Shown here piece after piece: positions 1 through 64,000 of a DNA stretch of 64,000 nucleotides. The stretch comes from Camelus ferus (Eukaryota): positions 87,360,001 to 87,424,000 of the forward strand of contig NC_045696.1 in assembly GCF_009834535.1 (NCBI RefSeq), in the 5' to 3' direction. Below the pieces are notes generated by a model. The model was given only the letters and a program-made list of their open reading frames with translations. It had not been told where the DNA came from and ran no database searches. The position numbers were made by a program, and so were the translations under genes. Numbering within the stretch: position 1 is the stretch's first letter; each line of letters begins with the position of its first letter.

Positions 1-1390
1 AAATAAACCAATATGTATACGGTCAAATAATATTTGACAAGGGAGTCTAGAATACTCAGTAAAGACAGACTCTTCAATAAATGGTGCTGGAAATAACTGG
101 ATCTTCACATGTAAAAGAATGAAATTAGATTCCTATCTTATACCACTCACAAAATGAATTCAAGACAAATATAACATTGTAAACCATGTTAACTCCTAGA
201 AGAAAACATAGATAAAAAGGATTCTTGACATGGGTCCTGGCAATTATTATTATTTTTTTTTTACATATGACACCTAAAAGCACAGCAACAAAACAAAAAA
301 CAAACAAGTGGGACTACATCCAAATAAAAAGCTTCTGCTCAGCAAAAGAATCAACAAAATGAAAACTCATACAACTTCATGCAAAAAATAAAATAATCCA
401 GTGAAAAAGTGGGCAAGGACCTGATTAGACATTTTTCCAAAGAAGATACACAAATGGCCAACAGGTACATGAAAATGTATTCAATATCACTATTCATTAG
501 GAAAATGCAAATCAAAACCACAATGAGATATCTCCTCGTATCTGTTAGAATGACTATCACCAAAAAGACAAGAGATTTCAAATGCTATGAAGAATGTGGA
601 GAAAACAATGCTGATGCGCTGTTATTGGGACTGTACGTTGGTATAGCCACTATGGAGAACAGTATGGTGGTTCTTCAAAAAAATTAAAAACAGTACTACC
701 ATATGATAAGCCATTTCACTTCTGGGAAATATATGCAAAGGAAATGAAAATACTATGAAAAGGAGATATCTGTACCTGCCTGTTCACAGTAGCATTAGTT
801 TTTCAGTCTCTCATTCTATTTACATACACACACACATACACACAAGATGGAATACTATTCAGCCATAGAAAGGAAACCTGCCCTTTGTGAAAATATGAAT
901 AAACCTTGAGTATTATGCTGACATAAGTCAGAGTAAAAGAAATACTGTACGACCTCACTTACATGTGCAAAAAACCCAAATGAAAAAACCTAGATAACAA
1001 AAAAACCCAAAACAAAACAAAACCTAACTCATTGAAAAACAGATCAGACTTGTGTTTACCAGAGGTGAGGGTGGTGGGTAGGAAAATTAAATGAAGTTGG
1101 TCAAAAAGTATAAACTTCCGGTTATAAGATACATAAACACTAGGCATGTAATATACATCATCATGACTCTAGGTAGCATGGCTACACAGTATATTTCAAA
1201 GTTGTGGAGAGTAGATCCTGAGTCCTCATCACAAGGAAAAAACCTTTTTTTTGTCTATATGAGATGATGGATGTTAAACATATCATGGTAATCGTTTCAC
1301 AATATATGTAATTCAAATCATTATGCTGTACACCTTAAACTTGTACAGTGCCATATATCAGTTATATCTCAATAAAACTAATAAAAATAC
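1..1390 (+). mobile_element. LINE-1 3' portion (decayed ORF2 C-terminus plus 3'UTR), old L1MA/L1MB-type
   Basis: ORF 409..687 (GKDLIRHFSKEDTQMANRYMK...MQIKTTMRY) is L1 ORF2 C-terminal sequence; ends in a typical L1 tail ...tatatctcaataaaact. Confidence 0.95.
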
Positions 1391-2124
1391 TAATGAGTAT
1401 GTATCAAACGACAAAAGAACTAAATGGGTACTACATCACATTCATTTCAAATCTTTCATGTTATTTTTTTCATATGAGTTTCTCATATGAGTAAAGAACC
1501 TGAAGATTTTACAGAATTGACCAAAACAGATTTATAGAGATTAAGTCCAGTGTTCTCAAGCATCATTTTAAAGGACTCTGTCTTCATAACTGATTTATAT
1601 GGTGACTGAAGTTCTGATTATAGGGAGCTAATGAATTGGACAGTGACTATCTCTTCTAACCCTTGAGACAGCTGCTTTCATACCCAATAAAATTCTGCCT
1701 GGCCGAAACAAACGCTTGGAAATCCACGTAACTACTGTGACTGCCATACAAATGGGGTATTTCTGTTATGTCCTCTTGCTTTAAATGTGGCAAAAGCCAT
1801 CATGTGAATGAATATGCCAACACTCCAAACTGAGTATTGTTTTATCAGTCTATATATAGGCACTTTTGAGAATACAATAGAAATTATAAAACCATTTGAT
1901 TACCCTCCAAGGTGTTTGCGAAAAATAAGATAAACTTTACGAAAATATAACTAGGCCAACTATTTGAAAATACATATGTTATGAGTTGGTCTCCTCAGAA
2001 ATATCACTGCTAGGAAAAATAGTAGAAGAACCAGAATTCCGCGGGCCGACATTCCTCTCCTACCTGATCACTAACCAGCAGAGTACATCAGCTTCTGGAA
2101 AGTGCAAATTTATTTCTTTTTTGA

Positions 2125-2365
2125 AGCAGTACAAAGACTCTAAGCTTTAGGAATCTAATTGAACTGGCTTTAATTTTAGGTTCTACTGCTTATTAACATT
2201 GTAACTTTAGCTACTTAGTTATTTTAGTCTCATCTTCCTCATATTTTAAAAAGAAGTAACCTAAGTATACCTACTTCACAGCATTACTAACATTAAAAAG
2301 GAATAGATACATTCACACATGTAAAAAATACCTGGAAGGACAGATCTTCCATCAGTGATGGTTAT
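2125..2365 (+). mobile_element. MIR SINE (degraded)
   Basis: Resembles MIR core: tctactgcttattaac...tctcatcttcctcatattttaaaa...tacctacttcacag. Confidence 0.6.
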
Positions 2366-2554
2366 TGTATTCTGTTCTTTAATTAGGTGTTTCATATGAA
2401 AATAAAGAGTTTTACTCATGCAAGCATTTTACAAATAGAAGCAGAACTACAGAATCATAATGGAACTTTATTTCTAGCACCATCATAATCATCACCATCA
2501 TCCATATGTTGTGAAACAAAGCATGTGCTGGAATCAATGGAAAATATTTTTGCC

Positions 2555-2905
2555 TTTCCTTTTTTCATCAACTTTATTTTGGACAGTTGCAAGAATAATA
2601 AAAGAACAAAACAGCAATCTATATGCTCCCCAAAACTCTCACTGACTGTTAACATTTCTCTCTCTCTCTCCCCTACCACTGTATGTACATCTTTTGAGAA
2701 TTAATTATGAGTATTATTTGTAGATATAACACTTGACTCCTAAATACTTTAACATTAATCACTAGTAAAACAAGAAGTTTCTCCTACATAACCACAGTAC
2801 AATAATCACACTCAAGAATTTAACATTAATACTATATCATCATTTGATACATAGTCCATATTTCCCAATAATCCCAATGTCTTTTACCAGTGTTTATTTT
2901 TCAAG
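2555..2905 (-). mobile_element. Old LINE-1 3'UTR fragment (L1MC-like)
   Basis: ctcctacataaccacagtacaataatcacactcaagaattttaacattaatac resembles the reverse strand of L1MC 3' ends. Confidence 0.65.
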
Positions 2906-3158
2906 ATTTAACTTTCATGTCATAAAGTTATTTTAAATGGGCTTTCAAAAGTGTTTGTAAATGTTTTATTAATAATGCCTTCTAGATATAATTTATAAGG
3001 AATAAGGGAGAATAGATTTTTTGAAGGTATTAATTGTGACTTTGAGAGTAAACTGTGGTATCTTGGAAATTTTTTAATAATAGAAATGCAATTAAAAACT
3101 AATGATACATTTTCAGGTATGTTGTGCAATATGAAAGGATATTTATACAATGGAAATT

Positions 3159-3702
3159 ATAGTCACCCCTTGGTATCCTCAGCAGATTAGTCCAGGACCC
3201 CCATGGATAATAAAATCCATGGATGCTCAAGTACCTTATGTAAAATGGCATAGTTCAGTTAGCCCTCTGTATCTGCAGTTTCCATACGTGTGGATTCAAC
3301 ACGTGCACATCCACAGTTATGTCTCCCCAAATTTGGTATAGTGAAATCCTAACTCCCAATGTGATGGTACTAGGAGGTAGGACCTTTGGCAGGTTATTAG
3401 GTCATGAGGGTAGAAAATTCATGAAAGGGGTTAGTGCCCTAATAAAAGATACCCTAGAAGGTTTCCTGGTCTTTTCTGCCATGTATGTATGAAAGCGAAA
3501 AGATGATTGCGAATGAACCAGGAAGCAGACCTCACCAGGTATGGAACCTGTTGGTGCCTTGATCCTGGACTTCTCATTAGCCAGAACTGTGAGAAATTAA
3601 TTTCTGTTCTTTAAAAGCCACCCAGTCTATGGTTTTGTTATGGCAACCCAAACAGACTAAGACAGAAATAAAGATATGGAACCCAATATATACAAGGAAC
3701 TA
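3159..3702. mobile_element. Tigger/MER2-group non-autonomous DNA transposon interrupted by an MLT1A LTR
   Basis: Left part agtcacccttggtatcc...ccaggacccccatggataataaaatccatggatgctcaagt is MER2-like; the end-like gatatggaacccaatatatacaagg resumes after 3664. Confidence 0.75.
3313..3664 (+). mobile_element. MaLR solo LTR, MLT1A-like
   Basis: cccaatgtgatggtactaggaggtaggaccttt...ccagaactgtgagaaattaatttctgtt...aaacagactaagaca. Confidence 0.9.
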
Positions 3703-5244
3703 ATTTAAAATAAACAATGTTGACTTGTATAATAACCTCAAACAATTAATGTCCTTATTTATCATTTTGTTTTGAAATTCCTGGAAAAATTATAAACTGA
3801 GTAGAAACTAGTCATCAAATTAAACACTACTTAGTTATTTAGAACAAAAGAATAAACTCTACTTATTAGATATAAACTATGGAAAGCCAAATCATTGTTC
3901 ATATACAAAGAAGCAACAAGCTAACCTAAATTAGTATCATTATTCATTTCACTTTAGTACCTTTTTTAAAAGCAAGCACATATAATACGATGTTTATAAA
4001 GTGTTCCTAAATCTTCTAATAGTCCTTATTTTCTTTAAATCTTTCTCTAGGGTAAGTTTGATGATTGGGAGCGAGAAAGTTCAGACAGTTCATTCCCTAC
4101 AGAGATGTATCAAACTGTGTGCAAAACAGGTCACCTAGAGCCAATAGCAATGAAAGGCTCACTGTTGTTTACTGCCCTGTGAGTACCCCATGGTAGAAGA
4201 TGAACTAGCAGTACTCATCTCACTTAAGTTTAGGTACAGGTCCTATGGCCTACTATACTGATTTCTAGTTTAAATTACATCATTTTTGACCTTGTGAATT
4301 TCTTTTTACTTGCATTTGTTTAATTTGTATTTTCCATATGTATTAATTTGAATCTTCCCATAATTTAAAAAACAAAATATCCTTATGAGTTATCTGCTTA
4401 GTATTGGATATTTTGACATACTGTAGAGAAACCTCAGCCTGAGAGTCTTATGGAAATGTAAAAATCAAAACAAAGCAGAAAACAATCCTTCTACTTGGCT
4501 TCAATTGGAGTAGCTTTTCTTAAAAACACGCATGCCATTTTAATCTGGAAAAGAGGGTCAGAGTTTTTAAAATTTCACTGCAGATTTTATTGGCTATCAA
4601 ATTGTAATTACGCTCTTTGATTTAATGTATTTTGTCTTTATATCTTCTTGTTTGGATTGATATTGCTATCTTTGCTTAACTCTAATTTACTAATCTGCTA
4701 GTTATGTAACACACTTTGTGATTTGTGAGATTTCTGTCCTTCTTCCTTTTTGTTTTTACAAAAAATTATTTTTGAGATTTCTCACACTTCTAATTTTTGA
4801 TCTCATAGATTTTATAATAATATAATAAAACCCCCAAAAGTTGTTACAGTAATTTTTTAGTTTACTATCATTTTTATTTTATGACTTTGATTTTTTATAG
4901 GTCTTTGTTTCTATTGTTTGTTACAACTAGTTATGTAATCTGGATTTTGTCTGCATGCTGTTTTGTTGTTTCTTAAAATATATCCTAATTTAAATTAGGT
5001 TAATGATTACATTTATGTTTTCAAATCATCTCTAAATATTTTGAAATACCATCTCAGTAACTATACATAATTTTTAATGTTACCTTTTGAGTAACTATTT
5101 CTAGAACTTTGTAAATATGATTGAGAATTTTAGAACATTGTTATTTTTCTAATACTATATGGCTTATTATTTTATATATCTGTATTCCATTTTTAATTCA
5201 TTGATAAAAACTTCTTTATTATTCATGTGAACAGTATTTCTTTG

Positions 5245-5645
5245 TTCTCTACTGACAGAAGTCTAACTCAAAGCAGCCTTAAGATAAGAATATTACACTG
5301 GCTCATAGAATAGCTTTTGCAACAGACCTACAGGAATGCTAGAAAATGTAACTAAGCATCAGCAACAAAAACCAAAAGAATGCTGTTAGGACTAATGTCT
5401 CTTGTCTTACCTGCATTTTTTGTTTGTTTTTGGGTTTTTTTCATATTAAAAATTTTCTCTACATAGTGAGAAGCAGACATTGATAATATCTAAATTTTAA
5501 AATATATGGGCTCTATCACTAGAGAGGAATTAATTTGATTTTATCCCAATTTCTAAAATCCCAAGGAAAGGACTAATTGTCCCAGCTTTCACCAATTCAC
5601 TAGGCTCAGGGGAGATAATTTTTGAGCATCATTTCCATGTCTGTC
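5245..5645 (-). mobile_element. MaLR LTR, MLT1J/K-like (degraded)
   Basis: tgacagaagtctaactcaaagcagccttaag...tggctcat resembles the MLT1J/K terminus. Confidence 0.5.
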
Positions 5646-5909
5646 ACTAAAGTAAGTGCTATGATAACAAAAAGTTCTCAAAGTATAAGGGGAAATAGGT
5701 AAATAGTATCAGTAACCTGAGAATTCCATATTAGAGATATCATAAGGTACTTTAGGTCTTTACCCTTAGCCTGAGATATGTGGTAGGCCTTTAGTGAAAC
5801 TGCTATTTCATGTATATGACATCAAGCTCACATATAAATTCTGTATCACAAATATTATAGTAATTGAAATAATGTTTTCACATATATTTAATAATTCTTC
5901 TTAATTTTG

Positions 5910-6058
5910 TTCTTTTTCTTATATACCTGTTGGTCATTTGTGGGTCTTCTTTTGAGAAAAATCTATTAAGTTTCTTTGCCCATTTTTTGATCCATTTGTT
6001 TACTGCTACTGAGTTGTATGAGTTCTTACATATTTTAGATATTAACCACTTATCAGAT
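5910..6058 (-). mobile_element. LINE-1 ORF2 fragment
   Basis: cctgttggtcatttgtgggtcttcttttgagaaaaatctatt...tttgcccatttt is the antisense of the L1 ORF2 C-terminal region. Confidence 0.85.
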
Positions 6059-6483
6059 GTATAGGATCAAATGCTGTGGCTGCACAATAGGCTGAAGGAC
6101 CTGGCTTAACCTGACCCAGTTTTCATTATAATGTAATTAACATCACAGTTTAAGCCCCCTCCAGTAGGTTTCTGTGTGTGCTTCCTGGGTAAGAACCTGC
6201 CCAAAAGGGATGGGTGTGCCTGAGCACAAGGAACATCAACTGTGAATCAACAAAATCGCCCCCTAAACCAGGATGTAAGACAGGAGAAACAAAGGAGTGG
6301 CACCATTTTTCCCTCTCTTCAATTGGCCCGCCCCCAATTCTCTGGGGTGTACTATATTTTAATACCTTTTTACCTTACTAATAAAATCTTCTGTTTATAT
6401 CATGCTTTCTGTCTGTCATTAAAAATTCATTTTTTGGTTGACTAAGAACTGAGCTAACTTTTATTCCCCTCCTCCTAGTAACA
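6058..6483 (+). mobile_element. ERV1-class solo LTR
   Basis: Ends ...gactaagaac...ctagtaaca like the LTRs at 23220 and 35018; AATAAA near 6380; left boundary ambiguous (6058 or 6065). Confidence 0.75.
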
Positions 6484-9226
6484 ATAGTATTTTCCAAGTT
6501 TATAACCATAATTACTTTTTTTACTACATCTGATGTTGAACAACTTTTCTTCACATGAGCAGTCTTAACATTTTATTCACAGATGATTTTGAATGACTGT
6601 TTATATTGATCTTCATTATCAAGTGTCATTCTTGCTTCACTCTCATATATGTAAAGATAACTTAGAGAGTTTCAATCGTGTTGAAACATTTTTATTTTCT
6701 CCGCATTTCTAGTCATGTGAAACATTAATGTCAATAAAATCTAAATAAGTATGGATTCTATTCGCAGTGATGCAGAAATCAAAATAAAGCCAGTTATATT
6801 CTGTATCCCTCACAATAAACCTATAAAGGGAGTGGCATTCTTGATTTTAAAAGTCAGTTTTAACAAAAGTAAAATTTTGACAGGGAACAGGAGTCTTTCC
6901 ATACAACATACACAAATACATGTTTCCCTCATCTCTTTATGCCATCAGCAACCAAACATGTAATCTAAGCACTGTCTTTTGATATTCAGTGAGGAAGAAC
7001 AGCTGGAGGGATGGATGGTTAGCAATTCAAAAATTTCACTTTTTGAAATCAGATTCCTCAACTAGAGATTTCAGTTTTTAACTTTTAAAATTCAGTAGAT
7101 GTTTAAATGATTTTTAAAACAACCTCCTAATAAAAAGAGAACAATAGCCTCAAAAGGGATTTATTAGAATTATAAACCAGGCAATCTCGGATAGAGCACT
7201 TAGATCTTTTCTCTATGTTGAGTTAGCTTCTTTCTAGACACTTCTGAAAAATCATCTTTTAGATCCCTGAGAGGATACACCAAGGTAGGCTCATGCCTTC
7301 TCAAAATCATGTACAAGCTGGTGGGCTGCTCCAATACTGTATTGGGTCTTAACACTAGGATATAAGAGGGGTGAGCCTAAGTTGATTAAAGTTCAAAATC
7401 ATTTATTAAATGTCATCATCCAGAGCATTTACTTATCCATAATACCAAAATCCATTAACATTCACAGCTCCAACATCAAAGGATAACCTATCTTTACTCC
7501 CACTAGAAAAGAGAGCTGTTAGGGACTGCCATTCCTCCAAAGACATTTCATGGATTTACAACTATCAGACACATTTTTCACATCCAAATCCTCTTAAAAT
7601 CTTAGTCACACTTCCCCTTTAAGATTGAACATTTGTGTTTTCTGCTGTAATGACTTCTCAATCTTTTTAAGCATTAATTTCTAATAAATAGTAATAGTAT
7701 GGATTTTTTTTCATCAAACACAGTTCTAGTTGCTTTGCAATCATATGTTTGCTGGAATTGTTCTTAGTGAAATTATAATTGCGATTAGAATGTCCCTTTT
7801 TTTTTTTTTTTTTAAATCCTGACGCCATTGAAGAGAAATGATTAAAAACTAATTTTGTAGATACCACCTTAAACAACAGGTTAGGACATGGTTTTAAACA
7901 TGCATATTTAGGTTTCCTGGAGAAAAGACGAGAAAGTAGCTAAATTGACACCTATGGAGAATATAAATCTGCAGATCCTAATTGTCTTGTTTGGCTTCTA
8001 ATTATGCTCAAGCCTCAGAGGAAGATCAGCTTCAGGTAAGAGTGCAAATAGGATGCTTCTTTTCCCTCATCACAGGTATCCAGTCTCATTTCCTGCTTCT
8101 TCCTACCATCTTCCTTTCTCGTTTATATCCTAGCTTTCCATAGAGGAGACCTCTTCTACTACATGTCCGCCAAATATCCCCTTTCTATCCCAATATCTCT
8201 AAAGCAATTTCCCACCGACCATCACTCATGCACCTGCTTTCTCTACAATAAGATCAAATCTGTCTGGTGACGTCAACTGCCTCTATTATTACATGTTTTT
8301 CTTTGAGGGGAGAGCTGGAGTGGAGGAATGGGTCACTGCTACTGTTAGGCCAGATGTTCTGAGACACAAATACCAGAGAGACAATTACTTATCAGTGCAG
8401 GATTTGACAATTTTAACTACAATAAATCTTTAGTAAATATATATGCAGAGAATAACATTATGGTCCTAATTAAAGTAAAAGATAAAAAGGAAAATATTAT
8501 CGATCAAATATTATTTATTGCATAGATACCATTTAAAGTTTGATGCTTATTGTTATCCTACTGGAAAAGAAAACATGATCTATGCATAGTTATTCTTAAA
8601 GGGTTTTAAAAAATAAATTCTATCACTAATTACCTTACTAATATTGAGTAAAATTAAATACTTATTTTAATCAGGAAAAGTGTATGTTCATGGTTATATG
8701 CATAAAAGTATGCTGTGATTTTCATTTCAAAATTAGAGTTTATCTTACTAAAGACTAGGAAAAACACTGTAAAAACAATTTAATTTTATCAGGTAAAAGA
8801 TTTAACACACAATTAGAAAAGTGGTCATATATATGCTTTTATATGTATTTTGCCTCTGGAAATTATATTGTATAAGTATTTGTAAGAATAGAGAGAATAG
8901 AATGTTTTCTCCCAAATTTGAAGAAAATATATATATTCTGAAAACAAGATACTTCAGAATAGTTATTTCAAACCAGAATATGCCACCTCTGCCAAGAAAA
9001 GAGTCATGTTAAGCCAAATTTGTTTCCCCATGAATGCATATGGAGTTATTTGAAACATCTAGGAGAGCAGGAAAAATTTCTATTGACATTGAGGATATAA
9101 ACATTAGAAAGGAAAATCAAGATAAAATATAATGTTTAACTTGCATTTTGACAAATTAAATGTATACTTTTAGAGTATTCATATTTATAGAGTGTTGATT
9201 CTGCAGGAATCTACTCAGATTCCTGC

Positions 9227-9324
9227 GTGTATATATGATTGAACTATTATGCTGTACACCAGAAATTGACACATTGTAAACTCTATACTTTAACACTAAA
9301 AACCCCCAAGTTTTAAAAAAAAAA
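9227..9324 (+). mobile_element. Extremely 5'-truncated LINE-1 tail
   Basis: tgctgtacaccagaaattgacacattgtaaact followed by an A-tail; same tail type as 47930-48004 and 58150-58240. Confidence 0.85.
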
Positions 9325-11769
9325 GAACTGATAGACTAGCTAATTAGTACACTGACAACAACAGCAGCAAGGCAATTGTTAGATTCCCAAGGCTTATATT
9401 TAAAAAATTAAACCCCATAGAGTTAAGGTAGAGCAGCAACAGTATTAAATTTCTGGATCTGTTGCTTAATTAAAATTTGCAGCACATTTTTTCCTATGAA
9501 CTATTATTTCTTTAAGTACAATTATCTTTGTCAAGGCATTACTGTACAGGCCTGATACCAAAGCAAGTTATAATTTTATCAGTATACATGCGTAGAAATT
9601 AAAATGTATTAAGAAAACCCATAAATTTGTACACAAATGACATAAAAATAACAATAATATTATTTATGAGTTTAATTAACAAGCATCACCAACCAAAATA
9701 AGTTTTCCTCACTAACTGCAAAAATTTCCTAATAAGAAGGAAAGAAAATTAAAGCTACTGCAGAAGACAGCTGTATAATTTTAGACAGCAACCTGCAGTT
9801 GCACTAGATTTAGTGTGCTGCAAAATTAGTTCTAGGGTTTTGACTATGATATAAATTTGTCTCATATGGCATTGTGGGGACTCTGTTTGCTGCATGCTAT
9901 TGTAAGAAGCTTTCAGGACTATTTCAGGTTTCTGAAATTTGTTCTTATCTTCCTACCGAGTTTGAGAAAAATAGCTGGAGTGATCCTGATTGAAGGCAAC
10001 TCACCCCACGTTTGCCAGGTTCCTTTTGAAAAGTTTTCTGTGACAAAGTGAGATGCTTCCTGGTATTTGTCAATTACGTTTTGAAAAGCTTTTGATTCTG
10101 ACCTGTAGGTTGTAAATTTACTATTGATGGGCCAGAAGAGGAGTGTTTTTTTTTTTTAAACGTAGAAGTGTTTAACAATTTAGTTGGGGCTGAAAGGAGC
10201 CTTAAAACTCTCAGACTGCCAACAAAAGAGGTCCAAAAAACTATAGCAGCAGGTACACGGACTGAAAAGGTTTTTTTTTTTTAGTAGAATAATGACTGAA
10301 CTCTGTTGCCACCTGTTTCATGAAGTGTTTCCCAGCTCCTGGATTCTAATGAATTGCTTTCTCTGCTCTGCTTCAGGAGCACTTTGGGCATTCTCATGTA
10401 TCCATATTCTTTGTTTTATACTTAGTTGTATACATTTCTGTTTCCTTCAACCCATTACAAGCTTCTTCAACGTGTAACTTTTTACTCAACTGTTACTCTT
10501 GCATCTAGATCAATAGTAATACTTAATGGGTACTGAATGAACATTATCTGACTTAAAGTGAATTTCAGAAGACACTGAGAAGTATAAAGAAAACAGAGGA
10601 AGCTGAAGACATTAAAAAATTAACAAAACATGTAAAATTATAAATCATGAGAGTTAATATCAAAAATAAGAGAATCAGTATTTCCACAGAAATAGAAATA
10701 ATTGAAGTTTCCTAAAATTACAAAATATGCATACTTACAATTTTTTAAATGATTAGTGAAATAACAGAAACCACAGTGGAGATGCTGTTCAAAAAGACCC
10801 AAGGAAAAAACCCTTACATCCAAGAAACAAAACAGCAGGGTTAGGTCAATTAAGCACTAATGGATAAGATAAACAGCAAGTTAAAACACGGTGGAAAAGA
10901 GGAAAACCAGAAACTCATTTTCAGGTAATGGTAGATTGGCAAAATCACATAAAATGTGCTACTGAGAATAACTAGGAAACAACAACACATATGTATTGAA
11001 AAATATATTTGTGTTGCATAGGCAAGGTCAGGGAGATGACTGAATAGAACAAGCTTCACCATGAGTTTTGGGGATACTTTTTCCCTTAGGTTGAGAGTCA
11101 GCCGAGAGTATGAAAAAATCAGCAAAGTTTTAATAGCCTTTTGCTTTACTGGGTTAACAAATGGAGTCAGAGTATGCCAAGAAGTAGAGAAGTAGCCAGA
11201 TTGGTTCTGGTTAATTAAAAAACAACAAGGACAACAAAAAACACTGGTTTTAGGCTGGCAGTTCAAGAAGAAGGAAAATGTAAATTGGAAATAGGTTCTT
11301 GCTATTTCAGGAACTCAAACCCATCTTTATATTATCACAAATACCGAAACTGAATGCAGAGCATCTGGAAATACTAATGCTTCTAATCTTGCTCTTGCCT
11401 GTGAAGAGCAGAAGTATGTCTCTGGAGAAAGTGGACATTAATTTAGTCATCAATGTGTAAAAGAATTCACAGACACACACACACACAAACTCTAGAAAAT
11501 AAAAATATTCAAGTCTCAAGGATACAAGAAAGTGCTACAGACTCGAAATAATCAGTAAGCATTATAAATACTGCTTGTTCAAATGCGACATTTACAAGAG
11601 CAAAGGTTATCAGACAGGGTTAAATTTCAACAATATACACCTTATAAGAACTACATCTTAAAAATAAGGATGCAATAAACTTAAAAGGACAGGAAAAAAT
11701 GATGTGCTGCAAACACATGGTCAAGAAAACTAGTTTAGCTTTATCATCCATTAAAGTAAGTGTTAAAGG

Positions 11770-12501
11770 TGTACTGGGTCCCTGCAGAGGGACAGGCACT
11801 GTCTATACCAATGCCTCACAGCTCTCTCAATTGCCTTTAATGGCCACAAAGGGCCTTTAAAATTCACTCTGATGACAGTATCACCATGTGCCCTTCACCC
11901 TTCTGGTCTAGTGCCTAGTTTGTTTCCTAAGGGTGCACTTTGACTCCCTAAAAGTTTCAGTCATCAACAAGGTCTAAATTGATGTCAAGGTATCGGTCAG
12001 TTGTGGGATAAGGCTTAAAATTAAAGGTCAGTGTTATGTGGTACTTGACATCTTCTGGGATAAATGGCCTCGAAAGGCCTAAACCAAATTTCTCTTCCCA
12101 GGTCTGCTCCTGTGGATAAGATGCCTTAGCCCAACAATCTTCCTTATAAAGAGGACTTGACACAGTTTCTACTAGCTCCAGAATAGTGGATTTCAGAATT
12201 AAACCACAGAATTACTCTAATAAGCCAGGCATACCCTGTCATGGGAACCAGGGGATATCTCATCCTCTTGATACTACAAAATTATGCCACCCACAGTCCC
12301 TGATTTTTCACTCTGTTCTCCAGTTGGATGCAACCTTGCATGGCCCTGCATGGAGGGTGTCCTCCCGTGGGCTATGAGTACATGACTAATGAAATGTATC
12401 TCGTCTGTCCAGTGTCCAGTGTCTTGTGTTTGTCTATCCTCCTGGCTCTAGAGTCTGAATCCCTCCCTTACCAACAGGGAGAAGAAGACATGGTTAAAAC
12501 A
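11770..12501 (+). mobile_element. ERVL-class solo LTR (MER54/MER73/MER74-like)
   Basis: ggcttaaaattaaaggtcagtgttatgtggtacttgacatc and terminus tctgtccagtgtccagtgtc...atccctcccttaccaacagggagaagaagacatggttaaaaca; left boundary approximate. Confidence 0.75.
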
Positions 12502-13917
12502 GGAAAGTAAAGGAAGGAGAGAAGGAGGAGATAAATTAGAATCATAAATTAGGATCAAAGATTTTTTTTAAAAAGTGACTTTTTTCTCCCCAGTGAATTA
12601 AGAGCATGTATTATTTGTATTTGTTCTTAGATCATTGATCTTAGAACAATTTTTTCTTACTCAGAAAGTAAGTATTGTTTCCTAAATACTTGCTTGCTTG
12701 ATTGCTGTATTGATTTTTAAGATCTATTACTGTATCATTTCTACAATATAATTCTGTTATTTTAAGGAGATGGAGGAAATGTACAAAGAGTTTTTTAATG
12801 GTGTTTGAAATATAGTAAATGCATTCCAAGAAGGCAATTTACTCAGCATCACTAGCTGTAAAATAAAAGCCAAAGCTTTTTCATGAACATTAGTACCATC
12901 CTTATGGTATCTGTCATCATCATTTTACAGAGGATGTCAACACAGTCCTATTATTAATGTTACAAGAAATCTAGTTTAGAAAACTTTGGTTTCATTATGG
13001 AACACTTGAAAATGCTTAGATATTAAAAGTCTACTTTCCAACCTAACAAATTATATTTAGAATTTATATATAAATAAAACAGGAATAAATATATATTTAA
13101 GTTCTAGTAGGACTCAGATAAATCTTTTCTAAAGGGAACTAAAATTAAATGTATCATAACTGAGGCAAAACCCTGGCCACAGGGGTTCTTTAATATACCA
13201 TCTCCTGCCTTTTCAAAAGTATAAAGAAGAACAGATGTCCCTTTTCCTTTGGCTCCTTTAAGCATTAAAATTCTTCAAATCAACTACCTTCTAAAGTAAA
13301 ATTGTAGTTACAATTCTCTGTATTTCTGTAGATGGCAAAGAGATATAATAAATAAATGAATTTACAAATTAATTACTAAAGATAGCAAATAACAATTTTA
13401 CTTGCAGGTTTGCTTTTTATTGTTGTTGCTTTTTAAAAAATCATTACAGCCTCTGAATTTGTAAAGCATGGGAATTTGGTTATAATAAAGACTATAATGA
13501 GTCAAATATCCCTGCTCATTTTTGTTCTTTTATCTAACATTGTCTTTGAGGTTTGAGTGGAGATCTTATAATAGTAATTAAAAGTTCAAAAGCATCAACA
13601 ATGTTTCAATAAAATCACAGAAGAGAAGTTTTGAACACTAGAGCTAAATTCTAAATAATCTGACATATCCTACAAATAGGCCATGTCTTTAAAATAAACT
13701 GTCATCATTCTTGATCACTAAGAATAAACCATCAGGGGGAAAAATCAAATTAATCTCATAGTAATATGTATAAGAGCTCTCTTACACTATACATACTTAT
13801 TTGCTGGACAAAGTATAACGATTGGGCCAATGAACGTAACTGAAATTAACTAGATGCACTTATTATTTTAATTTTGGGTAGGCACAAGATTTATAATTGA
13901 TTTTATCCTTCTAAATT

Positions 13918-14140
13918 CGGAGTGGACAAACTATAGTCCATGGGTCAAATCTGGCCCATCATTTATTTTTGTCAGTAAATATATATAGATGCACAGCTGA
14001 TCGTATCCACTGGAATACTGTCTGTGACTACCTTTGTATTATAAGGCAGAGTTGAGTAGTCATGGCAGACACCATATGACCCGCCAAGCCAAGTATTTTA
14101 CTATCTGACCCTTAATAGAAAAAGTTTGCTGACATTTAAT
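13918..14140. mobile_element. MER58A-like hAT-Charlie MITE
   Basis: caaactatagtccatgggtcaaatctggccc...gcagagttgagtagt...tttactatctgacccttaatagaaaaagtttgctgac. Confidence 0.85.
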
Positions 14141-15717
14141 CTAGACCATCAAATTAGATTCAAACATCTTTGGTAAGTAGGAATTGAGTGTCTACTATAG
14201 TTTTAGTTCTGTACTTTGATCTAACATTTGTGAATCGCTGTCCCTATTCTCCCATTGACATTACAGTCAAAGGAAAACCCCGGGGTGCAGGGAGGGTGTG
14301 TATTAGAATGAAGGCATACGTTTCATTTTGCTAAGTGATGGTATCAATAATGGTATATATATAAATACACTGGTCAATGATTTTCCACAAATTTTAACCG
14401 GATGATGTCAAATTAAGGGAAGATAGGGATTAACTGATCCTAATCGTTGACCTCACATGGTTGGAACAGCGTCTCTTTTCCTCATATTCTCAGATCAATT
14501 CATAAACTATATATGTATAAACAGAAAATAAAACTTGATACTGATATATGATGAAAAACAAAAGTACATTAAGACAAGTTCGGAAGGAGAGTTGCAAAAA
14601 ACATCGGAACTTTGAACTTAGTGCAGTGTGGATAAAGAGACTGACAGGGCCAAGTCAGAGGATCTTGGCTGATTTCTTAGTGTTTTCTTGGGCCAGGTTT
14701 GAAACTCTGTTCTAAAAAGATGTTATAGGCACTGGCTGGCCTATGTCTGGCATATATATAAGTGTATCCCTCGGTTAAGCTAGGTTACAAATGGCAATAA
14801 AACATTCTGATTTATATTCTTTTTTAAATTTAAGCTTTGGTTATAAGAGAAGGAAACAATTGTAACTGTCAAATTGTGTACAACCAATTGCATATTGTCA
14901 TTCACTTTAGTTTCCGAGGGATAATAGGCATGATATCTATGATAATCAATTCCTATTATTTTATTATTATAATTAATCTTAGAGCCTGCAAGATAATGGA
15001 ATGCATTGTTCCAGGAAGAGAATATAGTGTAGGAGAGTCAGAGTATTTAATTAACTAATAAATATTTAAAATGAGTTTTTAAAGAGAACTTTGTTAACTG
15101 CGTGGTTATATAAGTATGGGAATTCGGGTAAGAAGAACTGAAAACTCATTTTATTAACTGACCAGCAAAACAAAGAAATTTAGGCATGAATATAGGCAGC
15201 ACAGTTCTGACATCCTTTCAAACACTGGAAAGTGGGAGGAACTCGAATGGAGTCTGGCAGCATTGCGCAGGGCTTAAAAATGCCGGAAAGCACAGAAGGA
15301 CTTCTGCAAACTATAGAAATACATTTTATTTAATAACTAGAGGAGCCCAAGACCCTCTTGAGCACTGCATCTTTTGTTTTTTCCTGTTATTATCGTGATG
15401 AAAACAGCAGCAATCTGTCTCTCCTATCTGTAGGAATCACTGCATGGAACAAAGCAACAGAACACAACCACAGGAGCTGATGAATGTCATTTACTGGTGG
15501 CATCCCTGGGGTCGACTTGACTGGAGGTAGCTGCTGCATTAGTTGCTTCCCACCCTCACTCTTGTGCTGACAAACGAGAGATTTAATGACTAGTGAATGC
15601 AGAATAGAAATATCTAATTGTTCATATACCCTATGAACTTGTTCCCACTTTGAAAGACTTTGCCTTCTTGATAAAGATAAAACTACCCTAATTTTAGAGG
15701 GATGAGGGATAACCAGG

Positions 15718-15822
15718 TTTATTTATTTATTTTCTAATTATTTTTAATGGAGGTACTGGGGATTGAACCCAGGACCTCATGCATGCTAAGCACAGACTCT
15801 ACCACTGAGCTATACCCTCCCC
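15718..15822 (-). mobile_element. tRNA-Ala(AGC)-derived SINE, camelid Vic-1 type
   Basis: Reverse strand reads GGGGAGGGTATAGCTCAGTGGTAGAG (A box)...CTTAGCAT...GGTTCAATCCCC (B box) AGTACCTCCA plus an A-rich tail; degraded flanking repeat tgagggataaccaggttt / tgaagactaacctaattt. Confidence 0.9.
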
Positions 15823-18044
15823 TGAAGACTAACCTAATTTTTTAAAAACATGCCATATACAGATATTTTAAGGAATATTCAACAAGCTCCAGAGCCAATC
15901 CCAAAGCAAATCTCAAAATCTCAAAAAGATAACTTAAGCAAGAGCAACAGAATGGTAAAAAAAAATTGTATAGTTCAACTAAAGTGACTATTCTGAAGAT
16001 AAACGCATACTGAGATGCGTTAAGGCCTGTTGTGTTCTCTACAAAATCGGTCTCATTAATAGATATATATGAATATATTTTCAAACCTCATATACCTCTG
16101 AGTCCATATCATAAGACTATCTGCTTCAATTAATGAAAGGCAGATTACAAAGGGAAAAAGGAGTACCCAGAGAATTATATTAGAACAACAAAGCTATTAG
16201 TAACACTCAGCACAGAAGCACTGAAGTGTTTTAAGTAAGAAGCACTGTTGATTTTTCTAGTCCATGTTCTAGAGACAAAATAAAACCTTTAAGTACATTT
16301 GCATACATTAATACCAGGAGGAGTTATAGAAAGATTAAAGCCAATATCTGTGCTAATATTTAATCACCCTCTTCTTTGATTCTCTCTCCAATGATTTAAA
16401 GAAGCAGGTGTTAATTGTACCAAGAAAACTATTTGTAGAGAAAATAAATACCCTTTGGCCAATGAGCTATTCACTGAAATGAGGTCATCTGACCCTACCT
16501 AGCTCAGATAATTATATTGGTTGACATTACATCTCATGAAAGTCCCCCCATCCTTTTAAAAAATATCTTGAGTATGTTTCTATCTGCTGAAGCTTACACC
16601 TGATTCACTTCTTTCTAGACTAGATATTAAGACTATTGGAACTTTATTTTTCCCTAGACTCCTATTCACTGATATGCACAGTGCTCCAAGAAACATGCTT
16701 CATTTACCCAGAGAAAGAACCCTACAGTGTATCTCAAGCCTGAAGGCATTGATATACAGCACTTCATTTGGAGACCCAGTTAGCGGAAATGATCCTGGGG
16801 CACGCTGGTTTCTTATAGGTATTAATTGCTGAAGAAAGCAGTTTAGGCCTCAAGAGTACACCCAAAGCCGTATGGTAAAGTAAGAACTGAAAGAGTGATC
16901 AAAAATATGTTTTAAAATCATACATATGCATGTATGTATGTGTATGTGTAATTTGGGAAAAAACTAAATTAGTAAAAAATAACCGATTTCTCTATTTTTA
17001 AAGATCATATAGACTTCTAGTCATTAATTACTCAACAGACACTTTATATATTGTATCAGAATTCAAAATTAAAACAGGAGAAACTAAGGCATAATGATTT
17101 AATTTTCATTCTAATAACTTCAAAAATAAGTATTTTTCAGATGAAGTCAAAAGTTGACTCTGCCTATGTATTTAAGGAGTTAACATTATTGGAAAAACGA
17201 CACAGATTACAAAAAGTAATTACTGCGGCTATTACTATAGAAATACTCTATTTCTGGTAAGTGACTTTCTTGGGTAAAATCATCAAAAACATACCTGATA
17301 TGGTTATCATTTCATGGATGAATCTTTCACCCAGCATCTGACATATTATGTCCACACATTTGATCCTGTAGCTGTGCATTCAGACAATGGGTGATAAGGA
17401 AAATGGGGAAAGAGATAACAGAACTGCCCTTTTATATCCAGTCTTCCCTTCTGAATGCAGCTACAGGGGATACTTCCTATAGCACATGAACATCTTTTGG
17501 CAAACGAGAACCACACACACTAGGGGATCACTTCAGTATGATATTGATGCCCAATGATTACATTCCAGCCTCTTAAAGATATAGATTAACAAGTTTCCAA
17601 CTCCACCCTGATTTCCAATAATAATTGAATATTACCTCATCTACCCTCTAAATATTTGAATTAGCTGAATAATCAAGGTAATTTAGTTAACCTCCTTCCA
17701 AGCACAGAATTCTTAGAAATACTCAAATAAAAAGTGTTTAAAATATAACCTATTATCCATTACCTCACTTGCCAGTTCTTTTCCTGACACCTATTTCTAT
17801 AAAGCACCCCAGTTTCAAAACTTCAACGTATTTAACACTGTACTAAAAAAAATAAGAATTTAAAAATAGTTTAATTTAAATTTTTATGCATTGAAGCATA
17901 TACTCAATCTAATTTCAAAATATTTAAAATGATTTTAATGTTTTGCCTAATATAACATTGATTAAATTTGAAGAGAAATATGACATGCAAGCACCAATAG
18001 GAGGAAGTTCTAATGTATTGAAAATTATCTTCTACTAGGTATTT

Positions 18045-19999
18045 AACTAAATGTTTAATTTTAAAAATCACCCAACAATACACATATGAAGACCCAAAGT
18101 AAAAACACACACCATTTACAAACACTGCAGAGAAAATGAAATAGTTATGTAAAAACTTAATAACATATGCAGAATCTATATGCTGCAGTTAAAAATGCTT
18201 ATGAAAGAAATGAAAAAAAGCTAAATAAATTGAGATCATATGGTGTTCGTGGATTGGAAGATTCAACATAGAAAGTTAATTTTCCCCAAATTGATCCACA
18301 CATTTAATGCAATTCCTATCAAAATCTAAAAAAAAGTGTTTTGTAGACATAAACATGCTTATTCTAAAGTTTAGTTGGAAAGACACAGGCCCCCAAATAA
18401 CTAAATCGATTATCAAATAGAAGCACAAGGTAGAAAGAATCACTCTGCTGAAGATGAAGTCTTACTACAGAGCTACAGTAATCCAGAAGGTGTCGTATGG
18501 GGAAAAGGATAAATACATAAATCAACAGAACAGAATACAGACCCCAGAAAAAGAACTACGAAACATCCAACTGCTTTTTCACAGTGGTGCACAAAAGCAA
18601 CTTATTGGAGGAAGGATAAACTTTTCAACAAATGATGCTAAAGCGACTGGACATCCATGAGAGAGTGGGAGGAAGTTTGACTTAATTCTCACACCTTGTA
18701 CAAAATCAATCCAAGGTTGATCATGGGTTTAAATATTAAATATAAAATGAAGATATATTAAAATATTTAAGATCTAAGATGAAGCAAAGAGATCTTAGAC
18801 CCAAAAGAAAACACTGATCAATTAGATCTCATCAAAATTAAACTTCTGGTTTGCAGAAGACTCTTAAGAAAATGAAAAAACAAGTACAGACTGGGAAACA
18901 TATTTGCAAACCATACATCTGACAAATAACTAGTATCTAGCATACATACAAAACTGTCAAAACTCAGCATTAAATAAACATTACAATTACAAAATAGGCA
19001 AAAGAAATGAACAAGCATTTTACCTAAGAGGACATAAAGATGGCAATTAAATACATGAAAAAGTATTCAACATCAGTAAATACCAGGGAAATGAAAATTA
19101 AAACTACCATGACATACCACTACATATGTAACAAAATTGCTAATATAAAAATATTGACATCCTCAAATTCTGGTAACGATAAAAAAAGAAAAAATATATT
19201 GCTAGTGGAATGTAAAATTGATACAGTTAATTGGAAAAAAGAGTTTGGAAATTTTTTCTAAAACATGCCTTTACCGTATATAACCAAGCAATTGAAATGT
19301 TGGCCATTTATGCCAGAGGAATGAAAATTTAAGTTCACTTAAAACTTGTGACTGAACGCCCATAACAGCTTTATTTATTGTAATGAAAATAGGAAATAGT
19401 CTATGTGCCTTTCCAGGAATGAATGGTTAAACAATCAATGGTATATTCTCACCATGGAATACTAGTAAACATCAAAAAAACAATCAACTATTTGTATACA
19501 CAGTAACTTAGATGAATCTCAGGAGAATTATGAGTGAAAAATGCCAATTCCAAAAGTTAAAATACTTAAGATGCCATGTAATTATAACTGTATAATAACA
19601 TCTTGAAATGACAAAAATGATAGAACTGCAGAACAGACTAGTAGTTATGAGGTTTTGGGGGAGAGGTGAGTGAAGTCATAAAATGGCAACAGAAAAGATC
19701 TCTGTGATAGTAGCACTGTTCTGTATCTTGACTATAGTGATGGATATATGAACTTACATATACGATAAAACTGCTTCAGGCTAACTTCACTCAAAAATGA
19801 GTATATATAAAACTGAAAAAATGGAAAAGATTGGTGGATTATGTTAATGTCAGTTTCTTAGCAGTGCTATTATACTATAATTTTGAAAGATATCATTGGT
19901 GGAAACTGGGTAAAGAGTATAGGGTATCTTTTTGTATTATTTCTTACAACTGTATGTTAATCTCAATTGTTTCAAAATGAAAAGTTGAGTTAAAAAAAA
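18045..19999 (+). mobile_element. LINE-1 ORF2 3' half plus 3'UTR (L1MC-like)
   Basis: ORFs 18454..18660 (KSYYRATVIQKV) and 19040..19261 (MKIKTTMTYH) are L1 ORF2 remnants; A-tail near 19992. Confidence 0.92.
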
Positions 20000-20229
20000 T
20001 CATTCAATCCATTTCATCTTCTAGCAGTAAAACTGCAGTTTATTGTATACAAGGGTCTATAAATTTCAAACTCTTAGTGTTCCATCTGCTATTTCCATAC
20101 TAGGAAAGAGAGTATTTCTTGGGATAAAATGAAAGATCTAAATCCTTATGCTATTAATTATAACTAAGTGAATTTCTGCTTCTGGTATGAAGGAGTGAGT
20201 TTCTAAAACACTGATTCTCCCACAAATAA

Positions 20230-22377
20230 CTTATAAATTCTGGAATCATTTTTTAAAATAGAAACTATCCAAGGTCTTTGAACAAAAGAAGGAAGATTTT
20301 GGAGTGGAAATGAGATTTGGAACAAGGTCATTTTTGTACTTAGTGGTGGCATAAGCAGTTTAAACACTGGTAGAAAATCTTTCATCTTTTTGGACAAAGG
20401 AAACAGAAGGAGGAGCTCAAAAAATCTGGGTGCCTGGAGACTAAGGAAAGGAGAAAGGAGAAAGCCAGAGAAGGAGATTCCTTAAATATGTGTACATAAA
20501 AAAACCCCACAAGTCTCTGGCAAAATACTGAAACAAACATACATGGGGCCAACTGCTTATAGCTTGTATATCGATTACAGTGTTTATTAGAGCCTAACCA
20601 AGTTAGTTACCTGCTAAAACTCTGTAATAATATAAAAAAAATTCAGTGTTTATGTAAAAGGAAAGAACAAATCTGACTCTAACCCTGTGCTATGTTTCCT
20701 GTACTTAGTCATGCTGGTTCTGCATCTTTTGTAAAAGAATGTTGCCTGTAGCCTGAAATATACAGGATAGCCCATTCTCTAGGCTCTGATCTTTAAGGGT
20801 ATAACACTTTTTCATTCACAAAGAGATAAAAATTTGCAGAACAGAGAATAACAGTTGTCCTGGTGGAGGTTTACAGGAACATTGTGATTTGACCCAGGTG
20901 GACAGGGGCAAAAACAAAGGATTCTGACACCAAGAAGTTTGCAACAACCCACCACACTCCCTCCCCTTTTTAGTATAAAAGGAGCCTGAATTCTGATTTG
21001 GGTTATGGTTCTCTAGGATATTAGTCCACCATCTTCTTGGTCTGCTGGCTTTTCAAATAAAGTAGTTATTTCTTGGCCTAAAACCTTGTCTCCTGACATA
21101 TCGGCCTGTAGTGCAGCAAGCAGAACAAGTTTGGACTCACTAGCATTTACAACATAACATTCAAAATGTCCAGCATTAATCCAAAATTATTTGACATATT
21201 AACAGCCAAGAAAATATGACCTATTTTCAAAGGAGAAAATCAATACACATCAATCTCAAGATGACACAGATATTGGAATTATCAGACAATGACTCTAAAG
21301 CAGCTATTAAAATTCTGGTCAATGAAGTAAAGATATATGCTCTTAATAAATAAAATGAGGAATAATAGCAAAGAATTATAAATATAATAAAATAACAAGA
21401 TTGAAAATGTTTAGTGAAAATACAATTTGTAATATAAAAATATACTGAGCAATTGTAATTTAATTACAAATTGGAGAGGAAAGAAAAAGGTTGTCAGTGA
21501 AATGTGATGGAATAATTGGAAAAAAATGAATTAATTTGAGGGGCAGACAGAATGATTTTAAATGAAGAACAAAGCCCCAAGTACCTGTGAGACAATTTCA
21601 AAATGTCTTTTATATGTGAAATTAAAATATTAGAAGAAGAGTAAATTATTTGACAACAATTTTTGTTGAGGCCAAAAATTTATCCTAAATATGGTTGAAG
21701 AGCAAAGTTTAAAGATTTAAGAGGTTCAGCTATTATAGAGAATTTCAGATCCTCAAAAATGAATGCAATGTGTTGTATATGGTACACACACACAAAAGTA
21801 AATAAAGACAAATTTTCCTTTAAAATCTTTAAAATACGTATGACTATATAGAGCAAAACTATAGAATTATATTTAAATATATTAGAAATAAAGTAAGATC
21901 TAAAAACCAGTGTCCTCAGGATTAGCTTTATGTAGCTAAGGAAAACAAAAAGAGCAGGTTTAAGACACACTAAGTGGAAAAAGGATTTAATAAAGCGAAG
22001 AGTACATTAAGAAACTGATAAATTTCTACCTAGACTAACCCAGAAGAAAATATTTAAGGCAAATCACCAATATTAGGCATTAAATTTATAACACCAAATC
22101 CTGTAGCCTTGAAAGGCAAATAAATTATTTTGAGCAACTTTATGATGATATATCTGATGGCAGATAAAATGGACAAACTTGTTTTTTAACATTTATAAGC
22201 TAACAAAATTTACTCAAGAAGAAATAGATACCATGAATAGTCTTATATTTATTACAGAAATTGAATTTTTAATTACACAGCTTTGCATTAAAAAAAAGAA
22301 ATCTTCCAGTCCCATGTGCCTTCATTGTCAATTTCAAACACATAAGGAGGAAGTAGTACCAACTGTATACAAGCTGG
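20230..22377 (+). mobile_element. Old LINE-1 5'/ORF1/ORF2 fragments, interrupted by an LTR at 20653-21145
   Basis: ORF1-like gatgacacagatattggaattatcagacaatgactctaaagcagct; ORF 22179 (KFTQEEIDTMNSLIFITEIEF) is ORF2-like; left boundary approximate. Confidence 0.75.
20653..21145 (+). mobile_element. ERV1 solo LTR, MER41-like
   Basis: TG...CA ends; 4-bp TSD TTTA (20649-20652 and 21146-21149); TATAAAA and AATAAA; MER41-like terminus gcagaacaagtttggactcactagca. Confidence 0.9.
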
Positions 22378-22815
22378 TTTTTTTCTTTCTAATTGTGGTA
22401 AGAACACTTAATATGAACTCTGCCTTCTTAACAGATTTGAAGTGTGCAATACAGTAATATCAACTATAGGCACAATGCTGTTGAGCAGAACCTGAGAACT
22501 TACCTTGCGTAGTTGAAACCTTATACTGTTGAACAATGACTCCCTGTTTCCCTCTCCCCACCCAGCCTGTAAACCACTGTTCTGTTTCTGTAAGTTTTAC
22601 TATTTTACTACCTCGTATTTAGTACCTCATTTAGTACCTCTGTTTCTATGAGTTTGACTACTTTAGATTCCATATAGGTGGAATCACACATAACTTAGCC
22701 ATTGTGAATAATACAACAATAAACATGGGCAAAAGACTTGAATAGGTATTTCTCCAAAGAAGACATACAGATGGCCAGCAGGTACATGAGAAGATGCTCA
22801 ACATCACTAATCATT
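22378..22815 (-). mobile_element. LINE-1 3' end (L1MA-like) with an inverted 5' segment
   Basis: T-rich tail at 22378 and antisense 3'UTR to ~22729, then sense ORF2 sequence tgggcaaaagacttgaataggtatttctccaaagaagac. Confidence 0.85.
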
Positions 22816-22935
22816 TGTGCACTGTCTACGTCCGCTTTCATGTTACAGCTGCAAAGCTGAGTATGTGACGTAGGCCTGCTAAGCCTGAAATATTTGCTAT
22901 ATGGTGCTTTGTAAGCAAGTTTACTGACCCCTTGT
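22815..22935. mobile_element. MER58-like fragment
   Basis: gcaaagctgagtatgtgac...aagcctgaaatatttgctatatgg...aagtttactgacccct. Confidence 0.7.
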
Positions 22936-23030
22936 ATATTAGATTACAATTAACTTTTGTATATTAACCTTGTATCCTGTGACCTTGCTGAATTCACTTA
23001 ATTTTAAGAGTTGTTTTGCAGATTCCCTGG
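22936..23030 (-). mobile_element. LINE-1 ORF2 fragment
   Basis: ttgtatattaaccttgtatcctgtgaccttgctgaattcactta is antisense to the L1 RT region. Confidence 0.7.
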
Positions 23031-23219
23031 GGGAGCGCAGGCTCTACTGAAGAAAGAAAGGTATTGGACAATAAAGTAGCTGCTGGACCTACTGAACACA
23101 TTTTGGCAGTTACTGGGAAAGCAAAGGTGGAAATGATCCTGGGTGTGCTGAACAAAAGGGAGAATGGGAAATGTATCAGGGACATTCTCCAATTATATGG
23201 GAGTTAAGTCCAGTCCTCG

Positions 23220-23777
23220 TGTTAGGTAGTTAGATAAGTGGGCGCACTAGGCTGATAAGGTGGACCAAAGCAAAGATGGTCAGGAAGATGGCGGTATGCC
23301 CACCTCAAGCATAAAGGGGCTTTAGTTCCTCTAAATGAGTGCCAGCAAGAAACCAGTTAGAACCCAAGAGCTGCAAGTGCATGGTAGTGAGAAGGACCTA
23401 ACTGGACATGACCCAATGCTCATTGTAATATAATTAACATTGTGTGATTTAGGCCCCATTCCCATGGGTTTTCCTGTACGCATCATGGGTAAGGACATGC
23501 ACAAAGGGGACAAACATGACTAAGCATTCCAGGGGCAAGAGCTGTCAATCAATCAAAAGACCTCCTCTAAGCGGGGGTGTAAGAGAAGGGGCACACAAAG
23601 GTCGTGGCTTTTCCTCCCTTGGATCAGCTCGCTTCCCATTCTTGGAGGTATACTTTTCCTTTGCTAATAAATTCTTTAAAAATCTTTCACTATACAATGT
23701 TCTGTCTACCATCTGAAATCTTATCTTTGGGGTATGACAAGAACTGGGGTCTTTTCCCTTCCCCTTTTAGGGTAACA
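23220..23777 (+). mobile_element. ERV1-class solo LTR (same family as 35018-35695)
   Basis: TGTTAGG...GGGTAACA ends; AATAAA near 23666; long collinear similarity to 35156-35695. Confidence 0.92.
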
Positions 23778-24013
23778 CTAATATGCTGCTAGGCAAGATA
23801 CTATGCTCTTGGCATCAGGATATGGATCAGCTCTCTTTCCCCTGAAGTCCCACTGCAATGATGCTAACAGAGGCAGAAGGATGTTGCCTATGCAGTGGTT
23901 TTGCATTACAGCCGAGGGACTTGAAGTTTGGGGAACCATCAGCTGTATAGCAAAGATAAGCAATCCTATTCTTTGTCCCAGAAGAAAAAAGAATCTCATC
24001 TCTGAAGGTTACG

Positions 24014-24726
24014 TGCTGCAAGCGTAGGACACTGACAAAGGTCCAGAGAAGTGTGTCAGAGCCTTGCACTGTTATCAAGAACATGCAGAGGCACTCATGG
24101 CCATGACAGACAGGGTGGTTTTGAGGCGGGAAGCCCCATAAAAAGACCGGCAGGACCCCTAGGCAGGGCCGCTGCTCCGACCTGCTCCAGCTCCTTGCAC
24201 CCTGCAGCCTGGCCCAGAGGCTCTATCTCACTTTTTGCTTCTAAAGCAGCTAACTTACACCTAGAATTCTATTGGTTCCCTGAGCTCATTTCTGATTGGT
24301 TATTTCCTTCACTCCTGATTGCTTATTACTCTCACTCCTGATTGGTTATTAATCTCACTTCTGATTGGTTATTACTCTCACTTCTGATTGGTCCACTTGC
24401 CTAACTTCTCATTGGTCCATTTGTAGTACTTCATTTGCATGGAGCTCACTCCTGATTGATTTCTACAAAGCTTGTTCCTGGTTGGTCAACTTCTGTTTTA
24501 CTTTATCTGCATATGATGTTGCAAAGTGTAAAACTGGCAGCCTATAAAAGGCCTATGTAAACCTACAGACAGGGTCCAGAGCTTTAAGTGTTAACTTGTC
24601 TGGGCCCGCTGGCGTGATAAACCTGAGTTCTCCAACTCTCTGAGTGCTGCTTGGTCTCTCGCCCGGATCCAGGTTGCTGTCACAACTGAGCTGTAACACC
24701 AAGCTGTAACACATTTTTCCGCAACA
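24014..24726 (+). mobile_element. ERV1-class LTR with a CCAAT-box array
   Basis: tgctgc...gcaaca ends; TATAAAA at 24543; U5-like gctgtaacac repeats; no matching TSD. Confidence 0.85.
24270..24549 (+). promoter_or_regulatory. LTR U3 promoter: tandem inverted CCAAT boxes, octamer, TATA
   Basis: ATTGG at 24271, 24295, 24341, 24364, 24387 and 24411; ATTTGCAT at 24433-24440; TATAAAA at 24543-24549. Confidence 0.7.
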
Positions 24727-25113
24727 TTTCTAGCAACTCACAATTTTGGAGGCTGAAAGTCTGAGACTGGGGCAAGCAGGGTTGGGTTTGGTGAGGCCTC
24801 TCTTCCTGGATTGCAAACAGCTCTCTTCTTGCTGTGTTCTCATATGGGGGTGGGCAGGCAGGGAGGGTGTTGGGGTGTTGGTGGAGACAGACAAGGAGAG
24901 AAAGGGAAAGGGAGAAAGGGAGAGGGAGGGAGAGAGAGGGAACAAGTTCTATAGTGTCTCTTTTTTAAGGATGTGAATCCATCATGTGGGCTCCACTCTC
25001 ATGGCCTCTTCTAACTGTAATTACTTCCTAAAGGGTTCATATCCAAATACTAACACACTGGGATTAGGGCATAAACATATTCATTGGGAGGGGATGCAGT
25101 TGAGTCCATAACA
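24727..25113 (-). mobile_element. MaLR LTR, MLT1A/B-like, missing its 3' terminus
   Basis: tcacaattttggaggctgaaagtctgaga...ggtgaggcctctcttcctgg...gggattagggc...gtccataaca. Confidence 0.88.
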
Positions 25114-25599
25114 AGGCCTATGGCAGACTGCCACTTTCAACACTCAGAGATCAAATAACAGCAGCGAAACTTATCCCTCAGATTCAGCAACTGTGAGGTT
25201 AGTAGTAAACTTGGAGTTAAGATTTCAGTGGGGCTTTTGTGGGCAGAAGTCAGATTAGAAGGGAATAAGGTATTAATAGGGGGTTGAGGAAATAGAAACA
25301 GAATATCAGAGTAGAAAACTGCTCCAAGCCCAATAAGCTCATGGTGTTAATTGCAATTAATTTTACTATTTTCTAAGATTATTTCAAAGTTTCAGTGAAT
25401 CTGACTTTGGGCCACTGCCACAATTCTAAAAGCTTTGATGTAAATACTCTATTAAATAAAGCATTCCACGTGTGGCAGCAAGTTCAAGATTCAAAGGAAA
25501 ATCATTTACCCTTTGCTTTTCTTTTGTTTGTTGTGTTTGATAAACATAGAATCCTTTTGTAATGACTATTTGCTAATTAAGCCTACTTAATTAAGAAAG

Positions 25600-25800
25600 C
25601 AAAAAACTATCACTTATTTGATGTTTCCTATATGCTAGGCTCAACATTTTTATCTCTTTTAATCCTCATAGCAATCCTTTGACATGGATTCTTTTTAATT
25701 ACCATTTTATATACTCCATTATTTTGAGGCAGAGTCTAGCTAAGAGCCCATCATTCTCATTCCTAGCCTAATGCCCTTCTCATTACTATGTACTGTCTTG
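25600..25800 (-). mobile_element. MIR fragment
   Basis: tatgctaggc...ttttaatcctcatagcaatcct...taccattttata. Confidence 0.5.
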
Positions 25801-26524
25801 GAGGAATATGCCATGGCTTATACACTGAACATTAAGAAAACCAACAACTGAGGATTCAAGGAAGGAGAGGTGGAGGAAAAGAGAACTCAGAGATCACTGT
25901 TACAACGTTATCAGATGCCTGTCACTGTGATTACTGACAGAAAAATAAAAAATGTATAGGCTATGTTATTTTTATTTTTCATAAAAATAAAATGCATAAC
26001 TTTAGAATGAGCAAAAAACTTTCTACAACTAAAATTTGGGATGCCAGCCAAAATGTGTCACTCATGTTCCTACTAGAAACTCACTATCATCTCTATTTTT
26101 AAAAATGAAAATGTTGTGAACTGAATAGCATGTAAACATATGCGACACTTATTAATCATTATGAGAAGTCCTGATTTTGAAACATCTAGTCCTCAATTTT
26201 AATTAAAGAAATAATTTTCTAGAGCTTTGAAGAAAGAATAAGTAAAGTTGATTAGCCAATAGTTTAACAGGAAGAAAATTTTTTTAGATATGAAAAACAG
26301 CATAGCTTGTAACAATACTGAGATTTCTAACAGCAACATTTAGAAATGGGACTATTGAACAATTCTGTCAATATCACTTGTAGGGTCTGTATCAGGACAT
26401 ACAAGTGAAAGGACTAACATCCCCCTCACACACTGTTCTCTCTCAGTCACTCCCTCAGATCTTGAGAGATAACATAACTTCTCATACCCGGAGACTGTGA
26501 AAATTTGTTGTATCAGGATACTGA

Positions 26525-26720
26525 AGTTACGACGATGTAGAACAATTACTTTGGAGTCAAACCCAGCAGTGCTCAAATTCCAGATCTTCAACTTACAAGG
26601 TATATGACATTTGAAAAATTACTGAACCCTTCTCTAAATGTTATTTTCCTTTTCTATGCAATGTGTATAATAAACACTAGCATATTTCATTAGGATGATG
26701 AAATTTCATTAACATGTTGT
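26525..26720 (+). mobile_element. MIR fragment
   Basis: ctttggagtcaaacccagcagtgctcaaattccagatct...acttac...tgacatttgaaaaattactgaacc. Confidence 0.6.
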
Positions 26721-28157
26721 TGAGTGCAATAAATAACCTTTATCTTTTATCATTAGGAGCAAATCAAGTATTTTCTCTTAATATATCAAAAAGTTCATAG
26801 GCTCACTTGAAATCACTCTCTAAACCATCCTTGACTCCTTCTGAGTGATAGATTGAAAAAACAAACTCCCCAAAATGAAGAAAATATTAAATATGAACCA
26901 GTAAGACACCTGTCAATAGAAGATGCTATCACCTTTCAACTTTTATTTTTGGCACGGTGAAAGAAAGGAATCAAGATGTGCTTAAGAGAAACAGAATTCT
27001 TTTAGAAGCCTCTATTTAAAAAAAAACACAGGTCAGCATAAATGAATTTTTCATGACTTGAATAATGATTTTTCTTATGCCCTGCTCTGAGTTGTGTCTG
27101 AAGGATATTAGGACTTGACTATGTTATGCCTTCTTGTTAAATTAGACATAAAAAGAAAGCAAAATGTGGGACTCTCTTTTATCTCTTTTTTCTTTCTCTC
27201 AACTTGTTTTTTACTGACAGAGCTTGGTAACAGAAAATATTTTATGATTGAATATGATTGAATATCCCATATCTTCAAAAGCAGGCCAGCATTTGTGAAA
27301 TAGTGTCTCTCCTGAACTACTCCCAGACTAGGTATATTATTCTGCCTTAATATAAAACTCCTTAGTCCATTTCTTTAGGGGACTGATACACAGCAATGTA
27401 TGTCACTAGTAAAATCCTATGAATACATGAAAAAGAACACATTGCAAGATATATTCTTAATTCAATGATTTAGTTATGGTCATTTATCCCCCCTCAGGCT
27501 GTATAAGGTTACAAAGCTTGCTTACAAAAAGCTTACAGAAATGCTTAAAAGGAGTCATACTTGGTATTTGTGTATATAATTGCCTCCTTTAGACCAACTT
27601 GAAGGGCTAAAATCTAACCAATTAACCAACAAACAAACACTGGGCTTCCAGGTCAAACAGCATGCAAAGCCTGTGGATTGGTCTCCTCTACCCCTTAAAC
27701 ATCCATAAAGGGAAGGACGACAAAAACCATCAGACATACACAACAAGAAGAATGCGAGAAAAGTGAACAGAAAAACAGGGATGATGGTGAGTTCCAGTAA
27801 CAGTAACAAACAGAAGCCACAGTCTCAGAAGACACTGGAAGCAGAGATAGGAGTTATTCTTTGGCTGAGAAATGAAATGGTTACAAATAAGGAATCAGTG
27901 AGGACAGAGGGTAGGTTAAGAATGTGGGACAGGAACCTGCAGCAATTTTCTTCTACGGAATGTCTGTGGATTAGCTCTGCTGCTTGACCTCTGTCTACTC
28001 ATGCATGGAACTTACTTCCAGGCAAAATCAGTTGCTGTTTGGCCTTGACAATTGAAAAAGATGCTGGGAGAGGTCAGGGACACTTTCCAAGTATTGATAC
28101 TCCATAGAGTTCCTCTCCATGCTCTTGCACAGAGGATGAGGGTGCCTGATTACTGGC

Positions 28158-28400
28158 CATTCATTTATTCAGTCTTTCTACAAATATCTATTCAGGTAGT
28201 CTTCTAGGTAACAGGGATCCGGAGGTGAATCAAACAGACAAAAATCCCAGGAATCCTGGAGGGTCCATCCTAGAGGAGGATGGGAGGGAAAGCCAATAAA
28301 CACACAAAGAGATAGATACACTGTATACTATGTTATATGGGTGAGTAGTATGGAAAACACAAAGCAGGGCAGAAGGAATACAGACTGTATGTGAGAGTGT
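28158..28400 (-). mobile_element. L2 3' end
   Basis: cattcatttattcag...caaatatctatt...gtgaatcaaacagacaaaaatccc. Confidence 0.7.
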
Positions 28401-28409
28401 ACGTGCGTG

Positions 28410-28411
<2 letters not shown>

Positions 28412-28450
<39 letters not shown>
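28412..28450. repeat. (TG)n microsatellite, about 19 units
   Basis: Perfect TG run seen directly. Confidence 0.98.
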
Positions 28451-28452
<2 letters not shown>

Positions 28453-28559
28453 ACTGTGGGGCAGTTGAGGGGAGCAACCAGTTGTGGGGGTGGCAACCAG
28501 CCACAAGTTCATATCAGACTTTCCGTTTAGAAATAAGGTCTACTTTAGAAACAGAATGA

Positions 28560-29140
28560 TTTATAAAATGGCAGAAAATACTCATACCAGCTATCTATCT
28601 TGCTAAAAATGAGCAAAAATCAGTAGATATTTAAAGCACACACACAACACAACAGAGTACCAAAATAAATAACTAGGGTTACTGAAATGAAAATAAAAAG
28701 CGATAATTTAGAAAAGAGGGTAGAATGTTTTAAATTCTTCTTAATAATCTTACCACAATACAGAAATATATAGACACTCTCAAACCTTGAACACACTTAT
28801 GGAAAAAATTAAACAGAGGTACATGCTTATGATCTCAGTATGTGATGTGAGAGACAAATGCACTTCACCCACAAAAGGATACAAATCAAATTTATCTCTA
28901 ACGATGCAGAATGCTAGAAGAAAACTGAACGATGCCTTTAAAGTTATATGGAAAAGTAATTCCAAACACAGAATTTTATATGCAGCCAAACTCAACCAAT
29001 TAAGAAATTTTTCAGACAAGCTAGCATTCAAAAGTTTACTTAACATATGCAGTTTCTGAAAGGAAATATTTTTCAAAGAGGATTTATTTCAGCAAAACAA
29101 AAAATGATATAAAGAAAAAAAACGGAAAAATCTTGAATTT
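28560..29140 (+). mobile_element. Ancient L1/HAL1 ORF1 fragment
   Basis: ORF 28787..29059 (ARRKLNDAFKVIWKSNSKHRILYAAKL) matches the L1 ORF1 C-terminal pattern ARR.W..IFKVL......RILYPAKL. Confidence 0.75.
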
Positions 29141-31584
29141 TAAGAAATGTTGGCAGTAATGCAAAAGGACAGGGTAGAGAGGGTTCATTTAATATCTGTG
29201 CCCAGGCCCAGGCTGGAGCGGAAAGCCAGAGGGTTTGAATCTGCACCGGGGCAACCTCAACATCTGTTGCCTTTCCCACTCAGGCCCCTTTGCCCATTGT
29301 CACTCTGAGAAGTGAGGCAATATTTCCACTTATCAGCTTCCTAAGTGCACACAGAGATCCAAGCTATAAACCAGGGTGTTATGCTGCATGAGCAGGCAAC
29401 TGATGTTAAGGGACCCAATCGCTAGAACTGAAGATATTTTCAGAAATATTTATGGAGTAATGGAACCTGTAAAGCTGCAAAAAGAACAGGGCTATTTAGT
29501 CAAATGTGTCTTATTTTAACTCATGTGCTTATTTTTTTCCTGGAGGAGGTGTCACTTTAGAAACATTTATTGGCCAATTGAACACTGGCAATTTAAAAAA
29601 TCTATGTAAAAATAGAAGCATTTTCAAAATTTCAATCTCTGTTGCCATCTTATTAATTGGTTCTTGTATGTCAGGCTATTGTGTCTGAGGTCAGATTATT
29701 AGGTCAGATGAAGATCTAGTAATCATTTGTGTACATTTTCCTCAACATGTGAAAAATGAAATGTTACTATGACCACACCTGAAATAACACGAATCATTTT
29801 AAATGAAATGTATTTTTTAATCAGAAGCAATCCAATTTTTTCTCTTTAAAAATGTTTTCTCTTAGAAATTTAAATGAACTTTTCTTTTTATTAAGAACAA
29901 TCTATTCAAAGACAAAATTAAGTTCAATATGCATAAAACAAATAAAACATTCAATTTGTTATGGCAAAATTAATTTCCCATGGTATGAAATAAAGAAACA
30001 AGCATAAAAACTAGGAGTACAAAACTCTAGCATTTTTATCACTTTCTACAACTGTTTGAATTCCTCCACTTTATACATGTCCCAAATTATTCCTTTAGAT
30101 GCCATTTCTGAAACACAAACAAAAACCAAAATGGACTTGAAATGTAACCAGAAAAGAAAAAACATTGTTTACTAAAATTATATTCATTTCAGAGATGGAT
30201 CATTATGAAGAATATTTTGAAGTTCTCTGGGAATGTTAACTTCTGGTAATTGTTAGAATTAAATATGTTTCTTACTATTTAAATAATAGAGGAGCTGATA
30301 GAAGCCTTGACATTTAAACACAAATTAAAACAGAAAAATACTTATAAATCTAATCCTACAAATGTGCTATTGCTTAAGTTATGACTTATGTAGACAAAGT
30401 TTGGTGGGACTAAATCACAAAAGAATGCACAATATTCAAAGTTCCAAGTTGGATAAAAGGAAAGTGATGCCCATCCTTGAACTTTTCTGTACTACAATAT
30501 CTCAGGATTATTTTGTTAGTTTGATTTGACTTGTTAAAATATAAGTCCCTTTTTTTACCAACCTAATTCCTAACCTCTCCTCCTGAAAGCTGGAACAAAT
30601 TGCTCCTTTCCTGCATGTTCTACCTGGAGACCTTAGAATGAATCTAAGCACATAGTCAGTGTGAAGTCTGAATTCTGTGGCTCAGAATCCTATCATATCT
30701 CAATCTGTGCACCTTTTTGAGAAACAGGTTTCTCCATGTCCTGAGGACTAAATGTTTTACAGCTTTGCCACCAATTATTTGGTCAACAGCTTTATAAGTG
30801 ATCTGGTAAACTGTCTATGTCTCCCTATTCCTAGGACTTGGTCATGTTCTCATGCGTTCTTCTTAAGTGGATTAGGGCCCTGTTCTTGAGTATTTCTTAA
30901 GTATTTCTCTTGGGTTTAATGCTTTTTACACAGTCTCATAAGCCTCTTTAATGCAGACTGTTTGCTTCGTGATTTCCAAATATTGCACCTTATAAAGTCC
31001 TAGTCTGTGGATATTCTAGCTATTGGAACACACTGTGAAATCATCTTAGACTACGTGTCACCTATTGTACTACAGTCTGTTTTTGTCATTTCTCATAGAT
31101 GTAACTCTTGCTTGACTAACTGGATTCTAAGCCAAGAAGCTGCTTTTTCCAGAAAGCAAAGATCATTTAAAATGCCTGAACTTGGTTTTTTATCCTGCAG
31201 AAAGTAACTGAACAAAGTCTATTTAAGTCTCAAGATATGCCAATCCCTGACTATGCATTCAGACATTCATGGAACATAAAAACAACTGCTTCTCTTTAAA
31301 ATCGCTTTTCTCAGACATCAGAGAGCATTACTTATACAGGATTATGAGTTTTAGAGTATGTACTGTGAGCTTATCATACAAGTAAAAAACATTCCTATAT
31401 GGCCATGTTGTTCGTTGTATCACTTATTCTAATGAAATTTTGCTTGTGGTACAAAAATAAATTGGATGGTTTTGAAGATAATGAACCTGGAGCAAATAGC
31501 AATGAAATAAGAAGAGACAAACTAGGGACAATCCTTTCTTCTTACAACTCACTATTTTGCTGGCATTTAATTGTATTCACCTAT

Positions 31585-31900
31585 CAGGTAATAGGAAACC
31601 ATACAGGGAAACAGAAACCAAGACAGGTATTTCAAAGGGAATTTAATTCAGAGAACTGATTACACATATGCTGGGAGCAGAAAGAACCAACAGAGGAATC
31701 TTAGGTTTCAAAACAGCAGGAAACAGCTAAAATCACCAGAGCTGGAAGAGTCAGAGAGGGCGAGAGATTCTTACACTTTTGCATGAGGCACGTGTACTAG
31801 TTTTTGGATCCCAAGCAGAGCTACCGTGAGGCAGACGCACAGACCCCTGGAGGGCCAGCCACTAGACCACAACTGAGATGTACAGACTAAATGTAGACAA
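31585..31900. mobile_element. Old LTR fragment (LTR78/79-like)
   Basis: gggaaacagaaaccaagacaggtatttcaaagggaatttaattcagagaactgattacac. Confidence 0.5.
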
Positions 31901-33162
31901 TGGATATACACACCTTAAAAATGTTACCTGGCTCTCTGGAACGAGATGATGAGGCATCAGGTTCAAATCCCATAGCTTGGGTCATAGGAATTTTTATTAC
32001 ATGGTTCCTACCTAGTTCTTCATAATGTACTTCCACTATTATTATAACCTTGTCAAGGCCAAATTTTCTTTATGCTCAAGTGCAGCTCACTGACAGCACA
32101 TTAAATGTCATTACAAAAGAGACTTTAGATAAATTTAAACTAACTTAGATAATTTAAAAACCAAAAATATTTGCATTTACCACAGAATGCCATTTTTCTA
32201 TTTCTTTTTTCAGAAAGTAAAATATATATTGTTTTACTTGTTCTCTAGAGAAAATAAATTGAGCAGTTATTGGGCCTAATTTCACGTACAAATGTTTACA
32301 AATTTTCAAATGAACTTGTCTTTAAAAGAATCTATACTGTAGTGATTTTTAAAAGGACTTCCCTAAGAAAATAAAAACAACTTTAAAATGTTATATACTC
32401 ATTTCCACTAATTTAAAGGATCAAATAAATTGTTTATTTTTGCTGAGGAGTTATTCAAATTATAAAGTGTCTCTCATCCCACTGCCTTCAAAAATCATGT
32501 GCTGTTATTCATACCAAACAGCATTTCAACAGATTAGTAGTTTAAGTAAGAATAAAATAGATTTTTATAAATATTCCAAACAATTTGATTACACTGCTGG
32601 AAATGACTTGTAAACATTATGGATTATGAGATTTTACTGCCATCTTCTGATGAAAGCACTTTATGAGAAAAGAAAAATGTTTAGAAACTTTTCAAAGGAA
32701 ATTTTCTCCAATTTACTTGTGTTTGGGGATGGGATGCTGGAAGAACATACGGAAATGAGTTATGTTAGTAACACACATGTAAGTTACTCACTGCTCCATT
32801 TTCCCAAACATGTTACTACCATAGAGCCGACTTCCTTTCTGGCCATTTTTAAACAAGAGTTTCAGTAGTCCCTGGGATGAGTTAGAGTGTAAGTCATTGG
32901 AATTGTTTAGTGATGCTCCCTTTTACATTGGCACATTTAAATATTGCAACATAATGATTTAGTTAATTGCAAAAGCTCTAAGTAGGGTTTTAACCTGGAT
33001 GATCATTAAAAGCATTTAACATCAAGGAACTTGACGTTTATTGTCCTCTTTCTGAATCAAGTACTATTGAAATTCTGTTTTTCTACTTTATTTTTAACCT
33101 ATAAATTCCGAAGGAAAAGTTAATGCGGTATTATCACCCCATTGTACAGATGATTAAGTTGG

Positions 33163-33624
33163 AATACAGTGCCTGGCAGGACCCTGTGAGGCCTTCCCGG
33201 GTCAGATCCCTCCCCTATCTCCTCTGCTGCAGCTCCTCTCTGAACTACCCAGATAATAGCATCTCATATATATTTCCTGAGTTTTCCAGATGCTGAAAAC
33301 CACCATCAAAGGGAAGAAATTAACTACTTGATGATCAAGAGCACATAGACCTAAACCTTCTGGTGCCTAGGGGTTGATAGTTACTGGCCGCCCTGTTGTC
33401 TCAACATAAACCAACCAGAGAATTGTGCACGAGCTGAGCCCGGAGCCTCCAACCCCCCTCCCTTGCTTGGCCTTTAAATATGCTTTGCTGAAACCCTTCT
33501 GGGAGTTCAGGGTTTTCTTGGGTATAAGCCACTAAGTCCTCCTTGCTCTGCCCTGCAATGAACCTTTTTCTGTTCCAAATTCCCATGTTTCAGTTTGGCC
33601 TCAGGAACTTGCATTTGGTTAACA
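33163..33624 (+). mobile_element. ERV1-class solo LTR inserted in a MIR
   Basis: cctttaaatatgctttgctgaaaccc...gcaatgaacc...ggaacttgcatttggttaaca; MIR-like tattatcaccccattgtacagatga on the left. Confidence 0.85.
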
Positions 33625-35017
33625 GGCCTACCGTGAGCTTGCCGAATAATTCTATGCTAGTCATACTTGCTCCCTTATTCAGAATGAATGTAATGTTTCA
33701 TAATGACCAGCCCACAACATCATGCCTGTGCCCTCTTGCATAAACTTCTGAGGTGACAAAATGCTCGATTCCCCTCTTTCTCTCTCCTCCGCTTTGTCCC
33801 TCTCTGTTGCAGGTACAGGTTGAGATATGAGAAACTTCACTTGTCTACAGTATAATTTGAGATAGAAAACACTGGACAGAATGATCACAATCTGCAAGCT
33901 CTGACACTCACCACTCGTGGCTATTTTAGTGGCTGGACAGTTTCCAAACCATGGGGAGAGCTTAATGGGAAGCTCATCAGAAATGTTGAGAATTCCTTTT
34001 TTGGGGTATCTTTTCTTCTTTTGCAGCTTTACCATGTGACATTTCCTGTAATTATGCCCCATAAACTCCTCAATCCTCTTATATCTACTGACTATTCCTT
34101 TAGAAAACTACTGATACTAATTTAAACTTAATTGTAAAACATGAGCAAAGCTCACTGATACTTTTCCCAGGTATATTTTCACTTTAATGATTGTGACATT
34201 TTTAAATAGTTGCCTCTAATTGTAGGAATTAGATTTCTGTCCCACTTATGCATATAGCAGCCTTTTTTTAGTCTTGAGAAAGCAAAACTAGACCAGTGGT
34301 GGTGACTAGCACATACTATATCCTTGTGTAAATGACAAAAAATGCTCCCTATAGACACATCACAAAAAGCAAATTTTTTTTTTTTTTTTTTTTGGCTAAA
34401 ATACCCTTTAACCAGGGATCTGAGCTTGGTGAGGGAAGCTGACTGGAGGTCACTGTGAACTGCTTAAACTGCACAACCATATGCGACGACTCCAATTAAT
34501 GTAGGATTCTAAGAGTTCTCTTGTTTTCTCATTTAATTGCTGTCTACAGTAGATTTTTATGGTGTCTTTGCGTACTACTTCTCTGCCCATCAGCCAATGA
34601 GTATACGTGAGCAACTGTCAGGGCTTCAGCCTAGACCCTGTTCTGTGCTCACTCTACATTCTCTCTCGGCAATCTCAAAATCTCTTTTATGCTCATGTGT
34701 TCAATGCCCCAGGTATACCCACTGTTGTATTTCCTTCCTGGCTTGCTCAGTCCTCTAGACTGAAATGTATCCCTTAATTTCCTGAAAGCTGCACTTTCAT
34801 GTTTCACATTCATTTAAACCCCAAATACTCTAAACTTAACTTGTGACCTTTCCAAGTCTATTTCTTCTATAGAAGTTTTAATTTCAATAAACTGCCCTAT
34901 TAGCCATCTAGAAAATTATAAATAACCTTTGCTTCTTTATCTTCTCCCTCCAAAAACTGCACATCTGCCTCCAACTCTACTGCTTCCATTTTGATATGTT
35001 ACCTTCATTTCTCACCA

Positions 35018-35695
35018 TGTTAAGCAGTTACTGGCCCGGAGCCTCCAACCCCCCTCCCTTGCCTGGCCTTTAAATATGCTTTGTTGAAACCCTGCTGGGA
35101 GTTCAGGGTTTTCTTGGGTATAAGCCACTAAGTCCTCCTTGTCCTCTTTCTGAATCAGTTAGGTACGTGGAGGCACCGAGGAGATGAGGTGGAGGCGAGG
35201 GAGAATGGTCTCAAAGATGGCAATATGCCCACCTCTAGCATAAGGAGCTTTACTTCCTCTAAATGAGTGCCAGTAAGAAACCAGTTGGGACTGGACAGCT
35301 GTGGTAGCAACAAGGACCTAACTGGACATGACACAACACATATTGTAATAAAATTAGCATTGCAGTTTAGCACCTCCCCCTTACCCCCCTGTGGACATTT
35401 CTGTGTCCATCATGGGTAAGGACACGCGCAAAAGGGGATGGGCATAACTAAGCACTCCAGGGGCAAGAGCTGTCAATCAATCAAGAGACCTCCTCTAAGC
35501 AAAAGTATAAGACAGAAGGACAATGAAAGACTGGGCTACCATTCTCTTTTGGATCAGCCTGCCTTTCACACTTGGAGGTGAACTTTGGCATTGCTAATAA
35601 TATCTTTAATATCTTTAAGTACACAATGCTTTTGTCTCCTGTCTGAACTCTTTCGGCGGAGACAAGAACCAAGGCCTCCCCCTTAGGGGGTAACA
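35018..35695 (+). mobile_element. ERV1-class solo LTR carrying a templated insertion near its 5' end
   Basis: TGTTAAGCAGTTA...GGGTAACA; 4-bp TSD ACCA (35014-35017 and 35696-35699); homologous to 23220-23777. Confidence 0.92.
35034..35141 (+). repeat. Direct copy of 33438-33545 (108 bp, 3 mismatches)
   Basis: Base-by-base comparison within the window. Confidence 0.97.
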
Positions 35696-36870
35696 ACCAT
35701 TCCTATGATTTAAGTTGTCTGAGGCTCCCCATGATGCTTCTGTCTATCCCTGTTCTCCTTTCATTACATCTGTCAGAGGGCCTTTTAAATACAGAGGTCT
35801 GGCCACATCATTTCCCTGCTCAGAATCCTTCTAAGCTTTCCTGTTGCTTGGAGCATGTATGATTGGCTCCGGCCCAACACTCCTGCTTTGGGCACACCTC
35901 TCTCTCTCTTCATGCTGGATGAAGATTTATACTGGATTTCCTGCATTTCCTTGAACACAGCACATTCTCTCATTGGAGGATCGACCATTACACATGGTTT
36001 TCTCTGCCCAGAACATTCTATCTTTGCACCTAATATGCCTTTTTTTTTTTTTTTTCAGTTCTCAGCTAAAAAGTTACTCTCCTGAGCCTGAGGTTAAATA
36101 GTTGTCCTCCCAAATCCTTACCCCTCAGTAATATAAAATCCTCTAGGACCTAATACTGTTCATTTGCTTTTACCTTTACCACTTGAAATCATTTGATTAC
36201 TATGTCTACCTGGACAGGCTGTAAATTTCATGGAGACAGGGACCTTGTCTGCTGCATTAATGACATCTCAACCATCTGACATTGTGTCTGACACATCAGA
36301 GGCACTCAATAAATATGGTTAATTAGCTATGACATTCATTCATTAGCTTATTCTACATATACTCATTTTAAAACTGCTATAAACAAGGCAATGTGCTATT
36401 CCATTTGTGAACAAATTCCACTTAATATAATATGAAGTACGGGTTGGAATAGGTAAAATATGAAATCAAGGTAGGACCACATTTTAACTATCTTTTACAC
36501 TGATTTTATTCAAAATCGCTGTCATATGGTTATTTATAGCCCTATTCGTATTTCCTGTATTTTGTGGTACTTTTAGTTGACAAAAGATACCATAGCCCCT
36601 GGAAGTTCTGTATTATTTCTATGGTGAATATAGTTAAAATACTCTCAGAAAGTTACCTTCTGGTTTACATTCATCTGGTTCATTAAGTTTCAACATTTGA
36701 CAATGTCATTTACTAACTAACGTACATTTCAGAAGTTTGTGTTCAACTTTAAACCTCTTCCATTTCCTCATCAAAAGTATCTGCCATATTTTAAATAATT
36801 TTCAAAGGTTATGAACTTCCAATTATATTTAATGCAAGCAATTTCTTTATACCTTTTAGTTCCAAATTTT

Positions 36871-37325
36871 AAGTAGGTCAGACAGAAAGACAAATATCAT
36901 ATGATATTACTTATATGTGTACTCTAAATAAATGATACAAATGAACTTATTAAGAAAACAGAAACAGATTCACAAACATAGAAAACAAACTATGGTTACC
37001 AAAGGGGAAAGGAGGTGGGGAGGGATAAATTAGGAACTTGGGATTAGCGGATATAAACTACTATATATAAAACAGATAAACAACTATATGGTTCTACTTA
37101 TTGCACAGGGAACTATATTCAACATCTTGTAATAATCTATGATAAAAAGAATATGAAAAAGTATATATGTATAACTGAATCTCTATGCAGTACACCAGAA
37201 ACTTCCACAACATTGTAAATCAACTATACTTTAGAGTCCAGAGCACTAACGATTACACTATGGAACTGCACACTAAATCAACTATACTTCAATTAAAAAA
37301 AATAAATTTAAAATTTTTTTAAAAA
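36871..37325 (+). mobile_element. 5'-truncated LINE-1 3' end
   Basis: gtcagacagaaagacaaatatcatatgatattacttatatgt...gcacagggaactatattcaa...cattgtaaatcaactatacttcaattaaaaaa. Confidence 0.95.
37232..37273 (-). pseudogene. Tailless retrocopy of the 5' half of tRNA-Gln(CTG)
   Basis: Reverse strand aGTTCCATaGTGTAATcGTTAGtgCTCTGGACTCTa versus tRNA-Gln GGTTCCATGGTGTAATGGTTAGCACTCTGGACTCTG; flanked by the 16-bp duplication taaatcaactatactt. Confidence 0.88.
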
Positions 37326-38221
37326 GATGCTGATATTATCTTATTAAAATACCACTATATCACCTGTGATATTGGTAAAATGAATCATGTTCTTCTCAAA
37401 ATTCTATTTCTAAATATTGTCTGAGTAATACTTCTCATCTTTTATCCTATGCTGAAAATATTTAACCACTTAGTTCGTATTTTCACGATTTTTATCACAT
37501 ATTTTAATTTTCTTTCTATAGCTATTCTATTTCCCAAATTATTAAGAGTGAAAAATAACTATATCTGCTGTTATTAATACAGATTATAATAAAATTAGTA
37601 GTTTGTGTGGTTTTATGAAAGTGACTAAAGCTTTTCTGCTAATTAAAATGTTAGGCTGCTTAGATCAGTTTATAATCAGATATTATTACACACACAGGAT
37701 GTAAGATATCTACTCAATTAAGAAAACTCTTGAGAGTGCAAATCAGCAAACTATCCACTTTTCAGTAATGAGCTTCACAAAATTGGACTAAAATTCAGAT
37801 GATAGAAATGGCAGGATATCCATAATATCCTGTGATTATAGCTGAAATGTGTTTATTTGGGAAAATCTATTACTCTTGGATTAAACTTTTTAATGTTTAC
37901 TTATTATGAGATTGTTCAAACATTTGAAAATGAGGTGGAGTCTTCAACAGATGAAAAACTTATGCAAATCAGTCACATCTTACAATGTAGCCGATTGCAC
38001 AGTTTATGAAGAACTAAAAGCCTTAAATATATCAATGCTCACAGAGTGGCACCATTCTGCAGTGAAGATAGTTACCAAGAAGAGTTTTAAATACATAAAC
38101 ATGTACTCACAGGTGATCCCATTTATATGTATGTATTTCCTATTTGTACACGATGAGCTTATTTTGATGCTATTCTGGGGAAGTACACAATGCAATCCTG
38201 CTAAGGTCTTAGCCTTGTTAC

Positions 38222-38662
38222 CGTTAAAGTCAAAAGCCAACAGAGACCAGCCCTGAAGATACCCTAAGCAGACAAAAAGTTTCGTCATGCAAACAAAACA
38301 TAATTTAGCTTATTTTGCAAGACTAAGTTGACCTGGGTCATGTCTCTCCTGTGCTTCAGAAATCTAGAAGCCAGACTTAAAACTATTTCCCAAGGTTGAT
38401 ACGAGATAAATGATAGGGAATTAGTCAGTGGTTAAGAAATTCTTATATAATATAACCAAACACTGTGAAGAAAAATCAATCACTGCTTTCTCACCATATA
38501 AGCTACTTTATAACAATATACCCCAGAGTCTCATTCCATGTTTTGGTTTGTGTGTTCCCAGTTTGCAAACTGTCTTTGTGGCGAGTGCACAATGAACTTT
38601 TACCAATTACTACTTTGGTGATTCACTGGGGTTTTAATTCTGGTATTTCTGAACTTTTGACA
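38222..38662 (+). mobile_element. ERV1 solo LTR, MER89/MER34-like
   Basis: cgttaaagtc...agagaccagccctgaagataccctaagcagacaaaa...ttttgaca; 4-bp TSD TTAC on both sides. Confidence 0.85.
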
Positions 38663-39409
38663 TTACCCCAAAAAATGTTATTTTGGGAAGCTCAATTATT
38701 TAGTATTATCAGCAGAATACTGAATCTTATCAGAGCTTTTTATTGTTATTTAAAAATTTTCCTATTAGGCTTTAAGCTCTGTAAGGACAAAAACAGGGCA
38801 TTATTTATCTTTGTGGTTCTAAATTTCCTAGCCAAGTTTGTGGCACATCGTGGGTAACACACAGGTGGTATGCCAAGTGATCTTGCTACTCCAACTGTGG
38901 TTCATGCGGTATGAGTTTTAACAAGATCCCTAATCATTCAACTCACATTACAATTCAAGAAAGACTAGTGCAAAGGACACTATAATTTGAAGAGATTTGA
39001 AATCCAGCTTTGTCCTTTACTGTCTCGATAACCCTGAAAGGTGCTTAAACATCTTTGAATCTTATTTCCTATCTGAGAAATGAGATAAAATGAAATGCTT
39101 TGACAAATCTCTCAATTATTTAGGAATACCTGAAATTTTGTGAAAATCTGAATATTTTTGCAAGGTTCTACAACTTTTACCAGGGTAGTGCATTAATTTA
39201 TATTATGCAGTGCTAAGAAAATCAGTCATTTGTCATGTGCTGCATATGTTTTGCATGTTTTCACTTACTATGACATAAATATTCACATTTTCATTTATAA
39301 AAATTTAATCTTTATGTAGCCAAATATATGTATTTTTCTCTATAAATAGTTTAGAAAATTCTTTCTTCCTCAAATAGAAAAATAGAGAATGCATTTATTA
39401 TAAGTTCAC

Positions 39410-40860
39410 ATTTTGATTTTTTTTGACTATTTTTTAAAATAAAAACATACAAAACAGTGCACAGAACATAAACTTCCAGCCACATGAATTATTCCAAAAT
39501 GAACAAACCCATGCAACCATCACCTAGAACAAGAAGTACATCTTTCCAAGTATGTCTTGGAGTTACTCAAGAACTCTATTCCCTAATCGTGCTTGTTTCC
39601 AAGCACCATTCTATCCTTTTACTCCAATGGTGACCACTCTACTGTCCTCTAAAACTACAGATTAGTTTTGCCTGTTTTTAAACTTTATATAAATGAAACC
39701 AAACACTATGTATTCTGCTGTGTTGTGTTCTTTAATGCAACAATTTGAGAGATTCATGTTGCTACTTGCAGCAGCAGTTCGTGCATGTATATTGACTCAG
39801 CTATTTCATCTTACAGATAGGCCATTCTTCTGCTAATGTTTTGGTTTTTTCAATTTAGAGCTATTATAATGCTGCTATGAACACTCTTGCGCACGTACTT
39901 TGGTACAAATGTGTACCTATTTCTTTTAGGTGTCACCTAGGAGTGCAATTTCTGTTCTCCAAGTGATATGTTTATTTGTATTCCAAAGTGGTTGTACACT
40001 TACACTTGCCATGTGTGAGCTTCAGTTGCTCTATAGCTTGTATATCACTTGGTATTGCCTATCTTTTTCACTGTTGCTCTTCCAATGAAGGAATGAAACA
40101 CAATATTGTGAACTTAATTTATATTTTACTGCTAATAATTTGCTAATCCTTAAAAGTAACTATTGTCTACTTAGTAAAGTAGACTTTCAAGACCCCACCT
40201 ACTGTTTTTTATATTGAGTATCCATTTTGTTTCATTTATTTATGAGGGGTTCTTAAATAATATGAACAGTATCCCTTTGTTGGTTTTATATATATGCATA
40301 TATATAAAACAAATAGCATACAACTAAGTACATCTTAACTTTTCATTCTCTAAATAGTGTCTTCTGATGAACAAAATTTTTTAATTTAATGGAATTGTAA
40401 ATATGGCTCTTTCCTTCTTGATTAGGTGTTTTGTTTTGTTTTGTTTTGTTTTGTTTTGTTTGATGTATCCTGTTTAAAATTTTCCTAACTAGATATCAGG
40501 AAGATATTGTCCTTTTATCTTTCAAAAGATATGTGGTTTATTTTTTTACATTTAGATTCACAATCTACCCACAATTGATTTTTGTATATGGTTGAGGTAT
40601 TTTAAATTAATCATACATTTAAAAATATGTATATCTAGGTGACAGTTTTTTAAAGTCCTTTCTCCACTAATCTACTGTGTCATTTTGGTCATAATTCAAA
40701 TGTTTACACATGAATGAACTCTAGTCCGTTTCACTGATACATCAGACCATCTTTGTGCCAATACCATACATTCCTTTAATTACTGTAGCTTTGTAATAAA
40801 TCTTGTTTTCTGACAAATTAAATCCTCCTAACTTTCTCTCCAAGAGTATCCTGGCTCTCT
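39410..40860 (-). mobile_element. Old LINE-1 3' region (L1M)
   Basis: Antisense L1 motifs: ttagttttgcctgtttttaaactttatataaatgaaa, aatgctgctatgaaca, ttccaaagtggttgtac, ctttgtgccaataccata. Confidence 0.85.
40428..40461. repeat. (GTTTT)n pentanucleotide repeat
   Basis: Seen directly. Confidence 0.95.
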
Positions 40861-43800
40861 TGAGATTCAAATTATACTCAGATGTTAGAAATTTTCACCT
40901 CATCCTCTGTGACTCTTAAAGCCCTTCTCTTTGTTTCTCATGTGTCTCTGTATTTATCTCTATTTCTCTTTATCTGTGCTGGTATTTTTTTTCTCCTGTC
41001 CTGTTTTCCAGTTTAATAATTGTGGTTTAAGTTTTGTCTACATATTTAATTCTGAATCCATGACTACATTTTCAATTCTAGAATTTCCTTTTGTTTCTTT
41101 TTACTATTTCCAGTTTTTGTGCTGAAAATACCAATTTTATTTTTTATTTCCTGGTAACTATTCAGCCTATTTATTTAAAAGACTGGTTTGGAGTGACATC
41201 AGCAATGTGGAGGCAATTAAGATGGTCCTCCTTATCCCCCTTTTTTATTCAACAAATTAGACATCCATACATAAACAAGAGTGACTTTGTTGGGGGTTTT
41301 CTAGGCTTTGCACCTTGCTACAAGAGATTCAAAGGGAATCTCACCTACCAGTGCAGGAGGTAGAAGGTAGACAAACTTCCACATGGGATGCAAAACCAGT
41401 GGAGCCCACAAGGCTGCCTGGATCCCTCTTCACTGCTGTCAGGCAGGAATCAGATTAGTACTTAAAACAGGCAGACCCTCATCCATGAAACTGAACTTGC
41501 AGAAGCTCAGCCCTTCTGAAGGAAGGTTCTGACCATTCGAGAGAAAAAAAAAAAGAAAAGAAAAACAAAAAGGAAAATATGAGTTTAGTAGCAGCAGAAG
41601 AAATAAGAAAAACTTTCCCATGTCACCTCACCCCCAAAGTGGGGCTGATTGGAACTAATTCATCTGGCAAAGGTGATTTCTCCCACTAGGAAATAAGATG
41701 TCATTGAGGGAGGGTCTGACCACTCCAGCTGGGCAGGATGATTTCTCTCCACCAGCACCTGGAGTACTAAGGTGAGAACTTTAAGACTTGGAGATGGAAA
41801 GAGACAGATGAGAATTTCAAACAGCCTTGAAAGCACTATGCTCAGCAGGAAGTCCATCCCGGAGCCTCTGGGAATGCCACCTCTGGGGATTTTCTTCCTG
41901 GGTCTCCACGTATCCTCACCGCACTGAGTGCTAGATCCACACCTCCCCAACTCTGCTGCTTGCTCCTTGTGCACAGAGAACAGCTCAGAAAAGCAATGAT
42001 CTGCGGGCAAGGGAGAAACCACAAACTTGAGCTAGTGCCACCTTCTAGAAAACAAATGAGTGGTTTCAATAGCCAGTCTGGTGAACTGTAAAAACCAGAG
42101 AAGACATAAAGTCTAAGTTAAGGAGATGCTTCTACTTGAAATGCATAAGTAAAAATGCATAACTAAAAGCAATATGAAAAATCAAGGAAATATGGTATTA
42201 CAAAAAGAAAATAATTTTCCAGCAGCTGAGCTCAAAAGACCTAGAATATTGTGATTTAACTGATAAAGTATTCAAAATATCTATCATGAAGAAACTCAAT
42301 GAACTAGAAGAAATCTCAGCAGGACAATTCAATGAACTCAGAAAAAAAAAATCTATGAACAGAAGGCTATTTTACCAAAGAAATTGATATTATGAGAAAA
42401 AAAACCCCAGAAATTCTAGAAGTGAAGGATTCAAGGAATGACATGAAGAATATCAAAGAGAGCACCTGAAACAGGGAACACCAGATAGAGGAAAGCATAA
42501 ATGAATAGGAGGAGAGGAATATGGAAATAACAGAAGAAGAGGGAGAACTCTGATTTAAAGAATGAAGAAAGCCTATAAAAACTATTGGATACTATCAAAA
42601 AGATTTATTGAATACTATCAAAAAGGCAAGTGTCAGAATAAATGGGATTCCAAAAGGATAAAGGAGGGAGGGAAGGAGGAGGGAACAGAGAGGTTATTTA
42701 AAGAAGTAAGAGCTGAGAACTTCCCAAGTGTAAGGGAAAACTGGGACATACAAGTCCACTAGCTAATACAATTCCCTATTATCTCAATGGAAAAATACCT
42801 GCTTTAAGACATATTAAAATGAAACTATAAAAAAATCAATGATAAAGAAAGAAACTGAAAGGCAGCCAGGGAACAAAATAATGAACCTAAAAAGGAACTA
42901 CCATTAGGCTATCAGCAGATTTCTCAGCACAAACTCTATAGGCCAGAAGAGAGTGGAATGACATATTCAAAGTGTTGAAAGATAAAAATGTCCGTCCAAG
43001 AATACATTACCTGGCAAAGTTAGTCTTTGGATATGAAGGCTTTTCCAGACAAACACAAACTGAGAGAATTCACTACCACTAGACCTGCCTTACAGGAAAT
43101 GCTAAAAGGAGTTCTTCAAGGTGAAATGAAAGACACTAGACAGCATCATGAAAATATGTCAAAATATACAACACACTGGTAAAGGTGGAAAATGTACAAT
43201 CTTAGAAAACTGTACCTCTGTATTAGGATGGTGTGTTAACCACTCAACTATAGTATAGAAAGGAAAGAATAGTAAAAATAACTGTACTGACTATAAACTG
43301 TTAATGAATACACAACATAAAAAGTAAATTGTAATGGTAGTAACATAAATGGGCAAGGGCTTTATAGGCATTCAAACGTAAGTTACCATCAGCCTAAAGT
43401 GGACTCTTATTGATAAGATATTTTATATGAAAAATCACAAGGTAACCACAAAGCAAAAACTTACAGTAGATCCATAAAAAACAAGGAAAGGAGAAAAAGA
43501 ACATACAAGCATGGAAAATAACCAATTTATGAAAGTAGGCAGAGACAGAAAAAGAAACAATGGAAATACAAAACAATCAGAAAGTAATTAAGAAGATGGT
43601 ATTAGTAAGTTCTTACATAAACAAAAACTACTGTAAAAGTAAATGGATTGAAATTACCAATCAAAAAGTTAGAGTGGCTGTATGAATTAAAATAAATCAA
43701 CTATACCCTGCTTACAAGTGACCAAATTCTGATTTAAGAATGCACATTGACTCAAAGTAAAGGGATGGAAAAAGATATCCCATGCAAGTAGAAACCAAAA

Positions 43801-44937
43801 GAAAGCAGGGATAGCTATACTTATATCAGACAAAATTGACTTTAGCCAAAAACAGTAATAAAATACAAGGAAGTTCATTATATAATGGGAAAGGGAACAA
43901 TCAATCAAGATATAACAATTATAAATATGTAAGTACCCAACATTGGAACACCTGAATATATTAAGCAAATACTAACAGAAATGAAAGGAGAAAAATATAA
44001 CAGTGCAATAATGGTGTGAGACATCAATGCCCTTTTAACAATGAATAGGTCATCCAGACAGAAAATCAAAGAAACAAATCAGTTTGAATCAGACCTTAGA
44101 CCAAATGGATCTAATAGACATTTATAGAACATTTTATCCAACAGTAGCAGAATACAGATTCCTCTCAATTGCACATGGAGCGTTCTCAAGGATAGATCAT
44201 ATGATAGGACAGAAAATAAATCTTAGGAAATTTAAGAAGACTGAAATCATACCAAGTCTCTTTTCTATCCACAATGGTTTGAAACTAGAAATCAGCAACT
44301 TTAGGAAAGCTGGAAAGTCTACAAGTATGTGAAAAATAAAGACTCCTAAACAACCAATGAATCAAAGATGAAATCAAAAGGGAAATCAGAGTAACTTGAA
44401 ACAAATGAAACAATAAACAACTTCCCCAAACCTATGGACACTGCAAAAGTGTTTCTGAGATGAAAATTTATAGCAATAAATGCTTATATTAAGATATTAG
44501 ATCATATATAAACAACCTAACTTTATAACTCAAGGAACTAAAAAAAGAACAGATTAATCCCAAAGTTAGTAGAAGGAAGGAAATAATAAAGATCAAAGTG
44601 GAACCAAATGTAATAGAGACCAGAAAAAAAAAAAAAAATAGAAAAGATCAATGAAACCAAGAGTTTTTTTTTACAAAAAGATAAACAAAATTGAGAAAAC
44701 TTTAGTGAGGTTAGTTAAGAAATAAAAATTCAGAAATGAAAGAGGAGATATAATAATTGACACTACAGAAATACACAGTATCCTCAGAGACTACTATGAA
44801 CAACAAATTAGATAAACTAGAAAAAATGGATAATTTCCTAGAATCATACAACCTACTGAGACTGATCCAGGAAGACATAGCAAGTCTGCAGAGATCAATA
44901 ATGAGAAAATAATTGAATCAATAATCATAAACCTCCC

Positions 44938-46283
44938 GAGGAAAGAAGCAAGATGGCAGAGTAGAAGGATGCTTGTAGCTCACCCTTTCCCACAAATACA
45001 CCAAAACTCACATCTACAGACCTACTCAGCCAACCAGAGCACCTGCTGAACTCCAAAAGAACATCACCTTCTTCGAAAGACAAAGACGTCAAAAATCTGG
45101 TAGGAGAAAAGAAAAAAAGAAAGAACAAAAAGCAAAACAGTGCGGGACTGATCTCACAGGGAGGGAGCGGCAAAGGAGGACTGGCGCTCATTCGCTGGGC
45201 CCCCCCCCCCTCCCAAGGAGAGGTCAGCGGGACAGAGGGGGAGCCTCTGAGGCTCAGATCTGCCCCAAGCACTCCTTGACTGACAGAATTGAGTTAAATG
45301 GGCACAAAGGGTCCCCACGACACCTAGCCAGAGATGCGAGCCGGCAACTGGGGGCCAGGACAGGTCTCCTGAGCCGGGCGGAGGACTGGGGCAACTGCAC
45401 TGAGGCAGCCCCAGGGGACTGCAGGGCGCTGCGCGCCATGGCTGGGAGGGGATACAGAGCAGAACAACCTCGGTCCCCCATAAATTGTGAAAAAAGCAAA
45501 GCAACAGGGCTGGTGTGCCCTGGGGGGAGGGGCGCCGTAGCCTTCTTCTCTTCAGACCTGCACCGCCATTACTGGCGCATCTCGCAAGGAGAGAGGCAGG
45601 GCGCAGCCATAGCTACCATCTCTTCCTGTGTGCAGAGCCTGGGTGGGGGGCAAGGCCAAGACCTGAATCTGCACCTGGGGGCTCCGCAACCTCCTAGGCA
45701 GGACTCAGACTTGTTTATAGCCTGAGGCAGATAGGATCTTTTTGCCCTGGCACCTCAGAGAACTCGCACTGCCAAGACAAACAAGGAGCTGAGATTTGGC
45801 ACAGAGCAGGGGTGGGGCTGTTCCACGGTCTTCCCCTAGCCGGCATTCAGAGTGCCAACCCCATGGGGAGGGCAGCTGCACAGAGCAGTGGAGCGACCAG
45901 TGCCAGGAGAGGGGGGGCGGCCACCTGCCTTCCTGGCAGGAACGCAGCACCTGACCACGGTGCTGGGAGGGGGTGTGATCCGCCCACCTGCCTCCTCACC
46001 TAGCACAGCATCTGACTGTGGCATCGGGAGGGGTTGTGACCCACCTGCCCACCAGGTAAGAGCTCAGCTCCTGACCCAGTGTTAGGAGAGGGCACGACCT
46101 GCTAGCCGACAGCCACTGGGAGCAGCACAGACGAGGGAGCCAACAGAGGGCCTCTGGAAACAGCAAGCTGAGTTCACAAAACAGGGTGAAGACACAAAGA
46201 CCTCTCGATAAAATCATTAAGAGCACACCATCTCCAGGAGAACTAGATAACTGATACTCCTTAAGCCACAGTGCCAGAGAGAT
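44938..46283 (+). promoter_or_regulatory. GC/CpG-rich L1 5'UTR internal promoter with a YY1-type site and ~60-bp monomers
   Basis: CAAGATGGC at 44949-44957; the most GC-rich block in the window; ccacctgcc-anchored repeats at 45921, 45984, 46041 and (variant) 46095. Confidence 0.75.
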
Positions 46284-47184
46284 ATGAGCAATATGAAGAA
46301 GCAGAGGAACCACTCCCAATTAAAAGATCAAGAGAAATCCCCTGAAAGCACAATTAACAAAATAGACACTGATGGCCTACTAGATCAAGATTTCAAAAAA
46401 GGAGTGATCAAAGTACTGAAGGAACTAAAAGAAACAGTGTTTAGAGATATAAAATATGTCAAAAATGAAATAGAAGCTATAAAGAAGAACCAAGTAGAAT
46501 TAGTAAACTCATTTGCTGAGATGAGATCTGACCTAAGGCTGTACAAAGCAGGCTAGATAATGCAAAGGAGCGAACAAGTGACCTAGAAGACAGGACAACA
46601 GAAAGCACCCAATCAGAACAGCTGAGAGAAAAATAAATAAAAAACAATGAAAACAATATAAGGGACCTATGGGATAATATAAAGTGTGTCAATCTATGCA
46701 TAATAGGGGTTCCAGAAGGGGAAGAAAGAACAAAGGGGATTGAAAAGGTATTTGAAGAAATCATGACTGAAAACTTCCCAAATCTAAAGAAAGAAACAGA
46801 TATCCAAGTACAGGAGGCTCAGAGGGTCCCAAACAGGAAGAACCCAAATAACCCACATCAAGACATATCATAATCAAGATGCCCAGAGTCAAGGAAAAAG
46901 AAATGATTCTAAAGGCAGCAAGAGAAAAACAAAGAGTGAGTTACAAGGGAACCCCCATAAGGCTCTCAGCTGATTTCTCTACATAAACGCTACAGGCCAG
47001 AAGGGAGTGGCAAGATATATTCAAAGTCCTGAATGAAAAAAAGATGCAGCCTAGTATACTTTATCCAGCAAAGCTATCCTTTAGAATAGAAGGAGAGATA
47101 AAGAACTTCACAGAGAAGCAAAAACTACAAGAGTTTAGCAACACTAAACCCATGCTAAAAGAAATATTCAGAGGTCTACTCTAA
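46284..47184 (+). pseudogene. L1 ORF1p, disrupted by frameshifts and stop codons
   Basis: MSNMKKQRNHSQLKDQEKSPE...IRDLWDNIK...IIGVPEGEE...ENFPNL...PIRLSADFS...ARREWQDIFKVL...ILYPAKLSF...RGLL*. Confidence 0.95.
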
Positions 47185-47327
47185 ATAGAAAAGAAGCAGA
47201 AAGAAACAAAAATGAGAAACTCATAACTGGAAAGGAGATAACTGCCATGAATTACAAAAAGAATAAACACAAAATTGTAAAAGAAGACATCTAAATCATT
47301 AAGAGTGGGAGAGGGAAGCAAGGAAAG

Positions 47328-47696
47328 CCACTGTGGAAAACAGTATGGAGATTCCTCAAAAGACTAGGAATACGCTTACCATATGACCCAGGAATCCCGC
47401 TCCTGGGCATATATCCAGAAGGAACCTTACTTCAAAATGACACCTGCACCCCAATGTTCATAGCAGCACTATTTACAATAGCCAAGACTTGGAAATAACC
47501 TAAATGTCCATTAACAGATGACTGGATAAAGCTGAAGTGGTATATTTATACAATGGAATACTATTCAGCCATAAAAACCGACAACATAACACCATTTGCA
47601 GCAACATGGATGTTCCTGGAGAATGTCATTCAAAGTGAAGTAAGCCAGAAAGAGAAAGAAAAATACTATATGAGGTCACTCATATGTGGAATCTAA
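47328..47696 (+). pseudogene. L1 ORF2p extreme C-terminal remnant
   Basis: PLWKTVWRFLKRLGIRLPYDPGIPLLGIYP...CTPMFIAALFTIAKTWK*PKCP...WYIYTMEYYSAIK...SLICGI*. Confidence 0.93.
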
Positions 47697-49599
47697 AAAA
47701 ATAAATAACTAAATAAATACAAAACAGAAACAGACTCATAGACATAGAATACAAACTTGTGGTTGCCAAGGGTGTGGGGGGTGGGAAGGGACAGAATGGG
47801 ATTTTAAAATGCAGAATAGATAAACGAGATTATACTGTATAGCACAGGGAAATATATACAAGATCTTGTGGTAGCTCATAGAGAAAAAAAATGTGACAAT
47901 GAATATATATACGTTCATGTATAACTGAAAAATTGTGCTCTACACTGGAATTTGACACAACATTGTAAAATGACTATTACTCAATAAAAAAATGTAAAAA
48001 AAAATATCAAAAACCTCCCAACACAGAAAATGCCAGGACCAGACGACTTCATGGACAAGTACTACCAAACATTTAAAGAAAAATTAATGCCAATTTCTCC
48101 CAAACTCTTCCAAAAAATTGAAGAGGCAAGAATTCTAAACTTATTCTAAAGGCCAGCATTTCCCTGATACCAAATCTAGATAAAGATACTACAAGAAAAC
48201 TATACAACAGTATCTCTGATGACAAAATTCTCAACAAAATATTAGCAAACTGAGTTCAATAATTTGATATATTACACCATGATCGGGTGGGATTTCTCCC
48301 TGGGAAACAAGGATGGTTCAACATATGCAAATCAAGAAATGTGATACACCACATTAAGAGAATGAAAGAAAAAAAAATCTTCATCATCTCAAAATATGTA
48401 GAAAAGAAATTTGACTAAAATGCAACATTCCTTAATGATAAAACCCTTAACAAGTTGAGTGTATAAAAAACATACCTCAACATAATAAGGGACATATACA
48501 ACAAACCCACAGCTAACATACTCAACAGAGAAGAATTGAAGGCTTTTCCTCTAGCATCAGGAAATGTACAAAAGTGCCCATTCTCACTACTGTTATTCAA
48601 CACAGTACTGGAAGTCCTAGCTAGAGCAATCTGGCAAGACAATAAACAAACAAACAAACAAACAAATAAATATCATTCAAATTGGAAAAGAAGTAAAATT
48701 ATCACTATTTGCTGTTAATAGATCTTATATATCAAAAATCCCAAAGACACACTTTAAAAAAAATCTATTGGATCTAATCAATGCATTCAGTAAAGTTGCA
48801 GGATAAAAAAATCAACACACAAAATTCGGTTGCATTTCTATACACTAACACTATGGGGTTGATACCCAATTTTATAAAAAAAAAAAGGTCATAAAACTCA
48901 GTAACAAAAAACACAAACAATCCAATTTAACAATGGTCAGAAAAACTAAATACACATTTTTCCAAAGAAGACATCCAAATGGTGAACAGGTACATAAGAA
49001 GGTATTCAACATCAACAATTATCAGGGAAATGAAAATAAAAACAACAACGAGGTATCTCATACCTATAAGAATGGCTACTATGAAGACAGGAGCTAAGTA
49101 GTGGTGATAAAGATGGGGGAAAAATGTAATGTTTGTGCCCTATTGGTGAGACTGTAAACTATTTCAGCCGCTGGGGAAATGGTATTGGTTGCCTTTGTAA
49201 CCATGTATCCATTTAATCTCAATATTTAAGAACTCTGCATATCAGGAACAATATAAAATTTGTTGTCTTTTCTTTTGATCATTCCCACTGCCATCACTGC
49301 CAACATTTAATTTTAGTTGGTTATATTAGTACTAGTTCTTTTATTGTTGCTTTAAATCTTACGTATTCTTGAATATATTACATGATTAATCATATTTTAT
49401 AGCTATATATTGACCTTTTTTTTAAATTATAGGGAAATCAATATTATACAGTCTCCCATATTCTCTTTTATGCCTGACTGTTGTAGTTACTAGTTTAACA
49501 TGCTCTTCATAGTTTATAACATAAAAAAATCTATTTGGAAACCATATTTTCCACAAGTTCGGTTCTTTAGTTAAATTGATTCAATATGCATTGCCAGTT

Positions 49600-50090
49600 A
49601 TTCATTCTATCACTATACTTCTACTGTTCTGTAAGTTGGTGACAAATTTATCTTTTGTAGTGTTTTTGAAAAAAATTCATAGGAATTATATTCTCTAAAT
49701 TCTTACATTTGAAAATACCTTCTGTAGCCTCTTTATATTTGAAGGAAAGTTTGAAACTCTATAAAATTCCCAGAACATACTTTTTCTGAGGATGTTATAG
49801 ACAAAGCGATGTTATTGTATAGTATCAGATGTTGCTATAAGGTATTATGAACCCAAACAGAATCCATTCATAGGTCACTTGCTTTTATTTCAATGGTGAT
49901 TATTCCTTGGATTTCTAAGGAATTCTCTCTTTAGTTTACAATCAATAATTTCATTAAGATATTTCTCCAGTGTTAGTGAATCTGTATCTGTTTTTCTCAG
50001 ACACAGAGTAGCTTATCAATACAAATATTCATAATTATTTCAGGATAGTTTTCTAGAATATTACTGATTATTTTATGTGTTCTATTTTAT
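49600..50090 (-). mobile_element. Ancient L1/HAL1 ORF1 fragment
   Basis: ttgaaggaaagtttgaaactctataaaattc...tgttgctataagg resembles the antisense of an ORF1 C-terminal region. Confidence 0.5.
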
Positions 50091-50988
50091 TTACAGAAAA
50101 AATACACACACTGTGTCACTTGTCTGTCTCACATATGATTTGCAATATAACTCACTACCGATGAAAATAGAAATTTTTTTCTAAGTAATGTCTTTCTAAC
50201 ATCAACCAAATAAAATCAAGTTGATATATCAGACACACATATTTTTATTGGTTAAGCTGTATTTTATGAAGGGATGCCTATATTACACAAGTCTCACTTC
50301 ACCATGCTTTTAAGTAGAAATCAAGAAGGAAGATAAACTAATTGTAATAAGAATAAAATCTAATCAACTAAATAAGTAATATTTACATATGTGAATATAA
50401 AATCTAGTTAGCATAACCAATAATAGTTAAATTTAAAATTGCTCTTTTCTGTATTTATGTGTATGTGATTTTTTTTTTTTAATAGTCCATGGCTCTTATG
50501 GATTTTGCTTTGTGGATCAGTCCTACCTGGATAAATACTCAACATACATGTATATGGAGATTTGGTCACCAGTTAAATCCTGAGTTGTCTATTAGGTTTC
50601 ATTCAACTACTTAATCTAAAATAAAGTCCAGCAATCATAAGATGTAAAAAAAATTATGTATATAAAAGCTTTTCATTATAATCACCAAAAACATTCTTGA
50701 TAACAATGCTTCATTCTCAACTGAAGAAAAATATAATTCTTATTACAATAGTTTATAAAGGTGCATAACACACACTAGCTAAGTGTTGAATGACCACAAA
50801 AAGTCAATGTAGTCTATACAAATCTAAAGAAATGTTTTTAATCTTGTTTCTGTAATAACCTTAATTACTTTACAAAGGACAATGAAATATGATTTATGAC
50901 TCCTACTTAAATAGAAAACAGTATTTGTATTATACTTCTTCATCCAAATTTTCCAATGAGAAGAAGCCTAAATTAGGGAACAGAAGTA

Positions 50989-52038
50989 CAGGCTGTCTTC
51001 ATTTTGCTCTGTGATCTGTAAAAATTTTTAAACACAAAAAACTTTCTTATACTTGGTTATAAATGCATAGAGGAATGAAAAAAATATAGTGAATGTAATA
51101 CCTATTTAGCACACTATAATTTAAAACATTAGAAACATTGAGAATTAATGTTTTCTTTGTAAAATATTTATTAAGAATACTTTGAACAGTGCTTGCCTTC
51201 CTCTTATTATCATGTAATTTACAAAACCAAGGAAAGCTCTCTGTAAAGCTTTGAAGAATTGTCATACTCATTTCCAAAAGTTTGGATTAGCTTCCTCCAT
51301 TTTATTTTTTGAACTTTCAAGTGTCATGAAATATCTCCATGAGTTTCTTTAATGTGAAGGTAATTCCTGATGTCATTTCCCCTAGGATACCTTACCCTTT
51401 TTAATCACAACCATTTTCCTCATTTTTGTCAGTAAGTTCACCTTCACTAAGTTCCTCTGGCTGCAAATCAAAAGTCTTTCCATTGGTGGCAGTGCCAACA
51501 TGTCCAAGGTCAACTGTTTCTTGTCAAACCTCATCTATATTTGACTCGTATTTCACTTTCAGCATTATCACTTTTTTCCTTCTCCCCTCCCTCTCTTCCT
51601 TCTCGTTCTCCTCCTCCTTATCCCCCTCTCCTCATCCTTCTTCTTCTGGCTACATTTTCACTTTGGTTGACGAATTCTCTTTTTTGATTACCCAATTTTG
51701 TAAAATGTCAGGTAAGTTTATCCCTGGGAGCAAGAAAGCATGCTTTGTTGTCTGTGTGTGAAAACTGAACAACAGATGCATAGCGAATGAACAGCAGTCA
51801 CCAACAGACGTGAAAGACATGAAATGACTGGTCACTGATTAGGATGTACATCTGTTATTTATAGTGATTTGTGGGCTGAAGTGCTAACAAATTTGTACTT
51901 TATGTAACAACTCGCAGTTAATATATGCTATGGTAAATAAAATTTGAACCATGTTTTTGGAAGACTGCTGTTATTTAAGTAAACCATATAAACTAAAATT
52001 TGTACAACTCTAAACCACACAAAGTGAGAACTAGCTTT
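50989..52038. mobile_element. Tigger13a-like DNA transposon
   Basis: TIR-like caggctgtcttcattttgc / aaagtgagaactagc; internal gtaagttcaccttcactaagttcctctggctgc and tggtcactgattaggatgtacatctgttatt; internal CT-rich expansion at 51580-51650. Confidence 0.8.
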
Positions 52039-52049
52039 GTGTCACAGTA

Positions 52050-55000
52050 CTTCCATGTTTCAATAGTTAAATCAGGAGAAAGATATTAATGTAATTCATC
52101 ACATCAATAATATAAGGGAGATTATGCAATCAATGCATCAATATTTGCTAAAGTTCTATATTTACATGGTTGTTTAAAAAAACTCTCAAGAACAAACATG
52201 AAATAAAAGAACTATCTTAATATGGTAAATAAAATACATATAATTGATAATGGATCTAAAGTTTACATGGAGAGTCAAAAGGCCCAGAATAGCCCACTTA
52301 GTATTAAAGGAAAAGAACAAAGTCATAGGACTGATATTAACCATTTTCAAGATTTAACTGTAAAGCTATAGTAATCAAGACAGTATGGTATTGGCAAGAG
52401 ATTAGACAAAGAGATCAATGGAACAGAACTCAGAAATAGATTATGTGAATATAGCCAATTGTTGACATAGGAACAAAGGCAATAAAATGGAGCAAAAATA
52501 GTTCATCAACATATGGTATTGGAACAAGCAGACATCTACATTAAAAAAGGTTATTTAGACAGAGTTTGCACCCTTCACGCAAATTAATTCAAAATGATTA
52601 TAGACCTAACGTAAAATATAAAACAGTAAGATTTCTAAAAGATAACATAGGAGAAAACCTAGATGGCTGAGTATGGCAATGACTTTTCAGATACAATATA
52701 GGAATAATCCATTAAAGAAATAATTGATAAGCTGTACTTTGTTAAAATCGAAAACTTATGCTCTACAAAAGACAATGTCAAGAGAATGAGAAGGCAAGTC
52801 ACACAGATTTGGAGAAAATATTTGCAAGAGACCTAACTGATAAAGGACTATTATCCAAAATATACAAAGAATTATTAAAACTCATCAATAAGAGAAACTG
52901 TCCAGTTAAAAAGTGGGCAAAAGAAATGAAAAGATATCTCACCGAAGCAGATATACAGATGACAAATAAGTGTGTGAAAAGATGTTCAGCATCTTATGTT
53001 ATAGGAAACTGCAAATTACAACAACTAGGTATCACTACACACCACTTAGACTGGCCAAAATCCAGAACACTGATGACACCACATCACCTCATGCTTTTAA
53101 GGATGTGGAACAACAGGAACTCTCATTCACTGCTGATGGGAATGGAAAATAAAATAGCCACTTTCGAAGAAAGTTTGACTTTTTTCTTTTAAAAACTAAA
53201 CATTCTCCTACTTTACTAACTCAGCAGTCATGTTCCTAATATAGTTCAAGTTACGATTTTTTACTATACCATGTGCCAAAGTGATAGGCATTCAGTAGAA
53301 ACTGTACTTTGAATTCTGTCTTCTGATCTTTTCCTGGGCTAGTGATATTTGGTGTAATACCCTCTCACGATGCTGAGCAGCAGTGATGAGCTCCAGCTCC
53401 CATTCAGCCACACACGATCAGGAGGGCAAACAACCATGACACTTACAACCATTCTGTTTTTCTATTTCAGTACAGTATTCAGTATATTACATGAGATATT
53501 TAACATTATATTTTTTAAAAAGTAGGGTTTGTGTTAGAATATTTTGCCCAACTGCAGGCTAATGTAAATGTTCTAAACACGTTAAGGTAGGCTAGGATAA
53601 GCCATGATGTTCCACAGGTTAGGTGTATTAAATGCATTTCAGCTTACAGTATTTTCAAATTACATCAGTTTTTTTAGAATGTAACTCCTATGTAAGTCAA
53701 GGGGACACTGTATCTATGGATAAAACTTTAAAACTAATAAAATTCATGGAAAACGCTCTGAATAAATGGGACATTCCAAACACTTAGGGTTTATAATTAT
53801 ATAGAGGTTAATCCTACTTAAAATAATCTCATCAAAATTTCATTTTTATTTTTTAAAATAAATACCCAACACATTCTAAAGTGTAATAGCAAAATCAATG
53901 TCCATATATGTTAGTTAACCTTGACCAAAAGATGTAAGCAAAAGAATAACAGGTAAAAAGAGGAATTCCCTGGACTACATCAACAAAAACCGACACACAG
54001 GCCAATAAAACAAATAAGCAGCCAGCTAAGAAACAGACCTACACACACACAAATGCACAATATGTGATAAAGGTGATTAAAATTGTTGGCAAAAGGATAG
54101 ATAATTAACTGAGCTGGAAAAACTGTAAGGAATTAAAATTTCCAGTCTAATTGTACAGAAAGGTGAATTATAAAGGAAGTAACAACCTAACTATAAATGT
54201 TTCTATAATATTATTTTTAAAAAATAGGATGTTTTGTTAAATAAAGGCAAAGAAGGACTTAGAATTTTAAACACAAACAGAAAAAAATTGATAATAATTA
54301 TATAAAACTGAACATCTCCCTCAGTAAGGTACATTATGTACAAAGTATAGAGATCTTACACACATTGTAGGAAAATATTTGCAGTTTCTAAAACTAGCAA
54401 TTATTTGAAGAAAATACAAGGGACTTTTGCAATCCAATAGTGTAAAGTAATACTTCCACTAGAACTCTATGGACAAATACTATACACAGAATTCTAGTCA
54501 TGGAAGAGAGAATCCAAAAGGCTAATGCGAAAATGAAGAGATGCTCCAAATCATTGGTAATCAGAGTAAAGCAAATTAAAATAATGAGATATTTTATGTC
54601 TATTAAGTTGGCGAAATATTCGAAGTTGGATATACTAGGTGCTAGTAGTAATGTGAATGGAAACCCTTGTTTATTGCTGATGAGAATGTAATAGATGTAG
54701 CCATTCTGAAGAGTACCTGTTAGTATTTGGTCAAATTAAGTATTTTTATATATTCTGAGCTAATAATGCTCATAGCAGCTTATATGCCCAAGCAATTCTC
54801 AAATAAAGAAAGGAATATACATTAAAAGATATTTCCCACAGCATCCTCTGTGTGGGGTGATGAGGAATAGGTGACAGTCTAGGTTTCTGTAACTAGGTTG
54901 GTGGATAGCCAAAAAGTGATCTGTGCACCTCACAAATTATTATGCAGTAATTAGAAGTAAATAATAAGATATATGTAGCAACCCAAATGAAACTTTAAAT

Positions 55001-55180
55001 TACAGTGTTCATTAAAAAAGGGAATAGTATTATACATTCACATGTATGTATAAGATACAAAATATTATATACAAATTTATGTAAATTAAAAATACATGAT
55101 GGCAAAACAATATACATTTATAAAGAACACATGTAAGCAAATATACACATCTGAATAACTGTCTTTAAATAAAACAAGCA
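52050..55180 (+). mobile_element. Nested old LINE-1 ORF2/3'UTR fragments
   Basis: ORF 52758..53192 (LEKIFARDLTDKGLLSKIYKELLKL...KKWAKEMKRYLTEADIQM) and ORF 54500..54691 are ORF2 C-terminal remnants. Confidence 0.85.
53242..53710. mobile_element. MER47/Tigger5-like DNA transposon
   Basis: ggcattcagtagaaactgtactttgaatt...aggttaggtgtattaaatgcattt...gtaagtcaaggggacactg|ta. Confidence 0.88.
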
Positions 55181-55951
55181 AGGAGACTTGTATACACAAT
55201 TTCAGAAAAAAAATGGTTAACTCAATATTCTATATCCCAAATCCCATCTTACCAGTCTATATAACTAGTGTTATACATATTTAGTACATAAACCAAAGAA
55301 GCTTTTGTATTTATAGCACTGAAAATCAAATTGTTTTTTTAAAATAAAATTATCTATCACAGGCTTTTAAAATCTTACTGGAGTCTGAGTAGGAGCATAG
55401 CATTTCTCACTTCATCCTTTCTCAAAAACTGCCTTAGTTGCAATAGTTTCTCATTTGGTTAGATCTAAATTATTTTGGAGGGCACAACTAAATTTTCTAC
55501 CAAGATTATTAGGGCTGAACTCATCAGAGTTTAGAAGTTAAGACTAAAACCAACAGTCAATAGCTGAATAAAGTAAAAGTTAACTGTAGTTTGAATTCTT
55601 GTAATACTCCTATACATAGAGTTGAAAAACCCAGCAAGTGAGGATATATTGTTTTAGAATCTCAAATCTATATGTAGTCATTTCTTGCTCTCCACTGGTA
55701 GCAGAATCAAGTATTATTTTATCTTTAGTACCACCTAAGGCTACATATTTTACAGCTCTGCTTTCTTTAAGTCACATTTTGTATAAAGATAGTAAAAAAT
55801 AAATAGTTGTGCTTCAGATGTTTACTGTGGGATCCTCTCAAATTTTTTGAGTCCTAAATAAGGACATTAAAGACTTCAAAGTTCCCTGTGGTTATATTTA
55901 AATCCAATATAGGAATGAATTTTTCAAGTACTGAAAATGAGGTGATCTTTA

Positions 55952-56050
55952 ACACACATATATAAATACATGTATGTATGTGTATGTATATACATAAATA
56001 TACATAAACAAATATCTATAAATACATATATGTGTATATATATAAATAAA
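55952..56050. repeat. (TA/CA)-rich low-complexity repeat
   Basis: Seen directly. Confidence 0.85.
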
Positions 56051-56739
56051 TCTGGTCAAGTCTAACTCATCTCTATGAAAATCATTAGATATCAGTAGCT
56101 TACCACTGCCTTCCTCTTGATTCAGGGGCAAAAACTTACCCATCTTGCAATAGCAGGAGCAACTAAAAAAAATTCTCAGCAAATAGGCTTTTCTATTCAT
56201 TGTCTCCCCCACAATTTTTATTTATCATTGCAATACTTTAAATTCAGGTACAAATTTTCCATTATCTGAAGAAGGAACTCACACCTGTATAGTCTTTGAG
56301 AACTCCTTATGTTTCAAATATATTTATTACAGAGATTTATAGAAAATCTAGATTTAATTGTGGTTGCAAAAGAATTATAACAGGAAACTATCAGACAGGA
56401 TATAGCATGACTTATCTCAATTTGACCTAAGAGTATAATCCCTTACCAGAGGCAAAATCTTTCCAGAGGTCAGAATTTGTCAAATTCAACTGCACATGTT
56501 GATTAGCTAAGAAAAGTGGTCCATAATTTTTTAGAACACTCTTACAAAAACTGAGGTTCTTAAACTTAGAAATATCTTATTGGAAATAGTCAAATATTAG
56601 AGAAATTTTGTGTTGAAATTCTTCCTATGGAGATTGTAGGTGATGCCAGCTTTCCCTTAAAGGTAGAAATCTGAAAATGAGGCACTCTCACCTTTAAAAA
56701 CAAGCCAAAGCCATATGGTCTTCAAAGTCTGATGCCCTA

Positions 56740-57790
56740 CTCAAGATATGCATGTTTCAACTGAAATCTATGAGGCATCAAAACCCAAGAAAACACAAAT
56801 AGGTAAACACCATCAACAAAGAAAACTGCCGTATTGTACTCAGATACAGTACAATGATGAACTATTATTTGGTGAAAATAACAAAATTGTGATTAATACA
56901 TTAAAGACTTTAGTGGAAAAGGTAAATGATATGTACAATAAGTTGAGTAATTTCAGCAGAGAGATGGCAACTAAAGGGAAATGGAATTATAAGAAAACAG
57001 AAAGAGTAATAGAAATGAAGAATGCTTTCAATGAGCTCATCAGCAGACTCAGTACAGCAAACACAAGAATCATCAACATGAACAAAAGTTGATGGAAACA
57101 AAAGTTCATTATTTTGAAACACAAGGGGAAAAAAAAGATTAATAAAGACTATCAAAAGGTTGTGAAAGTATGTAAAATATTCTAACATATGTCTTGTCAG
57201 AAGGAGACTAGAGATGGAATAGGACAGAAGAAGTATTAGAAATAATGACTGAGAATTTTCCAAATTGATGGACACTAAATCATAGTTTCAAGGAACTCAA
57301 GAACACAAAACAGGATGAGTTCAAAACCAACCAACTAACAAAAAACTTCATGCCTAGACATACCATATTCAAACTCCTACAAGCAAAAAATACAGAGGAA
57401 AAACTAAAGGCAGACAGATTTGTTTTAGAGGCAATTTCAGAGAGAGCAACAGGGGTAAATAATTACAGATAACTCCTTCCCAGAAACGATGAAAGCTAGA
57501 AAACAGTGTAAGGACCTTTTAAAGTGCTGGGGGGAAATAAATACTTGTCAACCCAGAATTCCATATCAGTTACTGAATAATACCATTCAAAAATAAAGAG
57601 ATAAGGTGATTTTTTCCAGATAAAACTGGAGAATTCATTGCCTATTGATTCGCACCAAAACATGTATTAAAGGAAGTTCTTTAGGCAAAGGTAGTATGAT
57701 ACTAGAGAGAAACTATAGAAAAAATGAGCGGTACTGAAGAGACCTGTAAGTGGAGAAAATAAAATTTTTATTTTAATTATTCTAAGATTA
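56740..57790 (+). mobile_element. Old LINE-1 ORF1 region
   Basis: ORF 56748..57092 (EMKNAFNELISRLSTANTRI); gaataatgactgagaattttccaaattg; tgtcaacccagaattccatatc. Confidence 0.85.
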
Positions 57791-58147
57791 GGCTATAGTA
57801 TGCAAAATACTATATAAAAATAAATATATAGAGAGACTAAAGGAAAGCCCACCTTTATGTCCAGGCAAGCAGCCCTCACTCATATGCATGCCCCCATAAT
57901 AACTTAAGAGACCAAGTTTTTGGAAAGTTTCAAAAATGCAATTAGAGAATTCCAGTGATTAGCTCTATTATCAGAAAGATATTGGGAAAATCTGTTTTCA
58001 AATCACACAAGTGTAATTGTTGGCACTTTCAATATAGCCACTTAATGGTGCTAGAGAAGTTTGAAGGGAAACGTGTAAAAATCTTACATGATTATTTGAT
58101 ACTAGAATAACTTGGTTACTCAACATTGTGCATTAAAAAAAGTCAAC

Positions 58148-58242
58148 GAATATATGTGTGCATGACTGGGATACTGTGCTGTACACCAGAGATTGATACT
58201 TCGTAACTGACTATACTTCAACTAAAAAATAAATTTAAAAAA
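58148..58242 (+). mobile_element. Extremely 5'-truncated LINE-1 tail
   Basis: gaatatatgtgtgcatgactgggatactgtgctgtacaccagagattga...ctgactatacttcaactaaaaaa. Confidence 0.88.
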
Positions 58243-58896
58243 TTGTGGATGATATTTTTGGTCCATGTCTCCCGCTAATTTCAGTAAAAATATAAAGATG
58301 AGACATGGACAAGATCCCAAACCTCACATTTTCTTTGAATAGCCCCTCATGGTTACATGTAACTATAAAACCATGTCCTGGCCAGTTTTGCAAAATCACA
58401 GGATGGATTAAAGCTCTTCCTTGCTGAAGAGTGCTGGCTCTGAACATAGTGAGTAATTCCAACTTATTTCTGCAGTGACAGAGACACCTATTTTCATGCA
58501 GTTGTCACTACATAGCTTATAAACACTCACCACCTTTTGAAAAGATCCACTGTCTGTTGCACAACCAATATTCAGGCCAGATAGAATAAACGAATGAAAT
58601 TCAAAAACTAAAATTAGCAAAGCCCTCAGAGATCCTCAGACTCATACGGCTTAAAATGTTTTCATTGACTTTAAAAACAATGACTTCAACTTCGTTAGGA
58701 GGACATCAGGTCTCTCCTTAGTAATAGGCCATATTGTGCATTTGTAAATATCAACTCTATTTCTAAGTTCTATTGTATTTTAATGAGAGAAGGCTACTTA
58801 AGATTCATACAACACATCTAATTTTATTATCAGCATGAATGGGCACATTTTCTTAATATCCTTCTACCAACCCTTGCATCAATTAACACCTGAATA

Positions 58897-59315
58897 CAGA
58901 TTCCCCCACTATATGAAAGTAAAGTCTTCCTATGAAAACTATCAAAGCCAAAATAGTGTAAAGCAAAGAAGCAATTACCTTAGGACACATCTTGCTAAGG
59001 ATACACAAGATAAATCAAGCTAAAGCACAGATACTTACACGTAGTTCAAAGCTTTGATGCTGAAATATTAAATGTAGTTCCTGGGGAAGGAGCTTGCTGG
59101 TGCTACTCTGGGTGCTCCTCCATGTCACTACTGCCCCTCTAATGGCTCACTGCAGAACAAATGCTGAATGCTTTTTTCTCTTTTTTTTTTTTTTTTTTTT
59201 GGCCCTAAAAGCAAATATTCTCTTCCCATTTCAGTTAGTGAAACAGGTACTAATGTAGGTCTTTTATAAAAGCTAAGTGTCATAAAGTGAATTTTCAAAA
59301 AGCAGGACATATCTG
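58897..59315. mobile_element. Tigger6-like DNA transposon
   Basis: TA|cagat...atctg|TA ends; cctatgaaaac...gtaaagcaaagaagcaattacc; aacaggtactaatgtaggtctttt. Confidence 0.85.
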
Positions 59316-61189
59316 TACTTAGTCTTTTGGAAGAGACATCAGCCCTTAAACTCCAAATAGGAAAGACTTTATTGGAATGATAATCACCAGTTAAACGACA
59401 ATGTTTCCCAAAGAGAGTAAGTAATAGGTGCCGTCTAAAATTGCAACTCTACTATGAATAACAAGAGATGTTTTAGTCACTTATGCTGTACTTTCTTCCA
59501 TATTCTCTAAACAAAATAGTCTACACCCACATCATGAGTTTTTTCTTAGTAACTTATGAATAAAGTAACAAAACTTGAGTAATTTTCTATTTCAAACTTA
59601 GGGTGCTTTTCTGATATATTGATTTTTAAAAATATTTCCTATTAATGTGCTTGCCAACTCTTGGAGACTTTCTGGCAGATGAAATTTTGTATCATGTCAG
59701 GGATAGTCTCTTTGTGAAACAGTAATTAGAGAGTATTTGGTAGAAAAATCTATTAAATGACTTTGAGATTCTCCCCATACAATGTCAGAAATTAAGTATA
59801 GAGATTTTTCTTTTGCCTAGATTCTCTGGATTTGAAATATATGTGCTATTTTCTACTTGAAAAGTAACCCATTGAGATACTAATTAACTTTGAATGCTAG
59901 AGGTCTTCGAACCAATTATTATTGTTCTCAAAAAAGTGTGAAACTGACCTTAGGTTAAAAATGTATACGGAAGTGGAAGGCCACTAATGAGTGATCTTAT
60001 TGGCTGTTTTCCCTTAAGGGTACAGAAGTGTATCCTCTCATCATGTATTTGAATCCAATAAAAGCTACTTAGACACTGTGCCACCAGCTCCTTCTTACCA
60101 TTCTACTGCACAAATAACCAAAAGAGTGCTTGCTGAAATCACATCTTGCCTGGTAAATAAATTCAATAAATACTTTAAAAATTCTGGCGCTATTACCAAT
60201 TATAGCTTACATTGGTCAAGCAGGCATGTGTCTCCAAAATACTTGAGAAGAGTCAGAGATATAAATGGGCTTAAATATATGAGAAAATTAGTATATTGAA
60301 CAAGGTAACAGAATTAACACTCGAGTTCTATCTGAGCAGGTAGGGTGCTCTTGTGACAATATAAGGTTAGAAAACTTTCCTCCAGATAAAGAGTGGCACT
60401 CTGTTCCTACCTCCAGTGAACCTTCTGTCCATGGGAAAGAAACATGCTTCCTTGACTTTTTTCCTATTGTGCCTGCCTGTAGCCAGTCACTATCACTATT
60501 ACGACAGTCGTGTATGCAAATACTATGAAAACCAAGGTAATACTGAACCATTAAATAGAAAAATACCTAATTATAACAATTACTTCCTATACTTTTTGAT
60601 GCAAATATTTACTCAGTGGTATTCTGTCTGTCTGTCTCTCTCTATATACATATATGTGCACCTATATGTATCTTTTGAATTTAATTATTATAGTTTTCGC
60701 CATTCATTTACACATGCCACATACTGTTCTTATGAATGGTTAAAACAATATATTCTTATTTACTTACTATTAATAAAGAAGTGTCAGGTTATTTTTCATT
60801 TTGTAAATGTGGATTTCTCAATTTCTTTCAAAAACAGAAAGCAAAAATAACTATTTTGTGCTGTTTTCTTAAAGTTGTATTTTTCATTTTACAAAGATGA
60901 ATATTGATGTTAACTTTTCATTATAACCATACTCACACACAGGTAGGGCAGGTTAGAGGTACACAGTGTAAAGTAAGCAAACTAGTTATACTGGAAAGTT
61001 CATAGTATCATGCCCACGTGCTCATGGTCAGTGGGCCAAGAAATAAAGATGATCTCTGTAAATTAACCAAACCAGTAGCAATATTGCCACATGTCCATTT
61101 AGTAGGGCAGGAATAATTCAAAATAATATTACTTGGTCTCCAGAAAGCCACTTAAAAGTACATTAGCTGTATCATGCTCTTAGTTTAAG

Positions 61190-63360
61190 CATGGTCTAGA
61201 AAAGTGCCATTGATTAGAAATACAATGAGAGCCACATGTGTCATTTATATGGTCATGTCAATATATAATTAGTATAAAATTAAGGCATTTTATATGATTT
61301 TCTTTATGCTATGTTACAGAAAGCCGCTGATGTGTATTTTACATATATATCATATCCATTTCAGATGCTACATTTTTCTGAAAATTCTGATCTGTTGATA
61401 TATTTCATAAAATTTAGTTATAAAAACAGATTTACATATTCTAGTTGTTCCAAACATATTTTTAATCCCTGATTCAAGTGCCAACAATTATTTTCCTCTA
61501 GTTTTCATATCCACACTGATGAAACTGGTTTATCTTTTTTTTCTTTTTTCTTTTTTTAAAGAAGAATGGATTTGATTTGAAGTAAAAGTGTATCAATTTC
61601 TAAAGTGCATCTCTGGCACTAACTCATATCAACTCAGTATCACAAACACTGAATTCAAAGTATGTTAATGTAAAATGTCTGAATTGAATCAATACTTTAA
61701 ATATACCAATATTAAAAGTGGACACAATGCTGCCAATTATAATTACATAATTGTATCACTTAAAATTAAAATCTGTATATAAATCGATGTTAGTAAAATA
61801 AATCATTATTCTGGGTTTATACTATGAAAGTTTCCTTTTTAACATACTTTGTCAAATTATCTCTTTAGGTCTCAAATAATCCTTTCTCTTTGGAGCTCAT
61901 TTCTATGCAGAATAATATTGGTGAGAAAACAAATTACACTGACATTTTTGTCCTGATTGTTGACTATTTGGCAAGTATTCCTTTTTCTTCAAGAAAATTT
62001 TGAATTGGAATTAACAGAACAAGCAAATCTTGATAAAACTCTTCCACGACTTAACCAATGCACAATGACAAAGAACATCATATCATTAAATTCATTGTTT
62101 CCTGTATCTCTCAACAGTTCCATAAACTGGTGATAATTCATAACATTTGCATATACACACTGAAAGATTTAAATAACTATATCCATGACACTTTTCTAAG
62201 CATCTGCTTCAGGAAACTGAGCACAAATATATTCAATATGTAGCATACAGTGGAGTAAAACTAGAAGGGGAACATTAGTCTCTTGTTTTGAAATTCCAAT
62301 AAATCCTAATTTTTGGCCTAACAGAAAGAGTACCACCTGTCATGAAAGAAACTAATTTTGTTTTATTTAGCTAAAATTCTTCCTTGACAGATCAAATACA
62401 TAAAAATTACTATGCCACACATTTCATATTTCAGGCTGCAGATTTATAACATTCCTTCATAAATTTAGAAGTCCTTGAGACTACTCAAGATACTAATTGG
62501 GCAGTGTCTCTTTTATCACAGTTAATCTAAAGCTAGAAAAGTACTTGCAAGTTTTTGAATTCTGAACCAGTCTTCGGTATTATTAGAAAAGTCTTATAGT
62601 CTGCAGTCAATTATTTAGTGGCTAATTGAAGATCTTTAACTTTGTGAAACATTTAGTCTGTTCCTCATTATTTCTAACACAATTTCAAAGAAAATTATTT
62701 TAACATTTCTCCCTCTAAAAATTACTTTCTTTTTTGTGCAAGAATAAAAGCTGATCAAAGTTACAAGCTCAGATTCTGTTAAAATTTTTGTTTAAAAGTT
62801 TTTATTTCAGGCAACAAATTTCTTTGTTTTTAATTGATGAGAGAAAAATACCTAGTCCATTATGTATCACTTGAAAGTATATCTTAAGATCATCCATTTT
62901 ATTACTATAGAATTTTTACATTACAAATAGCTTTATTATCTTTCTGTTGTAACAAGTTTCCAAGATTACTTCATTATCTTTTTTTAACTGTCTCAATCTA
63001 GTATTATGTTCTGCATCTTCACTCAATTCTGCATGTCATTTGTCTTTATTTTAAATTTAAAAATATGTATTTATTTCCTAACCTAAAAAAATCTATTTGT
63101 GTCATAATATAACAATACTAGTATTAACTACCAATTATACTTTGCATAGGCATCACTATTATTACCATCTTCATAAACAGAAACGTATCATAGTGTTATA
63201 TTTGTACATAGAAAACACTATTCCAAATGAATCTATTCACTGATAACAGCTATGTCAGTGATATGTTTATTTTTAATACTAGAAATACTGTCTACTGTCA
63301 ACACTTGCACTACAACACAACAACACATCTCAGGCTAATCAACATTTAAAATGAAACAAA
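61190..63360 (-). mobile_element. hAT-Charlie (Charlie7-like) transposon with a decayed transposase
   Basis: Minus-strand translation of 62279-62025: LLHCMLHIEYICAQ...*KSVMDIVI*...HQFMELL...VHWLSRGRVLSRF (hAT CxxH and WLSRG motifs); MER3/33-like terminal sequences. Confidence 0.88.
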
Positions 63361-64000
63361 TTCCTATTGAGAGAATAAAGTTCAGCTTAATGGAAAAGTA
63401 TTTCATACTGTTTCAGTGAACAGTTTACAACATTTCACACTGCTACGATTAAATAAAATCTATCATTTGGTTCCTCTGCACTTTAGCTGTATTTCAAGTG
63501 TTCTGTTCTAACCTCTGTGGGACAGTCAATATCAATCCTCCCCATACCACATACTCAGAAAAACACAGAGATTCATTTAACAGGCAAGGAAGGAGATTTC
63601 TGATGTGTTCTCTGACCAAAAAGATTAATACAGTTAACTAAAAAAAATGAGTATCCTTAATTTCCAGAGATGATATATAAATATTAAAATAGGATAGATA
63701 TGACAGAGCATTGTTCTCAGAGTTAGAAGAGTAGAATACAAGTTTCCTAAAAATACAAACAACAACATAAAATAATGACTCTGAAAGAAATAAAGAATCA
63801 AGTATTTAACAGGAAACAAATAATATTAAATTTACTTCAAACAATGCCATGACTTACTCTTACATTCCATAACTGTATCTTTCATATATTCAACTTATTT
63901 TCAACATTTTATTTTAAAATATTTCAGCCTTAAAGATAAGGTGCAAAAATAACTACTTTTCTCCCATATTCCCCAATGTTAACATATTACATTTTCATTA

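Follow-up and report, generated by a model that had tools for sequence, protein, structure and literature searches.

A germline insert of microhomology-joined local pieces inside a solo LTR of Camelus ferus

Introduction

Repair-mediated duplications were described by Pace et al. (2009; PMC2671141), who reported 824 within 5 kb in human and 202 in cow. The median length was 147 bp and the distance between donor and insert peaked near 1.2 kb. At the junctions, that study recorded microhomologies of 2–9 nt, filler of 1–68 nt and a target duplication in 6 of 39 cases. Twenty duplications were two-donor chimeras, five of them with both donors local, and three-donor cases may exist in its Table S1. 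The filter for single-copy donors was a limit of the pipeline, and its authors stated that repeat donors were excluded. Complex germline MMB-TI was reported by Osia et al. (2021; PMC8421209) in 33 of 103 and 26 of 99 events; one complex event was shown with three templates, and up to five templates were reported. Among 166 rearrangements, Frith and Khan (2018; PMC5829575) found two double duplications and one three-fragment case. Germline inserts built from three templates are already described in the latter two studies (PMC8421209, PMC5829575). In the Pol-theta TINS reported by Carvajal-Garcia et al. (2020; PMC7165422), first tracts are seldom longer than 10 bp.

Here, we describe an insert of this kind in Camelus ferus. 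The window is the whole stretch of DNA analysed (64,000 nt; contig NC_045696.1, positions 87,360,001–87,424,000), and coordinates below are window positions unless stated otherwise. No published description of the locus was found in the literature searched on camel endogenous retroviruses and templated insertion.

Insert and local templates

The motif CAGTTA was present at 35025 and again at 35156, so the net insertion was 131 bp, placed 13 bp inside a solo LTR. The LTR resumed at 35156, where copies of its family began to match. The features were as follows.

33041..33059, + strand: template of piece iii, lying outside the donor LTR in its upstream flank
33174..33624, + strand: donor solo LTR of family A, which supplied pieces i and ii
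33379..33389, + strand: template of piece i, inside the donor LTR
33438..33545, + strand: template of piece ii, inside the donor LTR
35018..35695, + strand: recipient solo LTR (family B), with TG...CA ends and an exact ACCA target duplication on both sides
35025..35030, + strand: left copy of the duplicated 6 bp; the final five bases are microhomology with donor i
35026..35036, + strand: piece i, copy of 33379–33389 (11/11)
35034..35141, + strand: piece ii, copy of 33438–33545 (105/108)
35139..35157, + strand: piece iii, copy of 33041–33059 (19/19)
35156..35161, + strand: right copy of the duplicated 6 bp; the first two bases are microhomology with donor iii

Every inserted base had a local template, and the templates of all three pieces lay on the same strand as the insert, 1,485–1,990 bp upstream of the insertion site. 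The junction microhomologies were, from left to right, 5, 3, 3 and 2 bp, and the insert carried no poly(A/T) tail. Piece i contributed just three new bases, flanked by two microhomologies. Piece ii carried a C-rich run and a TTTAAA-type box at 35069. An initial annotation of the window had already given the coordinates, orientation and match counts of the pieces (three mismatches in piece ii), the four microhomologies, the LTR start at 35018 with its ACCA target duplication, the resumption at 35156 and the duplicated CAGTTA, and all of these were recovered from the sequence. Its description of the pieces as shuffled applied to piece iii, the only one out of order, but not to pieces i and ii, which keep their order with a 51-nt skip between them. 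It was also correct in placing the sources 1.5–2 kb upstream, with the amendment that piece iii came from the flank, outside the donor LTR.

Comparison with described classes

The best-fitting named class is the repair-mediated duplication (PMC2671141), whose testable defining features were all present. An insert of at least 50 bp (131 bp here) lies in a transposable element that is contiguous in its family; donor and insert share a chromosome and are separated by over 50 bp but under 5 kb (1,485–1,990 bp here); one parental copy is identifiable (97% identity versus ≤91% elsewhere, among the best 40 of 679 candidates); and there is no poly(A), with microhomology at the junctions and a short target duplication (6 bp here). 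The locus differs from the set described there in three respects: three pieces were placed, of which those of 11 and 19 nt would count there as "filler"; the main donor is a repeat, a type that the pipeline filtered out; and the recipient was compared with paralogous family copies rather than with an empty orthologous site.

With complex MMB-TI (PMC8421209), the insert shares several microhomology switches, the return to the original place and the germline setting. Unlike the classical form given there, an inverted copy whose template is no more than 100 bp away, the insert is all direct and lies 1.5–2 kb from its templates. As in the non-tandem duplications of PMC5829575, non-adjacent local segments were copied and inserted side by side; in the double cases of that study the insert lies between its sources, whereas the present sources all lie to one side of it, and, in contrast to its cases, the present event is old and common to related organisms. 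Pol-theta TINS (PMC7165422) resemble the insert in iterative priming at short microhomologies (four microhomology junctions here), in direct-repeat products from cross-break priming and in having the longest microhomology last. Those inserts are 3–30 bp, with a template ≤50 bp from the break, in contrast to the 108-bp tract and the 1.5–2 kb found here. The insert was not filed under Pol-theta TINS or classical MMB-TI because it lies outside both definitions, although it looks like the work of iterative microhomology-primed synthesis.

Recipient LTR family

The recipient LTR was 20.0% divergent from other family B copies. From its 4-bp target duplication we take it to be ERV1-like, and the terms U3 and TATA-like are used for these LTRs on the assumption that the usual LTR anatomy applies. 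A genome search with the recipient LTR returned 1832 candidates, of which the best 40 were scored (39 besides the LTR itself). Among these, 38 of the 39 matches started at or after query position 139, the point of LTR resumption, and one started at position 114. The insert was absent from all 29 family copies fetched, in which the LTR started a few bases before the resumption point; L010 and L014, both among these 29, are duplicates of each other and so were counted twice. The insert is thus not part of the family consensus; membership of the consensus was what the initial annotation had named as refuting its account. No other locus spanned an insert junction (0 of 38 among the best 40 scored of 679 candidates).

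The recipient family was also considered as a hotspot for local duplication. This was rejected, with no local duplication in 58 LTR-centred loci (201,553 bp).

Two further observations were made on family B. L010 (C1:31.03 Mb) and L014 (C1:122.42 Mb) were 99.4% identical across 3.5 kb, one of them near a contig end, and represent either a recent segmental duplication or an assembly duplicate. A sister copy at 23220–23778 was 73% identical to the recipient over 509 bp, and its flanking 4-mers agreed at only two of four places.

Presence across sequencing runs

Most of the words of 34700–35500 were contained in 20 runs from 11 studies. Eight of these runs, from seven studies and with three organism labels, were examined as assembled contigs, not raw reads; four runs with a share of 0.00 were small and uninformative. 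Contigs bridged the two left junctions in all eight runs. Among the pieces listed, the last junction was bridged in at least three (X1, X3 and X12) and the junction between pieces ii and iii, by 31 or more letters, in at least one (X3). The initial annotation had argued from the mismatches to the donor that the insert is not an assembly artefact. The bridged left junctions and three fixed-looking differences from the donor bore this out, and the insert is confirmed as real and germline. An artefact would be in keeping with the use of contigs and with the fact that, among the pieces listed for the eight runs, none spans the whole insert; set against junctions recovered in seven studies, it has a negligible probability.

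The insert is apparently fixed. No joint skipping it occurred among the joints listed (15 of 68 in one set, 5 of 5 in the other), and no intermediate allele was seen among the contig pieces listed for the eight runs; contigs drop rare alleles, which limits the meaning of an absent empty allele. Because no empty orthologous site was seen in these runs of close relatives, the state before insertion was inferred from paralogous copies. Flank variants at 33106, 33627, 33682 and 34608 (window 32900–35800, runs X1–X17) were common to organism labels A, B and C, and each run had 0–4 differences in about 2.4 kb of flank. Judged by these sequences, the three labels appear to be very close relatives, and shared presence therefore gives a weak lower bound on the age of the insert. 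Run X17 had no difference from the window across its long pieces and may be non-independent.

In run X10, one contig (depth 12, window 33468–33913) had the insert's letter at donor site 33498, and another short contig kept the donor's letter there. The former contig either records a gene-conversion allele or was misjoined across the 47-bp core in which donor and insert are identical.

Donor identity and age of the insert

A genome search with the donor LTR gave 1872 candidates, of which the best 40 were scored (39 besides itself). The donor was 15.8% divergent from other family A copies. Donor-rare sites were defined as those where the donor's letter was found in ≤3 of 29 donor-family copies. 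The insert carried the donor's letter at 12 of 12 such sites (10 of 10 in piece ii and 2 of 2 in piece i). Over piece ii, the 29 other copies matched the insert at 80–92 of 108 letters; identity was 97% to the local donor and ≤91% at 38 other loci (best 40 of 679 candidates). Another family A copy as the source was ruled out by the 12 shared rare letters together with the match of ≤92/108 elsewhere.

As side observations, about 7 nt were missing from the donor LTR just inside its 5′ end (33170–33182) relative to natural copies, and its flanking 4-mers differed at one place.

The sharing of all 12 donor-rare letters indicates that this particular donor was the source of the insert and that both LTRs had long been in place when the copying occurred. 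The divergence leads to the same timing, since donor and insert differed by 2.3–2.8% (95% interval about 0.5–8%) versus 15.8% and 20.0% in the two families. At the three sites of difference, the natural copies sided with the insert once (22/29) and with the donor twice (27/29 each). By this criterion, the donor has changed once and the insert twice, as expected if both copies aged. At 2.2e-9 per year, the estimated age of the insert was 5–6 million years (interval 1–18), and at half that rate the age doubles; the rate is the one used in PMC2671141. Error-prone synthesis could explain the insert's two changes and would make it younger. The insert was about 6–9 times younger than the spread of either LTR family.

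Copying so long after LTR insertion rules out that the insert arose during reverse transcription or integration. A recombinant retroelement, or a stretch belonging to the LTR family, is suggested by the position of the insert 13 bp from the LTR start and by the co-orientation of the two LTRs that are its main partners. Such an origin is hardly credible given the family copies without insert, the absence of its junctions from the loci scored, its relative youth, and its content of flank sequence unique to this locus.

Chance expectation for the short pieces

The match of piece iii to its template is not a chance one. Its 19-mer had exactly two copies in 2.09 Gb, at the donor and in the insert, and 0.03 further copies would be expected by chance in the genome. 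In the sequence around the window, none of 261,610 positions had a 19-mer with a direct copy 100–2100 bp upstream. In four other regions, 157 of 791,124 positions did, all of them falling in seven duplicated or repeated loci.

Piece i is the weakest of the three, because it adds three new bases only and has an equally long rival: an 11-mer starting at 35024 matches 23106 by chance. In its favour, only 145 of 261,618 positions around the window had an 11-mer copied within the 550 bp over which the donors extend, and both letters of this piece that are rare in the donor family recur in the insert. If piece i is left out, the two remaining junctions would have microhomologies of ≥3 and ≥2 bp by chance with a probability of about 0.009.

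Mechanism of insertion

The insert likely arose in one repair event, long after both LTRs had inserted. We favour, with modest confidence, a model in which the end of a germline double-strand break was copied repeatedly from the resected tail of the other end. Provided that both terminal microhomologies were used, the left end would have finished with the 6-bp unit and the right end would have begun with it, so that the break left two ends overlapping by 6 nt. The 3′ strand of the right end would then have primed on the long, resected single-stranded tail of the left end, so that the template would be the strand exposed by resection. Copying would have run from piece iii to ii to i, primed by microhomologies of 2, 3 and 3 bp, with a skip of 51 nt from ii into i at the 3-bp microhomology, and would have ended when the extreme tip of the left end captured the strand through a 5-nt match. 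This geometry accounts for templates that lie on one side, in direct orientation and within 2 kb. Size, distance and junction type were within the range of repair-mediated duplications. Germline (meiotic) breaks are resected by 1–2 kb per side (PMC7615360), and in Pol-theta products the microhomologies of later rounds tend to be longer than the first (PMC7165422). Against the model, tract length and template distance exceed the Pol-theta definition.

A two-ended break and template switching at a stalled fork would give the same junctions, which also fit FoSTeS/MMBIR. Read rightwards, a nascent + strand would have left at 35030, jumped by −1647, +51 and −502 to copy pieces i, ii and iii from the same template strand 1.5–2 kb away, and come back 6 nt before its point of exit; no two-ended break would be required. 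Switches of 2–5 bp are used in MM-BIR (PMC7407515), and germline inserts from three to five templates were ascribed to template switching in PMC8421209. The classical signature given in the latter source is an inverted copy with its template no more than 100 bp away, whereas no piece is inverted here and the templates are 1.5–2 kb off; nor does fork switching by itself account for the longest microhomology being at the extreme tip. We regard it as unlikely, though a serious contender. The initial annotation had offered polymerase theta or FoSTeS/MMBIR; microhomology-joined synthesis on local templates was upheld, while canonical Pol-theta activity was not, given the 108 bp copied from 1.5 kb away.

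That annotation also spoke of three serial switches. Because pieces i and ii keep their order, these are indistinguishable from two templates followed by a 51-bp deletion. In such a two-step history, 33379–33545 would have been copied whole together with piece iii, and the deletion would have followed, at whatever time, between two GCC triplets of that copy. Pieces i and ii are indeed collinear, in the same orientation and joined by a plain skip with 3 bp of microhomology, and duplications with two local donors made up 5 of the 824 in PMC2671141. The history is nevertheless improbable, as another, independent event would have had to hit a target of 180 bp, no intermediate allele appeared among the contig pieces listed, and none of 29 donor-family copies lacked the 51-nt stretch.

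A hairpin as the cause of the skip between i and ii was tried and rejected: 33370–33550 folded no better than shuffled sequences (z = +1.26; 181 of 200 folded as well).

Very little probability attaches to the capture of loose fragments by end joining, in which flaps or resection products from the sister chromatid would be ligated and templated synthesis would play no part. Several fragments caught at one break have been described (PMC11724301), and microhomologies of 2–3 bp are within the range of end joining. However, all three pieces are co-oriented (1 in 4 to 1 in 8 by chance), two are as short as 11 and 19 nt, the entry match is 5 bp, 6 bp are duplicated and the donor is intact.

More specifically, and with considerable doubt, the scar could be the fossil of a long-resected, possibly meiotic germline break with a 6-nt 3′ overlap and three primings on the 2-kb single-stranded tail of the opposite end, with microhomologies of 2, 3, 3 and 5 bp, produced by a Pol-theta-like activity at 30–40 times its defined reach. 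If so, germline resection length could be gauged in any mammalian genome assembly from how far such scars lie from their donors, and further local templates would account for much of the "filler" at repair-mediated duplications.

Structure and significance of the chimeric LTR

Piece ii contains the conserved TTTAAA-type box of the donor family (the same 8-mer in 23 of 29 copies) and ends 11 bp short of where the poly(A) signal of that family lies. The moved box is at position 52 of the recipient LTR, and the TATA-like motif that belongs to the recipient itself (35505) follows 436 bp downstream. The initial annotation's chimeric LTR therefore exists structurally. It is a single solo copy that has not spread, with no sign that the box works; further genomic copies with the same junctions numbered 0 of 29 family copies and 0 of 38 loci (best 40 of 679), and the 19-mer occurred at this locus only. 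Scans for Pfam domains and CpG islands gave no gene evidence nearby and so lend no support to a regulatory effect of the moved TATA-like box: 13 of 14 long ORFs in the window had no Pfam match and one was below the cut-off, in a search that would miss small exons, and no CpG island was present in 264 kb. By its sequence, the insert seems to show no sign of function, and its product is most likely neutral.

The locus shows an ordinary mutational process cleanly and in full resolution, and taken alone it changes nothing known. The repeat families supply the direction and relative age of the copying. Its value is as an illustration of two ideas: that the short "filler" at local duplications has been copied from templates, and that the distance to the donor mirrors the extent of resection.

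Local duplications in the surrounding and unselected sequence

One local duplication, the present one, was found in the 264 kb around the window. Unselected sequence was searched for matches of 30 bp or more, with 90% or more identity and 50–5000 bp apart. In 800 kb, one match was left after four tandem ones were dropped. Inspection of seven loci (approximately 0.8 Mb of unselected sequence) gave five candidate local duplicates, and none of the five had an abutting extra piece. With about five simple duplicates per 0.8 Mb and none of multiple pieces, the three-piece form represents the rarer tail of a common class. Two simple local duplications were seen on C5: two exact copies of a 41-bp core separated by 1,737 bp near 40,009,840 (L103–L104), and a 24-bp doublet 650 bp apart near 40,106,490 (L113).

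Follow-up and report, generated by a model that had tools for sequence, protein, structure and literature searches.

On the forward strand of the window, i.e., the entire 64-kb stretch of DNA analysed, positions 44938–48005 are occupied by a camelid L1 of 3,068 bp, consisting of a full 5′ UTR, ORF1, a 143-nt inter-ORF spacer, the tail of ORF2 and an L1 3′ end (Table 1). This anatomy agrees with that given in an earlier note on this DNA (~3.07 kb with complete 5′ UTR, ORF1, ~140 bp of spacer, ORF2 end and poly(A)). At least 3.45 kb is missing from the element, and ORF2 residues 1–1151 are absent. An autonomous L1 possesses an ORF2 with endonuclease and reverse transcriptase; here, only ORF2p residues 1152–1274 are represented. 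The claimed absence of the endonuclease, reverse transcriptase and cysteine-rich regions holds; the ORF2p portion starts just past the zinc knuckle.

Table 1 Features of the truncated L1 and of the older L1 surrounding it (window coordinates)
Feature	Position	Strand	Remark
Host older L1, 5′ part	41190..44937	+	start set by eye
Left TSD	44924..44937	+	14 bp; 14–16 bp by choice of A-tail cut
5′ UTR	44938..46283	+	1,346 bp, 58 % G+C
ORF1	46284..47184	+	full length, ~300 codons, dead
Inter-ORF spacer, first 143 nt	47185..47327	+	ends at junction
Spacer end resembling ORF2 upstream of resumption point	47305..47327	+	partial likeness
ORF2 tail, last 122 codons	47328..47696	+	human ORF2p 1152–1274
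3′ UTR	47697..47982	+	
Polyadenylation signal and decayed A tail	47983..48005	+	
Right TSD	48006..48019	+	
Host older L1, ORF2 continuation	48020..49190	+	from human residue 467

The element is bounded by two 14-bp copies of a target-site duplication (TSD) with one mismatch. Among the 63,985 plus-strand 14-mers of the window, only these two copies lie within one mismatch of the left TSD. Both ends are intact, as proposed. AATAAA at 47983 is followed by an A-rich tail, so that both marks of target-primed insertion in the L1 clade, TSD and A tail, are present. Nesting in an older L1 had also been proposed; indeed, the ORF2 of this host L1 can be read continuously once the insert is removed. The inserted RNA had a complete L1 5′ end and an A tail, and its integration into the older L1 generated the TSD. 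The 5′ part of the host contains an ORF1 remnant (42682–43116) and the ORF2 start codon (43596), and its ORF2 has suffered its own deletion of ~0.9 kb near 48850 (512 nt versus ~1,389 expected).

The G+C-rich 5′ UTR begins directly after the left TSD, so that the putative internal promoter region is retained. It harbours the motif AAGATGG at 44950, which we take to be a YY1 motif, as well as imperfect repeats of ~60 bp (45921–46076), and its CpG observed/expected ratio of 0.32 indicates partial decay. A structured RNA gene within the element was rejected by an Rfam scan. A twin-priming inversion was rejected because the element contains no reversed piece.

The Pfam domains Transposase_22 (PF02994) and Tnp_22_dsRBD (PF17490) were found in ORF1, with domains in three of the four ORF1 pieces scanned. 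Compared with P0002, an intact relative of 300 residues that matches the solved human ORF1p, ORF1 is complete and 80–86 % identical by piece, and has the RRM and C-terminal domains by which ORF1p of the L1 clade is recognised. An intact reading frame was rejected: in the present copy ORF1 is dead owing to two frameshifts (near 46537 and 46855) and two stops (46634 and 46984). The ORF2 tail begins right after the zinc-knuckle region (47328–47693 align to the human residues) and contains zero frameshifts and one internal stop (47496). Among the best 120 protein matches, it is 81–88 % identical to the seven named ORF2 models of Camelus dromedarius which, in contrast to the ORF2 of the element, also include the zinc-knuckle region and sequence upstream of it. 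For camelids, Repbase lists the L1 families L1-1_Vpa, L1-2_Vpa and L1-3_Vpa (PMC6726744). Decay is equal in both halves, with 17 of 222 residues changed in ORF1 versus 9 of 122 in the ORF2 tail; in the single copy compared, ORF1 is no less diverged than the tail, and broken.

At 47327/47328 the spacer breaks off and the sequence resumes directly beyond the zinc knuckle, at residue 1152 of ORF2p in human numbering. The AG ahead of the resumption point, given for the L1 consensus in the earlier note, is present in all four full ORF2 contexts read as DNA (one from outside the locus and three older L1s of the window, serving as stand-ins for the camel parent). At the protein level, Gln precedes the resumption point in 21 of the 22 anchorable camel-type ORF2 proteins (of 25). 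The break may equally well be placed two bases leftward, whereby AG belongs to the ORF2 side. Spacer end and resumption context have this AG and a hexamer 16–17 nt ahead of the break in common. The spacer end ranks as the best or second-best match to this context among 139–142 spacer positions (chance level 1–4 %, in a post hoc test with an ad hoc score and a back-translated peptide). With AG disregarded, the resemblance weakens to 85 of 2,320 positions. The sequence favours a jump guided by homology between spacer end and resumption site, since the two are partly alike and the would-be splice acceptor is pyrimidine-poor (5, 7, 8 and 2 of 17 at positions −20 to −4 of the four stand-in L1s). 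Of the two mechanisms offered previously, deletion by short homology would thus fit somewhat better and splicing less well. The spacer of the host L1 is too diverged to reveal the bases following the break.

The combination of a present ORF1, a retained 5′ UTR and absent ORF2 enzyme domains (apart from the 122-codon remnant) corresponds to that of half-L1 (HAL1) elements. The locus may therefore be one copy, now decayed, of a HAL1-type element derived from a camelid L1, a tentative reading assigned a probability of roughly 0.42. Of the HAL1-like interpretation suggested before, the layout and the insertion by the L1 machinery (TSD, full 5′ end, A tail) stand, whereas ORF1 is non-coding in this copy. 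The deletion extends from 143 nt past the ORF1 stop to 122 codons ahead of the ORF2 stop. It thereby takes out the enzyme but leaves promoter, complete ORF1 and 3′ end in place, which argues for the HAL1-type reading; by a rough base-rate consideration, random deletions would seldom be so placed, while a family would yield many such copies. Further support comes from the ranking of the spacer end against the resumption context. The deletion would have arisen earlier, in a source copy, presumably when a stretch of the spacer was joined to a loosely similar one close to the ORF2 end. With promoter and ORF1 kept, this source could have been transcribed and its RNA coated by its own ORF1p, while full-length L1s provided the ORF2p for copying. 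According to the available text of the respective reports, RNA composed of 5′ UTR and ORF1 retrotransposes when ORF2p is supplied in trans (PMC2666806), and HAL1s originated several times independently in mammals (PMC5753468). Against the HAL1-type reading, one survey reveals no excess of ORF1-only L1s in the dromedary (677, versus 326 L1s that have both ORFs, as compared with 2,918 versus 266 in human; PMC5203782), and a camelid HAL1 is not named in the literature searched. In addition, the ORF2 tail is not more eroded than ORF1 and hence does not point to a non-autonomous lineage of long standing, and the host L1 shows that an individual copy can lose a large part of ORF2.

A second copy of the junction, the lack of which also counts against the HAL1-type reading, was not seen, but this carries little weight because the collections searched are nearly devoid of camel DNA. 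Within the window, the junction pattern matched only the element itself. Patterns for the junction, the spacer and the camel-type ORF2 tail were all without match in viral contigs, and ORF1 queries retrieved no locus from viral, prokaryote or metagenome contigs, all with almost no camel DNA. The junction peptide yielded at least one metagenome locus (L001, the ordinary L1 end of another mammal), two weak viral matches and none in prokaryote genomes; plasmid and phage collections gave no match. In the protein search, the junction-spanning peptide returned no candidate, its one match among representatives being an ordinary ORF2 tail, and a spacer-like peptide was absent among proteins P0001–P0143. 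All clusters returned by the protein atlas were unnamed, and the recognition value fell short of the threshold. As even ordinary L1 DNA of the camel is missing from the same collections, these blanks say nothing in favour of a single copy. Of 314 sampled words of sequence, 53–58 % were present in 14 sequencing runs (DNA or unstated kind) from three organisms, and 14–40 % in six RNA sequencing runs; neither set can separate the orthologue from sister copies or is informative on the junction, and both were disregarded.

Among known HAL1s, RNHAL1 of the rat reportedly goes back to Bao and Jurka in 2010. As described in the available text on HAL1 and RNHAL1, these share with the camel element an L1 5′ UTR and ORF1 without endonuclease and reverse transcriptase, an A tail, a TSD, a length of ~3 kb and closeness to the contemporary L1 of their own genome (PMC2241872, PMC5753468). 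Differing from RNHAL1 as portrayed there, the camel element keeps 122 in-frame ORF2 codons and the 3′ UTR of its parent, has a dead ORF1 and is so far represented by this one locus.

A one-off deletion, either after or during insertion, is judged just as likely as the HAL1-type reading if both routes are taken together; internally deleted single L1 copies, exemplified by the host L1, show the same anatomy as the element. Taken alone, later loss of at least 3.45 kb from a normally inserted full-length L1 by genomic deletion at short similarities is an unlikely origin of what would then be a single copy, immobile as such. The equal decay of both halves, the deletion in the host L1 alongside and the junction resemblance agree with it, but a deletion sparing exactly the parts needed by a HAL1 would have to hit a small target by chance. 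Still less likely, reverse transcription of a full-length L1 RNA that made its own ORF2p may have skipped the middle of the template during a single insertion, by a template jump or by end-joining of 3′ cDNA to 5′ cDNA, so that the copy was deleted from birth. In the available text, new L1 insertions are described as showing template switching as well as short microhomology at junctions (PMC11702581; bioRxiv 2024.08.27.596794), the TSD length falls into the 12–18 bp range given there, and the even decay is compatible. However, in the accessible part of a series of 3,611 solo L1s from tumours, deletions inside the insert accompany 5′ inversions and are small, with a median of 14.5 bp, and a non-inverted skip of several kb is not among its classes (bioRxiv 2024.08.27.596794), whereas the element is without inversion.

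That the element is a copy of a spliced L1 RNA moved in trans, with a donor in the spacer and the acceptor just after the zinc-knuckle codons, is unlikely. AAG before the break resembles the end of a donor exon, and Gln and AG precede the resumption point almost throughout. Spliced L1 copies (SpIREs) account for ~2 % of full-length primate L1s according to the available text, and likewise combine intact ends with a lost internal piece and AG at the junction; the classes described there, however, lose the 5′ UTR or 5′ UTR/ORF1 and are dead ends, whereas the camel element keeps both and lacks most of ORF2 (PMC5860796). Moreover, the acceptor tract is poor in pyrimidines, AG is common anyway (12.7 % of the dinucleotides in the element spacer), and splicing leaves the upstream resemblance unexplained. 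A mis-joined full-length L1 is hardly to be expected, for although long repeats are prone to mis-joins in assemblies, the junction sequence is without gap and at most a few bases match at the join, too few for an overlap-based collapse.

All of these readings are of known kinds, and surprise could come only from a splice-born family that stayed mobile. That a spliced L1 RNA with promoter and ORF1, having dropped ORF2, founded such a self-perpetuating non-autonomous camelid family is very improbable; it would contrast with human SpIREs, dead ends in the text available. If the element does belong to a family, it would constitute a further independent HAL1 origin with an unusually clean birth mark, i.e., a single junction against a near-identical parent, directly showing whether half-L1s arise by deletion or splicing. 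As a single copy, it would be an ordinary fossil, useful solely as a camelid lineage marker.

The spacer also contains an ATG (47247) that shares its frame with the ORF2 tail, this frame being closed by a stop at 47292. Under the very improbable splice-born reading, and if the stop arose only after the junction, the source would also have encoded a protein of ~149 residues consisting of the C-terminal ORF2p segment led by the spacer ATG, which, if true, could have interfered with L1.

The element, an ORF2-deleted L1 nested in an older (host) L1, spans 3,068 bp (44938-48005) between 14-bp target site duplications (TSD; 44924-44937 and 48006-48019) differing at one position. With at most one mismatch, the left copy occurs at only 2 of 63,985 plus-strand 14-mers of the window, which are the two TSD copies. 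Removal of the element and one TSD copy leaves the host reading frame unbroken, the right side restarting at human ORF2p residue 467. Since TSDs flank the element and the host frame continues across the empty site, it is a real insertion into ORF2 of the older L1, in the same orientation; both ends and the nesting claimed in the earlier note were thereby recovered. The TSD length fits the 12–18 bp stated for new L1 insertions in PMC11702581. The host L1 lacks ~0.9 kb of ORF2 near 48850, between reverse-transcriptase and C-terminal regions (512 nt present vs ~1,389 expected).

Features of the element and a SINE-like sequence elsewhere in the window
Feature	Position	Strand	Details
5' part	44938-46283	+	1,346 bp, 58 % G+C, CpG observed/expected 0.32
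ORF1	46284-47184	+	of 4 pieces scanned, 3 match Pfam Transposase_22 and Tnp_22_dsRBD
Inter-ORF spacer remnant	between ORF1 and junction	+	143 nt
ORF2 tail	47328-47693	+	aligned to human ORF2p 1152-1274
3' end		+	3' UTR, AATAAA at 47983, A-rich tail
tRNA-Ala-like head and A-rich tail	15748-15819	-	

The predicted ORF1-retaining architecture (complete 5' UTR, ~140-bp spacer, last ~120 ORF2 codons) was found, with 143 nt of spacer and 122 codons (the tail) meeting at 47327/47328. As the tail starts at human ORF2p residue 1152, the endonuclease and reverse transcriptase part is absent; ORF2 resumes just downstream of a Cys/His-rich stretch, as read in a camel-type ORF2 protein, which we take to be the zinc knuckle. 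At least 1,151 ORF2 codons (3,453 nt) are missing, together with the remainder of the spacer (~470 nt in the host L1 vs 143 nt). No inverted piece was found within the element. ORF1 spans all 300 residues of an intact relative (P0002) and is dead, with frameshifts near 46537 and 46855 and stops at 46634 and 46984. The premature stops in the two reading frames (46634, 46984 and 47496) are all TAA, which may simply be the nonsense mutation that A-rich L1 sequence acquires most often. Imperfect repeats of ~60 bp occupy 45921-46076 in the 3' part of the 5' UTR.

Camelus dromedarius ORF2 models take the first five places among the tail's protein matches (82–88 % identity), and 7 of the best 120 of 7,999 matches carry this species name. 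From the column majority of the 22 (of 25) camel-type ORF2 pieces that allowed anchoring, the tail differs at 9 of 122 residues; 18 of the 22 pieces deviate from their own majority by 5–15 residues, and four, indel-shifted or fused to other sequence, by 24–54. For ORF1, a comparison limited to the 222 columns with agreement between two or more of three relatives gives 17 differences (45 of 297 residues against P0002 alone). Both parts are thus similarly decayed, at ~7.5 % residue change each, which would correspond to 3–4 % at the DNA level. Supplement rows of PMC6726744 assign to three Camelus species, but not to alpaca, an L1-1_Vpa (Repbase) copy at 97 % similarity; the element may date from the same period. 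The equal decay gives no sign of tail drift in a long-lived non-autonomous lineage. A HAL1-type (half-L1, ORF1 kept without the ORF2 enzyme) family sprung directly from an active L1 would show the same pattern, since rat RNHAL1 is reported to be 98 % identical to active L1 over its 5' 2,600 bases (PMC2241872).

The element is a genuine ORF2-deleted L1 of camelid type and is now dead. Target-primed reverse transcription inserted a copy of an L1-derived RNA that had a complete 5' end and an A tail, and decay followed. Tentatively (probability about 0.4), the deletion preceded insertion and a HAL1-type element was moved in trans, mainly because exactly promoter, ORF1 and 3' end are spared, a small target for chance by rough base-rate reasoning, and because HAL1s arose repeatedly. 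Such an RNA would be unable to encode ORF2p and would have to borrow it; 5' UTR-ORF1 RNA is reported to retrotranspose given ORF2p in trans (PMC2666806), and HAL1s are described as living by such borrowing (PMC5753468, PMC4859970, PMC8535693). The odds are about even between a new family of HAL1 type and a deletion confined to one copy, each of them a known kind.

Less probable is insertion of a full-length L1 followed by genomic deletion, for which the host L1 with its own 0.9-kb ORF2 loss offers a parallel. Slightly behind ranks skipping of the middle of the template during a single insertion; internal deletions of new insertions are described as short in most cases and associated with inversions (bioRxiv 2024.08.27.596794).

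A spacer hexamer lies 17 nt before the break; in ORF2 the same hexamer is fixed by Trp-Trp-Glu codons, 16 nt ahead of where the sequence resumes. In a comparison with back-translated camel ORF2 peptide the true break outscores all 142 other spacer positions, its score being reached at 29 of 2,320 element positions; with the last two bases omitted, it is reached at 1 of 140 and 85 of 2,320, respectively. This post hoc, modest resemblance favours a homology-guided jump, one of the two origins the earlier note had considered.

The other, a copy of spliced L1 RNA, is unlikely. Of the 22 anchored camel-type proteins, 21 carry Gln directly ahead of the resumption point; among the best 120 of 7,999 tail matches, 94 of 98 anchored proteins do so. 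The AG named in the earlier note was indeed seen in all four DNA contexts read (an ordinary L1 end of another mammal and three older L1s of the window), and the element reads AAG immediately before the break. The dinucleotide may be left over from splicing, may be a two-base microhomology or may simply begin the ORF2 side. However, AG makes up 12.7 % of the element's spacer dinucleotides, and in the four L1s, stand-ins for the camel parent, only 5, 7, 8 and 2 of the 17 bases at positions -20 to -4 of the would-be acceptor are pyrimidines. The continuation of the parent's spacer past the break, where splicing would call for GT, did not turn up in the collections searched. Still more doubtful is a family that arose by splicing and stayed mobile. 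It might also have encoded a short protein of the ORF2 C-terminal part, starting at spacer ATG 47247, which is in frame with the tail (47247-47696, 149 codons); in the element a stop at 47292 closes this frame, and the protein collections searched yielded no protein carrying the spacer-tail join. An assembly error is the least credible explanation.

All HAL1 layout features were found, bearing out the proposed analogy in this respect; repeated mobilisation defines HAL1s, and the element, known here from one copy, is therefore not filed as one. The classes of SpIREs (spliced integrated retrotransposed elements) described in PMC5860796, where they are called dead ends, lose promoter or ORF1 sequence, whereas the element keeps both and loses ORF2. 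No camelid HAL1 was named in the literature searched, outside which lay Repbase, Bao and Jurka 2010 and the supplements of PMC8605555 and PMC3183009. ORF1-only vs two-ORF L1s number 677 vs 326 in dromedary and 2,918 vs 266 in human (PMC5203782 supplement), i.e., no dromedary excess over human in that survey. The window holds no second junction copy. Outside it, among the matches listed from viral, metagenome, prokaryote and protein collections, junction and junction peptide retrieved no further copy but ordinary L1 ends, which carries little weight because ordinary camel L1 DNA was likewise not found in those collections. Weak tblastn matches of the tail peptide to viral contigs L002 and L003 (match at 10001; E 1e-4) are probably due to chance.

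Elsewhere in the window, the tRNA-Ala-like sequence resembles the camelid SINE and is most likely one rather than a tRNA gene; together with the dromedary matches of the tail it marks the window as camelid. Related LTR-like repeats lie 11.9 kb apart (23228-23584 and 35157-35512; blocks 72–85 % identical), with a third piece near 6085-6209. Two 108-nt stretches within LTR-like repeats (33438-33545 and 35034-35141; 1.6 kb apart, 97 % identical) are much more alike than the repeats around them and possibly represent a templated local copy. A 23-bp unit is tandemly repeated at 24285-24432 (~4.7 copies, 87 % matches).
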